From contig CAVWUU010000001.1 in the NCBI GenBank assembly GCA_963758295.1, forward strand, positions 96,001 through 160,000: a stretch of DNA of 64,000 nt. Direction: 5' to 3'. Below, in pieces: positions 1 to 64,000 of this stretch (position 1 is the first letter of the stretch; the number at the start of each line of letters is the position of its first letter). The stretch comes from Candidatus Eremiobacteria bacterium (GTDB lineage: Bacteria > Vulcanimicrobiota > Vulcanimicrobiia > Vulcanimicrobiales > Vulcanimicrobiaceae). A program made the translations under genes and the position numbers. The notes beneath the pieces were generated by a model. That model ran no database searches. It had not been told where the DNA came from and saw nothing but the letters and a program-made list of their open reading frames with translations.

Positions 1-219
1 GGCGGAGGGAATGGAACGATTATTGTCGCCGGCCAGCCTGCGCACACGGTTTCATTCTATTCCGCAAAGAAGGCGACGCATCGGCTCGTTTTCGACAGCG
101 GAGAACTCAGAGGCGACTTTCAGAGCGCGGGACTGGTCGTTTCATCGGCCGGGCGTGAACGCCCCAACGGCTATGTAAACGTCGACGAAGTCGAAATTCT
201 GTCGAAACAGGCTCGTTAG
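1..219 (+). CDS. 3' end of a hypothetical protein truncated by the window edge; beta-rich C-terminal module
   Basis: Frame 1 is open from base 1 to TAG at 217-219 (…TVSFYSAKKATHRLVFDSG…NGYVNVDEVEILSKQAR*) and converges on the stop of the EAL gene. Confidence 0.55.
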   Translation, partial: GGGNGTIIVAGQPAHTVSFYSAKKATHRLVFDSGELRGDFQSAGLVVSSAGRERPNGYVNVDEVEILSKQAR

Positions 220-2180
220 GAAGCGTGCGCCGCGATGAAATGTTGCATCGGAACCGGGCGGCCGAAATGGTAGCCTTGCAGCTCGCGGCATCCGATATCG
301 CGTAAAAATGTCGCCTGTCCAGCCGTTTCTACGCCTTCGCCGATAAGGTTCATATTCAGCGATTCTGCGAGCGTGGTAACGGTACGGCAGATCGCGCGGC
401 TGTACCCGTCGGATTCTGCGTCGCGCACGAATGCGCGGTCGATCTTAATGCACGAAACCGGATACGACTTCAGGTAGCTCAACGTGTTGTAACCGGTTCC
501 GAAATCGTCGATCGCGACGCTCACGCCTTGCCGCCGCAATTCTTGCAACGTCGACGCAGCCGTGGGCACGTCGTCGATAAAAATCTGTTCCGTCATTTCC
601 AATTGCAATTGCGAGGGACTCCAACCCGAAGATGCAAGCGCGGCGGCAACGTCGCCGATTAGCGCCGACGATTGAACGTGACGTGGCGAAATGTTAACGT
701 TCATGCGAATCTTGCCGCCGAGCGATGCTCCCATGGTCACGGCATCGCGGCACGCTCGCTCGAGCGCCCACCGGCCGATGTTTACGACGTTGTCGCTTTC
801 CTCCGCGACGTTCAAGAACGCGTCGGGCGAAAGCAAACCGAGGTCGGGATGCTTCCAACGTAACAATGCCTCCGCCGCGATAAGGCGCCCGCTCCCTGCG
901 TCAATGAGCGGCTGGTAGTACATCACAAATTCATCGCGCGCGACCGCCTTCGTTAGATCCCGCTCGATGCGACTGCGAGCGCTCAAGCGTTGCTCCAGAT
1001 CGGAGTGGTATCGGGCGACCGTTCCGCGCGCCGACTTCTTCGCGTCCAGCAGCGCGATGCCGGCATTCTGAAGCAACAAGTCGCCGCTACCGTCCTGCGG
1101 ATACTCGGCGATGCCGACTTTCACATGCAGTTGATATTGGTTTTGATCGACCGTGAACGGCATCTCGAGGCGCCAGCGCAGGTTATCGATGATCTGCTGG
1201 GCGCTATCGGACTGCTTCGATTCCAATAGCAAGCACGCAAATTCGTCGGCTCCTAACCTGCCCACGCAATGTCCGAGCTGCTCCAGAAAGCGCAAACGTT
1301 CTGCAACCGCGCACAAGAGCCGGTCGCCCACCGAATGACCGACCACGTCGTTGATCTGCGCGAAACGATCGATGTCGATCAGCACGAGCGTGGCCTTGAC
1401 CGCCGCATCGCTCGTGGTCTCTTTCAGCTTCTCGATAAAAATGTGGCGATTCAACAAGCCCGTCAGCGGATCGTGCCGTTCCAAAAACTCGACCGTGCTC
1501 CGCGCCATCACCTGTTCCGTGATGTCGACGACCGTGCCGACGATACGCTGAATCTCACCGAAACGATCGCGTAGAAACGACGCGTGGGTTCGCAAATGGC
1601 GCGTGCCTTGCTCGGGATGCGCGATGCGATATTCCAGGCGCAGTTCGGCGTCCAGCGCGGCCGCGTCGCGTTGCTTGGCGAAAATGCGCCGGTCGTCTTC
1701 GTGCACGCGTTCGGCGGCGGCTTCGAACGGAATGCGTGCTTGCGCGCGGTCGAATCCCCACATACGCGCGAACGCCGGCGTGGTGTTGATCGTCATCGTC
1801 GGCACTTCGAGAACGAAGTGTGCAGAGGACGTCACGTCTTGCGAGCGCGCAAGGGCATCGCGCAGCTCGTGCAACTCGGCACAGTCGTTGCCGGCGATGA
1901 TGACGCTCGCAATGCGGCCCGACTCGTCGCGCAGAGGAAGAATTTCGCCGCTGAATTCGTGAGCGCCGACGCGCCAGCGGGAAAAACGCATCGGCCGTCC
2001 TTCGAACGCGAGACGCACGACGGCGCATACGTGGCGCGTGTCGCTCCACGGCAGCGCTTCCAACGTAGCGAACTTCTTGCGGGCCAGCGATTCGGGAACG
2101 ACGGAAGAAGAGACACCTAAACTACGGTCGACGACCAGCAGCAGGGTCGGGATGGGCGCGTTGCTCTGCCGAGGCGCCAT
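216..2180 (-). CDS. PAS/PAC-GGDEF-EAL protein, probable c-di-GMP phosphodiesterase
   Basis: PAC motif (GTVVDITE), HDPLTGLLNR, degenerate GADEF, and intact EAL motifs AEALLRW, DDFGTGY, KIDRAFV, EGVET. Start set at ATG 2180 after a GGGGGA RBS; the ORF track starts at 2249. Confidence 0.9.
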   Translation of the reverse strand: MAPRQSNAPIPTLLLVVDRSLGVSSSVVPESLARKKFATLEALPWSDTRHVCAVVRLAFEGRPMRFSRWRVGAHEFSGEILPLRDESGRIASVIIAGNDCAELHELRDALARSQDVTSSAHFVLEVPTMTINTTPAFARMWGFDRAQARIPFEAAAERVHEDDRRIFAKQRDAAALDAELRLEYRIAHPEQGTRHLRTHASFLRDRFGEIQRIVGTVVDITEQVMARSTVEFLERHDPLTGLLNRHIFIEKLKETTSDAAVKATLVLIDIDRFAQINDVVGHSVGDRLLCAVAERLRFLEQLGHCVGRLGADEFACLLLESKQSDSAQQIIDNLRWRLEMPFTVDQNQYQLHVKVGIAEYPQDGSGDLLLQNAGIALLDAKKSARGTVARYHSDLEQRLSARSRIERDLTKAVARDEFVMYYQPLIDAGSGRLIAAEALLRWKHPDLGLLSPDAFLNVAEESDNVVNIGRWALERACRDAVTMGASLGGKIRMNVNISPRHVQSSALIGDVAAALASSGWSPSQLQLEMTEQIFIDDVPTAASTLQELRRQGVSVAIDDFGTGYNTLSYLKSYPVSCIKIDRAFVRDAESDGYSRAICRTVTTLAESLNMNLIGEGVETAGQATFLRDIGCRELQGYHFGRPVPMQHFIAAHAS

Positions 2181-2343
2181 CAGGACGCCGTCCCCCTTAA
2201 GAAGCACGAGCCAACACGATTCACGAGCGAGCGCGAACCCGGTGCCCAAAAAAATCGCAGCATCCGCCGCGGGAATTGCTGGAACCGTTGCACCGAGCCG
2301 CTCGCTATCCCTGCGTTCCTAGTGGCGCTCGCTTCCTAAATAG

Positions 2344-2958
2344 CTAAAGCGTGCGCCGCCCTTCCAGAGCTTTGGCGAGCGTAACCTCGTCGGCATAGTC
2401 CAGATCACCACCAATCGGGAGTCCGTAGGCCAGACGCGTAACGATCGCGCCCAACGGCTGTAGAAGGCGCGATAGGTATAATGCGGTGGCTTCCCCTTCG
2501 GCGTTTGGGTTCGTCGCCAGAATGATTTCATGCGGCGCCTCGGCACCGATCCGCTCGATAAGTTCTTTCACGCGCAATTGCGCCGGACCAATGCCGTCCA
2601 TCGGTGAGATCAGGCCGCCTAGCACGTGGTAACGGCCCTTGAATGCGCTCGTCCGTTCGATTGCGTAGATGTCCTTGGCTTCGGCCACCACGCAGACTAT
2701 TTTCGCGTCGCGGCGGTCGTCCGTGCAAAGATCGCATGGGTCTTCTTCCGTCAGCGAAAAGCACACCGAACAAAAACGAACCTTGTCTTTAACGGCAAGG
2801 ATCGCTTCAGCGAGAGATTGCGCTTCGTGCCGCGGACGGTTCAGCAAGTAAAAGACAAGCCGCGCCGCCGTTTTAGGGCCCACCGTAGGCAGCTTGGAAA
2901 ACTCGTTGATGAGCGCTTGGACAGGACCGGCAACGCTGCCGCTGGTTCGCGTGCTCAC
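2344..2958 (-). CDS. recR: Recombination mediator RecR
   Basis: LPTVGPKTAARL HhH, C4 zinc finger (CSVC…CDLC), Toprim (ATNPNAEGEATA); dnaX-ybaB-recR synteny. Confidence 0.98.
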   Translation of the reverse strand: MSTRTSGSVAGPVQALINEFSKLPTVGPKTAARLVFYLLNRPRHEAQSLAEAILAVKDKVRFCSVCFSLTEEDPCDLCTDDRRDAKIVCVVAEAKDIYAIERTSAFKGRYHVLGGLISPMDGIGPAQLRVKELIERIGAEAPHEIILATNPNAEGEATALYLSRLLQPLGAIVTRLAYGLPIGGDLDYADEVTLAKALEGRRTL

Positions 2959-3263
2959 ATCAAGCCGGGAATGCGCATACCGCCCGTCAGGCCGCCCATG
3001 CGGGATTGCGCTTTTTCCGACGCCTTCGTCAGCGCGTCGTTCACCGCGACCGTAACGAGGTCTTCGAGCGTTTCGATATCTTCGGGATCGACCGCATCGG
3101 CGCCGATCTTAATGGACTTCATCCGCTGATCGCACGTCATTTCTACGGTCACGACACCGTTCGCAGCGGTGCCCGATACAACGGTGTTCGCAAGCTCTTC
3201 TTGCGCCTTTACCATCTCGGATTGCATCTTTTTGACTTGCGCCATCAATTGCGCTTGATTCAT
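2955..3263 (-). CDS. ybaB: YbaB/EbfC nucleoid-associated protein
   Basis: 102 aa with VDPEDIETLEDLVTVAVNDAL motif; lies between dnaX and recR. Confidence 0.96.
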   Translation of the reverse strand: MNQAQLMAQVKKMQSEMVKAQEELANTVVSGTAANGVVTVEMTCDQRMKSIKIGADAVDPEDIETLEDLVTVAVNDALTKASEKAQSRMGGLTGGMRIPGLM

Positions 3264-4912
3264 CGTTCAGGCATCCGTTCGTTGGCGTAGTTGAATAGAA
3301 CGTCGACATCTTCGCCCGGATCATCTTCCGGCGCGGGTGCTTCGGCGGCTCGGGGCGCGCTTTTCGCGCTGCCGTCCACCCTTGTCATTACTTTCAACGG
3401 CGTACCCAGCGTATCCGCGATGGCCGTCTCCAGCAGTTTCACGTGATCTTTCAAGATGTCGGCACTGAAACTGTCCGGCAACTTGAGAACGACGGCGTTG
3501 CCCTCCACGCTGTCGACAAGCGTACGTGAAAGCGGTATGCGCAGCGACGCGCGTTCGCTTTCCGCCTTTCCGCGGATGTTGTTCCAGGCCGCGCGGACTT
3601 TTTGCACGGTCACCGGACCGCCGGCGGCCGCCGGACGGCTGGGCGCCGTTTCAGCTTTCGGTTCCCGCATAGGTGCCGGTGCAGCCGCCGGTTCAGGCTG
3701 CGGCTCCGCTTTGGGTTCGGCCACTTTGGCGGCCGGGCGTTTCGGCTCCGCAGACGGCGACGCAACGGCGCGCACGCCGCCCTCTTCTAACGCGGCAAGC
3801 CGCGCGGAAATCGCTTCGAGCGTCGGATCTTCCGATGCCAAGACGAAACGCAAAAGCGCCGTTTCCAGTTCAAGGCGCGCGTTGCCGCCGGTTCGCGCAA
3901 GATTTGCGGCATCGCTGAGCACGCGCAACGCGCGAACGATCGAGGCTTGCGGGACGCTTTGGGCACGTTCCGTTGCGCGCTGGGCGTCTTCGGGCGCCAG
4001 GTCGCGCGAAAGCAATTCCGGATTTACGCGCGCAACGAGGAGATTGCGGAATCCCGCAATCAGCGATCGTGTGAGCACCTGCATGTCGGCGCCCGAGTCG
4101 CTCGCCTCTTCGATGACACGCAGGACGGTCGAAGCGTCGCGGCTCAACACGGCGTCCAACAGAATGTTGGCATAGCCCCGGCCGCTCGCACCGAAGGCCA
4201 GTTCGATTGTGGCCGTCGTGATGGCCCCTTCCGCAAAGGCCGCCGCCTGCTCGAGCATGGTCAATGCGTCACGCAACCCGCCGTCCGCGCGATACGCAAT
4301 TGCAGCAAGCGCCGTTTCGTCGATTTGAATTCCTTCGTACGCCGCAATTTCGCGCATGCGTTCGATCATCACCGGAATCGAAATCCGGCGGAACGCGTAG
4401 CGCTGGCAGCGCGAAAGAATCGTGACGGGCAGCTTCTCCGGCTCGGTCGTGGCCAAAATGAACACCGCATGTGCGGGCGGCTCTTCGAGCGTTTTCAGAA
4501 ACGCGTTCGCACCCTCTTTGGTGAGCATGTGCGCTTCATCGATAATGTACACTTTCATGCGCATCGCCGAAGGCGCAAATTTCACGGCATCGCGAAGCGC
4601 GCGGATCTCGTCGATTCCGCGGTTGCTGGCCGCGTCGATCTCGAGAACGTCGAGCGCGGTTCCGTTCAGCATCGCGACGCAGTTCTCGCAGGTATTGTCG
4701 GGATGAGCGGTCGGGCCGTGTTCGCAATTGATGCAGCGCGCAAGAATTTTTGCCGCCGACGTCTTTCCGGAACCACGCGGTCCGGAGAACATATAGGCGT
4801 GCGCGAGTTTTCCGCCTTCAATAGCGGAAGTAAGAGTGCGGACGACCGCGTCTTGCCCGACGAGGTCAGCGAACGACTTCGGGCGCCAGGTACGGTAAAG
4901 GGACACGCCCAT
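3260..4912 (-). CDS. dnaX: DNA polymerase III subunit gamma/tau
   Basis: LYRTWRPKSF, GPRGSGKTS, EIDAASNRG, IIDEAHML, SRCQ motifs. Confidence 0.98.
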   Translation of the reverse strand: MGVSLYRTWRPKSFADLVGQDAVVRTLTSAIEGGKLAHAYMFSGPRGSGKTSAAKILARCINCEHGPTAHPDNTCENCVAMLNGTALDVLEIDAASNRGIDEIRALRDAVKFAPSAMRMKVYIIDEAHMLTKEGANAFLKTLEEPPAHAVFILATTEPEKLPVTILSRCQRYAFRRISIPVMIERMREIAAYEGIQIDETALAAIAYRADGGLRDALTMLEQAAAFAEGAITTATIELAFGASGRGYANILLDAVLSRDASTVLRVIEEASDSGADMQVLTRSLIAGFRNLLVARVNPELLSRDLAPEDAQRATERAQSVPQASIVRALRVLSDAANLARTGGNARLELETALLRFVLASEDPTLEAISARLAALEEGGVRAVASPSAEPKRPAAKVAEPKAEPQPEPAAAPAPMREPKAETAPSRPAAAGGPVTVQKVRAAWNNIRGKAESERASLRIPLSRTLVDSVEGNAVVLKLPDSFSADILKDHVKLLETAIADTLGTPLKVMTRVDGSAKSAPRAAEAPAPEDDPGEDVDVLFNYANERMPER

Positions 4913-5033
4913 GGATTCGGGCTGTCCGTTTGGCGGCGCCTGCCTGCGGGTACTAGCATTAAGCTAAAGGTAATGCTTTTATATCCGCCGGTGCGCTATG
5001 CTCACTCGGTGGGGAGGCTATAGGAACAGCGTC

Positions 5034-6701
5034 GTGAATTTGCGCGCTGCGCTTACGGAAAAATTCGGGTTCGAGTCTTTTTACCCGGGCCAGGAAGAAG
5101 TTGTCTCGCGTGTCATCGCGGGACAAGATACGCTTGCCATTTTGGCAACCGGTGCCGGCAAAAGTCTCACCTATCAGCTGCCGGCGCTTCTGCTCGAAGG
5201 AACCACGGTCGTCGTTAGCCCGCTCATCGCGCTGATGAAAGATCAGCTCGACATGCTCAAAGAGCGCGGCATTACCGACGTGGTGGCGCTGAACTCCACG
5301 CTTTCCGAAGATCAAGAGATTCGCGCTCGCGAGCGTATTGCGGCGAAGAACATCAAAATCGTTTACACCACGCCCGAAAAGCTCGAAGATCAGACGTTTC
5401 TGCAATTGCTTCAGTCGATCGAGACGCCGCTTTTCGTCGTGGACGAAGCGCATTGTATCTCGCAGTGGGGCCACGATTTTCGTCCGGCCTATCTCGCGCT
5501 CGGCTCCGTCATCAAGCGTCTCGGCCAGCCGACGGTCCTCGCGCTAACCGCAACGGCAACTCCGGCGGTTCGTGAAGACATTCTGCATCAACTCGGAATC
5601 GAACACGTGAAGCCGATCGTCAAAGGCTTCGACCGGCCGAACTTGGTGTACGAAGCACGTAAAGCCGATAAAGAAGCCGACAAGCTCAAGACGCTCAGCC
5701 AAATCTTCACCGGCGCCAATGCTTTAGAAGGCACCGGCATTATCTACACGGCGACCATCAAGAATGCTTTAGAAGTTCAGCACTACCTCACGGATACGCT
5801 GAACATTCCGGCCGCGGTTTACCATTCGAAGCTTCACAAAGAAGACCGCACGCTGGTTCATGAATGCTTTATGAACGAGACGATCCGCGCCGTCGTAGCG
5901 ACGAACGCCTTTGGGCTCGGTATCGACAAGCCGAATATCCGCTTCGTCGTCCATTATGATTTGCCGGGCTCGCTGGAAGCCTACACGCAAGAAGCGGGAC
6001 GCTCCGGCCGCGACGGCGAGAAATCGCGCTGCATTCTCATCTATCGCATGAGCGACACGCGCGTGCAAAACTACTTCCTCACCGGCAAGTATCCGGATAT
6101 TGAAGAAGTGCAGCGCGTCTTCGGAACGATCGAAGTTTTCGGCGGCCAGGAAGAGGGCGTATCGATGACCGATTTGCGCAAGATCCTCCAGCTGCCGCTC
6201 ACTAAGCTCAAAGTCATCCTTGCATTGCTGAAAAAATCCGGCTACGTCGAGATGACTGGCAAGTCGAAGTACGGCTTAACGGAAGCGGTTCGCAAGAATC
6301 GCGATCTCGTGTTGAGTTTGGCGAATTACGAAACGAAGAAATCGTACGACCAGTCGAAGCTCGCTATGATGCTGCAGTACGCCGAGAACACGTCGTGCCG
6401 GCGGCGCTTCATCTTGAATTACTTTGGCGAAGACTTCGATCTGCCGAATTGCGCGAAGTGCGATAACTGCCTGCGCGCCGCGGCCGTTCCCAAACTCGCG
6501 ACGGGGGCCTCGGCGTCGATTGCGGCCGCACTTCCTTCGGGGTCCTACCGAATTTCCGACGTGGTCACGCACCCTAAGTTCGGTACCGGGACGATCGAGC
6601 GCGCCGAAAAAGACCTCGTGACCGTACTCTTTCCGAACGTCGGATACAAAACGCTGTTGGCCTCGGCGGTAAGCCGGGCTGAAGCGGCGAAGATCGCGTA
6701 A
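5034..6701 (+). CDS. recQ: RecQ-family helicase with C-terminal PcrA/UvrD-like Tudor tail
   Basis: [44 protein letters not shown], zinc motif CRR…CAKCDNC. Start set at GTG 5034 after AGGA. Confidence 0.93.
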
Positions 6702-6740
6702 AATAGCTAACGCTCAAACTAAAGGGTGATTTGAGGTAAC

Positions 6741-8484
6741 GTGCTTGCACGCTCGCTGATGGTTGCCGCATGCCTTGCATGCGCCGTTGCCGTCTCCCCC
6801 GCGCATGCGCAAGAAACTCCGGCTCCATCGGCAACGCCGTTCGCCGAGCCGGTAATTACCACGCCGCCGGCGCCGGCCGCTGTCTCCGTCGCCCGAGACG
6901 CAAGTGCCCTCACCGGGTCAGTCGCCGCTGCCGGGTGAAACGCCGGTGCCCGGCGGGAGTTCATCGCCCGGCGTAACGCCTTCGCCGGCCGGCCCGTCGC
7001 CCAGTCTTACGCCTTCGCCGACGCCGCCGCCGATCACGGCGAATCCGCAAAACGCGCAAGTGCCGGTCGGTACACGCAAACCGTCACCCTGAACGGCATC
7101 TTCGGCACCTTTAGCGCGGTGGCGCAGAATCCGCAATTCGCGGACGTTAGCGCGAATCAAGACGCGCGCACGATCTCGATAACGGGCAAAGCTCCGGGCT
7201 CAACGGGCATTGCTATCACCGACGCTCGCGGGATAACGGGCCTCGTCGGCGTGCGCGTCGCTTACAACGCCGCCGTCTTGCCTCAGTTCCTCACGGTGCG
7301 CATTACCGGCGACCCGGCGAACGCCGACTTCCTCCGGCAAACCGTCGCGCGAACGATCGTAAACGCTACGCAGCTGCAAAAAGGTGCGCAGCTCGTCGTA
7401 TCGACCGACGACGTGCCGGTTCACGGAAGCCTGCGCCAGGATAACACGCTGGTCTTCGACGTTCCGGTCCTCGCGCAAGGCGAACAGTTCTTCAGCGTGC
7501 AGGGCAACACGCGCGTGCAACTCGAGAACGTCGCCGCGCCGCGCATTTCACCCGACTCGCTGATGGGTCAGCGACTATCCCGAACGGCTCACGCAGAACG
7601 GCACGTTGTTCACGGCGGACCTCCACCGCAACACGCCCTCGCGCTTTCTGTACTTCCACTACAACCCGCCCGGCGAACCGGATCGGCGCATCGTGCTTGA
7701 TCGCCGAGAACCGCTCGAGCGAACCGGCAACGGTGCAGTTCATTAGCGGACGAGGCGGCCCGTCGAACAACGAAATGGGCGTTGGCCACGACGCTACTCG
7801 CGATTTCCTCGTATCGCGTCGTGCAGAATCAGGGCCGTTTGATACGATTCCCGGATCCTCGACGATGCCGATCGCGATGCAAGACATACCGCGCGGACTC
7901 GATCGTCGCGAACCTGTTGCAGCTGCGCGTGCTCTCCGGCGGAGACATCCACTTGACACTCGTCGCGCAGAACGCCGGCGACGATCCGGCCAGCGCGCTG
8001 ACCACCGGCGCATTGCTTATGAGCACCGTCCGACACGCGCGCGGCATCTACGACATTCCCGAGTTCCACTACGCCACGCAATGGAACGTGAACGACTCAG
8101 TATTTGGAATTGCCGATCGGGCAAATTCCGCTGCCGAACCGCATCAAGGGCGAAGCGCTCGCCGGCGACTACGGCGTGTTGCAATCGTTTGTCGTGAACG
8201 TGCAGAACCCGCTGACTCGTCCGCAAGCGATCGCGATCTACGAGAATCCGCGCGGCGGCCGGTCGACCGGGCACGTACTCATCGACGGCGTGCTGATCCA
8301 ATCGCACCAAGTGCCGCCGTTCTCGCGGTACAAAATCCGGCAGTACGTCATTCCGGCAAAAGGCTTCGTTCGCATCACGATCGTGACGATGCCCGAAGCC
8401 GGATCGAGTTATCCGCTCAAGCTTATTTTCGCGCCGGACGACGGCTCGGTTGCACCGGGCGCGCCGGGATCGCCCGTGTACTGA
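6741..8484 (+). pseudogene. Secreted protein (signal peptide, Pro-rich linker, beta-rich/pilus-assembly-like domains) broken by about eight single-base indels; likely assembly errors
   Basis: A continuous protein-like reading is recovered by switching frame near 6878, 7075, 7566, 7696, 7814, 7845, 7892 and 8097. N-terminal signal peptide ends AHA|Q. Confidence 0.7.
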
Positions 8485-8525
8485 TGCTGGATCATGCCAG
8501 GACCAAACGGTAGAATAGGGTTCTT

Positions 8526-8981
8526 ATGAGCGACGATCTGAACCGCTCGATAGAGTTGCATACCTGCCGGCAGCACCATGTGGTAATCCGGTTCATCGCA
8601 AACGACATCCCCGTGCGCCAGCCATTCGATGCAAACGAAGCGCGCATGCTGTTGTGGCGCCTGAAGACCGTTCTCACGCGACACCTAGCGCTCGAAGATG
8701 AAGAACTCTACCCGGCGCTAAGAATGGCGCAGAACGAGACGATTAGCACACTTGCCGAGCAATATCAAAACGGCATGGGCCACTTGCGGGACGAGTTCTT
8801 GAAGTTGTGCACACGTTGGGACGACGCCGCAAGAATCGCAGCTTTTCCGCAAGAGTTTCTGCACGACTGGCTGGCTATTCGCGAAGCGCTGCTACACCGC
8901 ATGAATGCGGAAGACGACACCCTATATAAAGAAGCGCAAGTGCACTTCGACGACCGCCTGCGCAATCGCAACGCCGGCTAG
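8526..8981 (+). CDS. Hemerythrin (HHE) domain protein
   Basis: QH…HLALEDEELYP…HRMNAEDDTLY metal-ligand pattern. Confidence 0.85.
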   Translation: MSDDLNRSIELHTCRQHHVVIRFIANDIPVRQPFDANEARMLLWRLKTVLTRHLALEDEELYPALRMAQNETISTLAEQYQNGMGHLRDEFLKLCTRWDDAARIAAFPQEFLHDWLAIREALLHRMNAEDDTLYKEAQVHFDDRLRNRNAG

Positions 8982-9511
8982 ACGCTGCTGATTTCAACCG
9001 CATCGCCGGCCCAACGCGCGCGGATGATTCCGTTTTCCGGATGCGGATCGGCAAGCGCATCAAGGGCAAGGGGAAGGCCGATCGAATCGCCCGCGACCGG
9101 CGTGCTCTTCCAAAGTTGAAGGCGCAACAGCGACAGATGCTTCCCGGTTGTCCCGAGATAGTTGTGCTCGCCGTATTCCAGGAAGGGCAATAGCACGGGC
9201 TGCTCGCCGATCGCGCTCGAGGCTGCGCGGCCCCATACGTGCTCTTTGCCGGCGACAATGCCGTCGGAAAAGCGAAATTGCAGCGCTTCTACTTGCACTC
9301 GTTCCGGCGCGCCTGCCGGTTCACCGTCGTTCGTCCACGTCAGCCATCCCAAATCCTCGACGTGTACGCGATATTGAATGCCGCTGCCGATGCCGTCGAT
9401 TCGCACGGCCGTTATCACGGCACCGCTTCCGGCCGGCGCCCCGTCATAAACCGCCGGTTGCCATTCGCCGCCTCGCAGTTCGACCTGATAGCCGACGGAA
9501 TTGGGTTTCAT
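8978..9511 (-). CDS. Hypothetical protein with ChW-like (clostridial hydrophobic W) repeats
   Basis: IQYRVHVEDLGWLTWTNDGEPAG…VEALQF and LGTTGKHLSLLRLQL resemble ChW repeats. ATG 9511 overlaps the GT4 stop (ATGA). Confidence 0.65.
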   Translation of the reverse strand: MKPNSVGYQVELRGGEWQPAVYDGAPAGSGAVITAVRIDGIGSGIQYRVHVEDLGWLTWTNDGEPAGAPERVQVEALQFRFSDGIVAGKEHVWGRAASSAIGEQPVLLPFLEYGEHNYLGTTGKHLSLLRLQLWKSTPVAGDSIGLPLALDALADPHPENGIIRARWAGDAVEISSV

Positions 9512-10521
9512 AGTTCGTACGTCGCGACCATGTCGGCTGCGCTGTTCGTCCACGCGAATCGGTCGATTGCGCGCGAACGGGCCGCAGCCGCCGAATCGTC
9601 TTCGTTGCCGCGAAGCGCTGATTCGAGCGCCGCAGCCCATCCACCAACGTTTTCGAGCGGTTCGACGCGCGCGATGTCGCCTGCAATTTCGGGAAGCGAC
9701 GCGCGATCGGAAACCACGCACGGCGTTCCCGCGCACAGTGCCTGTGCGGCCGCGTAGCCGAAGCCTTCGTACTGCGACGGTACCGCAACGACGCCGCACG
9801 TCCGATAGAGCCCAAGCAGATCTTGGCGATCGACGTAGCCGAGGAATTGCAGGCGATCAGCGACCCCGAACTCTTGCGCTAACGCGAGACATTCGTCTTG
9901 ATACGGCGTGTACGGGCCGACGGAAATCACACGCGCATCGGGAAGCGCCGGCAACGCACGAATAACGGTTTCGAGGTTCTTTCGCCGTTCCACGGTTCCA
10001 ACCACGAGAATCGTCCGGCCGTCGCCGCCGTTACGTTGCAGCCCGAAAAAATCGGTTGAAACGCCGGGATAGACCACGCGCACGCGCGATGCGTCGAGCT
10101 GCGGCACCACCGCGAGCAACTCGCGGCGCGAAAATTCGGAATCGACCGCAATCGCCCGGACGTTGCGATAGCGGTCGATCGAAAATTTTCCGAAATAGTA
10201 GCGCGCGTACGGCCGCACGTGCGCCTGCACGCGAAGCCACGCAACGTCGTGCACCGTCGCTACGACCGGCAGCGAAGCAGTAAGCGGAATCGTGCCCGAC
10301 GCACAGTGCAAGAGGTCGGCGCCGGATTGACGCGCGCGTTGCGGCAGCAAAACTTGATCCCAGTAAACGCGGCGATCGAAGCGCCACGGATCGAGATTCG
10401 GTTCGCTTAACGTGAGGACTTCGATGCCGCGTGCTTCGAGCGCATCGATCAGGCCGCGCACGTACTCACCGATGCCCGTGGCGGTGCCGACGGCGAGTTG
10501 CGCGTCGATAGCAACTTTCAC
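9508..10521 (-). CDS. GT4-family glycosyltransferase
   Basis: TGIGEY, TVHDV, VGTVERRKN, PSQYEGFG, SLPEIAGD motifs. Confidence 0.93.
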   Translation of the reverse strand: MKVAIDAQLAVGTATGIGEYVRGLIDALEARGIEVLTLSEPNLDPWRFDRRVYWDQVLLPQRARQSGADLLHCASGTIPLTASLPVVATVHDVAWLRVQAHVRPYARYYFGKFSIDRYRNVRAIAVDSEFSRRELLAVVPQLDASRVRVVYPGVSTDFFGLQRNGGDGRTILVVGTVERRKNLETVIRALPALPDARVISVGPYTPYQDECLALAQEFGVADRLQFLGYVDRQDLLGLYRTCGVVAVPSQYEGFGYAAAQALCAGTPCVVSDRASLPEIAGDIARVEPLENVGGWAAALESALRGNEDDSAAAARSRAIDRFAWTNSAADMVATYEL

Positions 10522-11381
10522 CGATGCGCCTGCAGTTCGCGCCGCAACTCATGAACGAGCGCGGACGACGGATCCGCTGCCGCAGCCCGTGCAAGCTTCT
10601 GCTGCGCGGCGCCTCGATCGTCACGGGCTTGGAAGTCCACGATGCCCATACCCGCGAGCGCGTCGGCGTTCCCGGGACTCACGTCGAGCGCGCGGCGGTA
10701 CCATGCGTCGGCTTCCGTCCATCGCTTCAGCGTTACGGCTTCGTTGGCCGCGCCAAGCACGTTGGTTAAATCTAACGGCGCCAATTGCGCCGCCTTCGCG
10801 TAATCCCGATAGGCAACGCTCTGCCAAGCCGGGGCGTTCATTTGCGCCGCAATCGTTCCGAGCGTCCACCATCCGCGCGCAACCGCATCCGGATGCGTCT
10901 GCAGGCTCTCCAAGCGCGCGATGAAACGCTCTTCGAGCGCATATGCTTGCTGCGGATCGCTTCGGCGCAAACGCTGAATCAAAGCTTGAACGCCCGCGAT
11001 ATCGGGAGCCGCAAATGCGTACTCGAATGCGAGCGTCGAATTTCCGCGTGCGGCCGCGACGCGTTCGAGCAACCCATCACGCGCCGGACCCGCGGGCATG
11101 CGGACCGCATAGCGTTCTGCGCGATCCGCGTCGCCCGCTTTCAAGGCAGCCTGCGCAAGCGTGCTTTCTACGTAAGCCGCAGGCGCCGCGCGATCGAGCA
11201 ACTCGTACACGCGCATGCCGAACGCGCTTGGAATCCACGTAGGGAATGCGCCATAAGCCGCTGCTTCGGAGTAAAGAGCATCGGATGCTAATTGAATGGC
11301 GCCGAACGCGCAAAGCACGAGCGCGAGCGCCGTAAAGGCGATCGCTCGGACAGGCCGACCGCTGCTTTCCGTCGTCATCAT
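10518..11381 (-). CDS. TPR-repeat protein with N-terminal membrane anchor
   Basis: Hydrophobic N-terminus; TPR-like YRRALDVSPGNADALAGMG and YAKAAQLAP segments. Confidence 0.75.
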   Translation of the reverse strand: MMTTESSGRPVRAIAFTALALVLCAFGAIQLASDALYSEAAAYGAFPTWIPSAFGMRVYELLDRAAPAAYVESTLAQAALKAGDADRAERYAVRMPAGPARDGLLERVAAARGNSTLAFEYAFAAPDIAGVQALIQRLRRSDPQQAYALEERFIARLESLQTHPDAVARGWWTLGTIAAQMNAPAWQSVAYRDYAKAAQLAPLDLTNVLGAANEAVTLKRWTEADAWYRRALDVSPGNADALAGMGIVDFQARDDRGAAQQKLARAAAADPSSALVHELRRELQAHR

Positions 11382-11405
11382 GGAAGAATCAGAACAGGCG
11401 CGTTG

Positions 11406-12572
11406 CTAAAACTTGACCGTAAAATTGAGGTTCGCGTTGGTTTGCGTGAATGTAACCGGCGTCAGGTTGTCCTGATATCGATACTGCTTCGCCGAGAGCG
11501 AAACGCTCGCCGCATGCGGGAGCTGGAACGTCACTTTGCCGCCGTACACGTTATTAGTGGCATCGAGATTCGATAATCCCGGGGATCCATAACCGCCTTG
11601 CAAATGCTGCGTTTCAGCTTGCAAGTTCACCGTCACGTTGCGCGCCACCGGCACGCCCAGGCCCGCGGCCAAGCTGTGCTTGCTGACGTCGGCATACGCC
11701 GGCACGAGCACCGGAATGTTGTTCGATCCCATTTGCACCGTCGAGGTGGAGTCGAAGCTCGACGAGTTGAGTTCGGGATCGGTTACGGTTAGATGCTCGA
11801 ATCCGCTCGAGACGTCGATGTCGAATTTCTGCGAACCGACGCGGGTGTTGAACGTCGCACCGGTGTTTACGGCGTTGTCGTGCAACGCCAGCCCCGGGAC
11901 GTCGGCTTGCGCGCCTTCGACGTGCGGTTGCAAATGGACGTGGCCAACGCGAACGGGTACGGTTACGCCGGCCTGCGTTTGCGGCAACGACGTTGCGGGA
12001 TCCGGTCCGGACGAACCGGCGGTAAATGCTTCTTGAGGATTGAGCGTCGGGCTGAACGTGAGAAGTCCGGACCTTGTTCCCCCGCCGTTGCCTAGGTCGA
12101 AACGGAAGGATGCCGGCCCCGAGGTCGGTGCCGGAGCCGCATCGCGATAGAGCCCGATGACGGGGGCGGCGTCGGCGGTTAACCCGTCACTCATCGACGG
12201 CGTTGCAATCGCGGGCACGCGGTAGTTCGAAGGCCGAATCGCCGCTATGCCGCCAAGCCGTACCGACTCAAAGAGGTTTGCCGAAAGCAACGGCAGCGCA
12301 ATTTGCGGAATTAAAATCTGCGCGGTGCCCTTTCCCGCCGGCACTGACGCGACTCGCAAGGCGTAGTCGCGAAAGAACGATCCGCTCGTATTGTCGGCGA
12401 CGAAATCGGACTCGCGTGCAGCGCTTTCACCGAACACGCGCTGGAAGAGCTGCGCGCTGAAATCATTGTCGAGCGGAAAAAGTTGCGTGGGTTGGAACGC
12501 GGCGAGCGCAATAACCGGATGAAGCACTGCAACTAGTGCCGGTACGACGATAACGCTCAGCCAGCGAGGCAT
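11406..12572 (-). CDS. Secreted protein, probable outer-membrane beta-barrel
   Basis: Signal peptide, amphipathic beta-strands in the C-terminal half, terminal beta-signal NLNFTVKF. GGAGG RBS before ATG 12572. Confidence 0.6.
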   Translation of the reverse strand: MPRWLSVIVVPALVAVLHPVIALAAFQPTQLFPLDNDFSAQLFQRVFGESAARESDFVADNTSGSFFRDYALRVASVPAGKGTAQILIPQIALPLLSANLFESVRLGGIAAIRPSNYRVPAIATPSMSDGLTADAAPVIGLYRDAAPAPTSGPASFRFDLGNGGGTRSGLLTFSPTLNPQEAFTAGSSGPDPATSLPQTQAGVTVPVRVGHVHLQPHVEGAQADVPGLALHDNAVNTGATFNTRVGSQKFDIDVSSGFEHLTVTDPELNSSSFDSTSTVQMGSNNIPVLVPAYADVSKHSLAAGLGVPVARNVTVNLQAETQHLQGGYGSPGLSNLDATNNVYGGKVTFQLPHAASVSLSAKQYRYQDNLTPVTFTQTNANLNFTVKF

Positions 12573-12652
12573 GCTTCCTCCGGACCCGCAGAAGGCCGCC
12601 CTTCTTTTATCCACGGGCTATTATTATCGTCTAAATGGGGCGGACGTTTCAG

Positions 12653-13069
12653 TTATACCAGATTTGGCCGCTCGCCTTCGTCGGCCAGGTAGCGACGGGC
12701 GATAAGGACTGCCGCGTAATCGTCGATTGGTCTAGGCGGCACTTGCATCCCGAGCGGGATCAGTTTTCGCCATCCTCTCGGCGGATGGTCGGCAAAGTAC
12801 AGGGCCCGCGCCCTTAGGGTAGTTTCCCGCTCGTCTACCGGATGAACCGGCACGCCGATGGCCGCCAGGACGGTCCCGATGCGGGCGGCGTTCGTACCCG
12901 TCCCGAGCGCGACGGCTTCTATTTCGTGCGTGGCACCGATCTCGGCGAGCCGTGCCGGCAGCCGCTGGATGTCCTCGATACCCATGATCAACACGTCGCC
13001 GGCCCCGTCCACGAGCGCGTAGCCCGCTTTGCGCGTGCCGGGGTCGACACCTAGAATAACGCGGCTCAT
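12653..13069 (-). CDS. YqgF/RuvX-like RNase H-fold nuclease
   Basis: ILGVDPGTRKAG, VDERETT, IDDYAAVLI motifs. Confidence 0.85.
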   Translation of the reverse strand: MSRVILGVDPGTRKAGYALVDGAGDVLIMGIEDIQRLPARLAEIGATHEIEAVALGTGTNAARIGTVLAAIGVPVHPVDERETTLRARALYFADHPPRGWRKLIPLGMQVPPRPIDDYAAVLIARRYLADEGERPNLV

Positions 13070-14007
13070 CGCACCGGTGTGAGCGTGATTACGACCGGAA
13101 CCCCGCCCGTGTGCGGGTAGACATCCTCAGACGCATAGGCGGTCATCACATAGCTGCCGGCCTTCGCCAGCATCTTTTGCATCGTTTGGGCGTTCGGCAA
13201 CAGGCCTTGTCCCTGAACGTTGCTCGCCAGTACCGGCGGCAGGCCCGCGGCGGACCGGGCCGCGTTTACGATGAGCGGCTGAAGCTCGTTGAGGGCGATA
13301 ACCGGATTTGCGTTCGTCCCGCCCGGGATACGAAGCTGCGCGATGATCTGGCCCTTCACGATACGCCGCGTATCGGGCACGAGCGACAACGCGAAATGAA
13401 TTTCATCGTGTTCGTAGAGATTCTGATCCGAGCTCACGAGCATGATGACGGGACTCTGAATCAGCACGGCCGTGACGTCCGGCTTGCTGTACGTGTCGCT
13501 AAGCAGTTTGTCGATGTTTTGCGGCGGCGTAAACGGGCGCAGCCCGTACGCCGGATAGGTGCTGTTGATGTAGCGCACCGATTCTTCGTAGAACGACTTG
13601 ATGCGCTTGAGCCGGTCGTCCACCGGATCGGCCTGCGGCAGCGATCGGTAGAACGGCACCATCAACTTATCAACCGGAAAGACCAGCTTGCCGTTATTCA
13701 CTTTGCTTTCGAGCGCGTGTTCCCGCGACGTCAGCTCGGCGATCTGCGCGTTGATTTGGTTGAGCTTGAAGAACGCCGTCTTTACTTCTTGCGATGCCAG
13801 AATGGCGATCATCGTTACGATGAACGCGATGAGCATGCCGGTTCCAACGGCGACGATCGTCGACGTATAGCGGGGGCGGATCCCAAAGAGCGTTAGACGC
13901 TTGCGGCCGACTTGATGGCCGACGCGATCCCCGACATACGCGATCGCGCCCGCGACGATCATGATGAAGAGCACCGTCAATGCGCCGCGGATGAAGTCGA
14001 CGATCAT
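13066..14007 (-). CDS. DUF3084-domain membrane protein
   Basis: IAYVGDRVGHQVGRKRLTLFGIRPRYT signature; follows lptF/G as in cyanobacterial and Negativicute envelope clusters. Confidence 0.85.
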   Translation of the reverse strand: MIVDFIRGALTVLFIMIVAGAIAYVGDRVGHQVGRKRLTLFGIRPRYTSTIVAVGTGMLIAFIVTMIAILASQEVKTAFFKLNQINAQIAELTSREHALESKVNNGKLVFPVDKLMVPFYRSLPQADPVDDRLKRIKSFYEESVRYINSTYPAYGLRPFTPPQNIDKLLSDTYSKPDVTAVLIQSPVIMLVSSDQNLYEHDEIHFALSLVPDTRRIVKGQIIAQLRIPGGTNANPVIALNELQPLIVNAARSAAGLPPVLASNVQGQGLLPNAQTMQKMLAKAGSYVMTAYASEDVYPHTGGVPVVITLTPVR

Positions 14008-14011
14008 GCCG

Positions 14012-15169
14012 CTATACCAGGGCTGCGCGGCGTAGCCGCACGGCTCCGATGATGGTGAAAATTACGTTGGGCATCCATGCCATGATCGGCGCGAGCGGCA
14101 GAAAGGCCTGACCGACGTACGAAAAGATCGTCATCACGATGTAGTACACGAACACGATCGCGACCGCCAAACCGAATCCAAGACTCGTGCTGCCTCCTCC
14201 GCGCGACGCGCGAATGCCGAACGGCACCGCGATAAGCGTGAACACGAAACAGGCGAACGGACGCGCTAACTTTTCTTGGTAAGTCGTCACGTACCGGCGC
14301 AACTCCGACTGCGAAAGCTGGCCCGATTTCACGACGTCCGCGATCTCGGCCCGGCTCATCGACTCGGGATCGTTATTGCTCAAGCGCTTCACGATATCGG
14401 TTGGCTTCTCGCCGAGTGCGACCTCCTGCTTCGGCACATGCGGCTCGGTCACGATCGTGCCGTCCGGATTGAACCGGTAGAGGCTGACGTTTTCCAACGC
14501 CCACTTATCGGCCGCAAAGTCGGCGCGATCGGCGAAGATCACCTGCGTGGGCTGATTGTTTCGATCGTATTGCACCAGCGTCACGTGCAGCAGCGCTTGC
14601 GAATGCGGCTCGTACGCCGTGGCGAGCGTGATCTGCCGGCCACCGCCCGGCAACGGCGCCGAGACGGTCAAGTCATGACTGAACGCGCTCGTGTGCGAAA
14701 TCGCGACATTTTCGATCTCGGTAACCTGGTCCGCCGCATAAGGCGCAACGAATTCACCGAGGATGAACGTGACGATCGACATGGCGATGCCCGCCCACAG
14801 CAACGGCGCCATGATGCGCGTGAACGTAATGCCGCCGGCCTTCATCGCGGTGAGTTCGCTCTCGCCCGAAAGACGTTGAATGGCGAGGAGCGTACCGAGT
14901 AACAATGCCATCGGAATGACCAGGACGACTTCGCTGGGCAGGCCCCAGAGAAAGACTTCGATCGCCGCCCAAAGCGGCGCATGCTCCGTTGAGACGAGCC
15001 GGCCGATGGCGAGCAGCTGCGTAGCTGCAAAGATCAACGTGAACGCCGAAAGCCCAAAGCCGAACGGCCCGAGGAGTTCGGCGATCATGTACCGGTCCAA
15101 AATCGTGGGCCGGATGCGCCGTGGCAGATAACGCCACCACGGCTTCGACATGTCTACAGTCGCCGCCAC
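14012..15169 (-). CDS. LPS export permease LptF/LptG family
   Basis: ILDRY, IPMALLLGTL…RLSGESELTAMKAGG, MAWMPN; multi-pass membrane protein. Confidence 0.93.
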   Translation of the reverse strand: MAATVDMSKPWWRYLPRRIRPTILDRYMIAELLGPFGFGLSAFTLIFAATQLLAIGRLVSTEHAPLWAAIEVFLWGLPSEVVLVIPMALLLGTLLAIQRLSGESELTAMKAGGITFTRIMAPLLWAGIAMSIVTFILGEFVAPYAADQVTEIENVAISHTSAFSHDLTVSAPLPGGGRQITLATAYEPHSQALLHVTLVQYDRNNQPTQVIFADRADFAADKWALENVSLYRFNPDGTIVTEPHVPKQEVALGEKPTDIVKRLSNNDPESMSRAEIADVVKSGQLSQSELRRYVTTYQEKLARPFACFVFTLIAVPFGIRASRGGGSTSLGFGLAVAIVFVYYIVMTIFSYVGQAFLPLAPIMAWMPNVIFTIIGAVRLRRAALV

Positions 15170-15931
15170 TAGAGCCGGAAGCCTTCGCCTAAATAGAACT
15201 GCCGTGCGATCGGTGAATCCAGGACTTCTTGCGCGGTACCGGAGACTTCGATGCGCCCGTTATTCATGATGTACGCGCGATCGACGATGGCCAGCGTTTC
15301 GCGCACTTGGTGATCCGTGATGAGCACGCCCAAGCCGCGATCGCGCAGTTGCCGGATCATCGCTTGAATGTCCGCCACGGCAATCGGGTCGATGCCGGTA
15401 AACGGTTCGTCAAGTAACAAAAACGCCGGCTCGGTAGCGATCGCGCGAGCGATCTCGACGCGGCGGCGTTCGCCGCCGGAAAGGCTGTCGCCGTGAGCGT
15501 CGACGAAGCGACGCAAACCGAATTCTTCCAACAACACCGGAAGACGGCGCTCTTGCTCGGCGCGCGGCACGCCGTTCTGCTCCCAGATGAGCCGGATGTT
15601 GTCGCCGACGGAGAGTTTGCGGAAAATCGAATTTTCTTGCGCGAGATAGCCGATGCCGTTGCGCGCGCGTTCGTACATTGGGCGGCCCGACGAGATTGAT
15701 TTCGCGTTCGCCGTTATCGAGAACGACCGTGCCGCCGTCGGGCTTCACGAGCCCAACGACAATGTAAAACGTCGTCGTCTTGCCGGCGCCGTTGGGACCA
15801 AGAAGGCCGACAACCTCGCCGGTATTGACCTCGGCGCTCACTCCGTTCACCACGGCGCGCTCGCCGTAGTTCTTCACGAGTCCTCGAAGTTTGATCGAGT
15901 GTAAATGTTGTGCTGTTGCCGTGGCGTTCAT
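15169..15931 (-). CDS. lptB: LPS export ATPase LptB, split by one extra base near 15691
   Basis: 5' ORF has [12 protein letters not shown]; 3' ORF has PMYERAR…[38 protein letters not shown]. Removing one base in ATCAATCTCGTCGGGC joins the two. Confidence 0.92.
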
Positions 15932-16467
15932 TGCATCTGCGTGTGGGTGAGCGTGATGTCGGAGTCCACGCGGTTTCCCGTCGCATGGAAGCCGTTATTT
16001 TCCGTGATAACGACGTGGCCGTCCCCGTGGAACATCTCCGTCGTACGATCGTAATGAAGAGTATCGCACTGGAGCGTCATTCCCGTGGCATTATGTGCCG
16101 TAACGTTCCCCTGCAGCTCCACGATGTTGGTACTTTGGTCGACGATTGCTCGTTGCGAGTCCGCGATCAGTTTCGAGCCGTCTTTTCCGTAGAACGTTAC
16201 ATGGGGATTCATGAAGGTGGCCTTCGCCGTTCCGGGCGCGCCCTTGCTGCTAAACGAACGCGCGTCGATCTCGTATTGTTTCGCATTCCCTTTTTGACCC
16301 AGAAAGCGAACGGGCTGCTTCGCCGTGCCGCTGCCGGTGATGTTCAACGCAAGCGGCGCCGACGAGCTCGGGCTTTGCGAGGGCTTTGGGGCGGCGGTTT
16401 TAGGGGCTTGCGGATTGCATGCGGAAAGCGCGGCCGCTGCCGCAAGGGCCGTCCAACGTTTATTCAT
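15928..16467 (-). CDS. lptC: LptC-family LPS export protein (lipoprotein-type signal)
   Basis: LSAC lipobox, beta-jellyroll-like strands, directly upstream of lptB. Confidence 0.8.
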
Positions 16468-17678
16468 GCATCCACCGTTCCGGCACGCGCCGTGGCAAGT
16501 GCCAACGCCAGCGTGGGAAACCACAATCCGAAAATTACGACGCTCACAGTATCGATCAGCCCTTGCACGAGCGTTCCCACAAGTCCCGCCGCCACCGCAA
16601 GAGCCAGCAGCGCGGCCTCATCGCTTGCTATCGCAAGACGCCGCCGAAGTTCCACAGCAAAGGCCCAGAACGTCCACACGATCGGCGCAACGCCGACGAT
16701 GCCCAGCTCGGCCAGAAACGTAAGGTAGACGCTGTGCGCGTGAAAGGCCGTTGCGTCTCCGTCCGGCAGCCGCAACAGCGCGTACAATCGCGAAAATCCG
16801 AACGGTCCAACGCCGGTAAGCGGAAACCGGTCGATCGCGGCGACCGCCGTTTGCCAAATGGAAAGACGCGTGTAATTCTCGCTCGGATCGTGGTGGGCGT
16901 TGAAGAGCAGCAATACCGCAAGGAGCGCCGCACCCACGATCGCGGCTCCGAGCCCGATCCCGATGTGCTTTTGACGTGACCGCACGGCGACGAAAAACGC
17001 GATCGCGCTGGCCAATCCGATCCAACCGGTCCGCGAGAACGTCATGATTATCGTAACAACGGCAATGGCGGCCGCTGCGCCCGCCGCTGTGCGAAGCGCT
17101 CGCGTCCGCGCTACGCGCGACAACGCATACGCTATCGGAATGAAGACGATCAAATAACCGGCCAGTTCACCCGGAAGAATGAAAGTGCCGATTGCCCGAC
17201 CGTGACCGATGGTGTATTGAGCGGCGGGATGGCGCGTGACGACCATCACGATCGCGAGCACACATGCCGCGGCGCCCGAGACGATATACGCCCAGAAGAT
17301 CGCGCGCGCAACGCCGCGATCCTCGTAAAAGCGCATCACCGAACAGTACCACGCTAATCCCAAAAATAAAATGCCGACGAAGATGGCTCCGTCACGTGGA
17401 TTGAATCCGGCGAGCACCGCCAGCACGCCGCCGCCGAGCCAAAAAAGCAACGGCTTCCCGAGCGCAATTGGGACACGCGGCAGCGCCAACATCGTGGCTC
17501 CCGCAATCAGCGCGAGCAGCACCATTAGGCCGAGAATCGCGAGCGCAACCGGAACCGGGAGCAGCGATACACCGGGAAAGTCCACGCTCGTAAACGTGAT
17601 AAAGATTGGAAACAGCGGAAGGCACGCATAAACGACGGCGAACATCGCCGGCATATTGCGCCGGACGAGCGCGGTCAT
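16464..17678 (-). CDS. O-antigen ligase (WaaL/Wzy_C) family membrane protein
   Basis: RAIGTF, TFSRTGW, R…IW, GVGPFGF, HAHSVYL…ELG motifs. Confidence 0.9.
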   Translation of the reverse strand: MTALVRRNMPAMFAVVYACLPLFPIFITFTSVDFPGVSLLPVPVALAILGLMVLLALIAGATMLALPRVPIALGKPLLFWLGGGVLAVLAGFNPRDGAIFVGILFLGLAWYCSVMRFYEDRGVARAIFWAYIVSGAAACVLAIVMVVTRHPAAQYTIGHGRAIGTFILPGELAGYLIVFIPIAYALSRVARTRALRTAAGAAAAIAVVTIIMTFSRTGWIGLASAIAFFVAVRSRQKHIGIGLGAAIVGAALLAVLLLFNAHHDPSENYTRLSIWQTAVAAIDRFPLTGVGPFGFSRLYALLRLPDGDATAFHAHSVYLTFLAELGIVGVAPIVWTFWAFAVELRRRLAIASDEAALLALAVAAGLVGTLVQGLIDTVSVVIFGLWFPTLALALATARAGTVDA

Positions 17679-18832
17679 CGCTTCACGCTTCGCACGATAG
17701 CGCCCGCGATCGCGCGCGCACCGCCCGGCGGCCCCATCAGCGCGCGTCCGGCAGCTGCCATGCGTTCGCGCCGCGCGGCGTCGGCCAACACGGTTTGCAC
17801 GCCCGTCGCTGCGGAGTCTAAATCGCCCGGAAACACCGCCAACGCGTCACCCAGTAATTCCGATTGCCGCATGCGGTACCACGCCGTTTTCCGGTCGCTG
17901 CCGCGCTCGAACGCTATCACGGGAATGCCGCCCGAAGCCGCCGCCTCGTTCGCGGTTCCCGCTTGTCCAACAACCAGTTGCACCCGCGTCAGTAACGGAC
18001 CTAGTTCACCGCGCCACGCGCGAATCAACGTTCGATCGCCGTCGCGCAATTCAAATTCGAGCGGGCCGTCGTGCAGGGGAACGACCGTCCACGTTTGCTG
18101 GAATGCCTCTCGGAAGCGCGCGAGATCTAACATCGGCGCGAGCGAAAGGACGCCGCCCAAGCTTTGATTCGATCCGGCGGCGCGGCGCAGGACGTCTGCG
18201 AGAAACACGGCATCATTGTAGGCGGCTTCGCGGCTGCCGGGAAACAGCGCAAGCGCCGGATCGAAGCCCGCGACTGCGCGGTCTGCGCTCAAATCATCGG
18301 CAACCGCAAAGAGATCGACGATAACGTTTCCCGGCGCGTCCGCCGCGACGCCTTGGGATCGCAAGCGTTCCGCCGTTGCGCTGTCGCGCACGAAAATCTG
18401 ATCGGCACGGCGCAGTACTCGCCGCTCCATCGTGCCGTACGGCGCTACCCGCACGCTCTTTGCCGTGCCGACGTACGTAGCCGGAACGCGCACCGCGAGC
18501 GCCATCAGCAATGCGTAGACGTCGCCGACTGCCACGACGCGCGCGTACCGGCCGCGCGCCCTTACCAAAAAGCGCCGTTGCGCGAGCGTCAATCCGAGCA
18601 ATCCGCCGCCGATGTCACGCACGATGTTCCGAACGTTCCCCATTGCTATGAGGCCGCCGCTCGGCATGGCTTCCTGCGGCCCGACGTCGTGCATGAAGCG
18701 GGCTTTGCTGCGCCCGACGAGCGCCAGATGGTCGATTTCAAGCTCGGGCGCAAGTTCCCGAACTTCCTGGGCGATGCGATCGGCAATGGCGATCTCGCCG
18801 TTGCCGTTGGACACGAAGAGCACCCGCTTCAC
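17675..18832 (-). CDS. Lipid-A-disaccharide-synthase-related GT-B protein (LpxB paralog)
   Basis: VSNGNGE, MPSGG, VAVGD, LFPGSR, AGTANE motifs as in the cyanobacterial LpxB-related family. Start set at GTG 18832. Confidence 0.8.
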   Translation of the reverse strand: MKRVLFVSNGNGEIAIADRIAQEVRELAPELEIDHLALVGRSKARFMHDVGPQEAMPSGGLIAMGNVRNIVRDIGGGLLGLTLAQRRFLVRARGRYARVVAVGDVYALLMALAVRVPATYVGTAKSVRVAPYGTMERRVLRRADQIFVRDSATAERLRSQGVAADAPGNVIVDLFAVADDLSADRAVAGFDPALALFPGSREAAYNDAVFLADVLRRAAGSNQSLGGVLSLAPMLDLARFREAFQQTWTVVPLHDGPLEFELRDGDRTLIRAWRGELGPLLTRVQLVVGQAGTANEAAASGGIPVIAFERGSDRKTAWYRMRQSELLGDALAVFPGDLDSAATGVQTVLADAARRERMAAAGRALMGPPGGARAIAGAIVRSVKR

Positions 18833-18833
18833 G

Positions 18834-19559
18834 TCAGGGCGCGCCGAGTAACGGGACGAGCTCGAACTCATCGATACGCAGACGTTTCTTCGAGTCGTCG
18901 TACGTTAGCTGCGTGCGCGACACATACTGTCCGTACGGGCCCGCATGAACGATCGGCACACCGCCGACGTATTCCGGTGCAAAAAGCGTGTCGTGACTGT
19001 GGCCGCCCAAAATCAGATCGATCCTCGGAACGGCGGCGGCAAGTTTGCGGTCGAGATTCAGCCCAACGTGCGAGAGAACGATCAGCGCATCGCCCTCAGG
19101 CAGGCGTTCTGCGTAAGTTCCAACCGCGTCCCACGGATCGAGAAAGCGCCATCCGAAAACGCGCTCGTACGGGCTGCCGTTGGGATACTGCATGATGAGC
19201 AATCCCAGTAGGTGAACGTTGATTCCGTCCGCATTCAACGTCATCGACCGGACGAACGGGAGCTCGCGGCCCTTCGTGTCCAGCAAGTTCGTGCAAACCA
19301 GCGGATGCGTCATCTTCTTGGCCCGCGCTCGCAACAACGGGAAAAGATAATGGAATTCGCGATTGCCGATCGCTTGCGCGTCGTACCCGGCGGCGTCAAT
19401 CTCGCCGATGATCGGCTCGTTGCGATGGTACACGGTCTGGCTTCCACGCAGAGAATCGCCACAGTCGAAAAGCAAACCGGGACGTTCCTCGCGCAACGCT
19501 TTCAAGCGCGGTGCGATGCCGCGATGATCGTGTAAGTCGGATGTGTGATAGATCCGCAC
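18834..19559 (-). CDS. Calcineurin-like metallophosphoesterase (5'-nucleotidase N-domain-like, stand-alone, no signal peptide)
   Basis: HTSDLH, DCGD, GNRE, SHVG, GGHSH motifs. Confidence 0.9.
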   Translation of the reverse strand: MRIYHTSDLHDHRGIAPRLKALREERPGLLFDCGDSLRGSQTVYHRNEPIIGEIDAAGYDAQAIGNREFHYLFPLLRARAKKMTHPLVCTNLLDTKGRELPFVRSMTLNADGINVHLLGLLIMQYPNGSPYERVFGWRFLDPWDAVGTYAERLPEGDALIVLSHVGLNLDRKLAAAVPRIDLILGGHSHDTLFAPEYVGGVPIVHAGPYGQYVSRTQLTYDDSKKRLRIDEFELVPLLGAP

Positions 19560-20678
19560 TTAGGCGGAGCCTGCTTTTGCCAGCGCGACCGCAAAGCGCG
19601 CGCAAAGATCCAACGCGTCCGGCGGTCCAAGCTTTTCGCGCAGTTCTAAGAACGCTTCATATTGCGGGACCGGATTCTCCAGCAGCTGCTCCATCGCGCC
19701 CGCTAAGTTTTCAGCGGTAGCGGCGTCTTGCAAAAACTCCGGCACGACCTCGCGTTTGAGCACAAGATTCGGCAAGGTGATGTATTTGCCCGAGTATACG
19801 CGGCGTGCGTGGCGCACAAGTACCGGCGCAATCACGTAGAGCGCTACGGCCGGAACGCCGAGCAACGCCGTCTCCAACACCGCCGTGCCGGATGCGACCC
19901 AGGCTGCGTCGGCATCGGCGATGGCCGCGTGCACTCCGCGCATGACCGTAACGTCTCGAAGTTTCTCGCGTGCAATAGTGCGCTTGAGCTGGGCTTCCGC
20001 GGCATCGTTCGCGGCTCCGAATATTCCGCGGAGATCCGGACGCCGAACCTTGAGCGCGCGATACGCTTCGACCAGCGCCGGTACGTGGTAACGCAATTCA
20101 CCGTTGCGGCTTCCCGGAAGCATCGCGACCGTGCCGCCGTTCGGCGAAGGCGCCGGGCGTGGCGGGCGTGACGCGTACTGCGCCGCAAGCGGATGGCCGA
20201 AATAAACGATCGGCAATCGATGCGATTTATAGAACTCGTACTGATGCGCGAAGGCGGTCAACGGAACGGCGTACGAGCTTACTTCGCGCGCTTTAGCTTC
20301 ATTGTCGAGCCATGTGGCCGGCGGAAATACGTCCAGTACGGCGCCGCCGTACTTCTGACGCGTGCGCAACTCTTTCGCGAGCCGCAAGTTGAACGCGCCG
20401 AAATCGACCAGTATCACGAGATCGGGCTTAACGCGCGCAACGTGCTGGGCGGTTTGCCACATCGTAGCGAGCAGCTTTGGAATGCGCGGAATAGCGGCGA
20501 GCGGTCCCATGCTGGCCCAGCCCGTGTGATCGCGCCAGAGTTCGAAGCCTTCGGAACGCATGCGTTGCGAGCCGATCCCCTCGAACTGCGCTTGCGGGTC
20601 GTACCGGCGAATGGCTTGCGCCAGTAAGACCGCGCTTAGCTCGCCCGAAGCCTCGCCGCTCGAAAAGAAGTAACGCAA
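19560..20678 (-). CDS. lpxB: Lipid-A-disaccharide synthase
   Basis: SGEASGE, LVDFGAFNLRLA, GHPL, LPGSRNGE, ASGTAVLE, LPNL motifs; follows lpxA. Confidence 0.93.
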   Translation of the reverse strand: MRYFFSSGEASGELSAVLLAQAIRRYDPQAQFEGIGSQRMRSEGFELWRDHTGWASMGPLAAIPRIPKLLATMWQTAQHVARVKPDLVILVDFGAFNLRLAKELRTRQKYGGAVLDVFPPATWLDNEAKAREVSSYAVPLTAFAHQYEFYKSHRLPIVYFGHPLAAQYASRPPRPAPSPNGGTVAMLPGSRNGELRYHVPALVEAYRALKVRRPDLRGIFGAANDAAEAQLKRTIAREKLRDVTVMRGVHAAIADADAAWVASGTAVLETALLGVPAVALYVIAPVLVRHARRVYSGKYITLPNLVLKREVVPEFLQDAATAENLAGAMEQLLENPVPQYEAFLELREKLGPPDALDLCARFAVALAKAGSA

Positions 20679-20679
20679 C

Positions 20680-21447
20680 TTATTTGAGGATGCCTCGCTG
20701 CGATTCGTTCTCGAGAAACGCGATGATTTCGCGGCCGGGGTCGCTGCTGGCCTCGGCCTTCATCTCGGAGATCGCTTGCGAGACGTTGAGCTTCGGGTTA
20801 TAGAGGATCTTGTAGAATTTTTTGATTTCGTTGCGTTCTGCAACGGTGAACCCTGCGCGGCGCAAACCAACGCTGTTCAACCCGTACGGCTGTGCCGGGT
20901 TGCCTTCGATGAGGAAGAACGGCGGCACGTCTTTAGTAAGTTTGCTCGCGCCGCCGATCATGGCATAGCGGCCGATGCGCGTGAACTGATGAACGCCGGC
21001 CTGTCCGCCGATCGTCGTGTAGTCCCCTACTTCCACGTGGCCGGCAAGCTGCGCGAGGTTGCTCATCGTCACGCCGTTGCCCAAAATGCAGTTGTGCGCG
21101 ATATGCACGTACGCCAGAAGCAGGCAGTCGTCGCCGACCGCGGTGACTTCGTCTTCGCCGGTGGCGCGCTGAATGCTGACGTACTCGCGAAGAATCGTGC
21201 GGCTGCCGACGCGCGTGAAGGCACGTTCGCCCCGATACTTGCGGTCTTGCGAAGCCGCACCAATCGTGGCGAACGGATAGATCACGCAATTCTCGCCGAT
21301 GTCCGTCCAGCCGTTGATGACCACGTGCGCCTGCAGCACGGTTCCCGTGCCGACCGAAACATGTTCGCCAACGATGCAATACGGCCCGACTTCTACGCCG
21401 CGCGCAACTTTTGCATTCGGATGAACGATAGCGGTTGGATGTATCAT
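20680..21447 (-). CDS. lpxA: UDP-N-acetylglucosamine acyltransferase
   Basis: MIHPTAIV, hexapeptide repeats, HIAHNC, VHQF, GLNSVGLRR. Confidence 0.97.
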   Translation of the reverse strand: MIHPTAIVHPNAKVARGVEVGPYCIVGEHVSVGTGTVLQAHVVINGWTDIGENCVIYPFATIGAASQDRKYRGERAFTRVGSRTILREYVSIQRATGEDEVTAVGDDCLLLAYVHIAHNCILGNGVTMSNLAQLAGHVEVGDYTTIGGQAGVHQFTRIGRYAMIGGASKLTKDVPPFFLIEGNPAQPYGLNSVGLRRAGFTVAERNEIKKFYKILYNPKLNVSQAISEMKAEASSDPGREIIAFLENESQRGILK

Positions 21448-21449
21448 TT

Positions 21450-21923
21450 TTAGGCGTGCAGCACCGCGGCGTCGGCGCCGAACATGCGCGGATCGGACGC
21501 GATCGAGAACATTAGCTCGCACGCGCACGCGAGTTGGTCGTCGACCTTCGCTTCCGCGCGCACCCAGCCGATGTTGCGTTTATGGCGTTCGAGCGTCACT
21601 TCCATCATGAGGCGGTCGCCGGGAACGACCGGACGGCGAAACTTTGCCTTATCGATGCCGGCGAGATACGGAGTCTTCCGCGAGAACTCGCCGGGCTCGA
21701 GAACGACCGCGCCGCCGAGCTGCGCCATCGCTTCGATCATGTACACGCCCGGGAAAAGCGGATTGCCGGGAAAGTGTCCGGTGAAAACCGGCTCGTTGAA
21801 CGTGATGTTCTTATAGCCCAGCGCGCGCACGCCCGGCTCGAGCTCCAGAATCCGGTCGATCAAAAGAAGCGGATAGCGATGCGGCAAGATCTCCATGATC
21901 TGCCGGATGTCCATTTGTCCCAC
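21450..21923 (-). CDS. fabZ: 3-hydroxyacyl-ACP dehydratase
   Basis: LPHRYPLLLID, GHFPGNP…PGV…EAMAQ. GTG start after GAGG. Confidence 0.97.
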   Translation of the reverse strand: MGQMDIRQIMEILPHRYPLLLIDRILELEPGVRALGYKNITFNEPVFTGHFPGNPLFPGVYMIEAMAQLGGAVVLEPGEFSRKTPYLAGIDKAKFRRPVVPGDRLMMEVTLERHKRNIGWVRAEAKVDDQLACACELMFSIASDPRMFGADAAVLHA

Positions 21924-21930
21924 GATACCT

Positions 21931-22758
21931 CTACGCTGAAGATGCGACACCCAATTGTTGCCGCAGGGCACGCGTCACGCGCGCGTGCAAGGCGTGCCCG
22001 CTCTTGATGGCGATCACTTCGCAAAGCGGCCATGCGCCGAGCAGGGCAAAATCTCCGATCAGGTCGAGCACTTTGTGCCGGACAACTTCGTTGCCCCACA
22101 GCAGCGGCTGCATTGGACCGGTTTCGTCGTATACGAGCGCGTTGTCTAAACTGCCGCCGCGCGCCAGCCCTTGCTCGCGCATCGCTTCGACGTCGCGCAA
22201 AAATGTAAACGTGCGCGCGGACGCGATTTCTTCGCGGTAAGTCTGCGGCGTAATTTCACCATCGAAATAATGCGTGCCGATTGGTTCGTCGTAATGCGCG
22301 ATGAACCGGATGCGGAACGTCTCGGACGGCAGCACGATAGCGGCTTTATCGCCGTTGCGATATTCGAACGGCTCGGTAATCCGCAGCATGGGGCGTTGCG
22401 TTGCGCCCGCGGTTAAGCCGGTAGCGGCAATCGCGTCGGCATAAATCTTGGCGGATCCGTCAAGGATTGGAATTTCGCGCCCGTACAATACGATCTCCGC
22501 ATCGGAGACCCCCATGCCCATGAGTGCCGAGAGAATGTGTTCGATCGTCGAGATGCTGCGACCGTGCGACTGGATGATTGTAGCGAGCGGCGTTTCCACC
22601 GCGTATTCGGCAAGCGCCGGGATGCGCGCGCCGTCGCTCAAGACGAAGACGTAACCGGTTCCCGGGGACGCCGGGCGCACTTCCATCGAGGCAGCTTCAC
22701 CCGTGTGAAGACCGACGCCCTCAAATCGCAGGGCATCGCGCAGCGTTGCAGCGTTCAT
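21931..22758 (-). CDS. lpxC: UDP-3-O-acyl-GlcNAc deacetylase
   Basis: GVGLHTG, STIEH, PILDGSA, ARTF, HKVLDLIGD, GHALH. Confidence 0.97.
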   Translation of the reverse strand: MNAATLRDALRFEGVGLHTGEAASMEVRPASPGTGYVFVLSDGARIPALAEYAVETPLATIIQSHGRSISTIEHILSALMGMGVSDAEIVLYGREIPILDGSAKIYADAIAATGLTAGATQRPMLRITEPFEYRNGDKAAIVLPSETFRIRFIAHYDEPIGTHYFDGEITPQTYREEIASARTFTFLRDVEAMREQGLARGGSLDNALVYDETGPMQPLLWGNEVVRHKVLDLIGDFALLGAWPLCEVIAIKSGHALHARVTRALRQQLGVASSA

Positions 22759-22770
22759 TGCTCGGCGGGC

Positions 22771-23799
22771 TTACTCGGTCTTACGCGACCGTTCGCGCTC
22801 CAACGCATCCACACGAGCGATCAGCTTTGGCAGCTTGCGAAGCATGACCTCCGTTCGAAGCGTCTCGCGATGGTCACGCGCGGGATTGCCCGAAATCATC
22901 GAACCATCCGCTACGTCGCCCCACACGCCCGACTGTCCCGCGACGGTCGAACCGGAGCCGATGTGCATGTGTCCGCGCGTGCCGACTTGACCCGCAATCT
23001 TCACGCCGTCGCCGACGCTGGTCGAGCCGGCGAAGCCGCTTTGCGCCGCAACGGCGGAGTGCTTACCGATGCGCGAGTTGTGGCCGATCTGTACGAGGTT
23101 GTCGATCTTCGTTCCCCGCCCGACGACCGTGCTGCCCGTTTGCGCGCGGTCGACGCAAGCATTTGCGCCGATCTCGACTTCGTCGTCGAGCACGACGTTG
23201 CCGATCTGCGGAATACGTTCTAGCCGGCCCTCTAAAAAGGCCCAGCCGAACCCTTCGCTGCCGATCACGCAGCCCGAGTGCAGAATGACGCGATTTCCCA
23301 GGACGCACCCTTCGTGCACGATTGCCCGCGGGTGCAGCCAGCACTCTTCACCGATCGCCGTGCCGGCACCAACGTAGGCGCCCGGCGAAAGCACGGTTCC
23401 ACGTCCGATGGTTACGCCGCTCGCCACGTACACGCCGGCGCCGAGATAAACCTCGTCGCCGATCTGCGCGCCGTCTTCGACGACGGCCGTCGCATGCCGG
23501 AACGGACCTTTCGGGCGCGGCGCCTTCAGCGCCGCAAGCAGCGTCGCAAGCGCGGCACGAGCGTTTTCAACCACAAGCAGCGGCTTCGGCGCGTTTTCGA
23601 GGCCGGGCAGGGATGCATCGACCAGCACGGCTGCAGCAGCACCGGCAAGAGCCTCTGCGAGATACTTCTCGTCGGTAGCAAACGTCAACGCATCCGAAGT
23701 CGCGTCACCGATCGCACTGATGCGCGCGATCGCTACGGATCCCTCTCCTACGATGCGCCCGCCGACGCGTGCGCCTAGCTCTTGCAGCGTGCCTAACAT
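22771..23799 (-). CDS. lpxD: UDP-3-O-acylglucosamine N-acyltransferase
   Basis: Hexapeptide repeats, IGSEGFG, IPQIGNV, KIDNLVQIGHN. Confidence 0.97.
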   Translation of the reverse strand: MLGTLQELGARVGGRIVGEGSVAIARISAIGDATSDALTFATDEKYLAEALAGAAAAVLVDASLPGLENAPKPLLVVENARAALATLLAALKAPRPKGPFRHATAVVEDGAQIGDEVYLGAGVYVASGVTIGRGTVLSPGAYVGAGTAIGEECWLHPRAIVHEGCVLGNRVILHSGCVIGSEGFGWAFLEGRLERIPQIGNVVLDDEVEIGANACVDRAQTGSTVVGRGTKIDNLVQIGHNSRIGKHSAVAAQSGFAGSTSVGDGVKIAGQVGTRGHMHIGSGSTVAGQSGVWGDVADGSMISGNPARDHRETLRTEVMLRKLPKLIARVDALERERSRKTE

Positions 23800-23806
23800 G
23801 TGCAGC

Positions 23807-24208
23807 TTACGTGGGCGACGGAGACGCCTTCTCGGTAATGTTCATGAGCTTTTCGACGTCGGGCGTAATGTCCACGCCGCCGTAGCCCACGCCTTCCTTC
23901 GTAACCACGAGCTTGAGATTCTTGTCCGACGCGACCTTATTGGCGGCATCGCGAATCTGCTTGGTGAGATCGTCGGTGATCCCGGCGTACTTCTTCTGCA
24001 GCGCGTTGGCTTCCTGAGTCTTGCGCTGCGTGCTCGCCTTACTTTGCACGATCTTCTGCTCTTCGGTAAGCAGTTGCTGCTGGTAGTTTTGATACGTCGG
24101 CCAGTTCGCAACCACGCGGTTGATGTCGATCAGACCAACGGGGCTGGAGTTGCCGCTGCATCCTGCGAGCAGCGCGGCGAAGGCAGCGATGGCGGTGTAT
24201 TTCTTCAT
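23807..24208 (-). CDS. Short OmpH/Skp-like lipoprotein
   Basis: LAGC lipobox, VGLIDINRV and VGYGGVDITPDV Skp-type termini. Confidence 0.8.
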   Translation of the reverse strand: MKKYTAIAAFAALLAGCSGNSSPVGLIDINRVVANWPTYQNYQQQLLTEEQKIVQSKASTQRKTQEANALQKKYAGITDDLTKQIRDAANKVASDKNLKLVVTKEGVGYGGVDITPDVEKLMNITEKASPSPT

Positions 24209-25485
24209 TCGTGTAAACTCTCGACGTCGTGAATTAGATCGTTAGTAAGGTCGTAACCGCCGTTGGCGGCAGCTACGTTATCGAAGACCACGGAAAAGCC
24301 CATGTCTTTGGCGATCCGTTGCGCTTCGCGATGGATTTGGTCGGTCATTTGCGCCTGCAGATCGTCGTGACGCTTCTGCAGCGACGCAAGTTCTTTTGCG
24401 GCAGAGCCGGTCGCGCCGACGTCCTGCCCTTGGAGAGACGCGTACTGACGGTCTAGATCCGTCTTGGTCGCGTTGTACTCTGCAATGCTCTTCTGCGCGT
24501 CCGATTGGAACATGGAGGCGTACTGCGAGTGAATCTGAGCGAGCTTCTTCTGCACGTCCGGCGGCACGTTGGGTGCGGCCGGTCCGGCGAGCGTCTTCAA
24601 TTGCGATCCAACCGCGTCGCGGCGGGCGCTCAGCTTTGCTTGGGTTTGCGAACGGATTTTCGCCACTTCGGCCTTCACCGAAGAATCGGTCTGCGCGCGA
24701 AGCTGCGTGCGATACGTGGCCAGATCTTGCTGGTCGCGGGTACGCAGCGCATTGACTTGATCGGCCTCTTTTTTGTCTAGGGCCGCCAGCTGACCGTTCA
24801 CCGACGCGCGCGTTGCAGCATCGAGCGCAAGATTGTTCAGCTTTAGTTTCAGTGCAGAGCGCTGCGTTGCGTCCTCTTGCGCGAGGCGCAACGACAGGTC
24901 GGTTTCCTGTTGCTGATACTGTTCGGCTTTTGCACGAAACTTCGCGTCGCCTTGCTTCTGTAATTGCTGCGCGACGCCGTTCACGGCGGCCGTATCTTGC
25001 GATATGACGCTTTGCTGGTACGCCATGTAATCTTTGTTGGCTTGCTGTGCGGCGCTGGCGGCCTGCTGCCGCGAGGTGGCGCTCATTTGCGCGGCAGCCT
25101 TGAAGCTCGAGGGGTCGATGCCGGCGGCTTGCAACGCGGTCACATCTGCCTCCCGCTCACGCTTGCCGTACTCGACTTGCTTCTGCGCGATCGCTTTGTT
25201 TGCACGGTCTTGCGCATCGCGCAACTGCTGGTTTAACTGCTTGACGCCCGCGGCGACTTCGGCCGCGCTGCGGGGCACGCGCGGACCGGCCGCTTCCAGG
25301 TTGATCGCGGTAATCGAATCGTCCAGTTGCGAGAGTTGCTTGTAGAGCGGGTGGTGCTTGAGCACCTCGTCCATCCGCACGTAGGCCATCCCGCGAATCT
25401 GCGGCGAGTTCACGTCGACATGACTGCAACCGCAGAAAGCAGTTGCAGTCACGAATGCAAGAAGCGCCGCGGCTTTACCAGGCAT
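24205..25485 (-). CDS. Long coiled-coil OmpH/Skp-like protein, probable lipoprotein
   Basis: AYVRMDEVLKHHP and VVFD…GGYDLTND Skp-type termini around a long Gln/Ala-rich coiled coil; FCGC after a hydrophobic stretch. Start set at ATG 25485. Confidence 0.7.
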   Translation of the reverse strand: MPGKAAALLAFVTATAFCGCSHVDVNSPQIRGMAYVRMDEVLKHHPLYKQLSQLDDSITAINLEAAGPRVPRSAAEVAAGVKQLNQQLRDAQDRANKAIAQKQVEYGKREREADVTALQAAGIDPSSFKAAAQMSATSRQQAASAAQQANKDYMAYQQSVISQDTAAVNGVAQQLQKQGDAKFRAKAEQYQQQETDLSLRLAQEDATQRSALKLKLNNLALDAATRASVNGQLAALDKKEADQVNALRTRDQQDLATYRTQLRAQTDSSVKAEVAKIRSQTQAKLSARRDAVGSQLKTLAGPAAPNVPPDVQKKLAQIHSQYASMFQSDAQKSIAEYNATKTDLDRQYASLQGQDVGATGSAAKELASLQKRHDDLQAQMTDQIHREAQRIAKDMGFSVVFDNVAAANGGYDLTNDLIHDVESLHE

Positions 25486-25510
25486 TGCTTTAGCTTTGTC
25501 CCGGCAAAAT

Positions 25511-26314
25511 CTATTTCGAGAGGGCATCTTGGACATCTTTCGTGATGTCCATGCCTCCGTAGATGATGTCCGCCCGGTCGACGACGAGCAACAAGTTGTG
25601 CTTCTTCGCAGCGTCGGCCGTATCGGACTTCGTCTGATCCACAAGCGGCTTCAGCAGTGAATCGCGCTTGTCTTGAATCGATTTGTTGTAGTCCGCGAGG
25701 ACCGCTTGTTTGTCGACGTCGGTCTTAGCCGCTTGCAGCTTCGGCGCGTACGTCTTCTGCTGATCCTGCTGGAACTTTTGGAGCTGGTCGGCAGCGTCTT
25801 TGACCTTCGACGAACCATCGAGCGCCGTTTGATCGACCCAGCCGATTTCCGACGGCGCGGGCGACGCGCTCGGCGGCGTCAACGCCTGCGAACTCTGCAG
25901 CGCGCTCGTAACGTCTTTGGTTATGTCCTCTCCGCCGTAGACGATGATGCGTTTGTCGACGACCACCGAAAGGTTCTTGCTGCCTGCGACCGACGCGATC
26001 GCGAGCTGGGCACGCTGGAAGAGCGGGCCGACGACTTCGCGTTGCTTGTCGGCGAACTGCTGCTGGAAGCGCAGCGACACGTTCTGTTTGTCCGCGTCGC
26101 TTTTTGCACCGCGCATGGCGGCGGCGAACTGGGAATCCAGCTGCTGCTTGTATTGCGCGAGCTGGGCGTTGGCACGCGCGAATTGCGGCAGGCTGCCGAC
26201 GGCGCTCTGATCGATGAAGCCCACGTCGGTGAGGTCGGCAGCGATTGCCGCCGGTGCGACGACCGTTGCAAGCGCAGCCGTTGCAAGCAGGGTATTGATG
26301 AGGCGTTTTCTCAT
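25511..26314 (-). CDS. Tandem two-domain OmpH/Skp chaperone
   Basis: Two repeats: VGFIDQ…VVVDKRIIVYGGEDITKDV and IGWVDQ…LVVDRADIIYGGMDITKDV; signal peptide. Confidence 0.88.
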   Translation of the reverse strand: MRKRLINTLLATAALATVVAPAAIAADLTDVGFIDQSAVGSLPQFARANAQLAQYKQQLDSQFAAAMRGAKSDADKQNVSLRFQQQFADKQREVVGPLFQRAQLAIASVAGSKNLSVVVDKRIIVYGGEDITKDVTSALQSSQALTPPSASPAPSEIGWVDQTALDGSSKVKDAADQLQKFQQDQQKTYAPKLQAAKTDVDKQAVLADYNKSIQDKRDSLLKPLVDQTKSDTADAAKKHNLLLVVDRADIIYGGMDITKDVQDALSK

Positions 26315-26333
26315 GCTGTCCTTCGAGAGTAGC

Positions 26334-28616
26334 TTAGAAACTTTGGCCGATGCCGAAGCTAGTGTGCGTGCCGTTCGAACCTTTCGCGAAATCGATGCGA
26401 ACCGTTCTCAGACCAAGCTGGGGAACGTCGAACCGGAAACCGACGCCGAAGTCGCCGCGCTGCGCCCAGTCACCCGGGTAGCCGATGATTCGGTTGGTGT
26501 ACGGGTCGAGCAGAGGCGACGCACCGCGAATTCGGTAGTTTAATTCGTCGACGAACGCAACCACCGAAAGACGGCGATCCGACGTTAGCGGCTGGCGAAG
26601 CTCCGCCTGGCCGAGCAACGCGTCGGTCGCGTAGAAAACTTGGTCGTAACCGCGCAGCTGCTGATCCGAGAACGTAAACAGGGAGCTTGGCGGGATTACG
26701 CCCGTCGACAGCTGCCCTTGTCCGTGAACCGCGAACGTCGCCGAGCGCAATACCGGGAAGAAGCGTGCCACGTTCAGCGTTTCTTGCGTGAACTGAAAGC
26801 TCGAGCGCAAGAACGACGGGGACGAGATCACGCTGCTCAGCTGCGCGTTATAGCCGACGCGCGGGTTGAACGGATCGTCGACGGTGGCCGTCGTCGTTCC
26901 GACGGAGAACGTCAGCGAGTTGAGCTGATACGGTTGGCCGGTATTAACGTTCGCGATCGACGTCGCGGCGATACCGAACGAGCCGTTGAGATTTTGGTTC
27001 GACGAGTTGAGCGGTCCCGGCGTCGGGCCGATCAGCACGTTGGGCTGCGAACCTTGGAAGTAGTACGGCGTCGGAACCGTCGTGTCGTAGCGCACCGATT
27101 GAATCGTTGCCTGCACGCCGGTCTGAATGTAATCGGTCAAACGGCGGCCGACGTTGAAGCTTGCGCCGTTTGCCGACGATTGGCTCGTCGCCACGACGCC
27201 GCTGATTAGACCGGCGTTCTGGCTCGGGTAGAGCGTCACCGGAACCGGCGGAGGCGTCCCGCCCACGACCGGCGCGGAACCGATCGCCGACGCGCTCGTT
27301 ACGGAGTACACCGGATAGAAGTACGTCGAGCCGTTCGAGAAAAGGCTGGCGCCCACGGAGTACAGCTGAGACTTCGGCGTATTGCCGACGTACGGGACTT
27401 GCACTTGCAGTTGCGACGTGTACGTACGCGCACCGCGTTGGAACTGAATCGAAGCGGTGTTGCCGGTGCCGTGCAGGTTGTTGTCCTGATAGCCGAGCGT
27501 TCCGTACAAGCCTTGGCCGGTGATGCCGCCGGAGTAGCCGAAGCCTACCGATGCGGAAGCGGTGCGCTGTTCGGTAACGTTCCATACGAGGGTCACGTCC
27601 TGCGGCTTCTTCGGATCGGGGCCTTCTTTCACGTCGGGCGAAACCTTCGAGAAGAATCCGAGCGCGTTCAAACGTTCGTAGTCGCGCTTCACGGCGTCGG
27701 TATTCAGCACCATGCCGGGGCGCACGCGAAGTTCACGACGGATGACTTGGTCTTTCGTGCGCGTGTTGCCGGTGATCTGCACGGCGGCGATGCGCGCGAC
27801 GTAGACGTTGTACTTCACGTTGGCGGTGCCGGCCTTTAGATCGATCGACGACGGATCGATGCCGCCTTCAAAGTTGCCGAGTTCGACGTGGAGTTTGTCG
27901 TCGTAGAATTTCTTGAGCGCGTCCTGATCCTTTTGACGGATGTCGTCGGAGTATTCCATCCCCGGCTTCAGCGTCAGTTGCGGTAGCAGGTACTGCGGCG
28001 GAAGCAGCGGGTCGCCGCCGATCTCGATGTTCTTAACCGTGAGGCCTTCTTGAATCGAAAGCAGCAACGAACCGGATTTCGGATCGAGGTTGATGTCTTT
28101 GACGTGCGTCGGAACTTGGCCACCGTAGCCGATGCGCTCGTAGTAGTTATTGATCTTCAGCACGTCCTGGCGGAACGTGTTCGTATTGAAGACTTGGCCG
28201 ACGGAAAGATCCATCAGCGCTAAAAGCGTGTCGCTCGGAACCTTGTTGTTGCCCGAGAATTTGATGCTCGAGATAACGGGGTTTTCGATGACGCGATAGG
28301 TGATCGCCACGCCGTTTGGACGCGGGCGCACGAGCGGCGGCGCGACGTCGGCGAAATAGCCAAGCGCATTGATGCGCTGCAAATCCGCAGCGACGATGCG
28401 CGGATCGTACGGTAGACCCGGCCGCGCACCGACGACATCCATAATGGCTGCAGTCGGGACGTGGAGGTTGCCCGTTACGTCGACGGAGACGATCTTAGGC
28501 GCCGGGCCGGTGTCGGCCGCAGGCGTCGATACTGGCGTCACCATCACGACGAGAGCGAGCAGGGCACCCACGCACCGGACCAGTGCACGAGGCGCGCGCC
28601 GAAGGTCAAAGGTCAT
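26334..28616 (-). CDS. bamA: Omp85/BamA outer-membrane assembly factor (about three POTRA domains)
   Basis: POTRA motifs (VTGN…LGYF, ITGNTRTKDQVIRRE), LRGY loop, terminal FGIGQSF. Confidence 0.92.
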   Translation of the reverse strand: MTFDLRRAPRALVRCVGALLALVVMVTPVSTPAADTGPAPKIVSVDVTGNLHVPTAAIMDVVGARPGLPYDPRIVAADLQRINALGYFADVAPPLVRPRPNGVAITYRVIENPVISSIKFSGNNKVPSDTLLALMDLSVGQVFNTNTFRQDVLKINNYYERIGYGGQVPTHVKDINLDPKSGSLLLSIQEGLTVKNIEIGGDPLLPPQYLLPQLTLKPGMEYSDDIRQKDQDALKKFYDDKLHVELGNFEGGIDPSSIDLKAGTANVKYNVYVARIAAVQITGNTRTKDQVIRRELRVRPGMVLNTDAVKRDYERLNALGFFSKVSPDVKEGPDPKKPQDVTLVWNVTEQRTASASVGFGYSGGITGQGLYGTLGYQDNNLHGTGNTASIQFQRGARTYTSQLQVQVPYVGNTPKSQLYSVGASLFSNGSTYFYPVYSVTSASAIGSAPVVGGTPPPVPVTLYPSQNAGLISGVVATSQSSANGASFNVGRRLTDYIQTGVQATIQSVRYDTTVPTPYYFQGSQPNVLIGPTPGPLNSSNQNLNGSFGIAATSIANVNTGQPYQLNSLTFSVGTTTATVDDPFNPRVGYNAQLSSVISSPSFLRSSFQFTQETLNVARFFPVLRSATFAVHGQGQLSTGVIPPSSLFTFSDQQLRGYDQVFYATDALLGQAELRQPLTSDRRLSVVAFVDELNYRIRGASPLLDPYTNRIIGYPGDWAQRGDFGVGFRFDVPQLGLRTVRIDFAKGSNGTHTSFGIGQSF

Positions 28617-28758
28617 GCGAAAACGTTGTCCTCGAACGAATAAAGAAAGCTGACGGTGTCAGCCAAGCTAACGCGCAATGGGCGCGTCTTGTTTCGGATT
28701 CCGGCCCACAGTTCGCGTAAGGCCCCCCCGGTCCTTGCCTCGGCTGAAGCCTGGGGAT

Positions 28759-31700
28759 TTACCAATAGAGCCGTTGCAGGGTGAAGCTAAAGCCACTCGT
28801 GCCCTGCAACGCCTCACCGACGTTCAGGCGGGAATTTGTTGTCACAATAGTCTCCGGCGTTTGGAACAGCCTGGTTGGCCCGTTCTGAAAGAAGAACGAG
28901 AGCTGCGCGCTCGTTGCATCGCTTCCCTGGAGCGCCAAGCCGAACGACTGCCGCATCGGCAAACCAAAGGTGCTCGAATAGATGAAGTTCACCGTGCGGC
29001 CAAGGACCTTTCGAGCCGAGACCCCGACGTTTCCATAGTAGTCCACGGTCAGGTTGATGTCCTGAAAACCCAGGCCCTGCGAGATGGCCGTCTCCAGCGG
29101 CGAGAGCAGGCCGGCCGTGAACTGGGTGTTCAGAATATTGAAAGCCTCTTGGCCCACGGAGATCGTTCCGCTCTGCTGAGTCGCGAGCGTGCTGCCGGGT
29201 ACGGGCTGCAGCGCGCCCAGCTGCTGGGGCGATCCCGGCGTCGTTTGATTGATTCCCGGCGTGTAGCCGATGCCGTTAATGAAGCCGCCGAAGGGCGCGA
29301 TCATCGCGAGGATCTGTTCCTTGGTGTAGCCGGGCGGGTTAGAGTCGAACGCGACCCGCAAATTCGTAACCGGACCGTCTACGTTGATCGTAATGTCCGC
29401 AGAGCCATAGGGATTCCGCGCCACGTCCGGGTCCGGGTTCGTAACGTGGGTCACACCGACCGCATGCAGGTTCGGGATCACGCCGTTGGAGGGGTCGAAG
29501 GCGACCGAAGCCTGCTGGACCCGGAATGCGCGGTCGACGTAGGTCAGCGTGCCGCCTGTCGAGGTGAAGCCGCCGCTTAAGGTCGGCGCCTTTAGGTCCC
29601 CGGCTAGGCGAACGGCGCCCGTCGCGCCGATATCGAGGCCCGCGCCCACGCCGCCGCCTCGTACGCGGACATTTCTGCCGGCCATGAGCGACAGATCGAA
29701 GCCAAGGTTGAACGGCAGACCCTGCGGCGAGGAGCCGTTCGACGACTGCGTGGCGGCTAGAAAGGCCGCGAACGGAATGGTCGCGTTATCGAGCACCGCC
29801 GCACCTTTGACGACCGCTTCGCCGTCGGGCTTTTTCGTAAGAGCCATCTTCGCTTCGATCGTCCCGCGCCCGTAGGACGGCAGATCCAGCTGCGCGCCTT
29901 TCGCGACCACGTTCACGTCGAAGCCCGTTCCCCCGGAGCCGGCGCTTTGCAGGCCTTGCGGCAACACGATTCGTCCCGAGCCGTCGACGCTTCCGGATCC
30001 GAAGTTCGCGTGCAGTTTTTCGACGGCCGCTTCAGTGCGATTGAACGTCAATGCCGTCGTGATGTCGGTGACGGGTACGCGATCGAAATCGCTTTCGTAG
30101 CTGCCCTTTGCGATCGAGAACTGGCCGAACACGCGCGGCTGTGCGCGGGTGCCTCGCAAACCAACTTCGCCGTTGATCGTTCCGCCAAGCTTTGTGTTGT
30201 TTCCGAGCAACGGTTCGAAGTCGGCCGGGTCCACCGCGTTGACGGAAAGGTCGAAGCTCATCGGCGCGTTGGGCGACGCCGCGCCGAAAGATCCGAGTTG
30301 CAACGGCAGCGTTCCGGCCAGCGTCATTTCCCCTTTGTCGAGCGCGACGCCGGCATTGCGTAATTCCAGATTGCGATCGTGTACACGAAGCTCGCCGAAC
30401 GCCGAGACGATCTTCAAGTGATACGCATCGACGTTGGTTGCGTCGAACGCCGCGTCGAACGTGGGGCGCGCGAAGCTGCCGCCTACGCGCACGGTCGATT
30501 CGAACGATCCCGTAACCGGAATCTCGTAGCGCCACAGCTGCGCGACGAAGCGCGGTAAATCCGACGTGCTGGCATGCAGGCTAAGGTCGAGCGGCGCCGT
30601 TTTCGCAAGACCAAAACTTCCTTCGGCTGTCGCCTCGATGCCGGCGGTCGTCATCTCGGCTTTGTCGATCGAAATGCGCGAACGGTTCGAGCTGAACGAA
30701 AGGCCGAACGAATCGATCGGCAAACGCCAAATGGTTCCTTGATGCAATTCAGACGTTCCGCGCAGACTCAACGCCGGATACCGCCCGGTGACGGTTGCGT
30801 CGGCATCGACATGGCCGGTAATCGGAATCTCGGGGAAACCCAAGGCCGCAACCCACGTTGAGAGATCCGCTTCGTCGAGATCCAACTGCAGGTTGTAGCG
30901 CGACTGTGTGACGACGTGTTGCCACACGGCCGACGGCGCAAGGTTGACGTTTCCTTTCGCGCGCAGCGAACCGCTGTCGCCGCCAACCGCAATCGAGCCG
31001 TGCAATAAATTGCGCCGGCTCGACCAAAACGCGCGCGTATCGCCGATCGCCAAGTTGCGATACCGGAATCCGCGCAAGTCGACGTTGCCGTTGGACACGA
31101 GGCGGTTTTGCTGCGACACGAGATTAAAGTTTACGGGCCCGTCGCCGTGCAGGGTATCGCCCGTATCAAAAAAGTTATCGAAGTCGGAGAGATGCGCGTA
31201 GGGCGCGCGGACGTGCACGCCGCTGATTTGCTGCTGTTTGCGCGCGGCAAACGTCACGCGCGTCGTGCCGACTAAAACGCTGCCGCGCCGCGCACGTACG
31301 CCGTTCGTATCGGCCGAGATCATAGCCGACGCATCGACGAACGAAAGACCGTTTACGTCGCCCGCGGGCACGCGCATCTCGCCCGTCACGCTTGGCTTCA
31401 ATCCCGAGCCGCCGATCGTCATCGATCCGTTGAACGTGCCTTCCGTGTTATAGGCAGGCAATTGAAGCGTCTGCAAAATGCGCCCGATGTCGCCCGCCGG
31501 AACGTCCGTGCGTAAATCGTACGACGGCGTTCCCGACGTCAACGTTCCGAGCGTTCCGGACGCCAGTGTGTAGGTTCCATTGAGTCCGCCGACGGCGTGA
31601 TCGAGCTGCGCGCGATCGCCGCCCAAATGCACGAGGCTGCTACCGGCGATGTGATATTGCTGCATGCGGCCGTTGGCGATTGCTACACCGCCGTCGAAGC

Positions 31701-33996
31701 GCGGCAACGGCGAATCGCCGCCGAGATCTCCGCTCGCATCCACGCTTCCATCTTCCAGCGGCAAACCGATGCCATGCAAACCGGCGCCGTGCAATCCCCT
31801 CGCCACGAGCGAGAGCGCCTTCGGTCCAGGCCGATTGCTCGTGTCGTAGGAGCCCGCTGCAACGATGTCGCCGCCGGCGATTGTCGCGTGCGCGCTATAG
31901 ACGCGCAGCGTGCCGCCCGCAATCGCTAACGTTCCCGTTGCCTGTGAAATGGGAATGCCGCGAATCGAGGCGTCGTGCAGAGCAACGTTTTCGGCTTGCA
32001 CGGTGATGTCGTTAGGGGCGATCGCAATGGCAACTGGGCCGTCGATGCCGCCTTGTGCAGGCGTATTTGCGAGGAACGGACGCAAGCCGGTCAACGAGCC
32101 TTTGTATGCGCCCCGTAAGTACAGGGTGTGTTTCGCATACTGTCCGGAAGCCGCAATCGTTCCCCACGGCCCGCTCGCGTGAACCGGCGCGATGCCAAGA
32201 TTCGAAAGCGTGCCGGCAAAGCGCGCGTCCAACGAATCGATGCGCACGCCGGCGATGCGCGCAGCATGCGCCTGCACTTGCCCCGCCGCAACGGCGCCGT
32301 AGCCGCTCGGTCCGCCGCCCGTGAAGACGGCCTTGTCGATCGTCGCCTCGATCGGCGGCATCGCCGGCAACGCGACGTTCAAGAACGAAACGTGTTGCGG
32401 CGTATGCACGCGGAAACCGTCGCTCGCAATCCAATAAGCGCTGGCATTTGTTCTGCGGTCCAAGTGATACGCGCCCGCCAGCGTGCCGCGTTCGGTTTGA
32501 ATCCAGACCGGCGAAACCGTGATGATGCCTTGCGGCTCGAAATCGAACGCCGCCGAGAGCCGGTCCGGCCCGTTCATGGACGCGAGCGCACCGTGCGCAT
32601 GAAAGGTGGTGTCATGCCCATCCAGGATCGCATCCGCAACGAGCGGTTCGGTGCCGAGGAGCTCGCCCGCGTATGGCAGCCGGTCGGCGGGCGCTTCCAT
32701 ATGGAACGCGAGTTCCGAATGCAGCGGCGTTCCGGTCGTTAACATGCCTCGCAACGATACGTTGACGCCGCCCGTGTGAGCGCTGAGCGGCGAGAAGAAC
32801 ACTTTTCCTTGGTCGTACGAAATCGCGGCATGCACGTCGTGCAACGGAATGTTTTGATAGGCGGCGTTCGTTGCGTCGGCGTTTGCCACGATCACCGGCG
32901 AATCGAGCGGGCCTTCGATCAGCACGCCGAGCTTCACGCTGCCCCCAATCGGCTGCGTGTTCATGAAGGCGAACGCCGTCTTCAGCTTGCGCAAATCTCC
33001 GGACGCCGTAACGCCGAGCCTGTATTGCGGCGATGCAAAGTTGTAGATGGCGCCCGTGATATGCACCGGCATTCCCGCGAGGGTGCCGTTTACGTTGTTG
33101 ATGACAAAGGCGTCATCCACTAACTTCAGCCGGCCCGCGATGTCGCCGAGCGGCTTTGCCAAACCGATCACGGAGATTCCGCCGTGCGCGATATCGAGCG
33201 ACAAGCCCGTGTGATACGTCACCGGCCGGTACCGTTGCACGTCGAGGGCGTAGATATGCACGTCCAGATTCGAAGCCGAGCCGCCGAGAATTCGCGCGGC
33301 ATGGGAATTGATGAAGTAGTTCGCAATCGCGCGCATCGGAAGCGCCGCCGCGAAAATGTGGTGCATCGCGTAGCCGCGATCCATGTCGATGGTCCCGATA
33401 GCCGTAAACGGCTCGTCGGGGTGCTCCACGAACGCACCGGTCAACGTGTAGTGCGTGCGGGCATCGGTATTAATCACCGCATCGAGATCGACGTTGTGCA
33501 CGCCGATGCTACGGGCTCCGGGATCGATCGTGTACGGCGCCCGAACTTGCCCCGCTGCACCGCGAATGCGGACGGTCAACGAGATCGGCACATGGTTAAT
33601 GGGCTGTGGGCCGATCGGCGCCGGGCCGGCCCCCGACGGGAACGTTACGTTATAGCTTCCGTCTTTATGCCGCACGAGCGTGAGGGTCGGCCGGTCGATC
33701 GTAATAGCGCTCACGCCGTACCGGTGCTTGCTGCCGGGGAGCAGGTCGCGCAGCGAATAGGCGACGTCGATCCGCTCGGCGTCCAGTACGGGCTCGCCCT
33801 TCTTGCTGACGTGAACGTGGAGCAATGCGCCGTGGTGCGCCGTGAAGTGCTCGTCGCCGATGGTCACGTCGTAACCGGTGGCCAAACCGATAACACGGGG
33901 GAGCAAAGAAGACACGACCGCATGACGCGCAGCCACGAGGATCGCAGCGATCAAAACCAGCGCCGCCACGACGCCGACGACTACTCCCTTGCGCAA
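28759..33996 (-). CDS. tamB: TamB/AsmA-like translocation-assembly protein
   Basis: 1745 aa, N-terminal TM anchor, repeated beta-taco strands, C-terminal DUF490-like FDSNPPGYTKEQILAM; directly upstream of bamA. Confidence 0.88.
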   Translation of the reverse strand: MRKGVVVGVVAALVLIAAILVAARHAVVSSLLPRVIGLATGYDVTIGDEHFTAHHGALLHVHVSKKGEPVLDAERIDVAYSLRDLLPGSKHRYGVSAITIDRPTLTLVRHKDGSYNVTFPSGAGPAPIGPQPINHVPISLTVRIRGAAGQVRAPYTIDPGARSIGVHNVDLDAVINTDARTHYTLTGAFVEHPDEPFTAIGTIDMDRGYAMHHIFAAALPMRAIANYFINSHAARILGGSASNLDVHIYALDVQRYRPVTYHTGLSLDIAHGGISVIGLAKPLGDIAGRLKLVDDAFVINNVNGTLAGMPVHITGAIYNFASPQYRLGVTASGDLRKLKTAFAFMNTQPIGGSVKLGVLIEGPLDSPVIVANADATNAAYQNIPLHDVHAAISYDQGKVFFSPLSAHTGGVNVSLRGMLTTGTPLHSELAFHMEAPADRLPYAGELLGTEPLVADAILDGHDTTFHAHGALASMNGPDRLSAAFDFEPQGIITVSPVWIQTERGTLAGAYHLDRRTNASAYWIASDGFRVHTPQHVSFLNVALPAMPPIEATIDKAVFTGGGPSGYGAVAAGQVQAHAARIAGVRIDSLDARFAGTLSNLGIAPVHASGPWGTIAASGQYAKHTLYLRGAYKGSLTGLRPFLANTPAQGGIDGPVAIAIAPNDITVQAENVALHDASIRGIPISQATGTLAIAGGTLRVYSAHATIAGGDIVAAGSYDTSNRPGPKALSLVARGLHGAGLHGIGLPLEDGSVDASGDLGGDSPLPRFDGGVAIANGRMQQYHIAGSSLVHLGGDRAQLDHAVGGLNGTYTLASGTLGTLTSGTPSYDLRTDVPAGDIGRILQTLQLPAYNTEGTFNGSMTIGGSGLKPSVTGEMRVPAGDVNGLSFVDASAMISADTNGVRARRGSVLVGTTRVTFAARKQQQISGVHVRAPYAHLSDFDNFFDTGDTLHGDGPVNFNLVSQQNRLVSNGNVDLRGFRYRNLAIGDTRAFWSSRRNLLHGSIAVGGDSGSLRAKGNVNLAPSAVWQHVVTQSRYNLQLDLDEADLSTWVAALGFPEIPITGHVDADATVTGRYPALSLRGTSELHQGTIWRLPIDSFGLSFSSNRSRISIDKAEMTTAGIEATAEGSFGLAKTAPLDLSLHASTSDLPRFVAQLWRYEIPVTGSFESTVRVGGSFARPTFDAAFDATNVDAYHLKIVSAFGELRVHDRNLELRNAGVALDKGEMTLAGTLPLQLGSFGAASPNAPMSFDLSVNAVDPADFEPLLGNNTKLGGTINGEVGLRGTRAQPRVFGQFSIAKGSYESDFDRVPVTDITTALTFNRTEAAVEKLHANFGSGSVDGSGRIVLPQGLQSAGSGGTGFDVNVVAKGAQLDLPSYGRGTIEAKMALTKKPDGEAVVKGAAVLDNATIPFAAFLAATQSSNGSSPQGLPFNLGFDLSLMAGRNVRVRGGGVGAGLDIGATGAVRLAGDLKAPTLSGGFTSTGGTLTYVDRAFRVQQASVAFDPSNGVIPNLHAVGVTHVTNPDPDVARNPYGSADITINVDGPVTNLRVAFDSNPPGYTKEQILAMIAPFGGFINGIGYTPGINQTTPGSPQQLGALQPVPGSTLATQQSGTISVGQEAFNILNTQFTAGLLSPLETAISQGLGFQDINLTVDYYGNVGVSARKVLGRTVNFIYSSTFGLPMRQSFGLALQGSDATSAQLSFFFQNGPTRLFQTPETIVTTNSRLNVGEALQGTSGFSFTLQRLYW

Positions 33997-34127
33997 ACTC
34001 CCTCCACGCTGGCGGATATACCCCTAACGAACCTAGTGGCCTTCTGGTGCCCCGCGGCGTTGGTGAGAGAAAGAGGTCGTCAGACGATTGCGCCTGGCAT
34101 GGCGAACTATGGCGTGAACGCCTCCGA

Positions 34128-34360
34128 TCATCCTGAGCGTGTCGAAGGACAAGCGCATTGCGCCGATCGCCCTCTCGTCGAATCATGAGCGATCGCGTTT
34201 TATGAGTAACCGGAGTGCATGCGCGCCTATGGTCCGACAAGCTCACCATGACGATATGGCGGTCCTATGGCTCGACGAGCTCCCGATGGCGCTGCGCGTG
34301 CGTCGCGGCGCGTCGAGCTGACCATGGTGCATGTTGGGCCGCCGTTCGACAAGGCGTCAC
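34128..34360. repeat. Cluster of REP-like repeats (core TCGACAAGCTCA) in the gyrB-tamB spacer
   Basis: TCATCCTGAGCGTGTCGAAGGAC at 34128-34150; an oppositely oriented ATGGTCCGACAAGCTCACCATGAC at 34229-34252; decayed copies near 34265, 34310 and 34342. Confidence 0.7.
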
Positions 34361-34367
34361 AAAAGTA

Positions 34368-34390
34368 AAGAGCCGCGGAAAGCGGCTCTT
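34368..34390 (-). terminator. Intrinsic terminator after gyrB
   Basis: AAGAGCCGC-GGAAA-GCGGCTCTT hairpin; T-rich tail on the minus strand. Confidence 0.8.
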
Positions 34391-34409
34391 TACGGGTGGC
34401 AGACCGCAG

Positions 34410-36314
34410 TTACAGGTCCAGGTTTTTAACGGATTTGGCGTAGTCGAAAATATATTGTTTGCGGGGTTCGACTTTGTCGCCCATGAGGTCGGTGAAGATC
34501 TGTTCGGCTTCAACGGCGTCTTCGACGGTGATTTGCTTCAGACGGCGAGAGCCGATTTCCATCGTCGTTTCAGCGAGCTGCTCGGCGTCCATTTCGCCCA
34601 AGCCCTTGTACTGCTGAATCGCGAAGTCTTTCGGATCTGCATCGCCGAGCACGTTCTTGAGATCGGCCTCGCTGAACGCCCACCACTGTTTCTTGCCCTT
34701 CTTAATGCCGTAGAGCGGCGGCTGCGCAATGTAGACGTGGCCTTCTTCCACCAGCGGCTTCATCTGGCGATAGAAAAACGTTAGAAGCAGCGTCCGGATG
34801 TGCGAACCGTCGACGTCGGCGTCGGTCATGATGATGATCTTGTGATAGCGCAGTTTGGCGACGTCGAACTCGCTGCCGAAGCCGGTCCCGAACGCGGTGA
34901 TCATCGTCCGAATTTCTTCGTTGCCGAGCACTTTGTCCAGACGCGCTTTTTCGACGTTCAGAATTTTGCCGCGAAGCGGAAGAATCGCCTGGTTGTTCGG
35001 ATCGCGGCCACCCTTCGCCGTGCCGCCGGCGGAGTCGCCTTCCACCAAAAAGATCTCGCTCTCGGCCGGATTGTTGTTCTTGCAATCGACCAGTTTGCCG
35101 GGCAGGCCCGAACCCTCGAGCGCGTTCTTGCGGCGCGATAAATCGCGCGCTTTCTTTGCGGCTTCGCGGGCGCGTTGCGCCTGCATGCACTTCTCGATGA
35201 TGACGCGCGCGACTTTCGGATTCTCTTCGAAGAAGAAATCCAAACGTTCGTTCATCAAACCGTACACGATGCTGCGAACCTTGGCGTTGCCGAGCTTGGT
35301 CTTCGTCTGGCCTTCGAATTGCGGCTCTTGCAGTTTCACCGAAACGACGGCGGTGAGGCCTTCCAGGATGTCGTCGGTCGAGAGGGAGCCGTCCGATTCT
35401 TTCAGCATGCCCTTTTTCTTCGCGTACGAGTTCACGGCTTGCGTTACCGCCTGCCGGAATCCCTGAAGGTGCATGCCGCCTTCGATCGTGTTGATATTGT
35501 TCGCGTAGCTGAAGATTTGCTCGCTATACGCGTCGGTGTACTGCATCGCCACTTCGACGTCGACGTTGTCGCGTTCGGCGTGCGTGGATACGACCGGATG
35601 CAGCGAATCTTTCTTCTCGTTGAGCCATTCGACGAACGAAACGATGCCGCCGTCGAACTTGTACGTCCGCTCGCGCGGTTCTTCGGCGCGCTCGTCGCGC
35701 AGCGTGATCGAAAGGCCGCGATTCAAAAACGCGAGCTCACGCAAACGCTTTTGCAGAACGTCCCAGTGATATTCCGTCGTTTCGAAAACTTCCGGATCGG
35801 CTTTCCATTGCTGGAACGTGCCGGTCGAACCGTCGGTGGCCTTGCCGATCTTCTTCAGCTTCTGCGTCGTGATGCCGCGCTCGAATCGCATCTCGTAGAG
35901 GTTGCCGTCGCGCTTGATGCGCGTGACCATCCACTCGGAGAGCGCGTTAACGACGGAGATGCCGACGCCGTGAAGGCCGCCGGAAACTTTATAACCGCCT
36001 TTGCCGAACTTGCCGCCGGCGTGCAGGATCGTCATGACGACTTCTACGGCAGGCAACTTCTCTTCGGCATGTACGTCGACGGGAATGCCGCGGCCGTCGT
36101 CTTCGACCGAAGCTGAACCGTCTTTATACATCGTGACCGCGACGTTTTTCGCGTGTCCCGCGAGCGCTTCGTCGACGGCGTTATCGACAGCTTCGTACAC
36201 CAGCTGATGCAGCCCGCGCTCCGAAGTGTTGCCGATGTACATGCCGGGGCGCTTGCGTACCGCTTCGAGCCCCTTCAGTACTTCGATTTGTTCGCCAGTG
36301 TAATTACTCGACAT
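34410..36314 (-). CDS. gyrB: DNA gyrase subunit B (short form)
   Basis: GLEAVRKRPGMYIG, EAVDNAVDE, VEGDSAGG, PLRGK, MTDADVDG, YKGLGEM. Start set at ATG 36314. Confidence 0.97.
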   Translation of the reverse strand: MSSNYTGEQIEVLKGLEAVRKRPGMYIGNTSERGLHQLVYEAVDNAVDEALAGHAKNVAVTMYKDGSASVEDDGRGIPVDVHAEEKLPAVEVVMTILHAGGKFGKGGYKVSGGLHGVGISVVNALSEWMVTRIKRDGNLYEMRFERGITTQKLKKIGKATDGSTGTFQQWKADPEVFETTEYHWDVLQKRLRELAFLNRGLSITLRDERAEEPRERTYKFDGGIVSFVEWLNEKKDSLHPVVSTHAERDNVDVEVAMQYTDAYSEQIFSYANNINTIEGGMHLQGFRQAVTQAVNSYAKKKGMLKESDGSLSTDDILEGLTAVVSVKLQEPQFEGQTKTKLGNAKVRSIVYGLMNERLDFFFEENPKVARVIIEKCMQAQRAREAAKKARDLSRRKNALEGSGLPGKLVDCKNNNPAESEIFLVEGDSAGGTAKGGRDPNNQAILPLRGKILNVEKARLDKVLGNEEIRTMITAFGTGFGSEFDVAKLRYHKIIIMTDADVDGSHIRTLLLTFFYRQMKPLVEEGHVYIAQPPLYGIKKGKKQWWAFSEADLKNVLGDADPKDFAIQQYKGLGEMDAEQLAETTMEIGSRRLKQITVEDAVEAEQIFTDLMGDKVEPRKQYIFDYAKSVKNLDL

Positions 36315-37170
36315 TCGTTTTGCTCGTAGGTTCCGTTCCGTAAATGAGATCGTGCAGCTCGTCACCGAGCACGTTGCGCACCGTTGCCGGTCCGATCCGT
36401 TCGGGCGCCAAGCCGCTCTTCAAAATGACGAACGAACTTGCCACCAATCGCTCGCGCCGGTCTTGCGAAAGCTTTCCGGAAAAGCGCGCTCGAGACAACG
36501 TTTGCCACCATCGTGCCAAGACGCGACGGCGGATCGCCTCGTACTCTGCCGGACTCAAATCCGCAACTAACCCCGCGATGCCCGCATACCCAAGCCACGG
36601 CGCTTCAAAGAGCAGCCGCGACACCAGACACAGCCGTTCTTCGTCTCGTGCGTTGGCGCACGGAACGCAGAAGGGGCCGGAACTGGGGGCGATGAGGGCC
36701 GTGCAGCCCGCGCATTCATTCCACCCGGCGGCCCGCTTTGCCCGCTGAGCGCCCGTGACGTCGGCGCGAAAGCGTTCGACCGCCGAATCTAAATCCTCGG
36801 ACGGCGGGCGCGATGACGGCGCGCTGCTGTTCGGTATAACCCGTCCGCGCCCCGATCGGATGCTCGGTTGCGCCGGCAGCTTTCCAATGCGGAAGCGCAG
36901 CCGTTCGATGCCGCAGGCGGGCAGGCGCGCGCGAATACCGGCGACGATCGGTTCCGTGAGGAAACTGAGTTGCTGGCTCCACGCGCTGGATCGTGTCGTA
37001 ACGACCAACGCATCGCCTTGAATCTGGCTCGGATGCGAATTCTTTGCGACGTCGGGTCCGACGATGTCGGTCCAGCCGGCCGCAATCAGCACGATAGGCT
37101 CGGTCGCCTGCGACGACTGCTGCCCCTCACCGGGCGCCCAGCTGCCAAGCGCTTGGCGCAGTTTTAGCAC
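36304..37170 (-). CDS. DciA/DUF721 protein with zinc ribbon and extra helical tail
   Basis: W..IVG..VA, SSAWSQQL; CAGC…CVPC; lies between recF and gyrB. Confidence 0.85.
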   Translation of the reverse strand: MLKLRQALGSWAPGEGQQSSQATEPIVLIAAGWTDIVGPDVAKNSHPSQIQGDALVVTTRSSAWSQQLSFLTEPIVAGIRARLPACGIERLRFRIGKLPAQPSIRSGRGRVIPNSSAPSSRPPSEDLDSAVERFRADVTGAQRAKRAAGWNECAGCTALIAPSSGPFCVPCANARDEERLCLVSRLLFEAPWLGYAGIAGLVADLSPAEYEAIRRRVLARWWQTLSRARFSGKLSQDRRERLVASSFVILKSGLAPERIGPATVRNVLGDELHDLIYGTEPTSKTNVE

Positions 37171-38267
37171 CGTGCGACCTCGGCTTGTTGAATGCGATAG
37201 ATCGCGGCTGCTTCGGGCAAGCTGCCCGGTAGATGGGTGGCCGTGACAAAGGCCTGCTCGTAGCCGCCAACGCCTGCCAGGAATGCTGCGGCTCGCGCTT
37301 CATCCAATTCCGATAGAACGTCGTCAAGCAGGAGTAGCGGAGCTTCATTGGCTCGATCGCGCATAACGGAGTATTCGGCAACCTTTAGGGCCAGCACCGC
37401 CGTCCGCTGCTGTCCTTGCGATCCATATGCGGCAAGCGAGCTGCCGTTCAACGCGAGGGCAAGGTCGTCGCGATGCGGTCCCGCCAGAGCCATCTTGCGC
37501 TGCCGCTCTTGATCCCGTACCTCAAGCAGCCGCGTTTCTAATGCGCCGGCTACCGCGTCGCCCGTCGGCGCATCGAACGTCACGTTCGGAGCGTATCGCA
37601 CCTCGAGTCGCTCCGCTTCGCGCGTCCATTGCGCGTGTGTCTTCTCTGCTTCACGCGCAAGCTCGGTGATGAAATGATTGCGCGTTAGTATTACGTACGT
37701 GCCGGCTTCTACCAGCGTGTGATTGTAGATTTCAAATAATTCCGGATCGAACGTTACGAGCCCACGTAACATGGCTGATTTTTGCTGCAACGCTTTTTGA
37801 TAACGCGCAAGCTCGTGGTAGTACTGGCGATCTTCCTGGGCGAGCGCGACGTTCAATAAGCCGCGACGCAATGACGGCGATCCGCCGACGAGTTGTAAAT
37901 CGGCCGGAACGAATGTCACGACGCGAATGCTTCCAAGAAAGCGCGCGTAGCGGACGCCCTGTCCGTTGATCGTGTACTGCTTGCGCGTACTGCGCGGCGT
38001 TTTAGAAACGGCGCAACCGAGATGCACGATGCCGGCGCGCACGCGCGCATCTCCACGCACGACCCCAAGCTCCAATCCCTCGCGCACAAGATCGCCGTCT
38101 TTGCTCGTGCGAAATGATTTGCCCGTGCCGAGCATTGCGATAGCCTCGAGCAAGTTACTCTTCCCCTGCGCGTTGGCACCGACGAACACGTTCAAGCCGC
38201 TCACCGGCTCGAGATCGAGTTCGGCGTAGTTCCGGAAGTTCGACAGCGCTACGTGTTCGAGTTGCAT
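37164..38267 (-). CDS. recF: DNA replication/repair protein RecF
   Basis: NFRNY, GANAQGKSNLLEAI, GPHRDDL, GSQGQQRT, LLLDDVLSELD. Confidence 0.98.
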   Translation of the reverse strand: MQLEHVALSNFRNYAELDLEPVSGLNVFVGANAQGKSNLLEAIAMLGTGKSFRTSKDGDLVREGLELGVVRGDARVRAGIVHLGCAVSKTPRSTRKQYTINGQGVRYARFLGSIRVVTFVPADLQLVGGSPSLRRGLLNVALAQEDRQYYHELARYQKALQQKSAMLRGLVTFDPELFEIYNHTLVEAGTYVILTRNHFITELAREAEKTHAQWTREAERLEVRYAPNVTFDAPTGDAVAGALETRLLEVRDQERQRKMALAGPHRDDLALALNGSSLAAYGSQGQQRTAVLALKVAEYSVMRDRANEAPLLLLDDVLSELDEARAAAFLAGVGGYEQAFVTATHLPGSLPEAAAIYRIQQAEVARC

Positions 38268-38322
38268 CTAATCGCGAGCAACGGCAGCGGCGCGAAGCAC
38301 GCGCAGTCCGCTCAGGAGCTGC

Positions 38323-38444
38323 GTCATCCCGGGCCCGTCGAGGGACGTGCGCATACCGTCTTTGCCAAACGAAAAAGCCACACTGGTATGTGGCTCGTTC
38401 GCTATATCCGGTATGCGCCCGTCCTTCGACAAGCTCAGGATGAC
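38323..38444. repeat. REP-doublet/MITE-like element: 36-bp imperfect inverted repeat around a 50-bp spacer with an internal hairpin
   Basis: 38323-38358 matches the reverse complement of 38409-38444 at 30/36. The spacer contains AGCCACA-CTGGTA-TGTGGCT. Confidence 0.8.
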
Positions 38445-38461
38445 CAAGGCAAATCAGCCGT

Positions 38462-39577
38462 CTACTGACGCAGCGGCATCAGAACGTAGAGTTGCTGGCC
38501 GCCTTCGGGCGGTTCGACGGGGCGGATTGCCGCAGGCGAAAGGGGGCCCAGAAATTCGATGACGGTCTGCGCGCTCTTGATATGGTTCAAGATCTCGACG
38601 AGGTAGCGCGCGTTGAAGGCGATCGAAAGATCGTCGCCGGTCTGCTCGACTTCTAGCTCTTCATAGGCGTTGCCCGAGACGTCCGAGCTGGCCGTGACAA
38701 TGAGGGTCTGGTTCGACACCGAGAGCTTCACCATGCTGGCACGGTCGCCGGCAACCAGTTCTGCACGCCGGAGGCCGCCGATGAGCGCCTGCGTATTCAC
38801 GGTTACCGACCGGTCGAACTTGGCCGGAATGACCTGTTGGTAATTCGGATACTGCCCGTCGACCAGACGAACCGTGATCGAAACACCGCCCGCGGTCATT
38901 TGCAGCTGGTTACTTTGCGCTCCAAGGGCGCTCACGGCTATCTGATCGCTACCGCCCAGGTTGCGGGCCGCCTCGGCCAGCGCTCGCGATGGAACGATAT
39001 ACTTCTCGGCGGCGCTGATGCCGTCGTCCAGCGTCGTTTGATACTTCGCCAGGCGGTAGCCGTCGGTCGCGACCATCGTCATCGAATTGCCTTCGATTTC
39101 GAGCAGCGTACCCATTAGGACCGCGCCACGTGCTTCTTCGCTCGACGCCGCGAAGATCGTCGCGTCGATGCCTTCACGAAAGCGTTTCGCCCCGATTGTG
39201 AAGTGCGAGCCTTTTGTGGCCGCGGGCAGCGGCGGATACTCGTCGGCCGGCAGCGCGTGAAAATCATAGTTGCTGCGTTCGCACTTGACGCTGGCGCGCG
39301 TCGGCGTGCCGGTAAGCTCCATCAAGCCCGACGGCAGATTGCCGAGATAGCTCGAAAACAGCTTGGCGGGCACCGTTACGGAGCCGCCCTCGCCGATCTC
39401 CGCTGGGAAGGCATGCTCGAGCGTGAGCTCTAGGTCGGTGGCACGCACGGCGATCTTCCCGTCTTCGGCTGCGAGCAGCACGTTGGACAGGATTGGGACG
39501 GTCGTGTGAGCGTTGACGACCTTGCTGGCGGCTCCGACCGCCGCGGCGATGTCTTTGGTATTACAGGTGAACTTCAT
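38462..39577 (-). CDS. dnaN: DNA polymerase III beta clamp
   Basis: PILSNVLL, ATDLE, VATDGYRLA, GQYPNY, FNARYL, VLMPLR. Start MKFTC at ATG 39577 after GGAG. Confidence 0.98.
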   Translation of the reverse strand: MKFTCNTKDIAAAVGAASKVVNAHTTVPILSNVLLAAEDGKIAVRATDLELTLEHAFPAEIGEGGSVTVPAKLFSSYLGNLPSGLMELTGTPTRASVKCERSNYDFHALPADEYPPLPAATKGSHFTIGAKRFREGIDATIFAASSEEARGAVLMGTLLEIEGNSMTMVATDGYRLAKYQTTLDDGISAAEKYIVPSRALAEAARNLGGSDQIAVSALGAQSNQLQMTAGGVSITVRLVDGQYPNYQQVIPAKFDRSVTVNTQALIGGLRRAELVAGDRASMVKLSVSNQTLIVTASSDVSGNAYEELEVEQTGDDLSIAFNARYLVEILNHIKSAQTVIEFLGPLSPAAIRPVEPPEGGQQLYVLMPLRQ

Positions 39578-39599
39578 ACTCCACCGATTCTGGCGCGCG

Positions 39600-39830
39600 T
39601 CTTTCCGTAGTAAGAATTTATAAATACCGTCGTAACAGTAGTAGGGCGGTGTATTCCGCGGATAAGTGCCTTTTCGCTTGTTTCCATGCGGGTTTCCGCC
39701 AAGAATAAGGTGTGCATGGACGCCGGCGCCCAATACACATCTCCACACGGCGGAGTCCCGGAGCAGTTATCCACGCATAAAGGCTCGCCCTTGTATGTAA
39801 CCATGTGAACTTTGGGCAGAGCCGTTTTTT
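39600..39830. other. oriC unwinding part in the dnaA-dnaN spacer
   Basis: Minus strand reads TTATCCGCG-GAATACACC-GCCC-TACTACTGTTACGAC-GG-TATTTATAAATTC: two box-like sites, a GC spacer, DnaA-trios and an AT tract. Further box TTATCCACG at 39767-39775. Confidence 0.85.
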
Positions 39831-39832
39831 CT

Positions 39833-39870
39833 AAAAGAAAAAGTCCGCACGTTGCTGCGGACTTCTTTTT
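39833..39870 (-). terminator. Intrinsic terminator after dnaA, possibly bidirectional
   Basis: AAGTCCGCA-CGTTGC-TGCGGACTT stem with A/T tracts on both sides. Confidence 0.8.
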
Positions 39871-39872
39871 AT

Positions 39873-41231
39873 TTACGGGTTTTGGCACATTGCGATGAGT
39901 TGCCGGATCTTGTTCCTATACGCTTCGTCTCGCTGCATTTGATCTTTGATCTTGTCGCGCGCGTACATGACCGTCGTGTGATCTTTCTTGCCGAAGTCAC
40001 GCGCGATCTGCGGAAGCGAGTAGTTCGTAAGTTCGGTTGCGATGAACATCGCAATCTGGCGAGGCCCGGCGAGCCGCTGATCGCGGCGTCCGTTGTCCAT
40101 TTCTTTGACCGTAAGCCCGTGCGCGCTTGCGACGGTCTCCTTGATCTTTGGAATGGTTACACGTTGTAACGGCGCTTGTGCAACCGCGCTCTTGAGGACT
40201 TCGGCCGCTAAGTCCAGCGTGATGGGCGACTTCGTCAAAGACGCATACGCCACGACGCGGATCAATGCGCCTTCCAGCTCGCGGATGTTCGACGGAATGA
40301 CCTTGGCGATGAACGACGTGACTTCGTCGGGCACCGGAATCTTTTCGCTCTCGGCCTTCTTGCGCAGAATCGCTTCACGCGTTTCGATGTCGGGCGACTG
40401 AATGTCGGTCAACAGGCCCCATTCGAACCGCGAACGCAGCCGAGACTCAAGGGTCTGAATCTCTTTGGGAGGACGGTCCGACGAAATGATCAGCTGCCGT
40501 CCCGACTCGTGCAAGGCGTTGAAGGTATGAAAGAACTCTTCTTGCGTCGTTTCTTTGCCGGCCAGGAACTGAATGTCGTCGATCAACAGCACGTCAACCT
40601 GGCGGTAGCGATTGCGAAACTCGGGCGTCCGGTTATTTTGAAGCGCGATGATGAATTCGTTGGTGAATTTCTCGCACGTAACATAGACGACGTTCGCGCT
40701 CGGGTTGTCTTGCCAAACGCGATGGCCGATCGCGTGCATTAGGTGAGTCTTGCCGAGACCAACGCCGCCATAAAGGAACAGCGGGTTGTAGGCGCGCGCC
40801 GGCGCCGACGCAACCGCCTGGGCGGCGGCGTGCGCGAACCGGTTGGAGTTGCCGATGACGAACTCCTCAAAGGTATAGCGGGCGTTGAGGTTCGCCGTGC
40901 GCAGCTCTTCGGGCTGGCGCGAGATCGTGGCCGCCGGCGCGGGCGCCGGGGCACTACCCTCGGTGTCGGCAACCGTGAACCGCAGGTCCAGCGTGGCGCC
41001 GAAGACCTCCGCGAGGACGTCGGCTATCTGGCCTTTGAGGCGATTCTCGACCCAGTCCCGGGCGAAGTTGCTCTGAACCGACAGCAGCAGCTCGTCCCCG
41101 TGCAGCGACACCAGGCGGATCGGTTTGATCCACATCTCAAAGATCGGCTTGGAGAACTTGCGCTCCAAAGCCTCGAGAGCCGAATCCCATAACTCATCCG
41201 AGATGTGGGAATTGCCGACTGCAAGCGCCAT
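39873..41231 (-). CDS. dnaA: Chromosomal replication initiator DnaA
   Basis: YTFEEFVIG, YNPLFLYGGVGLGKTHL, DDIQF, RLRSRFEWG, NIRELEGAL, KDHTTV. Start set at ATG 41231 after AGAGG; 41270 is an alternative. Confidence 0.99.
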   Translation of the reverse strand: MALAVGNSHISDELWDSALEALERKFSKPIFEMWIKPIRLVSLHGDELLLSVQSNFARDWVENRLKGQIADVLAEVFGATLDLRFTVADTEGSAPAPAPAATISRQPEELRTANLNARYTFEEFVIGNSNRFAHAAAQAVASAPARAYNPLFLYGGVGLGKTHLMHAIGHRVWQDNPSANVVYVTCEKFTNEFIIALQNNRTPEFRNRYRQVDVLLIDDIQFLAGKETTQEEFFHTFNALHESGRQLIISSDRPPKEIQTLESRLRSRFEWGLLTDIQSPDIETREAILRKKAESEKIPVPDEVTSFIAKVIPSNIRELEGALIRVVAYASLTKSPITLDLAAEVLKSAVAQAPLQRVTIPKIKETVASAHGLTVKEMDNGRRDQRLAGPRQIAMFIATELTNYSLPQIARDFGKKDHTTVMYARDKIKDQMQRDEAYRNKIRQLIAMCQNP

Positions 41232-41339
41232 CCTCTGCGTCCCCGTGACGTCATAAGTAGTTTCGGACATACCGTAAATGCGAGTCGTCGTTTCGCACCC
41301 GTGATGCCCGTGAGGACGCTATCGGTTGGCTTAATCAGG

Positions 41340-41600
41340 TGCCTCTCCTGCGGAATCCATGCACGATCTTATCCACTTATCCACAGGCGCCTTCGAACGG
41401 TTTTTCGGGCTTTTTCACCGCAACAGGAGCATCTTTTCACCGCCCCCTCGATAGGCCGATTCGCCCCGTAAATACAGGCGTTTTCGATGAATAACGCAAG
41501 CAAGCAGAAGCACTTTCTCCACAGCCCTATCCACAAGTGTGGAAATCCCGAAGGTTGAGGGGATTTGTGGCCCAGTCGCCTTGACGGCGGGACCGCCCGC
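41340..41600. promoter_or_regulatory. DnaA-box cluster in the dnaA-rpmH divergent spacer (second part of oriC / autoregulation)
   Basis: TTATCCACT 41369, perfect TTATCCACA 41377, TTCTCCACA 41515, CTATCCACA 41527, reverse-oriented TGTGGAAAT 41538. Confidence 0.85.
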
Positions 41601-41669
41601 CATCTATACTATGGGGCTGTGTGCCGCCGCCTCTTCGGCGGCTATTTTTACCTAGGAGTTCGAGTAACG

Positions 41670-41804
41670 ATGAAGCGGACATTTCAGCCGCATAACCGGC
41701 GCCGCAAACGCGTCCACGGTTTCATGGAACGGATGAGCACCAAGAACGGACGTAAGGTGTTGGCCCGTCGCCGCAAAAAAGGGCGTCATCGCCTTACCGT
41801 CTGA
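41670..41804 (+). CDS. rpmH: 50S ribosomal protein L34
   Basis: [22 protein letters not shown]…[16 protein letters not shown]. Confidence 0.98.
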
Positions 41805-42124
41805 TGCGGCACTTTGCCAGCCTGCGGCGTAGCGCGGATTTTTCGCGGCTTCGCCAGCGGGGCCGGCGGATTGCCAGCGGCCTTCTCACCGTTTATTTCG
41901 CCGATCCTTTTGCTTCCGATAGCAGCGCGGTTGTCGGAATCACGGTCGGCAAGCCGGTGGGGAAAGCCGTAGTTCGTAATACGGTTCGCCGCCGCATCGC
42001 GGCGATTTTGCACAACGCATTGGAAGGGCGCCGGGTCCGGCTCTTGGTCGTCGCAAGACCGGGAGCGGCCCAGGCGCCTTTCGCACAATTGCAACGCGAA
42101 CTCGAGCGTGCGCTCGCTCGGTAG
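41804..42124 (+). CDS. rnpA: RNase P protein component
   Basis: GITVGKPVGKAVVRNTVRRRI (RNR-type motif); follows rpmH. Confidence 0.95.
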   Translation: MRHFASLRRSADFSRLRQRGRRIASGLLTVYFADPFASDSSAVVGITVGKPVGKAVVRNTVRRRIAAILHNALEGRRVRLLVVARPGAAQAPFAQLQRELERALAR

Positions 42125-42130
42125 GCTAGC

Positions 42131-42364
42131 ATGCGAGAATTGTTGATTCTGCTCGTTGGGGCGTACCGGCTGATTCTTTCACCGGTGCTGCCGCGCGCAT
42201 GCCGGTTCTATCCGAGCTGTTCGCAGTATGCCGTCGATGCGATTCAGAAACATGGAGCCGTGCGCGGGGTATGGTTGACTGCGCAGCGGCTCTCGCGCTG
42301 TCATCCGTGGCACCCGGGCGGCGTAGACCTCGTCCCCGATCGCGCGCGCCCCTTGGAAAGGTAA
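42131..42364 (+). CDS. yidD: Membrane protein insertion efficiency factor
   Basis: CRFYPSCSQYA…RCHPWHPGG. Confidence 0.97.
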   Translation: MRELLILLVGAYRLILSPVLPRACRFYPSCSQYAVDAIQKHGAVRGVWLTAQRLSRCHPWHPGGVDLVPDRARPLER

Positions 42365-42367
42365 TCG

Positions 42368-43225
42368 TTGCACGTCTTACTCGGAACCAACGTGTTCCTC
42401 GATCCGATTGTCGCCGGCATGTCCTGGCTTGTACGAGCCATCAATGGGCCGGTGCACAACCTCGGCATCAGTCTTATCGTACTTGCGATCATCTTCCGCA
42501 TTGTGTTCTGGGGCTTGAACGCCAAGCAGTTCAAGTCGATGATGGCGATGCAGAAGATCGCTCCGAGGCTCAAAAAGCTGCAAGAACGCTACAAGGGCGA
42601 TCAGCAAAAGCTGCAGCAAGAGACCATGGCGCTCTACAAAGAGTCCGGCGCAAACCCGTTAACGGGCTGCTTGCCAATGCTGATTCAGTACCCGTTCATC
42701 ATCAGCGTCTTCTACATGGTGCTGCAGCATAAGAGCGACTACGAGAACCAGCACTTCCTTTGGATCGGCAGCGCTCTGGCCGCGCACTCACCGAAGCTCT
42801 TCGGCGTCGACGTCTTTGGTGCCAGCCTCGCCCATCCGGACGTGATCTTGCTCGTCCTATACGCAGTCTCGATGTACGTGAACGTGCGTTTCGGCAGCAT
42901 GCCGGCCACGGATCCGCAACAGGCGCAAACCCAGAAGATGATGTCCATCATGTCGCCGCTGATGCTGGGCTTCTTCGGCTTCAAGTACGGCTGGCCGTCG
43001 GCGATGGTGCTCTACTGGTTCGCGTCCAACCTCTTCCAATTCGCGCAGCAATTCTACATGCTCCGCCGGTTTAACGAACCGCTGTCGTTCCTTGATAGCG
43101 CGCACGTGATCACCGACGACGTTCCACCGGAGCAGCTTGCCCCGAAGGCGCAGGCCAAGTCGCTGCAAAGCGGCAACGGCACTCGCAAAGCGAAGAACAA
43201 GAAAACGAAAGGCGCTCAGTCGTAA
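42368..43225 (+). CDS. yidC: Membrane protein insertase YidC (short form)
   Basis: MALYKESGANPLTGCLPMLIQ, LYWFASN. Confidence 0.96.
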   Translation: MHVLLGTNVFLDPIVAGMSWLVRAINGPVHNLGISLIVLAIIFRIVFWGLNAKQFKSMMAMQKIAPRLKKLQERYKGDQQKLQQETMALYKESGANPLTGCLPMLIQYPFIISVFYMVLQHKSDYENQHFLWIGSALAAHSPKLFGVDVFGASLAHPDVILLVLYAVSMYVNVRFGSMPATDPQQAQTQKMMSIMSPLMLGFFGFKYGWPSAMVLYWFASNLFQFAQQFYMLRRFNEPLSFLDSAHVITDDVPPEQLAPKAQAKSLQSGNGTRKAKNKKTKGAQS

Positions 43226-43230
43226 TAACA

Positions 43231-43890
43231 ATGCTCTACGAAGACGATTTCGAGTTCGAAGAACAACCGGCCAACATTCGCGATCGCCAGATCCCGGGCA
43301 AAGGCGCTCCGCCTCGCACGGGCGGTGGCGGCGGTGGCGGCGGCGGACGCCGCGGCGGCGGCGGACGGGGACGAGGCAACGGTGGACGGCGCTATGGGGC
43401 GCCGCTCGGTGCGAGCTCCGGCGAGCACCACGAATTGCCCGAAAATGCCGTACCCGCGCGCGACCTGCTCGTGCAGCTGCTGGAAAAGATGGGCGTCGAT
43501 CAGGTTGAGATTGCGTACATCCCGCGTCAGGAAGGCGAGTATCTCGAAGTTACCGGACCCGATCTTGCCATGTTAATCGGCCGTCACGGCAACACGCTGG
43601 AAGCGTTGAATCTGATCTTCAACAACATCATCAATGCGGGCGTGCGCAGCAACCGCCGGTATTACACGATCGATGCCGAGGGATATCGCGCGCGCCGCGC
43701 CGATCAGCTCAAACATCTCGCGCTTGCGACGCTGGAACGCGTGTTGCGCGAAGGCAAAGCGCAGAAGCTCGAGCCGATGCTCCCGTCGGAGCGAAAGATC
43801 GTCCACCTCGCGCTCTCGGAAAACGAAAACGTGCGGACGGAATCCGAGGGTGAAGAGCCGGAACGCCGCGTGGTGGTGTTTCCCAAATAG
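43231..43890 (+). CDS. jag: Jag/KhpB/EloR RNA-binding protein (KH + R3H)
   Basis: LIGRHGNTLEAL (KH), ERKIVHLAL and SEGEEPERRVV (R3H); Gly/Arg-rich N-terminus. Confidence 0.93.
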   Translation: MLYEDDFEFEEQPANIRDRQIPGKGAPPRTGGGGGGGGGRRGGGGRGRGNGGRRYGAPLGASSGEHHELPENAVPARDLLVQLLEKMGVDQVEIAYIPRQEGEYLEVTGPDLAMLIGRHGNTLEALNLIFNNIINAGVRSNRRYYTIDAEGYRARRADQLKHLALATLERVLREGKAQKLEPMLPSERKIVHLALSENENVRTESEGEEPERRVVVFPK

Positions 43891-43923
43891 CCTGGAGACT
43901 TCCCACGGTGACGGAATCATAAC

Positions 43924-43953
43924 AAGCGGTGCCCAAGGGCGCCGCTTTTATAT
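43924..43953 (+). terminator. Intrinsic terminator after jag
   Basis: AAGCGGTGCCC-AA-GGGCGCCGCTT followed by TTATATTT. Confidence 0.75.
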
Positions 43954-44001
43954 TTCCCTCCAAGCCGTAACATGCGCCGCCTGCGTTTGGTACGATAAGA
44001 C

Positions 44002-44436
44002 ATGAGCGCTTACGAACACAATCAGTGGGGCGCCATTCCCATCGTCGTTGCCGTCGTGATTTTTCTCTTTGCCGGCGCCGTGGTCGACGTTTCGCAACAG
44101 CCCGCTGCAGCCGTCTTGCTGATCGCGGCGGGCGTCCTAATTGCCTTCGCCCGTCTCGCCACGCGCGTCGATGAAACGGGCGTCAGTTGGGCCTTCACGG
44201 CCGGTGTTCCGCGCGGCTACATTGGGTTCAACGAAATCTATCGCATGGAACGCGTCCGGACGAGTCTCATCGAGGGATGGGGCATTCACTGGACCTGGTG
44301 GCACGGCTGGCTTTGGAACGTCGGCGGGTTCGACGCCGTGCAGTTTCTGCTCAAGAACGGCAAGAGCATCACCCTTGGAACCAACGACGCCGAGGGGCTT
44401 TACAAAGCCGTCCTCAGCCGTTTAACCGTCGTCTGA
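44002..44436 (+). CDS. Hypothetical two-TM membrane protein with a Trp-rich soluble domain
   Basis: Two N-terminal hydrophobic helices; GWGIH…GWLWNVGG…LGTND. Confidence 0.75.
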   Translation: MSAYEHNQWGAIPIVVAVVIFLFAGAVVDVSQQPAAAVLLIAAGVLIAFARLATRVDETGVSWAFTAGVPRGYIGFNEIYRMERVRTSLIEGWGIHWTWWHGWLWNVGGFDAVQFLLKNGKSITLGTNDAEGLYKAVLSRLTVV

Positions 44437-44485
44437 CGATCCGCGCCGGCAGTGCGGTTTCTTCTTTTGACGAATCGCGCGCATC

Positions 44486-45829
44486 ATGACGCGCGAAACG
44501 ATTGCCGCTATTGCGACGCCCCCGGGACGCGGCGCGATTGCCATCGTCCGCGCTAGCGGTCCGAACGTACGTGAGATTGCGGATCGTGTGGTTCCGGGTG
44601 TAGAGCTGCGTCCTCGATACGCCCACTACGCCGAGATTTTAGATCAGAGCGGTCACCCGATCGATCGCGGGCTCGCGCTCTTTTCTGCAGCGCCCCATAG
44701 TTACACCGGCGAACATACGCTGGAATTGCACGTGCATGGTTCGCCGATCGTTGCGCGCGAAGTGCTGCGTTCGCTGCTTGCGGCCGGCGCGCGCCTAGCC
44801 GAACCGGGCGAGTTCACGCGACGCGCGTTTTTAAACGGAAAACTCGATCTGCATGCGGCCGCGGCCGTCGCAGATTTAATCGATGCGGAAACGCGTTCGG
44901 CGGCGCGCGCCGCGCTAGCGAATCTCGGGGGCGGACTAGCGAACGACGTGCGAAGGTTGCGTTCGGTGCTTGCGTCCATCGTTGAAGAATGCAGCGGGGC
45001 CGTCGATTTTCCGGAAGAAATTCCGGACCCCGACCGTTCGCGTATCGACGGCGCGCTTGCGTCCATTCTGGAGGAGCTGCAACAGCTGCGGCGAGACGGC
45101 GAAGCCGGACGGCTCGTGCGCGAAGGCGTGACCGTCGCGATCGTCGGGCCGCCGAACGCGGGAAAATCCTCGCTGCTAAATGCGCTGCTGGGCGAAGACC
45201 GGGCACTCGTTTCGGAGATCGCCGGCACGACCCGGGACACGATCGAAGAATCGATTTCGATCGACGGAGTGCGCGTTCGTCTCGTCGATACGGCCGGAAT
45301 CCGCGAACATGCCGACCGCCTTGAAGCGGCCGGCATCGAGCGAACCCGCCATGCCCTCGAATCCGCGCGCGTGGCGCTCATCGTCATCGACGGGTCGGAG
45401 CCGCTTGGCCAAGAGGCGCGCGCGATTCTGGACGAGACCGCGGACCGCGAGCGTGTCGTCTTCTTCAACAAAGGCGATCTGGGCCAGAGCGGGGCCGAAG
45501 CCGAGGGCCTCGACGGAGCGGTAACCGGGTCCATCCGCAATGCGGGAACCATCGCACAGATCCGAGCGGCGCTCGCAGAGGTTGGCTGGGGCGGTGACGT
45601 CCCCGACCTCGAGCGGCCGCATCTCGCATCGTTGCGCGAATTCGACGCCGTCAATATTGCCATCGCGGCACTGAATGAAGCACGATGGACTCTGACGCGA
45701 AACGAACCTATCGATCTGATTGTTGGAGATTTACAAGCGGCGTTTGCGGCTCTCGGACACGTAAGCGGCGATATCGCTGCCGAAGACGTGTTGACCGGCG
45801 TGTTCGCGCGCTTTTGCATCGGCAAATGA
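44486..45829 (+). CDS. mnmE: tRNA modification GTPase MnmE
   Basis: IAAIATPPG, GEFTRRAFLNGK, GPPNAGKSSL, GTTRD, DTAG, terminal FCIGK. Confidence 0.98.
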   Translation: MTRETIAAIATPPGRGAIAIVRASGPNVREIADRVVPGVELRPRYAHYAEILDQSGHPIDRGLALFSAAPHSYTGEHTLELHVHGSPIVAREVLRSLLAAGARLAEPGEFTRRAFLNGKLDLHAAAAVADLIDAETRSAARAALANLGGGLANDVRRLRSVLASIVEECSGAVDFPEEIPDPDRSRIDGALASILEELQQLRRDGEAGRLVREGVTVAIVGPPNAGKSSLLNALLGEDRALVSEIAGTTRDTIEESISIDGVRVRLVDTAGIREHADRLEAAGIERTRHALESARVALIVIDGSEPLGQEARAILDETADRERVVFFNKGDLGQSGAEAEGLDGAVTGSIRNAGTIAQIRAALAEVGWGGDVPDLERPHLASLREFDAVNIAIAALNEARWTLTRNEPIDLIVGDLQAAFAALGHVSGDIAAEDVLTGVFARFCIGK

Positions 45830-45839
45830 GGAGGTCACC

Positions 45840-46388
45840 ATGATCGACACGCTCGCTCGCAATTGGTGGGCATTGCTGATTCGTGGAATTGCGGCAATCA
45901 TTTTCGGGCTGCTCGCGCTTCTTTGGCCCGCGGCCGCCGGCGCCGCGCTCGTCATTCTCTTCGGCGCGTATGCCTTCGTCGACGGACTCTTTGCGATCGT
46001 TGCCGCGATCCGCGCCGCTGAATCACACGAACGCTGGGGCGCATTGCTATTCGAAGGAATCGTCGGCATCGTGATTGCCGCCATTGTTTTCCTCGAACCG
46101 CGCGCCGCGGCGTTCGGACTTTACATAACGATCGCGATTTGGGCGTTTTTAACGGGCATTTTGGAGATCGCGGCAGCTATTAGATTGCGCTCGATTCTTC
46201 CGAACGACTGGATGCTGTTGCTCGCGGGAATCGCGTCGATCGTTTTCGGCGTGTTGATGATCGTCTATCCGCTCGCAGGCGCGCTTACCGTCATCTGGCT
46301 AATCGGCGCGTATGCGGTCGTCTTCGGCGTGATCATGATCGGCTTCGCGTTTCGTTTGCGCAGCCGGTCCGTCGCCGCGCTGGTTTAG
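45840..46388 (+). CDS. HdeD/DUF308-family membrane protein
   Basis: WWALLIRGIAAIIFG…FGAYAFVDG; six hydrophobic segments. Confidence 0.9.
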   Translation: MIDTLARNWWALLIRGIAAIIFGLLALLWPAAAGAALVILFGAYAFVDGLFAIVAAIRAAESHERWGALLFEGIVGIVIAAIVFLEPRAAAFGLYITIAIWAFLTGILEIAAAIRLRSILPNDWMLLLAGIASIVFGVLMIVYPLAGALTVIWLIGAYAVVFGVIMIGFAFRLRSRSVAALV

Positions 46389-46729
46389 CCGCTCGTTCCC
46401 GAACCTGAGGCGCCGCCGCAGCTGTAGTCCAACGTCGTGCTGCAAGCCTTGATGTCGTACGTGGTATTGCCGCGCACGCGGACGGCCTGCGCGGCTTGCG
46501 AAGGCACGTCGGCCGATTGCCAGGTAAGGCGATAGGTTCCCGGAGCTAACTTTAGGGTAAAGCGGCCGTCCCGCCCGGTCGTCACGGCGTGCCGGACGAT
46601 GCCGTGCGCGGCGGTGACGTGCACACCGGCGAGCGGCTGGCCCGTCGTTGCATCGGTAACGCGTCCGGTAAGGAGCGCGAGCGCTAAGACAACAAGAGCG
46701 TTGGCGAGGCGGCTGTGAGCTTTTGGCAT
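46385..46729 (-). CDS. Small secreted carboxypeptidase-regulatory-like (transthyretin-like) domain protein
   Basis: LTGRVTDATTGQPLAGVHV…TGRDGRFTL…PGTYRL. Confidence 0.75.
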   Translation of the reverse strand: MPKAHSRLANALVVLALALLTGRVTDATTGQPLAGVHVTAAHGIVRHAVTTGRDGRFTLKLAPGTYRLTWQSADVPSQAAQAVRVRGNTTYDIKACSTTLDYSCGGASGSGTSG

Positions 46730-46749
46730 ATCTGGTACACTAGCACATC

Positions 46750-48615
46750 GTGAACGGGGCATATCGGAACGACGACGCGGGAGTCATCGTCGTTGGCGGC
46801 GGTCATGCGGGCGTGGAAGCCGCCCTGGCTTCGGCGCGCCTCGGCGTCGCCACCGTCCTCGTAACGGGGAACCCGGAAAAAATCTGTACGCTTCCGTGCA
46901 ATCCGTCGATCGGCGGCAGCGCTAAGGGCCAGCTCGTACGTGAAATTGACGCGCTCGGAGGCGCCATGGCGTCGCTGGCCGACCGGTGCAGCGTTCATTC
47001 GCGCTTCTTGAACGAGACGAAGGGGCCGGCCGTCCGCGCCCTGCGGCAACAGATGGACAAGCCGGCGTATGCACGGCTTGCCATCCGAGTATTGCGCGAG
47101 CAAACGAATCTGACGATCGTGCAAGGGTTAGTAGAGGATTTGATCGTCGAGAGCGGCGCGGTGCGTGGAGTGATTTGCACCGACGGCGCGAGATATTTTG
47201 CGCACCGCGTCGTCCTCGCTACGGGAACGTTCCTCGGCGGTAAAACGTTTCGCGGCGACGTCGTTCAGGCCGAAGGGCGTTTTGGTGAGGCGCCTGCAAT
47301 CGGTCTCTCGCATACTCTCCGGGAGATCGGCTTTCCGACCCGCCGGTTAAAAACCGGTACGCCGCCGCGCATCGATCGTAACACCATCGATTACGAAGCG
47401 ATGCAGCTGCAGTCCGCGAGCGATGTTCCGTTGATGTTTTCGTATCGCAGCGAACCGCAATTCGCAGGCCCGCAATTGCCGTGCTTCATCACCGAGACCA
47501 ACGCACGCACGCATCAACTCGTACGCGAAAACCTGCATTTATCGCCGCTTTACGGCCTAGATTTGATCGAAGGCATCGGCCCGCGTTATTGTCCTTCGAT
47601 TGAAGATAAAGTCATAAAATTCGCGCATAATCCAACGCACCAAATCTTTATCGAGCCGGAAGGCTGGGATGAACCGACGCTTTACGTCGGTGGATTTTCG
47701 ACGTCGTTGCCGGCGGAAGTGCAGCTGGAAATGTTACACACGTTGCCCGGCTTGGAGCATTGCACGATGTTGCGCGCGGGATACGCGGTGGAGTACGACA
47801 TGGTGCCACCGACCGAATTGCGAGATTCGCTCGAAACGCATCGCGTTGCCGGCTTGTATCACTGCGGACAACTCAACGGCACGTCAGGATATGAAGAAGC
47901 GGCAGCGCAGGGCCTGATGGCCGGCATGAATGCGGCACTTGCCGCTCAAGGCCGCGAACCGGTTCGTTTGGAGCGCAGTGAAGCCTACATCGGCGTGATG
48001 ATCGACGATCTCGTAACAAAGGGCGTCGACGAGCCGTATCGGATGCTCACCTCGCGTGCCGAGCACCGGGTGCTTTTGCGACACGACAACGCCGATACGC
48101 GTCTTACCCCGATCGGCCGCGAAGCCGGGCTCGTAGACGACGAAGGCTGGGAGGCCTTTCAGGCGCGGCAGTCGCAGGTGCGAAACGCGATCGTACGCGC
48201 TGAACGGGAACGGGTCGGTAGCGGCACGATCAAGGATCAAGCCTTTGGTCCGGGCCATACTCTCGCGGACGCGCTCCGACGTCCGACGCTAGAGTTTGAG
48301 GATGTTTCAGCACGATTCGCGCCTGCGTTACCGCCACAAACGGGAGAACGCGCAGCGATCGAGATCAAGATCGCCGGCTACGTGCGCCGCCAGCAAATGG
48401 CAATCGAGAAGGCGGCCAAGACGGAACGGCTGGAGATCCCGGAGGACCTCGACTACGGATCGATGACCGCGCTTTCGCGTGAAGCACGCGAGAAACTCAG
48501 CCATCAGCGACCGCGCACGCTCGGTGCAGCGGCGCGCATTCCGGGCGTGACGCCCGCCGACGTTGCAATCGTCGGCCTGTACATCCATCGCGAGCGGAGC
48601 GCCGCGACCGCGTGA
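46750..48615 (+). CDS. mnmG: tRNA uridine-5-carboxymethylaminomethyl enzyme MnmG (GidA)
   Basis: [54 protein letters not shown]. Confidence 0.99.
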
Positions 48616-49295
48616 TCGAATTTGCCGAACTTGAAGCGTTGCTCGAAGCAGGCGGCGTCGAGCAGCGGCACCGTGCTGCCCTTGCGCAGTACGGCATGCT
48701 TGTGCTCGAGGCGAACCGCCAGTTCAACCTCACCGGCGCGAAGAGCGCGGCGGAATTTGGCCCGCACCTCCTGGATAGCCTCACCGTGGCACCGTTTGTG
48801 GAGCGTTCTCTCGTCGACGTTGGCTCGGGCGGCGGGTTGCCGGCAATTCCCCTCGCCATCGTGACGGGCGTGCCGGTCACCATGATCGAGACGACCGTGA
48901 AGAAGGCTCGATTCCTCGAACGAATGCTCTCGGAATTCGGCCTGAAGGGCGAAGTGATCGCCGAACGGGCAGAAGTCGCGGCCCGCGACCAGCGCTTGCG
49001 CGACCGCTTTTATACCGGGACTGCGCGGGCCGTTTCTACAGCGCCGACGGTTGCGGAGCTGCTGCTGCCGTTTATCGAGCCGGGGGGCGCAGCCCTAATG
49101 CAACGTGGGACGTTGGACGAGCAGGAACGCCACGCTTTAGAAGATGCCGCAGCGGTCCTTGGCGCTCAGCTCGAGCGTTACGTGCAGGTCGATGCCGCGG
49201 ACCGAAGGATTGCCATCGTGCGAAAAACGGGGCCAACCCCTCAGCGCTTTCCGCGACGTACGGGGATCCCGGAAAAACGGCCGCTCTGCCTCTGA
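48612..49295 (+). CDS. rsmG: 16S rRNA m7G527 methyltransferase RsmG (GidB)
   Basis: [32 protein letters not shown]. Confidence 0.96.
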
Positions 49296-49296
49296 G

Positions 49297-49990
49297 TTAG
49301 CCGTGCGACGCCGCGACCGCCTCGAGGAAGCCGTAAAAGAGCGGGCCCCCGAGCGGCTCGTGCAGAGCCATACGCTCGGGATGCCATTGCACGGCGGCGA
49401 GCCACGGTTTGCGCATCGGCTGGACCCACTCGATGGCTTCGACTGTCCCGTCGGCATGGCGGCTTACGGCGCGCAAGCCATGCCCAATGCGATCTACGGC
49501 CTGATGGTGAGAAGACGTTACTTCCCCTGACGTGGCGTTCACCAGCAAGGCGAGCGCTGAGGCTTCATCGATATGAATGCCGTGGCGGCTTTCGTCGTGT
49601 AGGCGATGAGCTTCGGTTGGAAGGTTAGGGACGAGCGTCCCACCCTGATGCACGTTGATAAGCTGCATTCCCCGGCAGATCGCAAGCGTAGGCAACCCGT
49701 CGGGAGAAGGCTTGATCGAGAATCCGGAACTCGATCTCGTCGCGACCGTCAGCCGTGCGGCAAACGCCGGCCGCATCTTGGCGTCCGTAGCGGTTCGGGT
49801 CGACGTCCGCACCGCCGGTCAGAATCAGGCCATCCATGGTCTTAATCGCGGCTTCGTCAACATCGCGGCCGGAGCCGGCCAGCCAAAACAGCTGCACGTC
49901 AATGTTCCGCGCCTCGGCGGCCGCCATTAGAGCGCCCATATAAAGACGATACTTCGGCGTGCCTTGGTCAAAACTAAGGCCGATCTTCAT
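49297..49990 (-). pseudogene. PuuD-like class I glutamine amidotransferase (peptidase C26) with a one-base frameshift near 49697
   Basis: 5' part has GLILTGGADVDP…RDEIE; 3' part has PTLAICRGMQ, SSHHQA, VQWHPE. One extra G in CGACGGGTTG separates them; may be an assembly error. Confidence 0.85.
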
Positions 49991-50029
49991 TAGGACGCCT
50001 GGTTCGGGTTCGTCCGGAGGCTCCCTCGC

Positions 50030-50058
50030 GTTTCACGGGGAACTTCCCGGTGAAACAA
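50030..50058. promoter_or_regulatory. parS-like pseudo-palindrome, left copy of a 29-bp inverted repeat
   Basis: GTTTCACGGGGAACTTCCCGGTGAAACAA; contains the parS half-sites GTTTCAC and GTGAAAC. Confidence 0.75.
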
Positions 50059-50072
50059 GGTAGGAGCGATTC

Positions 50073-50441
50073 GTGGACGAGCTATCGGATTTGGAGCAGG
50101 GGATTATTCTAGGAGTGCTCATGGGCGAGGGACACTTCGGCGGAGACGGCAAGCAAGCGCAGGTTACCTTAAAGCTGCACGTGCGGCACGAGCCGCTGAT
50201 GCGCTGGCTCCACGACCGCATCCGTTGGTCGAAGCTCTATGGCCCGTACCACTATGACGGCCGGCATTTCATGCAGTTGATGTTCCGCGGCGAAAGTCTG
50301 CGCCGCGTCCTGGTTCCGATGCTGGCAAAGTTGCCGTGGCGCGAAATCGACCAGCACTCATACGGGCGCTTCCGGATCATGTGCGAACGATACGGGCTCC
50401 TTTCGGATGACGAAGTTGTTTCACCGGGGAGTTCCTCGTGA
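50073..50441 (+). CDS. Free-standing single-motif LAGLIDADG-fold protein (122 aa)
   Basis: ILGVLMGEGHF aligns with the LAGLIDADG helix; downstream strand/helix pattern and LVPML.KLP fit the fold. AGGAG RBS before GTG. Confidence 0.75.
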   Translation: MDELSDLEQGIILGVLMGEGHFGGDGKQAQVTLKLHVRHEPLMRWLHDRIRWSKLYGPYHYDGRHFMQLMFRGESLRRVLVPMLAKLPWREIDQHSYGRFRIMCERYGLLSDDEVVSPGSSS

Positions 50442-50445
50442 AACA
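50416..50445. promoter_or_regulatory. parS-like pseudo-palindrome, right copy of the 29-bp inverted repeat
   Basis: TTGTTTCACCGGGGAGTTCCTCGTGAAACA. Its sub-site AGTTCCTCGTGAAACA matches TGTTCCACGTGAAACA at 14/16, and it matches the reverse complement of the left copy at 27/29. Confidence 0.8.
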
Positions 50446-51844
50446 CCCGCTAGATGCGGTTTTGGCCTCCGCGCTTCCCTCGGGCTCGCTGTATGCGGTC
50501 GGCGGCCGAGTGCGCGACGAGTTGCGAGCGGAAATCGAAGGCGTCGACGTCCCCTTTAAGGACCTTGATTTCGTCGTCACGGGCGTGGCCCTCACCGAGC
50601 TGCGCCGCCGGATGGCCCAAGTGGGCCGCGTCGATCTCGTCGGCGCCTCATTTGCCGTGCTCAAGGTTACGGTCGGTGGTGAAACCGTCGACGTTGCCCT
50701 GCCGCGGCGGGAACGCTCGACCGGCCACGGCCATCGCGACTTCGACGTTCAAAGCGGCCCTGATATTCCGCTCGAGGAGGATTTGGCGCGCCGGGATTTT
50801 CGGATGAATATGATCGCGCGAGCGATTCCGTCTGGAACCCTTGTCGACCCATATCATGGCGAGGCGGACATTCGCGCCCGCCGGATCGACGTGCTGACAG
50901 ACGTCAGCTTTGAAGAAGATCCCTTGAGAATGCTTCGTGCCGCCCAGTTCGCCGCTCGTTTTGGCTATGAGCCAACCCCGGCGACGCGAAGGGCGATGGC
51001 GAAAGCCTCGCCGCTCGTTGCGGAGGTTTCACCCGAGCGTCTATACGAGGAGCTGATGAAGCTGTTCGGCCGCGCGGCAAAGCCCTCGACCGGGCTGCGT
51101 CTGCTTGAAGAAACGGGCGTACTGGGCCACTTCTGGCCGGAACTCCTCGAGGGTGCCGGCGTAGAGCAGAACGAGTGGCACGCATATGACGTCTGGCGCC
51201 ACAACTGGGAAACGATGGATGCTGTGCCGCCCGGCGACGCGACGTTGCGCGTTGCCGCGCTGCTCCATGATGTCGGCAAGCCCCGAACCAAAGACGGCCC
51301 GCATTTTTACCGCCACGAGATCGTCGGCGCGGAGATGGCACGCGAAATGCTGCGGCGCTTGCGCTTTCCGAACGAAACGATCGAGACAGTAGAACATCTG
51401 GTGCGGCATCACATGTACAATCAGGACCCCAATCTCACCGACGCCGCGGTGAGGCGCTTCATTCGCCGGATCGGCGTGCACCATTTGCAGCGTCAGTTTG
51501 CGGTGCGCCAAGCGGACATCAGGGGCTCGGGCATGCCCAAGCGCGACGAATCGAACGAGCAGTTCGAGCGGCGCGTCTGGGACGAAGTCGACCGGAAGCC
51601 GGCATTTTCCGTCGCCGACCTTGCCATCGGCGGGAGTGACGTGGTTGAAGCGTTGATCGCTGAAGGGTCAGCGAAGCCAGGCTTCAAGGGTGATGTTCGG
51701 GTGGGCGAGCTGCTCCACTGGCTTTTCGAGCAGGTTACGGACCGGCCCGAGCGTAACACGCGCCAGACGCTCCTCGCGCTCTTAGTTGAGCGCGTTCGGG
51801 AGCGTTCTGTTTCACCGGGAAAGAATACGCGGAGTTCCGCTTGA
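50438..51844 (+). CDS. cca: Class II CCA/tRNA nucleotidyltransferase with HD domain
   Basis: VGGRVRD, DLD, EDLARRDF, EDPLRMLRA, SPER, LLHDVGK. Confidence 0.9.
   Translation: MKHPLDAVLASALPSGSLYAVGGRVRDELRAEIEGVDVPFKDLDFVVTGVALTELRRRMAQVGRVDLVGASFAVLKVTVGGETVDVALPRRERSTGHGHRDFDVQSGPDIPLEEDLARRDFRMNMIARAIPSGTLVDPYHGEADIRARRIDVLTDVSFEEDPLRMLRAAQFAARFGYEPTPATRRAMAKASPLVAEVSPERLYEELMKLFGRAAKPSTGLRLLEETGVLGHFWPELLEGAGVEQNEWHAYDVWRHNWETMDAVPPGDATLRVAALLHDVGKPRTKDGPHFYRHEIVGAEMAREMLRRLRFPNETIETVEHLVRHHMYNQDPNLTDAAVRRFIRRIGVHHLQRQFAVRQADIRGSGMPKRDESNEQFERRVWDEVDRKPAFSVADLAIGGSDVVEALIAEGSAKPGFKGDVRVGELLHWLFEQVTDRPERNTRQTLLALLVERVRERSVSPGKNTRSSA
51808..51823. promoter_or_regulatory. Third, partial parS-like site inside the cca 3' end, just upstream of parA
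   Basis: TGTTTCACCGGGAA is identical over 14 bp to part of the left repeat's reverse complement. Confidence 0.6.
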
Positions 51845-52611
51845 GCCGCATCATCGCTCTCGTCAATCAAAAAGGCGGCGTCGGGAAAAGCACGACGGCC
51901 GTAAATCTGGGCGCTGCGCTGGCGGTGCACGGCAGTCGCGTGCTGGTCGTCGACTGCGACCCGCAGGGCAACACGACCACCGGATTTGGCATCGATAAAG
52001 CGCAGTTGCATCGCGACATCTACGACGTTCTAATGCAAGAAGCGAAGATCGACGACGTCATCGTTGCAACGGAAATCGAAAAGCTGTCCCTCGTGCCGGC
52101 AACTATCAACCTTGCGGGCGCGGAAATCGAGCTCGTTTCCGGGCTTTCGCGCGAAACGCGTTTACGGCAAGCAGTTCGTGCGATTGCCGGTCGCTACGAT
52201 TTCGTGTTGATCGACTGTCCGCCGTCGCTCGGGTTGTTGACGATCAACGCGCTCACTGCCGCCGAAGAAATCATCATTCCGGTGCAGGCCGAGTACTACG
52301 CGCTCGAAGGCTTGTCGCAATTGACGTCGGTGGTGCATCGCGTTCGCGAAGCACTTAACCCGGAGCTGCACGTTAGCGGAGTGCTTGTCACGATGTTCGA
52401 CGGACGCACGCGCTTGGCACTGGAAGTGCTCGACGAACTCGAAAAATTTTTTCCCGAGCAAATGTTCAAAACGCAAATTCCGCGCAACATCCGTTTATCG
52501 GAAGCGCCCTCGTACGGAAAGCCCGTTATTTTGTTCGACGTCAAAAGCCGCGGCGCACAAGCCTATCTGTCACTGGCCAAGGAAGTGGCCGACGCCGGAG
52601 TGCACGTATGA
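51841..52611 (+). CDS. parA: Chromosome partitioning ATPase ParA/Soj
   Basis: NQKGGVGKST, DCDPQGN, IDCPPSLG, IPRNIRLSEAPSYG. Confidence 0.98.
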   Translation: MSRIIALVNQKGGVGKSTTAVNLGAALAVHGSRVLVVDCDPQGNTTTGFGIDKAQLHRDIYDVLMQEAKIDDVIVATEIEKLSLVPATINLAGAEIELVSGLSRETRLRQAVRAIAGRYDFVLIDCPPSLGLLTINALTAAEEIIIPVQAEYYALEGLSQLTSVVHRVREALNPELHVSGVLVTMFDGRTRLALEVLDELEKFFPEQMFKTQIPRNIRLSEAPSYGKPVILFDVKSRGAQAYLSLAKEVADAGVHV

Positions 52612-53474
52612 GCCAACCGCCTAAACGGGGACTCGGTAAAGGCTTGGGCGCGCTGCTCGGCAATGCGCCGGTTCCAACGTCGCCGGCCGGGCGCGAAACG
52701 CTGCGCGACATCCCGGTGCAAAACATTACGCCGAATCCGTTTCAGCCGCGCAAAACCTTCGACTCCGGCACGCTCGAGGAACTAAAGTTGTCGATCTCCG
52801 AGTACGGCGTGCTTGTTCCGGTAATTGTGCGCAAGCGCGGCGAGCGCTTCGAGCTGATTGCGGGCGAGCGCCGCTGGCGCGCGTGCGCGGCCTTGCAAAA
52901 AGAGACGATTCCCGCGATCGTTCGCGAGTCCGACGACCGGGATTCACTGGAAGTCGCGATTATCGAAAACTTGCAGCGAGAGAACCTCAATCCGCTGGAA
53001 GAAGCTGAAGGCGTTCGGCACCTCATAGACGAGTACGCGTTGACGCAAGAAGAAGTCGCGTTACGCCTAGGAAAAAGCCGTCCGGCGGTCGCCAACGCGC
53101 TGCGGTTGTTGACGCTGCCCGATGCGTTGAAAACGATGCTTGTCGACGGGCGTTTGTCGGCTGGTCACGCGCGAGCGCTGCTCGGCGCACCTTCCGAAAC
53201 ACGCGCCGCATTGGCGCAGCGCGTCGTGGACGAAGGCCTTTCCGTTCGGGCGCTCGAGCGGCTTATCGGCGAAAAAAGTGCGCCACCGCCCGTGAAAGTG
53301 CCGCGGTTGCGCGAGCTTCTTCCCGAGGAACACGAATTTGAAGCGCGTTTGCGGGAACGATTCAGCGCGCATATTGCGTTAGTGCGCAACGGAAAAGGCG
53401 GACGGATCGAAATTCGCTTCAACAACGAAACCGACTTGATTCGACTGGGCGAGCTCCTATTGGGCGAGGGCTGA
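52608..53474 (+). CDS. parB: Chromosome partitioning protein ParB/Spo0J
   Basis: GLGKGLGALL, QPRKTF, AGERRWRA, ENLQRENL, HTH KSRPAVANALRLL, GHARALL. Confidence 0.98.
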   Translation: MSQPPKRGLGKGLGALLGNAPVPTSPAGRETLRDIPVQNITPNPFQPRKTFDSGTLEELKLSISEYGVLVPVIVRKRGERFELIAGERRWRACAALQKETIPAIVRESDDRDSLEVAIIENLQRENLNPLEEAEGVRHLIDEYALTQEEVALRLGKSRPAVANALRLLTLPDALKTMLVDGRLSAGHARALLGAPSETRAALAQRVVDEGLSVRALERLIGEKSAPPPVKVPRLRELLPEEHEFEARLRERFSAHIALVRNGKGGRIEIRFNNETDLIRLGELLLGEG

Positions 53475-53656
53475 TGTTCGTTCCATTCACGCGCATCATC
53501 ACCGTGCTGATGTTTGCAGTGCTGTGTTTCGTCTTGATCGTGCCGATGGCGCTGCAGCGCGGAAATACACTGCTTGCGGTAGGCATCTCCATCGTCTTCG
53601 TACTCTATCTGGTCGCAAACGTGGTTTTATGGCGGCGGATGCGGCCTCGCCGCTGA
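53474..53656 (+). CDS. Small two-TM membrane protein
   Basis: 60 aa, two hydrophobic helices and a basic tail; start overlaps the parB stop (TGATG). Confidence 0.7.
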   Translation: MFVPFTRIITVLMFAVLCFVLIVPMALQRGNTLLAVGISIVFVLYLVANVVLWRRMRPRR

Positions 53657-54288
53657 CTCGCGCGCAGCGCGCGGAACGGCTCCATGGCATTTATGCCATC
53701 GTCAATGAAGGCGAAGGTAACGCGATCGCGATCGCTCGCGAGGCCATCCGCGCCGGCGTCCGAGTCGTGCAATATCGCGCAAAACGAGGGATCGTCGGCG
53801 AAAATCTTCGGGCGTTACGTGACGCCGCGCGCGATGCGGACGCGTTGTTGATCGTGAACGACGATTGGCGCGCCGCCGTCGAATTCGATTGCGACGGCGT
53901 TCATCTCGGACCCGATGACGCGGGCTTCATCGATATCGCGCCGGTGCGCGCGGCTCTCGGCGAACGGCTCATCGGGCTTTCTTGCGGCACGACCGCCGAA
54001 GCGGAGGCGGCGCAGCGTATGGGCGCCGACTACATGGGCGTCGGATCGGTCTACGCAACGACGTCTAAGGGCGACGCCGGGGATCCGATCGGCATCGCGG
54101 GCTTGCGGCGCGTTGCCGCCGCAGCCGCCGTGCCGGTCGCGGCAATCGGCGGCATCGACGCGCTCCGGCTGGAAGCGGTTCGCGAAACAGGGGTCGCCAT
54201 GGCCGCGGTTATCTCGGCCATTGCGGACGGCGGCCTGCCCTTCGAGGCCGCGCAAGACTTAGTACGCCGGTGGAGCACCGGGGCGTGA
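53629..54288 (+). CDS. thiE: Thiamine-phosphate synthase
   Basis: VQYRAK, IVNDD, GVHLGPDD, IGLS, TTSK, AIGGI. Exact start uncertain. Confidence 0.93.
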   Translation: MAADAASPLTRAQRAERLHGIYAIVNEGEGNAIAIAREAIRAGVRVVQYRAKRGIVGENLRALRDAARDADALLIVNDDWRAAVEFDCDGVHLGPDDAGFIDIAPVRAALGERLIGLSCGTTAEAEAAQRMGADYMGVGSVYATTSKGDAGDPIGIAGLRRVAAAAAVPVAAIGGIDALRLEAVRETGVAMAAVISAIADGGLPFEAAQDLVRRWSTGA

Positions 54289-55055
54289 ACGGCGCGCCCG
54301 GACGGCTTGTCGTCTCGATTGGGACGACGCATCCATGGAACGTAGCGGGCACCGGCCTCGACCTGCATGTCGGCGCCGAACTAGGGATCCGCGTCGTGAC
54401 GGCCGTTGCGGCGGTTAGTGCTCAGGACGCCGGCGGGATCCGCGGGGTCGAACCCGTTTCCGATAAACTTTTTGAGGCGCAACTAAAGGCCGTCCCGTGG
54501 AGTGACGCGGGTGCCGTTCGGGTCGGAGCGCTCCCGTCGGCGTCGGCGGTGGACGCCGTGACTCGGGCGTTGCGCCAGATCCCGGAAGTTCTCGCCGTCG
54601 TCGATCCCGTGCTTAGCGCCACACGTGGCGGCCGTTTCGCCGACGAGGCGACGGCTGCATCGATCGGCGAGCATCTTGCCGCGCAGCCGAACGTCGTCCT
54701 CACTCCCAACGTCAACGAGGCCTCGGAGCTGCTCGGCAAGCCGGTGACGCGTGAAACGCTCGTGGAGTCGGCAATTGCGCTGTTCGAGCGCGGCGCGTAC
54801 GCGGTGCTGCTCAAAGGCGGACATCTGCAAGGCGCTCCCGAGGACGTGCTCGCGAGCGACGTAGGCGTAATGACCTTTAGCGAAGAGCGGCTGCCGCACG
54901 GGATGCGCGGCACCGGTTGCGTGCTCGCAATGGCGCTGGCATGCAACATCGCGTCCGGCTCCCCGTTGATCGAAGCGGTCGCATCGGCGCGACGGTTCGT
55001 GCGCGGAAAAATTGCGAACGCGAAACTGTTTCACGATTTGCGCGTTGCGTATTGA
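54285..55055 (+). CDS. thiD: HMP/HMP-P kinase (ribokinase fold), divergent
   Basis: VVDPV, TPNVNEA, LLKGGH, GTGC; GTGA overlap with thiE. Confidence 0.85.
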   Translation: MNGAPGRLVVSIGTTHPWNVAGTGLDLHVGAELGIRVVTAVAAVSAQDAGGIRGVEPVSDKLFEAQLKAVPWSDAGAVRVGALPSASAVDAVTRALRQIPEVLAVVDPVLSATRGGRFADEATAASIGEHLAAQPNVVLTPNVNEASELLGKPVTRETLVESAIALFERGAYAVLLKGGHLQGAPEDVLASDVGVMTFSEERLPHGMRGTGCVLAMALACNIASGSPLIEAVASARRFVRGKIANAKLFHDLRVAY

Positions 55056-55081
55056 CGGTGCAACCGGGGGACTGTTACCAT
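55052..55081 (+). promoter_or_regulatory. sigma70-type promoter for the trpS leader
   Basis: TTGACG, 18-bp spacer, TACCAT preceded by an extended TG. Confidence 0.6.
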
Positions 55082-55091
55082 GCGACCTACG

Positions 55092-55133
55092 ATGTTCGAT
55101 GCGCGCGCATGGTGGCGCCCCGTTACCGATTGA
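55092..55133 (+). CDS. Trp leader peptide MFDARAWWRPVTD (alternative start at 55080)
   Basis: Tandem TGG TGG codons in a short ORF upstream of trpS, followed by antiterminator and terminator sequences. Confidence 0.85.
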   Translation: MFDARAWWRPVTD

Positions 55134-55169
55134 ATTCAACCGGCGGGCCGCGCTTTGCGAAGCTCTTGG

Positions 55170-55206
55170 AAAAAAGCCGCCGGAATACCAGGCGGCTTTT
55201 TTGTTT
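55170..55206 (+). terminator. Attenuator terminator of the trpS leader
   Basis: AGCCGCC-GGAATACCA-GGCGGCT-TTTTTGTTT. The 5' arm can pair instead with CCGGCGG at 55140-55146. Confidence 0.88.
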
Positions 55207-55228
55207 CCATTCACCAACAGAGAGTGAG

Positions 55229-56236
55229 ATGACGACCGTAGCGACTTCAGCGAAACCACGCGTAATGTCGGGAATGCGCCCGACGGGAGGCCTGCATTTG
55301 GGCCATCTCGTGGGCGTGCTTGCGCAGTGGGCAAACTATTGCGAAACGGCGGATTCGTATTTCGAAATCGCGGATTTGCACGCGTACACGACCGGTTACG
55401 AAGATCCGCAGGTAATTCGCGACGCACGCAACGAGATGGTTGCGGTCTGGCTTGCCTCGGGCGTCGACCCGAAGAAATCCACGATTTTCTTGCAATCCGC
55501 GGTCCCGGAGATTGCCGAGTTGCATACGTTGCTCTCCATGGTTACGCCGGTCTCGTGGCTCGAACGCGTTCCGACGTATAAAGGGCAAATCGATGCGCTC
55601 GGCCAGCAGATCGCGACGTACGGGTTTCTCGGCTATCCGCTGCTGCAGTTGTGCGACATCGCCATCGTGCGCGGCGAACGCGTGCCGGTCGGCCGCGATC
55701 AGATCGCGCATTTAGAGTTCGCAAGAGAAGTGGTGCGCCGCTTCAACTTTCTCTACGGAAATGGCGAAGAAGTGCTCCTCGAGCCGCAACCGACGCTCAC
55801 CGAATTTGCGGAAGTTCCGGGTACCGACGGCCGGAAAATGTCGAAGTCCTACGACAACGCCATTCTCATTGCGGACGATGAAGAGACGACGACGAAAAAA
55901 GTGCGTTCTATGATCACCGATCCGCAAAAGGTGCGGCGCGGCGATCCCGGCCGGCCCGAGGTGTGCCCGGTGTTCGCACTGTGGAAATTCGTCAATCCGC
56001 TCAAGCTTGATGCGATTGCGGAAGGTTGCCGCTCGGGCGCCCTTGGATGCGTTGCGGATAAGTCCGATTTTGCGGAACAGCTAAACGCCTATCTTCGCCC
56101 GGTGCGCGAGCGCTTGGCGGTCTACCGGCAAGACCCGGGTGAAGTCGAGCGCATCATTGCCGACGGCACGGCCCGGACGCGTGGGATTGCAAGCGCGGTC
56201 GTCACAGACGTCAAACGCGCGATGAAGCTGTTGTAA
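55229..56236 (+). CDS. trpS: Tryptophanyl-tRNA synthetase
   Basis: SGMRPTGGLHLGH, IADLHA, YPLLQ, VPVGRDQ, KMSKS. Start set at ATG 55229. Confidence 0.98.
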   Translation: MTTVATSAKPRVMSGMRPTGGLHLGHLVGVLAQWANYCETADSYFEIADLHAYTTGYEDPQVIRDARNEMVAVWLASGVDPKKSTIFLQSAVPEIAELHTLLSMVTPVSWLERVPTYKGQIDALGQQIATYGFLGYPLLQLCDIAIVRGERVPVGRDQIAHLEFAREVVRRFNFLYGNGEEVLLEPQPTLTEFAEVPGTDGRKMSKSYDNAILIADDEETTTKKVRSMITDPQKVRRGDPGRPEVCPVFALWKFVNPLKLDAIAEGCRSGALGCVADKSDFAEQLNAYLRPVRERLAVYRQDPGEVERIIADGTARTRGIASAVVTDVKRAMKLL

Positions 56237-56243
56237 GACAAGA

Positions 56244-56268
56244 AGAGCCACCGCGAAACGGTGGCTCT
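56244..56268. terminator. Hairpin between convergent trpS and the lipoprotein gene
   Basis: AGAGCCACCG-CGAAA-CGGTGGCTCT. Confidence 0.75.
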
Positions 56269-56292
56269 CGCTCGATCTGGACGAGGGCGCCT

Positions 56293-57453
56293 TTACTTGA
56301 TGACGTGCCAGTCGGTCATTACGTATTGCGCGCCGCTCGGCGTAACGGTCAGCGTGCCATCCCCGAATGCGTCAACGTTGAACGTGGCGATTTGCGCGCC
56401 GCCGTTTGAAACGATCCCCGTCACAAACTGATCGCTCGTGGGCGAAACGCTCGAGTTCGTCGAGACGTTTAGGGTGTTGCCGTTTGCAAGCGTTGCGTTC
56501 GTCACGGTGAGATTCGTCAGAACGCCGCGGTTGAACGTCGTCGTGACGGGAATCGAGTACTGGCCGCGTCCCGTGCCGCCGTCGAGCGCGAACTCCGGCG
56601 CCGCGATCGGACAGACCGTATTCGCGTTTGCAATCCCGACCGACAGCGAGCCGATGGCGCCTTTGAAGGCGGAGCCGGTATGCGTGGCCGTCCACGTGAC
56701 CGATCCGTCGGCGTTAATGGTGCGCGTTCCACCGGTCGCTACGGCGCTCTGCCAGCCGAAGGTTTCACCCAGGCGTTGGATGCCGGTTGCGTTGTAGCCT
56801 GCGGCGTCACCGCAAAAGGTACTGGTGTTTCCGGCAGCCGGCATCACGACGAGTTCGTCGTCGTCCACGGCCGTTTTTGCGCCCGCGAGATCGAGGTTCG
56901 ACTGCGATTGGCGATTGAATCCGTCCGCCACGACCGGATAGCCGTACTGCGTGAACGTGGCGTTCCCGAACGTTACCGCGGAGGTTCGCGTTGCGCTGGG
57001 CGTATTGTTGTTCACCGCATAAAGTTTTTCGGTGCGATTGACGGTTTCGGCGTTACCGTTGATGGTATAGATACGCACGACGTCGCGCGCCAGCTGCGTG
57101 CACGCGGCGTCGTAGAAATATTGCGTTTCGGTCGAGCTCGCGTCGGCGTTCTTGTCGGGCGCGAAGAACTCCACGCTGCCGGTACACGTTCCGCTCGTGT
57201 CTCGCTCGTAAGAACCGTTCTTAGAAGCCAGACTCGGCGCGATCGTATTGTTGTAATTCGAGAGCGTTTTTACCGGGTCGCCCAGCGAATTCGCGGTGTC
57301 GATCGCGTTCTCCGATTGCTGCTGTGGGCTTAGCGTTGTGCCGCCGCCCGGATTGACCGGCGGACTCGTTGCGACCCCGGCGCCGGAGCCTCCGCCGCAG
57401 GCAGTAAGCGTAGCGGCCAGCGCGAGTGTCGCATAAAGAACTTTCGAGTGCAT
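56293..57453 (-). CDS. Lipoprotein of unknown function, Thr/Gly/Asn-rich beta protein
   Basis: MHSKVLYATLALAATLTAC lipobox followed by GGG; GAGG RBS. Confidence 0.85.
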   Translation of the reverse strand: MHSKVLYATLALAATLTACGGGSGAGVATSPPVNPGGGTTLSPQQQSENAIDTANSLGDPVKTLSNYNNTIAPSLASKNGSYERDTSGTCTGSVEFFAPDKNADASSTETQYFYDAACTQLARDVVRIYTINGNAETVNRTEKLYAVNNNTPSATRTSAVTFGNATFTQYGYPVVADGFNRQSQSNLDLAGAKTAVDDDELVVMPAAGNTSTFCGDAAGYNATGIQRLGETFGWQSAVATGGTRTINADGSVTWTATHTGSAFKGAIGSLSVGIANANTVCPIAAPEFALDGGTGRGQYSIPVTTTFNRGVLTNLTVTNATLANGNTLNVSTNSSVSPTSDQFVTGIVSNGGAQIATFNVDAFGDGTLTVTPSGAQYVMTDWHVIK

Positions 57454-57610
57454 TCCGTTGTCCTCTGAATCGAATGAGTGCGTTTGCTCCCTGAGCATAG
57501 GAGCAGGCACGTCGCGAAACATTAGCGCTTGCTGAAGCCGGCGCCAATTTTACGCGCCTCTCATTTTGATGCGGCGATAAATGAAAGCGGGCTTAGGGCC
57601 GCTCCGGTTC

Positions 57611-57639
57611 TGGACGGTTTTGGACAAAACGTCTATAAT
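57611..57639 (+). promoter_or_regulatory. Toxin-antitoxin promoter with an operator palindrome
   Basis: TGGACG, 17-bp spacer, TATAAT; the spacer holds GTTTTG-GA-CAAAAC. Confidence 0.75.
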
Positions 57640-57645
57640 GAGAAT

Positions 57646-58062
57646 ATGGCGCAAACGGCGGTTCTTGGAATCGAAGAAGCCTCGGCGATCCTGCGGAGTA
57701 GTGATCGCGCTTCGCGCCCGGCGTTGAACGCGTTCACCGCGATTGCCGATGAGTGGGATCTCACACCCAGGCAGCGCCAGAACATTCTGGGGCTCGCGCC
57801 GTCAACGTACTACGCGTATCTCAAGCGTCCTGAAAGCGCGCGGCTCTCGCCCGACACTTTGGAACGCATTTCGTACGTCCTCGGCATCTTCAAAGCGCTA
57901 CGGATCCTCTTGCCGAGGCGCGACGCGCGCATCGCCTGGCTGCACAATTCGAACGCCGATCCCGAATTTGCCGCGGCATCGCCCCTTGCGATCCTGACAG
58001 CCGGCAAAGTAGCAAATCTTTACCGCGTGCGGCGATATTTGGACGGCCAGCGCGGGTGGTAA
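57646..58062 (+). CDS. Xre/MbcA/ParS-family antitoxin
   Basis: HTH (WDLTPRQRQNILG), LERISYVLGIFKALRIL, W…N..F…P, VRRYLDGQRG. Confidence 0.92.
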   Translation: MAQTAVLGIEEASAILRSSDRASRPALNAFTAIADEWDLTPRQRQNILGLAPSTYYAYLKRPESARLSPDTLERISYVLGIFKALRILLPRRDARIAWLHNSNADPEFAAASPLAILTAGKVANLYRVRRYLDGQRGW

Positions 58063-58742
58063 CCCGCCTGACGTGGCGGACGGCATATCGCATTATTCCA
58101 TCGCTCTATCCCGTAGCCGGCATCTTCGACGACGTAACGAATCCAGCCGACCTCCAAGTGATCCTCGAGCTCGAAGCCGCGACGAACCCGCGCGTCCTCG
58201 ATGAAGCGGGAGAACTGGCAATGGTGCGGCCCGAGGATCGCATCGCCGGCGTGGGCGCGACGCCGGTAATGGCGGCGTTTACGCACACGATGGCAAGCCG
58301 CTTTTCCGACGGCACCTATGGCGTTTTCTACGCGGCGCACGATGAGCCGACGGCAATAGCGGAGACGGCGTATCATCGCGCGCGTTTCTTGCGCAACGCC
58401 GGACTGCGCAGCGAGATCGTTCAGATGCGCGTGTATCGCGCAAGCATCGATGGAACCTTCAACGACGTTCGCGGCAAATCGACGCGCGCCGCGATCTACG
58501 CGCCGAATTCCTACGAGGCGTCGCAGCGCTACGCGCGCCCGCTCTATCTGAAGAATGCCGTAGACGGCATCGTGTATCGCAGTGTTCGCCGGAGGGAGGG
58601 CGAGTGCGTTGCCGTTTTTCGGCCGCGTCGTGTGCGGTCATGTAACGTTTTGCGGCACTTAGAGTACCGTTTCGAAGACTTTGAATTAACCGCCGTGCTC
58701 GCCGTCGACGACGTCACGAACGAAAATAGAACGAACCGGTAA
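58056..58742 (+). CDS. RES-domain toxin (NAD+ phosphorylase family)
   Basis: AYRII (R), SRFSDGTYGVFYAA, IAET (E), GIVYRSVR (S); overlaps the antitoxin gene. Confidence 0.93.
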   Translation: MVTRLTWRTAYRIIPSLYPVAGIFDDVTNPADLQVILELEAATNPRVLDEAGELAMVRPEDRIAGVGATPVMAAFTHTMASRFSDGTYGVFYAAHDEPTAIAETAYHRARFLRNAGLRSEIVQMRVYRASIDGTFNDVRGKSTRAAIYAPNSYEASQRYARPLYLKNAVDGIVYRSVRRREGECVAVFRPRRVRSCNVLRHLEYRFEDFELTAVLAVDDVTNENRTNR

Positions 58743-58973
58743 CTGGAGTTTCAAACGACGTAGGTCTTTGTGTGGACCCGCTAGTCTTTTGGTCCCGGTG
58801 CGCTAGGAACTACTTTTTGTTGTAACAATTTGTGCGCATGTTAGCGTGCTACGCTTCTGTTGCACGCGTGTCTTTCTCAGGGTGTTTCGGTTCGAATCAC
58901 TAGGCTGCGTTTGGGACGCAGCTGTGTTTCGTATTGTTCCGTGACGCTGGAATGTTTCTTCATTGGAGGCCTC

Positions 58974-60074
58974 TTGAAACTACACAAATTGCTCGTCGCG
59001 TCGGCCATCGTGGGCAGCATGTCGCTTGCCGCATGCGGTGGCGGCGGCGGGACCGGCGCACCGGGCGCGGTTCCGACAACGAATCCCTCAAAGCCGACGC
59101 AGCAAGCTACGGCAAAGTCGACGCTGACGATGCGCGTCCCGCTGAATTTCTCCGGCGGTAAGAAGGGGCCGTCGCTGCGAAACTCCGGCGCTATCAGACC
59201 GATGTTCGTCGACGGCAACAGCAACGGTACCGTTAACGTCTACTTCGACGGTACGAGCGTTCTGAATTTCTCCTCGAACGGATCGCCGGGCGCTGGCCCG
59301 TCCGGAAGTGCCAATCTCTCAAACGGCGGCTCGTTTACGTGGACGTCGGCCATTAGTCTCGTCGGCAATCAGCCCGTCGCAACGATCACGGCGAATTACG
59401 CGACGGTTCCAGGTTTGCACACGATCGGTGCCGTGCAGCTTGACGGCGCGTGCGTCGGCCCCGATCCGTGCATTCCGAATACGGATGGCTACGTGCTTGC
59501 CGAAGGGCAGACCACGCAGGTTCTGCAATCGGGCAGCAACGGCAACGCCAATCTCTACATGCGCGGCGTGATGGAGTCGGCCTACGTTTGCGATCCGGGC
59601 TGCACCGGTCAGAATCTCAGCGTGGACGGGCAGGGCTACTACGACCTGTATGTCGTCGTTGCGGACGAAAACGGAACGGCAATTACGCATCAGTTCGAAG
59701 ATGATGGAACGACGCCCGTTCCGTTCGACAATGGGAGCTACACGATCGCCGAGCAGAATCCGCAGGGCAACAACGGCACCGGCATTCTGTCGATCGACAA
59801 ACCGGGACCCTTCACGGCGCCTGGAACCGACCGCGCGAGCGGCGGGTATGGCGTCGATATCAAAGTGAAGTGCGTGCACACCGGTACGACGACGCTTGCG
59901 GCGGTACTGGATGCGACCGGCGGAACGCCGGGCGTTCCGGTGGCCGGTTTCACGTACACGGCAAATAACTATCCGTCGGCCAATATGGTGCTCGGATCGG
60001 TTGGTTCCGACATCTATTACGGCAACCAGCTGGCGTTGAATTGCGACGCCTCGGGAACCCTGACCATTCAGTAA
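58974..60074 (+). CDS. Lipoprotein of unknown function, Cys-containing beta protein
   Basis: TTG start after GGAGG; SLAAC lipobox followed by GGGGG. Confidence 0.85.
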   Translation: MKLHKLLVASAIVGSMSLAACGGGGGTGAPGAVPTTNPSKPTQQATAKSTLTMRVPLNFSGGKKGPSLRNSGAIRPMFVDGNSNGTVNVYFDGTSVLNFSSNGSPGAGPSGSANLSNGGSFTWTSAISLVGNQPVATITANYATVPGLHTIGAVQLDGACVGPDPCIPNTDGYVLAEGQTTQVLQSGSNGNANLYMRGVMESAYVCDPGCTGQNLSVDGQGYYDLYVVVADENGTAITHQFEDDGTTPVPFDNGSYTIAEQNPQGNNGTGILSIDKPGPFTAPGTDRASGGYGVDIKVKCVHTGTTTLAAVLDATGGTPGVPVAGFTYTANNYPSANMVLGSVGSDIYYGNQLALNCDASGTLTIQ

Positions 60075-60097
60075 CCTGGGTCAACGGAATCCTCGAT

Positions 60098-60129
60098 AAA
60101 GCTCCGGCTCGTAACGAGCCGGAGCTTTT
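60098..60129 (+). terminator. Intrinsic terminator
   Basis: AAAGCTCCGGCTCG-TAA-CGAGCCGGAGCTTTT. Confidence 0.85.
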
Positions 60130-60189
60130 GCGTGCCATAAGGCCCGCTTGACCCGTGCTGCGCTTCGCGCTACGAAAGAAAACGAAGCC

Positions 60190-63100
60190 ATGGGATCGGG
60201 AACACTTCGTATCTTTCTTTTTGGCGAACCGCGATTCGAATATGCGAACGAATCGTGGAAATTCAATGCGCCCCCGAAGACGTTACCTCTGCTCGCCTAT
60301 CTCTTGCTCCACCGCTCGGCACCGGTACAGCGCGAGCGGCTTGCAACGGCGTTGTGGGCCGATGAAGAGCCCGCCCGTTCTCAGGCAAACCTGCGGCGGC
60401 ACATTCACTATTTGAACAAGGCTTTGCCGGTGGGCGACGCGCCGTGGCTACTCACCAACCCAAAGAGCATCGGCTGGAATACCGCTGCTCCCTATTGGCT
60501 CGATGTCGACGCGTTCGAACTTGCAAGCAATGACGCCGCCGTTCGAGGCCGCGCGGTTCGCCTCTACGCCGGCGATTTATTCGAGCGGTGCGCCGAGGAA
60601 TGGATGGACTTCGACCGCGAGCGACTGCGCACGCTGCAGCTCTCCAACTTGAAACGGCTTTGCGTTGAAGCACGCGAGCGAAATGCCTATCTTGAAGCGC
60701 TGCAATATGCCCAGCTGATGCTTGTCGCCGATCCTTGGCGTGAGGATGCCGTTCGGGTCATCATGGAAATTCGGCTGCTGTTGCACGACCGGGCCGGCGC
60801 CATTGAAGAGTACGAATCGTTCGCGCAGCGGCTGCGCGACGAATTAAACACCCAGCCGCTTGAGGAGTCTACTCGGCTCTACAACGATATCTGTGAAGGG
60901 CGTGCGTCAATCGACTCGCACGGCGCGGCGCAGGAACGTGCTATGATCGGACGCCGCAATGAGAGTGCGACGCTGCTCGACGAATGGCAACGCGCAGCGC
61001 GCGGCGAGGGCCGCGTGTTGTTCGTTGGTGGAGAAGCGGGGATCGGCAAGAGCACCTTGCTGGAATCGTTATGCGAGCGCGTGGTACGGGAAGGCGCGAT
61101 CGTGTTAAAAGCCTTTGCGGCGGAGCAAGAGAATGCGCCGTACGCGAGTTTTGCTCAGCTAGTGCGCGAAGCGGCGGCTCAGACCGGCGAAGAGGCGATC
61201 GACGTGCGCGCGGGAGCCGCGCTGGCACACCTTGTCCCGGAGCTTTCTCCGCTGCCGGCAAAGGACGACGGTGCGAGCGAAGAAGGACGCCTGCAGTTGT
61301 TTAACGCCGTTGCGAATCTCACGCAAGCCGTTGCCGATCGTGCGCCTCTGTTGATTGCATTCGAAGATGCGCATCTTGCCGGCAATGCGACTCTCGAGCT
61401 TCTTTCCTACCTCGCGCTTCGCGTACTGGACCGGCGCGTCTTAATCGTGGTGACGTATCGGGAGTTCGAAGTTGGAAGAGTCCATCCGTTGCGAAAATTG
61501 CGCCGGCGTCTCTCATCAACGCGGAGATTGACGTCCGTCGCTCTAAGCGCTCTCGATCGCGATGATGCCGGTGCCCTTGTTCAAGCCAGAGTTCCGTATT
61601 TACTGGAAAGCAAGGTCGTCGACAGCCTGTATCGGCGCAGCGGCGGAAATCCGCTGTTCATGATCGAGATCGTTCGTGAAGCGGCTGAAGCCGGATTCGA
61701 TGCTATTCCGGAATCGGTTGCAGAGATCGTTCGCCGCCGGCTGGACCGGCTCGACACAATTCCCCGCGAAGTCTTAGCGCTGGCGTCGGTTGCGGGAACG
61801 TCGTGTTCGTTCGAATTGCTCGGCGCAGTTGCCGGTCTTCCGGAAGCGGAATTGACCGTGACGGTAGATCGCCTGGTGCAATCGCACTTCCTTCGTTTCA
61901 ATGCAATGACGAATGAAGTCGCGTTTGTGCACGGAGTCATTCATCAGGCAATTTACGACACGATCGAGGAGCGGCCCCGGCGAGCCGCACACGCCCGGCT
62001 GGCGATCGCGATGCGCGATTTATGGGGCGCCCAGGGAGCCGCTGCGTCAATAGCGCGGCACTTTGAATTGGGCGACATGCGGCAGGATGCCGGCGCCGCG
62101 CATGTCGTTGCAGCGGAGGCGGCGCTTCGCGTGTACGCGTTGGACGAATCCGAAGAGCACGCGCTTCGCGCCTGTGCAAACGAGCCCGACCGTGAGAGCC
62201 GATTTCGTGCCGTTCGCGTGCTCGAAACGATCAGCGGGGTACGGGCCGATGCGGCGCAACAGAAAACCTATGTTGACGCTTTGCTCGAACTCAGTACGCA
62301 TCTCCCGGCGACATACCGTGCGGAAGCGTTAATGCGTGCGGCGGACTTTTCCGCCGGCTATCGCGATGGACAGCACGAGGCCGCGCTCCGCGCCTTGGAA
62401 GCCTTTGTAACGGGCGAGCCGGCATTCGCCGCGGACTACCAGCTGCGATTTGGCGAGTATCTTTCACGTAGCGGTGAGCTTCGCGCATCGTTGGAACCGT
62501 TGCGGGCCGCGCTGGAATTCTATAGCAAGCACGGCAAGATCGAAGCGGCAATCCGTACCATCGCCGTGCTCTATGCGACGTCAATCTATTTGGGAGAACC
62601 GGTAGAGTTCTTCGAGCGCGAGCTGGAAAGCGTACGGGAGCGAGTTTCAAGCGCCGCCGACGCAAGGATTCGCGGTCGGCTCGCGCAATTGCGCAGCGGC
62701 GCATTATTGGATAAAGATCCCGGCGCGGCGTATGCCGCCGCCCTCGAAGTCCTTGCGTTTGCAGACGAGACCGACGATCTCGCCCTTTGCACGGCCGGAC
62801 ATCGTGCGGCCGCCGCCTCCTCGATCAGACAAATGGAGTTGGGAAAGGCCCTCCGTCACCTAAGGGAATGCGAAGAACTGGTGACAACGAACGGGCGCCC
62901 ACGCGATCTGGCTCACGTACGATCGTGGCAAGTTCTGTACGAAAACCGCTGCGGCGGGTTCGACCGCGCCATAGCGCTCGGCGAAGAAGGCATCGCGATT
63001 GCGGACCGCGCGCGAGCGCTTGAATTGCGGACGATCATTGAGAGCAATATCGCAATAAGCCTGAAATGGTCGCACCGGCTAGATCGCGCCGAGGCAGCGA

Positions 63101-63630
63101 TCTCCAGCGCGATTTACGCGAACGAAACACTCTCGCGGCGCAGTTCTTCCATGCTGAGCGTGTTGGCGGAAATTCGCATCGCTAAAGGGTTTCTCGACGA
63201 AGGAATCGCGTTGCTGGAAGAGTCCGTTCGCATTCGATTGCCCCAAAGCGATGCGCTGGGCGTTGCCTCCGTGCACGAGCCGCTCGTGCTCGGTCTTGCG
63301 TACGTCGCGGCCGGCCGCACGAAAGACGCGAAGCGATGTGCCGGCCGGATTCTTAGCGCAATGGACCGGTACGAGGCCTATTACTTTCATCCGCAAGCTT
63401 ATCTATGGGCTGCAAGCCGGTTCCTTAGCTTCTTCGGATATGCCGAAGCGGAAGAGTTCCGTGCCGCCGCCAGGCGCCGTTATAGCGCCATTCTTGCCGG
63501 GATCGACGATGCAGATGCGCAACGGTCGTTCCGCGACTTCGTCTTCAACAGGCTTATCGTTGAGGACGTCCGCGTCGAAGATCCGCATTGCGTGTGGTTC
63601 TCTCCCGGTGATTTGCGGAGCCCTGCATAA
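60190..63630 (+). CDS. SARP/AfsR-like regulator: wHTH-BTAD + AAA/STAND ATPase + TPR
   Basis: LLAYLLL…RERLATALW, BTAD (YAGDL…DPWRE), Walker A GEAGIGKS, Walker B AFEDAH, SGGNPLF, C-terminal helical repeats. Confidence 0.92.
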   Translation: MGSGTLRIFLFGEPRFEYANESWKFNAPPKTLPLLAYLLLHRSAPVQRERLATALWADEEPARSQANLRRHIHYLNKALPVGDAPWLLTNPKSIGWNTAAPYWLDVDAFELASNDAAVRGRAVRLYAGDLFERCAEEWMDFDRERLRTLQLSNLKRLCVEARERNAYLEALQYAQLMLVADPWREDAVRVIMEIRLLLHDRAGAIEEYESFAQRLRDELNTQPLEESTRLYNDICEGRASIDSHGAAQERAMIGRRNESATLLDEWQRAARGEGRVLFVGGEAGIGKSTLLESLCERVVREGAIVLKAFAAEQENAPYASFAQLVREAAAQTGEEAIDVRAGAALAHLVPELSPLPAKDDGASEEGRLQLFNAVANLTQAVADRAPLLIAFEDAHLAGNATLELLSYLALRVLDRRVLIVVTYREFEVGRVHPLRKLRRRLSSTRRLTSVALSALDRDDAGALVQARVPYLLESKVVDSLYRRSGGNPLFMIEIVREAAEAGFDAIPESVAEIVRRRLDRLDTIPREVLALASVAGTSCSFELLGAVAGLPEAELTVTVDRLVQSHFLRFNAMTNEVAFVHGVIHQAIYDTIEERPRRAAHARLAIAMRDLWGAQGAAASIARHFELGDMRQDAGAAHVVAAEAALRVYALDESEEHALRACANEPDRESRFRAVRVLETISGVRADAAQQKTYVDALLELSTHLPATYRAEALMRAADFSAGYRDGQHEAALRALEAFVTGEPAFAADYQLRFGEYLSRSGELRASLEPLRAALEFYSKHGKIEAAIRTIAVLYATSIYLGEPVEFFERELESVRERVSSAADARIRGRLAQLRSGALLDKDPGAAYAAALEVLAFADETDDLALCTAGHRAAAASSIRQMELGKALRHLRECEELVTTNGRPRDLAHVRSWQVLYENRCGGFDRAIALGEEGIAIADRARALELRTIIESNIAISLKWSHRLDRAEAAISSAIYANETLSRRSSSMLSVLAEIRIAKGFLDEGIALLEESVRIRLPQSDALGVASVHEPLVLGLAYVAAGRTKDAKRCAGRILSAMDRYEAYYFHPQAYLWAASRFLSFFGYAEAEEFRAAARRRYSAILAGIDDADAQRSFRDFVFNRLIVEDVRVEDPHCVWFSPGDLRSPA

Positions 63631-63979
63631 AAACGACCTTCCACCTTCGCCGTTGAAGCGCAGCGGCGAATAGCAGATACCCCGTATGGACTGGAAGGGC
63701 GCCCGGTTCTTGCAATGCGTGCCCGCGCATGCTCCACACGGCATTCACGATCGCGCACGACCGGTTGATAAAACGAATCGCAGCAACGGTGATGCGAAGG
63801 TCGCTTTTTGCGAGGGTAGTTGCGAACGTTTCCCGGTAAAAAGCAGCAATTGCATCGCGTCCTTGAAGCGTCACACCGCTGACGTCGATCACCTCGGCGT
63901 CAGCGGTGTAGAGCTCGCACAGGGCTTCGGCATCGTGCATATTCCACGCTCGCTCGAAGAACGTCGTGAGTTCTTCCAC
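63554..63979 (-). CDS. SgcJ/EcaC (DUF4440, NTF2-like) domain protein; may extend past the window edge
   Basis: AWNMHDAEAL..LYTADA…GRDAI; the frame stays open to base 64000. Confidence 0.8.
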   Translation of the reverse strand: MEELTTFFERAWNMHDAEALCELYTADAEVIDVSGVTLQGRDAIAAFYRETFATTLAKSDLRITVAAIRFINRSCAIVNAVWSMRGHALQEPGALPVHTGYLLFAAALQRRRWKVVFMQGSANHRERTTRNADLRRGRPQR

Positions 63980-64000
63980 TCGAGCGCGAAGCGCGCCGGT

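Follow-up and report, generated by a model that had tools for sequence, protein, structure and literature searches.

A candidate UDP-2,3-diacylglucosamine pyrophosphatase of 5'-nucleotidase type in the lipid A operon of Vulcanimicrobiota

Introduction

The fourth step of lipid A biosynthesis, an essential reaction, is the only one that is filled by unrelated enzymes, namely LpxH and LpxI, the two common ones, and LpxG, and we know of several diderm lineages that have none of the three. In UshA, whose NCBIfam name refers to UDP-sugar cleavage, the His of the third motif is the general acid, and arginines of the C-terminal domain bind the substrate phosphates. In LpxH, Arg80 binds the phosphate of lipid X, and the parts of PMC3087551 and PMC5016852 available to us report a His-to-Arg change in the third motif for LpxH only. 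According to the accessible part of PMC5016852, the P. aeruginosa structure carries a helical lid that binds the acyl chains, inserted ahead of the last motif and about 55 residues long (119-173). LpxG of Chlamydia (CT461) sets a precedent as a calcineurin-like protein recruited to step four in a lineage without LpxH and LpxI; it has an N-terminal transmembrane helix and the motifs DXH-GDXXDR-GNHD (PMC4807358, available part). Here we analyse a calcineurin-like protein encoded directly beside lpxB as a candidate for the same step.

Results

The candidate is an inner gene of a lipid A operon

In the window, that is, the whole 64,000-nucleotide stretch of DNA analysed, the candidate gene spans 18834..19559 (-) and encodes a stand-alone 5'-nucleotidase-type metallophosphoesterase of 241 aa with a GNRE motif; the coordinates that follow in this section are all on the same strand. 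Upstream lie lpxB, the gene of lipid A disaccharide synthase (19560..20678; PF02684, E 1.4e-57), lpxA (20680..21528, an ORF counted from its first possible start; TIGR01852), fabZ (21450..21971; TIGR01750), lpxC (21931..22758; TIGR00325) and lpxD (22771..23799; TIGR01853), the last four scoring above the NCBIfam cut-offs. Pfam and NCBIfam agree on all five identities, in line with the earlier note on this DNA, which had read lpxD, lpxC, lpxA and lpxB in the cluster. The next gene downstream, which that note had overlooked, is LpxB-like and matches TIGR03492 below the cut-off (ORF listed as 17675..18871, likely 17675-18832; E 1.2e-56, 192 bits against 219). It is followed by the gene of an O-antigen ligase-like membrane protein (Wzy_C, IctB-like; 16464..17678; PF04932, E 6.2e-22; TIGR00947 below cut-off) and by the LPS export genes lptC, lptB (in two overlapping frames) and lptF/G (14012..16524), of which lptC and lptF/G were assigned by Pfam/NCBIfam and lptB from ABC-ATPase motifs. 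The gene order is tamB-like, bamA-like, three ompH, lpxD, lpxC, fabZ, lpxA, lpxB, candidate, TIGR03492, Wzy_C, lptC, lptB, lptF/G, DUF3084 and RuvX-like, with the names tamB, bamA and lptB read from the sequence by eye, without a profile scan.

The start codon of the candidate is GTG and follows the TAA stop of lpxB without a gap, which upholds the direct abutment described at first. The TIGR03492 gene likely has its true start at a GTG at 18832, one base past the candidate's stop. Together, the two junctions make the candidate an inner gene of the operon. Its close relatives that bear names belong to Vulcanimicrobiota/Eremiobacterota, and the Vulcanimicrobiota host group consists of soil bacteria.

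The split lptB (15169-15931) comprises overlapping frames at 15410-15931 and 15169-15678, probably because of an indel in the sequencing; in most relatives lptB yields one match. At 23807-26314, the tandem of three OmpH/Skp-like genes is kept across the class, and one of the three encodes 479 aa with a long coiled-coil-like middle.

Search for known step-four enzymes

The genome that carries the window is 82% complete, so absences were checked in relatives, using 151 phylum genomes (this genome and a sample of 150 at >=90% completeness; the tallies include the unpublished genome G110). In the genome of the window, the LpxH model TIGR01854 found no match at E<=10 and the LpxI model PF06230 only a 9.7-bit fragment. 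Across the 151 genomes, TIGR01854 had no match at E<=1e-3, PF06230 none over its cut-off and PF17930 none at all, with the controls matched in each search. Two PF06230 matches at E 0.002-0.01 were rejected as 40-residue fragments below the cut-off. The lack of a recognisable lpxH or lpxI, first noticed in the cluster, thus holds for the whole set.

LpxG, the third source of lipid X named in the earlier note, was looked for by inspecting PF00149 hits in four genomes rather than with an LpxG model. No protein with a membrane anchor and GDXXDR/GNHD was seen among the seven hits of the genome of the window and the 14 of three single-contig relatives; as the same search missed the candidate gene itself in two of these three relatives, LpxG-like proteins could escape it too. 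One metallophosphoesterase match in the genome of the window (G000:C6:48461-48928) contains an internal TGA, likely a frameshift or break.

Searches for Cdh, LpxK and WaaA, in five genomes each, were all negative. The absence of LpxK and WaaA from all five indicates a non-standard later lipid A pathway, and with Cdh missing as well the phylum resembles the cyanobacterial four-enzyme set, as given in the accessible part of PMC3087551. Cyanobacteria show the same step-four gap there and, since none of the named relatives encountered here was cyanobacterial, other solutions to the step evidently exist. Another conserved hydrolase, for example a 241-aa GDIVG/GNHD metallophosphoesterase or a Nudix enzyme, might make lipid X, with the candidate in another envelope role: such PF00149 proteins occur in all four genomes inspected, and cyanobacteria manage with a step-four enzyme still to be named (PMC3087551, same part). 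However, none of these PF00149 proteins lies in the lpx cluster or bears the Arg of the candidate, and we regard this explanation as very improbable.

Linkage to lpxB and to a TIGR03492 gene

LpxB was matched in 148 of the 151 genomes and the candidate query in 150, a count that may take in full-length nucleotidases; in the only genome with no query match, lpxB is cut at a contig end. When 14 of the weaker-scoring genomes were rechecked by alignment, 11 held the short form beside TIGR03492, in two it lay downstream of lpxB at the end of a contig and one was unresolved. One rechecked copy (G055) has an in-frame TAG. The candidate adjoins lpxB in 29/29 same-class loci and in 79/79 testable further loci, taken from the best 80 of 294 matches of a genome-collection scan (one was untestable; other phyla lie outside the reach of these 80). 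In 37 loci from other classes, lpxB is present at <=5.5 kb in 29, absent from two and untestable in six (29/31 testable). Both the co-occurrence and the conserved linkage with lpxB, on which the earlier note had made its proposal depend, are therefore borne out.

The TIGR03492 gene, whose product probably adopts a GT-B fold given its relationship to LpxB, adjoins the candidate in all 29 same-class loci and in all 79 testable further loci. Of the 37 other-class loci, 34 have it adjacent and one has it within 2 kb; it is absent from one and untestable in one (34/36 testable), and two of the loci where it is adjacent have no lpxB nearby. In genus g48, the candidate and TIGR03492 sit on the strand opposite lpxB in 9/9 genomes. 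A 650-aa protein, P0390, fuses a GNRE domain to a TIGR03492 protein that scores above the cut-off. The adjacency counts, the inversion and the fusion place the candidate in the LPS cluster with TIGR03492 as its closest tie, tighter than that to lpxB, which makes another lipid A-related role conceivable. In that case the candidate would act together with TIGR03492 late in the synthesis of a Kdo-less lipid A, for instance by removing phosphate or pyrophosphate from the disaccharide or by clearing a nucleotide by-product, letting TIGR03492 add a sugar, and a different enzyme would perform step four. The lack of LpxK and WaaA, hence a non-standard later pathway, suits this reading. On the other side, the fusion is one record and may be an assembly artefact, and TIGR03492 also matches the Synechococcus and Deinococcus controls, the latter with no match in the LpxB searches.

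In the g48 genomes, among them L159 (G002:C1:57951-62964), lpxB lies within an open frame of 816-851 aa, a probable fusion; their metallophosphoesterase carries about 35 inserted residues.

In the other classes, the clusters additionally hold a second LpxB-like gene, a GnnA-like gene resembling UDP-GlcNAc 3-dehydrogenase and an LmtA-like methyltransferase matched by TIGR04571 below its cut-off (E 1.7e-15). At L014:1429-6185, and similarly in L012-L047, the 3-dehydrogenase-like gene sits between fabZ and lpxA, and lpxB is followed by the further LpxB-like gene and the methyltransferase, occasionally as a single long frame. GnnA opens the route to diamino-sugar lipid A, and the 1-phosphate is methylated by LmtA. 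The gene content of these classes suggests a diamino-sugar lipid A with a methylated phosphate, the type known from Leptospira. A retained 1-phosphate, as the LmtA-like methyltransferases suggest, counts against a role of the candidate in later phosphate removal.

No relative of the candidate was found on viral contigs. Plasmid matches (130 records) were set aside as uninformative; the 25 listed have 27-34% identity, and the named ones are mostly 5'-nucleotidase or SoxB. Most of 30 proteins checked for a name carry none. One labelled 'Armatimonadetes' and one labelled 'Chloroflexi' fall among Vulcanimicrobiota in the tree, so single labels are unreliable.

Fold and motifs

The Pfam scan of the candidate returns Metallophos/Metallophos_2 only, with no 5_nucleotid_C (PF02872) and no PF17930 or PF06230 domain. 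Its DxH motif begins at residue 8, which leaves no room for a signal peptide, and hydropathy shows no signal or transmembrane segment in 68 family sequences, the Kyte-Doolittle 19-residue mean exceeding 1.6 in just two (maximum 1.62). ORF, Pfam scan and hydropathy thus agree with the initial description of a 241-aa calcineurin-like enzyme that has neither signal peptide nor C-domain. The NCBIfam matches of the query and 39 relatives are of SoxB, UshA and CpdB type, to the N-domains only and far below the cut-offs; TIGR01854 matches neither the query nor any other of the 40 alignment members at E<=0.01.

The entire AlphaFold model of the candidate (pLDDT 97.4) is matched in Foldseek by 5'-nucleotidase catalytic domains (E 4.6e-19). 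By VIA, it aligns with 9a7h_A over 234 residues (Z 27.6, rmsd 2.6 Å) and with E. coli UshA, 1oid_B, over 232 (Z 26.1, rmsd 2.7 Å). The entries listed by Foldseek and VIA are filled by 5'-nucleotidases, and LpxH is not among the matches listed. The 5'-nucleotidase-derived domain proposed in the earlier note is consistent with this, the fold being that of the 5'-nucleotidase/UshA catalytic domain.

The motifs of the candidate are D8-x-H10, GD35 (in the second motif, GDSLR), GN66-R67-E68, H164 and GGH187-S-H189. In 70 aligned loci, which represent 67 genomes with three counted twice, the seven metal-site residues D8, H10, D35, N66, H164, H187 and H189 are invariant, and so are R67, E68, Y71, R79 and F139; the third motif had therefore been read correctly as GNRE. 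The last two His motifs are spanned by 27 residues in 63/68 sequences, and the model has one helix there. Hydrophobic moments of the helices range from 0.24 to 0.51 across all segments and single out no membrane helix. Residues 70-83 are basic and aromatic, with a mean net charge of +2.8, and residues 126-137, in the loop 124-139, stand out by their aromatic content; both are candidate lipid-facing surfaces.

Compared with LpxH, the candidate shares a calcineurin-like dimetal site, a length of about 240 aa, the lack of a transmembrane helix, an Arg in place of His in the third motif and, as proposed below, the reaction. It differs in the absence of a TIGR01854 match, in GNRE versus GNRD and in lacking the helical lid; with its fold nearest to 5'-nucleotidases, the shared Arg is likely convergent. 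Unlike LpxG, it has no N-terminal helix and carries GDSLR and GNRE. LpxI, as described in the available part of PMC4807358, is unrelated in sequence and mechanism. With UshA, 5'-nucleotidase, NadN, SoxB and YunD it has the catalytic-domain fold in common over the whole chain, but it lacks their signal peptide and C-domain, replaces the catalytic His by Arg, scores far below the family cut-offs and sits in a lipid A operon. Judged by its sequence, the candidate falls outside what defines LpxH, LpxG, LpxI or a complete 5'-nucleotidase; its mode of action would resemble that of LpxH, to which it does not belong.

The His-to-Arg change tracks C-domain loss

We scored the third motif in the best 150 cluster representatives, comprising 66 short and 84 long proteins. 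All 66 short representatives have Arg, while 80 of the 84 long ones have His (three of them with an additional unrelated Arg string), two have Arg and two could not be parsed; the two long Arg carriers are the fusion P0390 and a 360-aa protein. Among these representatives, the His-to-Arg change thus tracks the loss of the C-domain. Two origins of the Arg fit: the enzyme may have converged on the chemistry of LpxH, or the residue may compensate for the missing C-domain. Either way it would suggest that a phosphoanhydride is cleaved and not an ester, since a general-acid His is dispensable when phosphate is the leaving group; this argues against ester cleavage at a later lipid A step.

If the Arg only substitutes for the lost C-domain arginines, the candidate could be retained in the envelope operon to recycle UDP/UMP, either as a cytoplasmic pyrophosphatase acting generally on nucleotides or UDP-sugars or as half of a split 5'-nucleotidase. 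Every family and fold match is to 5'-nucleotidase, UshA or SoxB, as this would predict, and the correlation with C-domain loss is what compensation would leave behind. Yet PF02872, fused or separate, was found in none of five genomes of the candidate's own family, and a split 5'-nucleotidase was rejected for that family on this ground; it may hold for one side branch, described next. A recycling role also predicts less than the near-universal retention in LPS loci in two gene contexts and would leave the step-four gap unfilled, which makes it improbable.

A sister subfamily in a second LPS context

Starting from distant members, we reached a second group whose named proteins belong to Armatimonadota or Chthonomonadales. 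Among 120 of its proteins, the third motif is NRE in 111, NRD in five and HRE in one, with three unparsed. We examined 44 of 80 metagenome loci, mostly top-ranked, and set aside five (two of Vulcanimicrobiota type and three with His), leaving 39; the taxa of these contigs were inferred from similarity alone. In the 39 loci, kdsC lies directly upstream in 10, kdsD upstream in seven and a GT-C membrane glycosyltransferase downstream in 13. The kdsD-kdsC neighbourhood appears to be a second LPS context for Arg-bearing enzymes. Some other sister loci have unrelated neighbours, as a general pyrophosphatase would allow.

No lpxB was found near sister members in 14 testable loci, and no TIGR03492 in 28. 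The sister subfamily thus retains the Arg with no TIGR03492 nearby, which speaks against a function bound to TIGR03492 on a later step of Kdo-less lipid A; on all the evidence we consider such a function unlikely, less so than a recycling role.

In 4/39 sister loci, from a GNRES side branch, a separate 5'-nucleotidase C-domain gene is directly upstream, which favours a split 5'-nucleotidase there. The stand-alone C-domain proteins (L195:7217-7891, likewise L192, L196 and L229) have an apparent signal peptide, judged by eye, and the adjacent GNRES members have none. They would therefore occupy a different compartment from the GNRES enzyme, which weighs against two halves acting together. The separate gene could be left over from gene fission, or it could encode a genuine partner.

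For Fimbriimonas (Armatimonadota), Table S25 of PMC4072686 gives lpxA, B, C, D, K, kdtA and htrB and leaves lpxH/lpxI unlisted, and from the available part of that supplement no gene could be matched to the candidate family. In both Armatimonadota genomes in the accessible part of the PMC5007114 supplement, LpxA and LpxB have consecutive accession numbers, an indirect sign that no LpxI lies between them. If those Armatimonadota genomes carry the gene, what it does in Kdo-containing and Kdo-less pathways alike would belong to the early steps, among which step four is vacant.

Discussion

We think it somewhat more probable than otherwise, from motifs, fold and gene neighbourhood, that the candidate is a UDP-2,3-diacylglucosamine pyrophosphatase and not an orthologue of LpxH, LpxI or LpxG. 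Counting against this reading are the missing LpxH-type lid, the tighter tie to TIGR03492, the lack of lpxB near sister members and the separate C-domain genes of the side branch. As a cytoplasmic enzyme, the candidate would cleave UDP-2,3-diacylglucosamine to supply LpxB with lipid X, releasing UMP, and might play the same role in Armatimonadota. The substrate would be bound on the cytoplasmic side of the inner membrane, where two Mn-type ions would activate a hydroxide for attack on the alpha-phosphate and Arg67, like Arg80 of LpxH, would hold the beta-phosphate that leaves as part of lipid X. The invariant R79 on the basic, aromatic helix 70-83, together with the aromatic loop 124-139, may provide membrane docking and hold the acyl chains, replacing the lid of LpxH.

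A broader account, to which we give slightly less than an even chance, is that of a fourth, independently evolved family of UDP-2,3-diacylglucosamine pyrophosphatases in Vulcanimicrobiota and Armatimonadota. It would descend from an exported 5'-nucleotidase that lost its signal peptide and C-domain, converged on the His-to-Arg change of LpxH and binds lipid without a lid, and its companion TIGR03492 might attach the first core sugar to a lipid A that lacks Kdo, in the absence of WaaA.

In the literature searched, which covers subscription journals thinly and includes the available parts of PMC13018214, PMC4807358 and PMC5007114, we found no proposal of this family as a lipid X-forming enzyme, and no paper there names the TIGR03492 model. 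The present analysis adds counts across the phylum, the association of the Arg with C-domain loss, the kdsD-kdsC context, the fusion and the counter-evidence.

The candidate family leaves the cyanobacterial step-four gap unexplained. If the proposal is true, step four would gain a fourth enzyme family, filling the vacancy throughout one phylum and perhaps a second, and the same His-to-Arg change would have arisen twice in one fold for one reaction. It would also bear on how the LPS pathway was assembled in early diderm bacteria.
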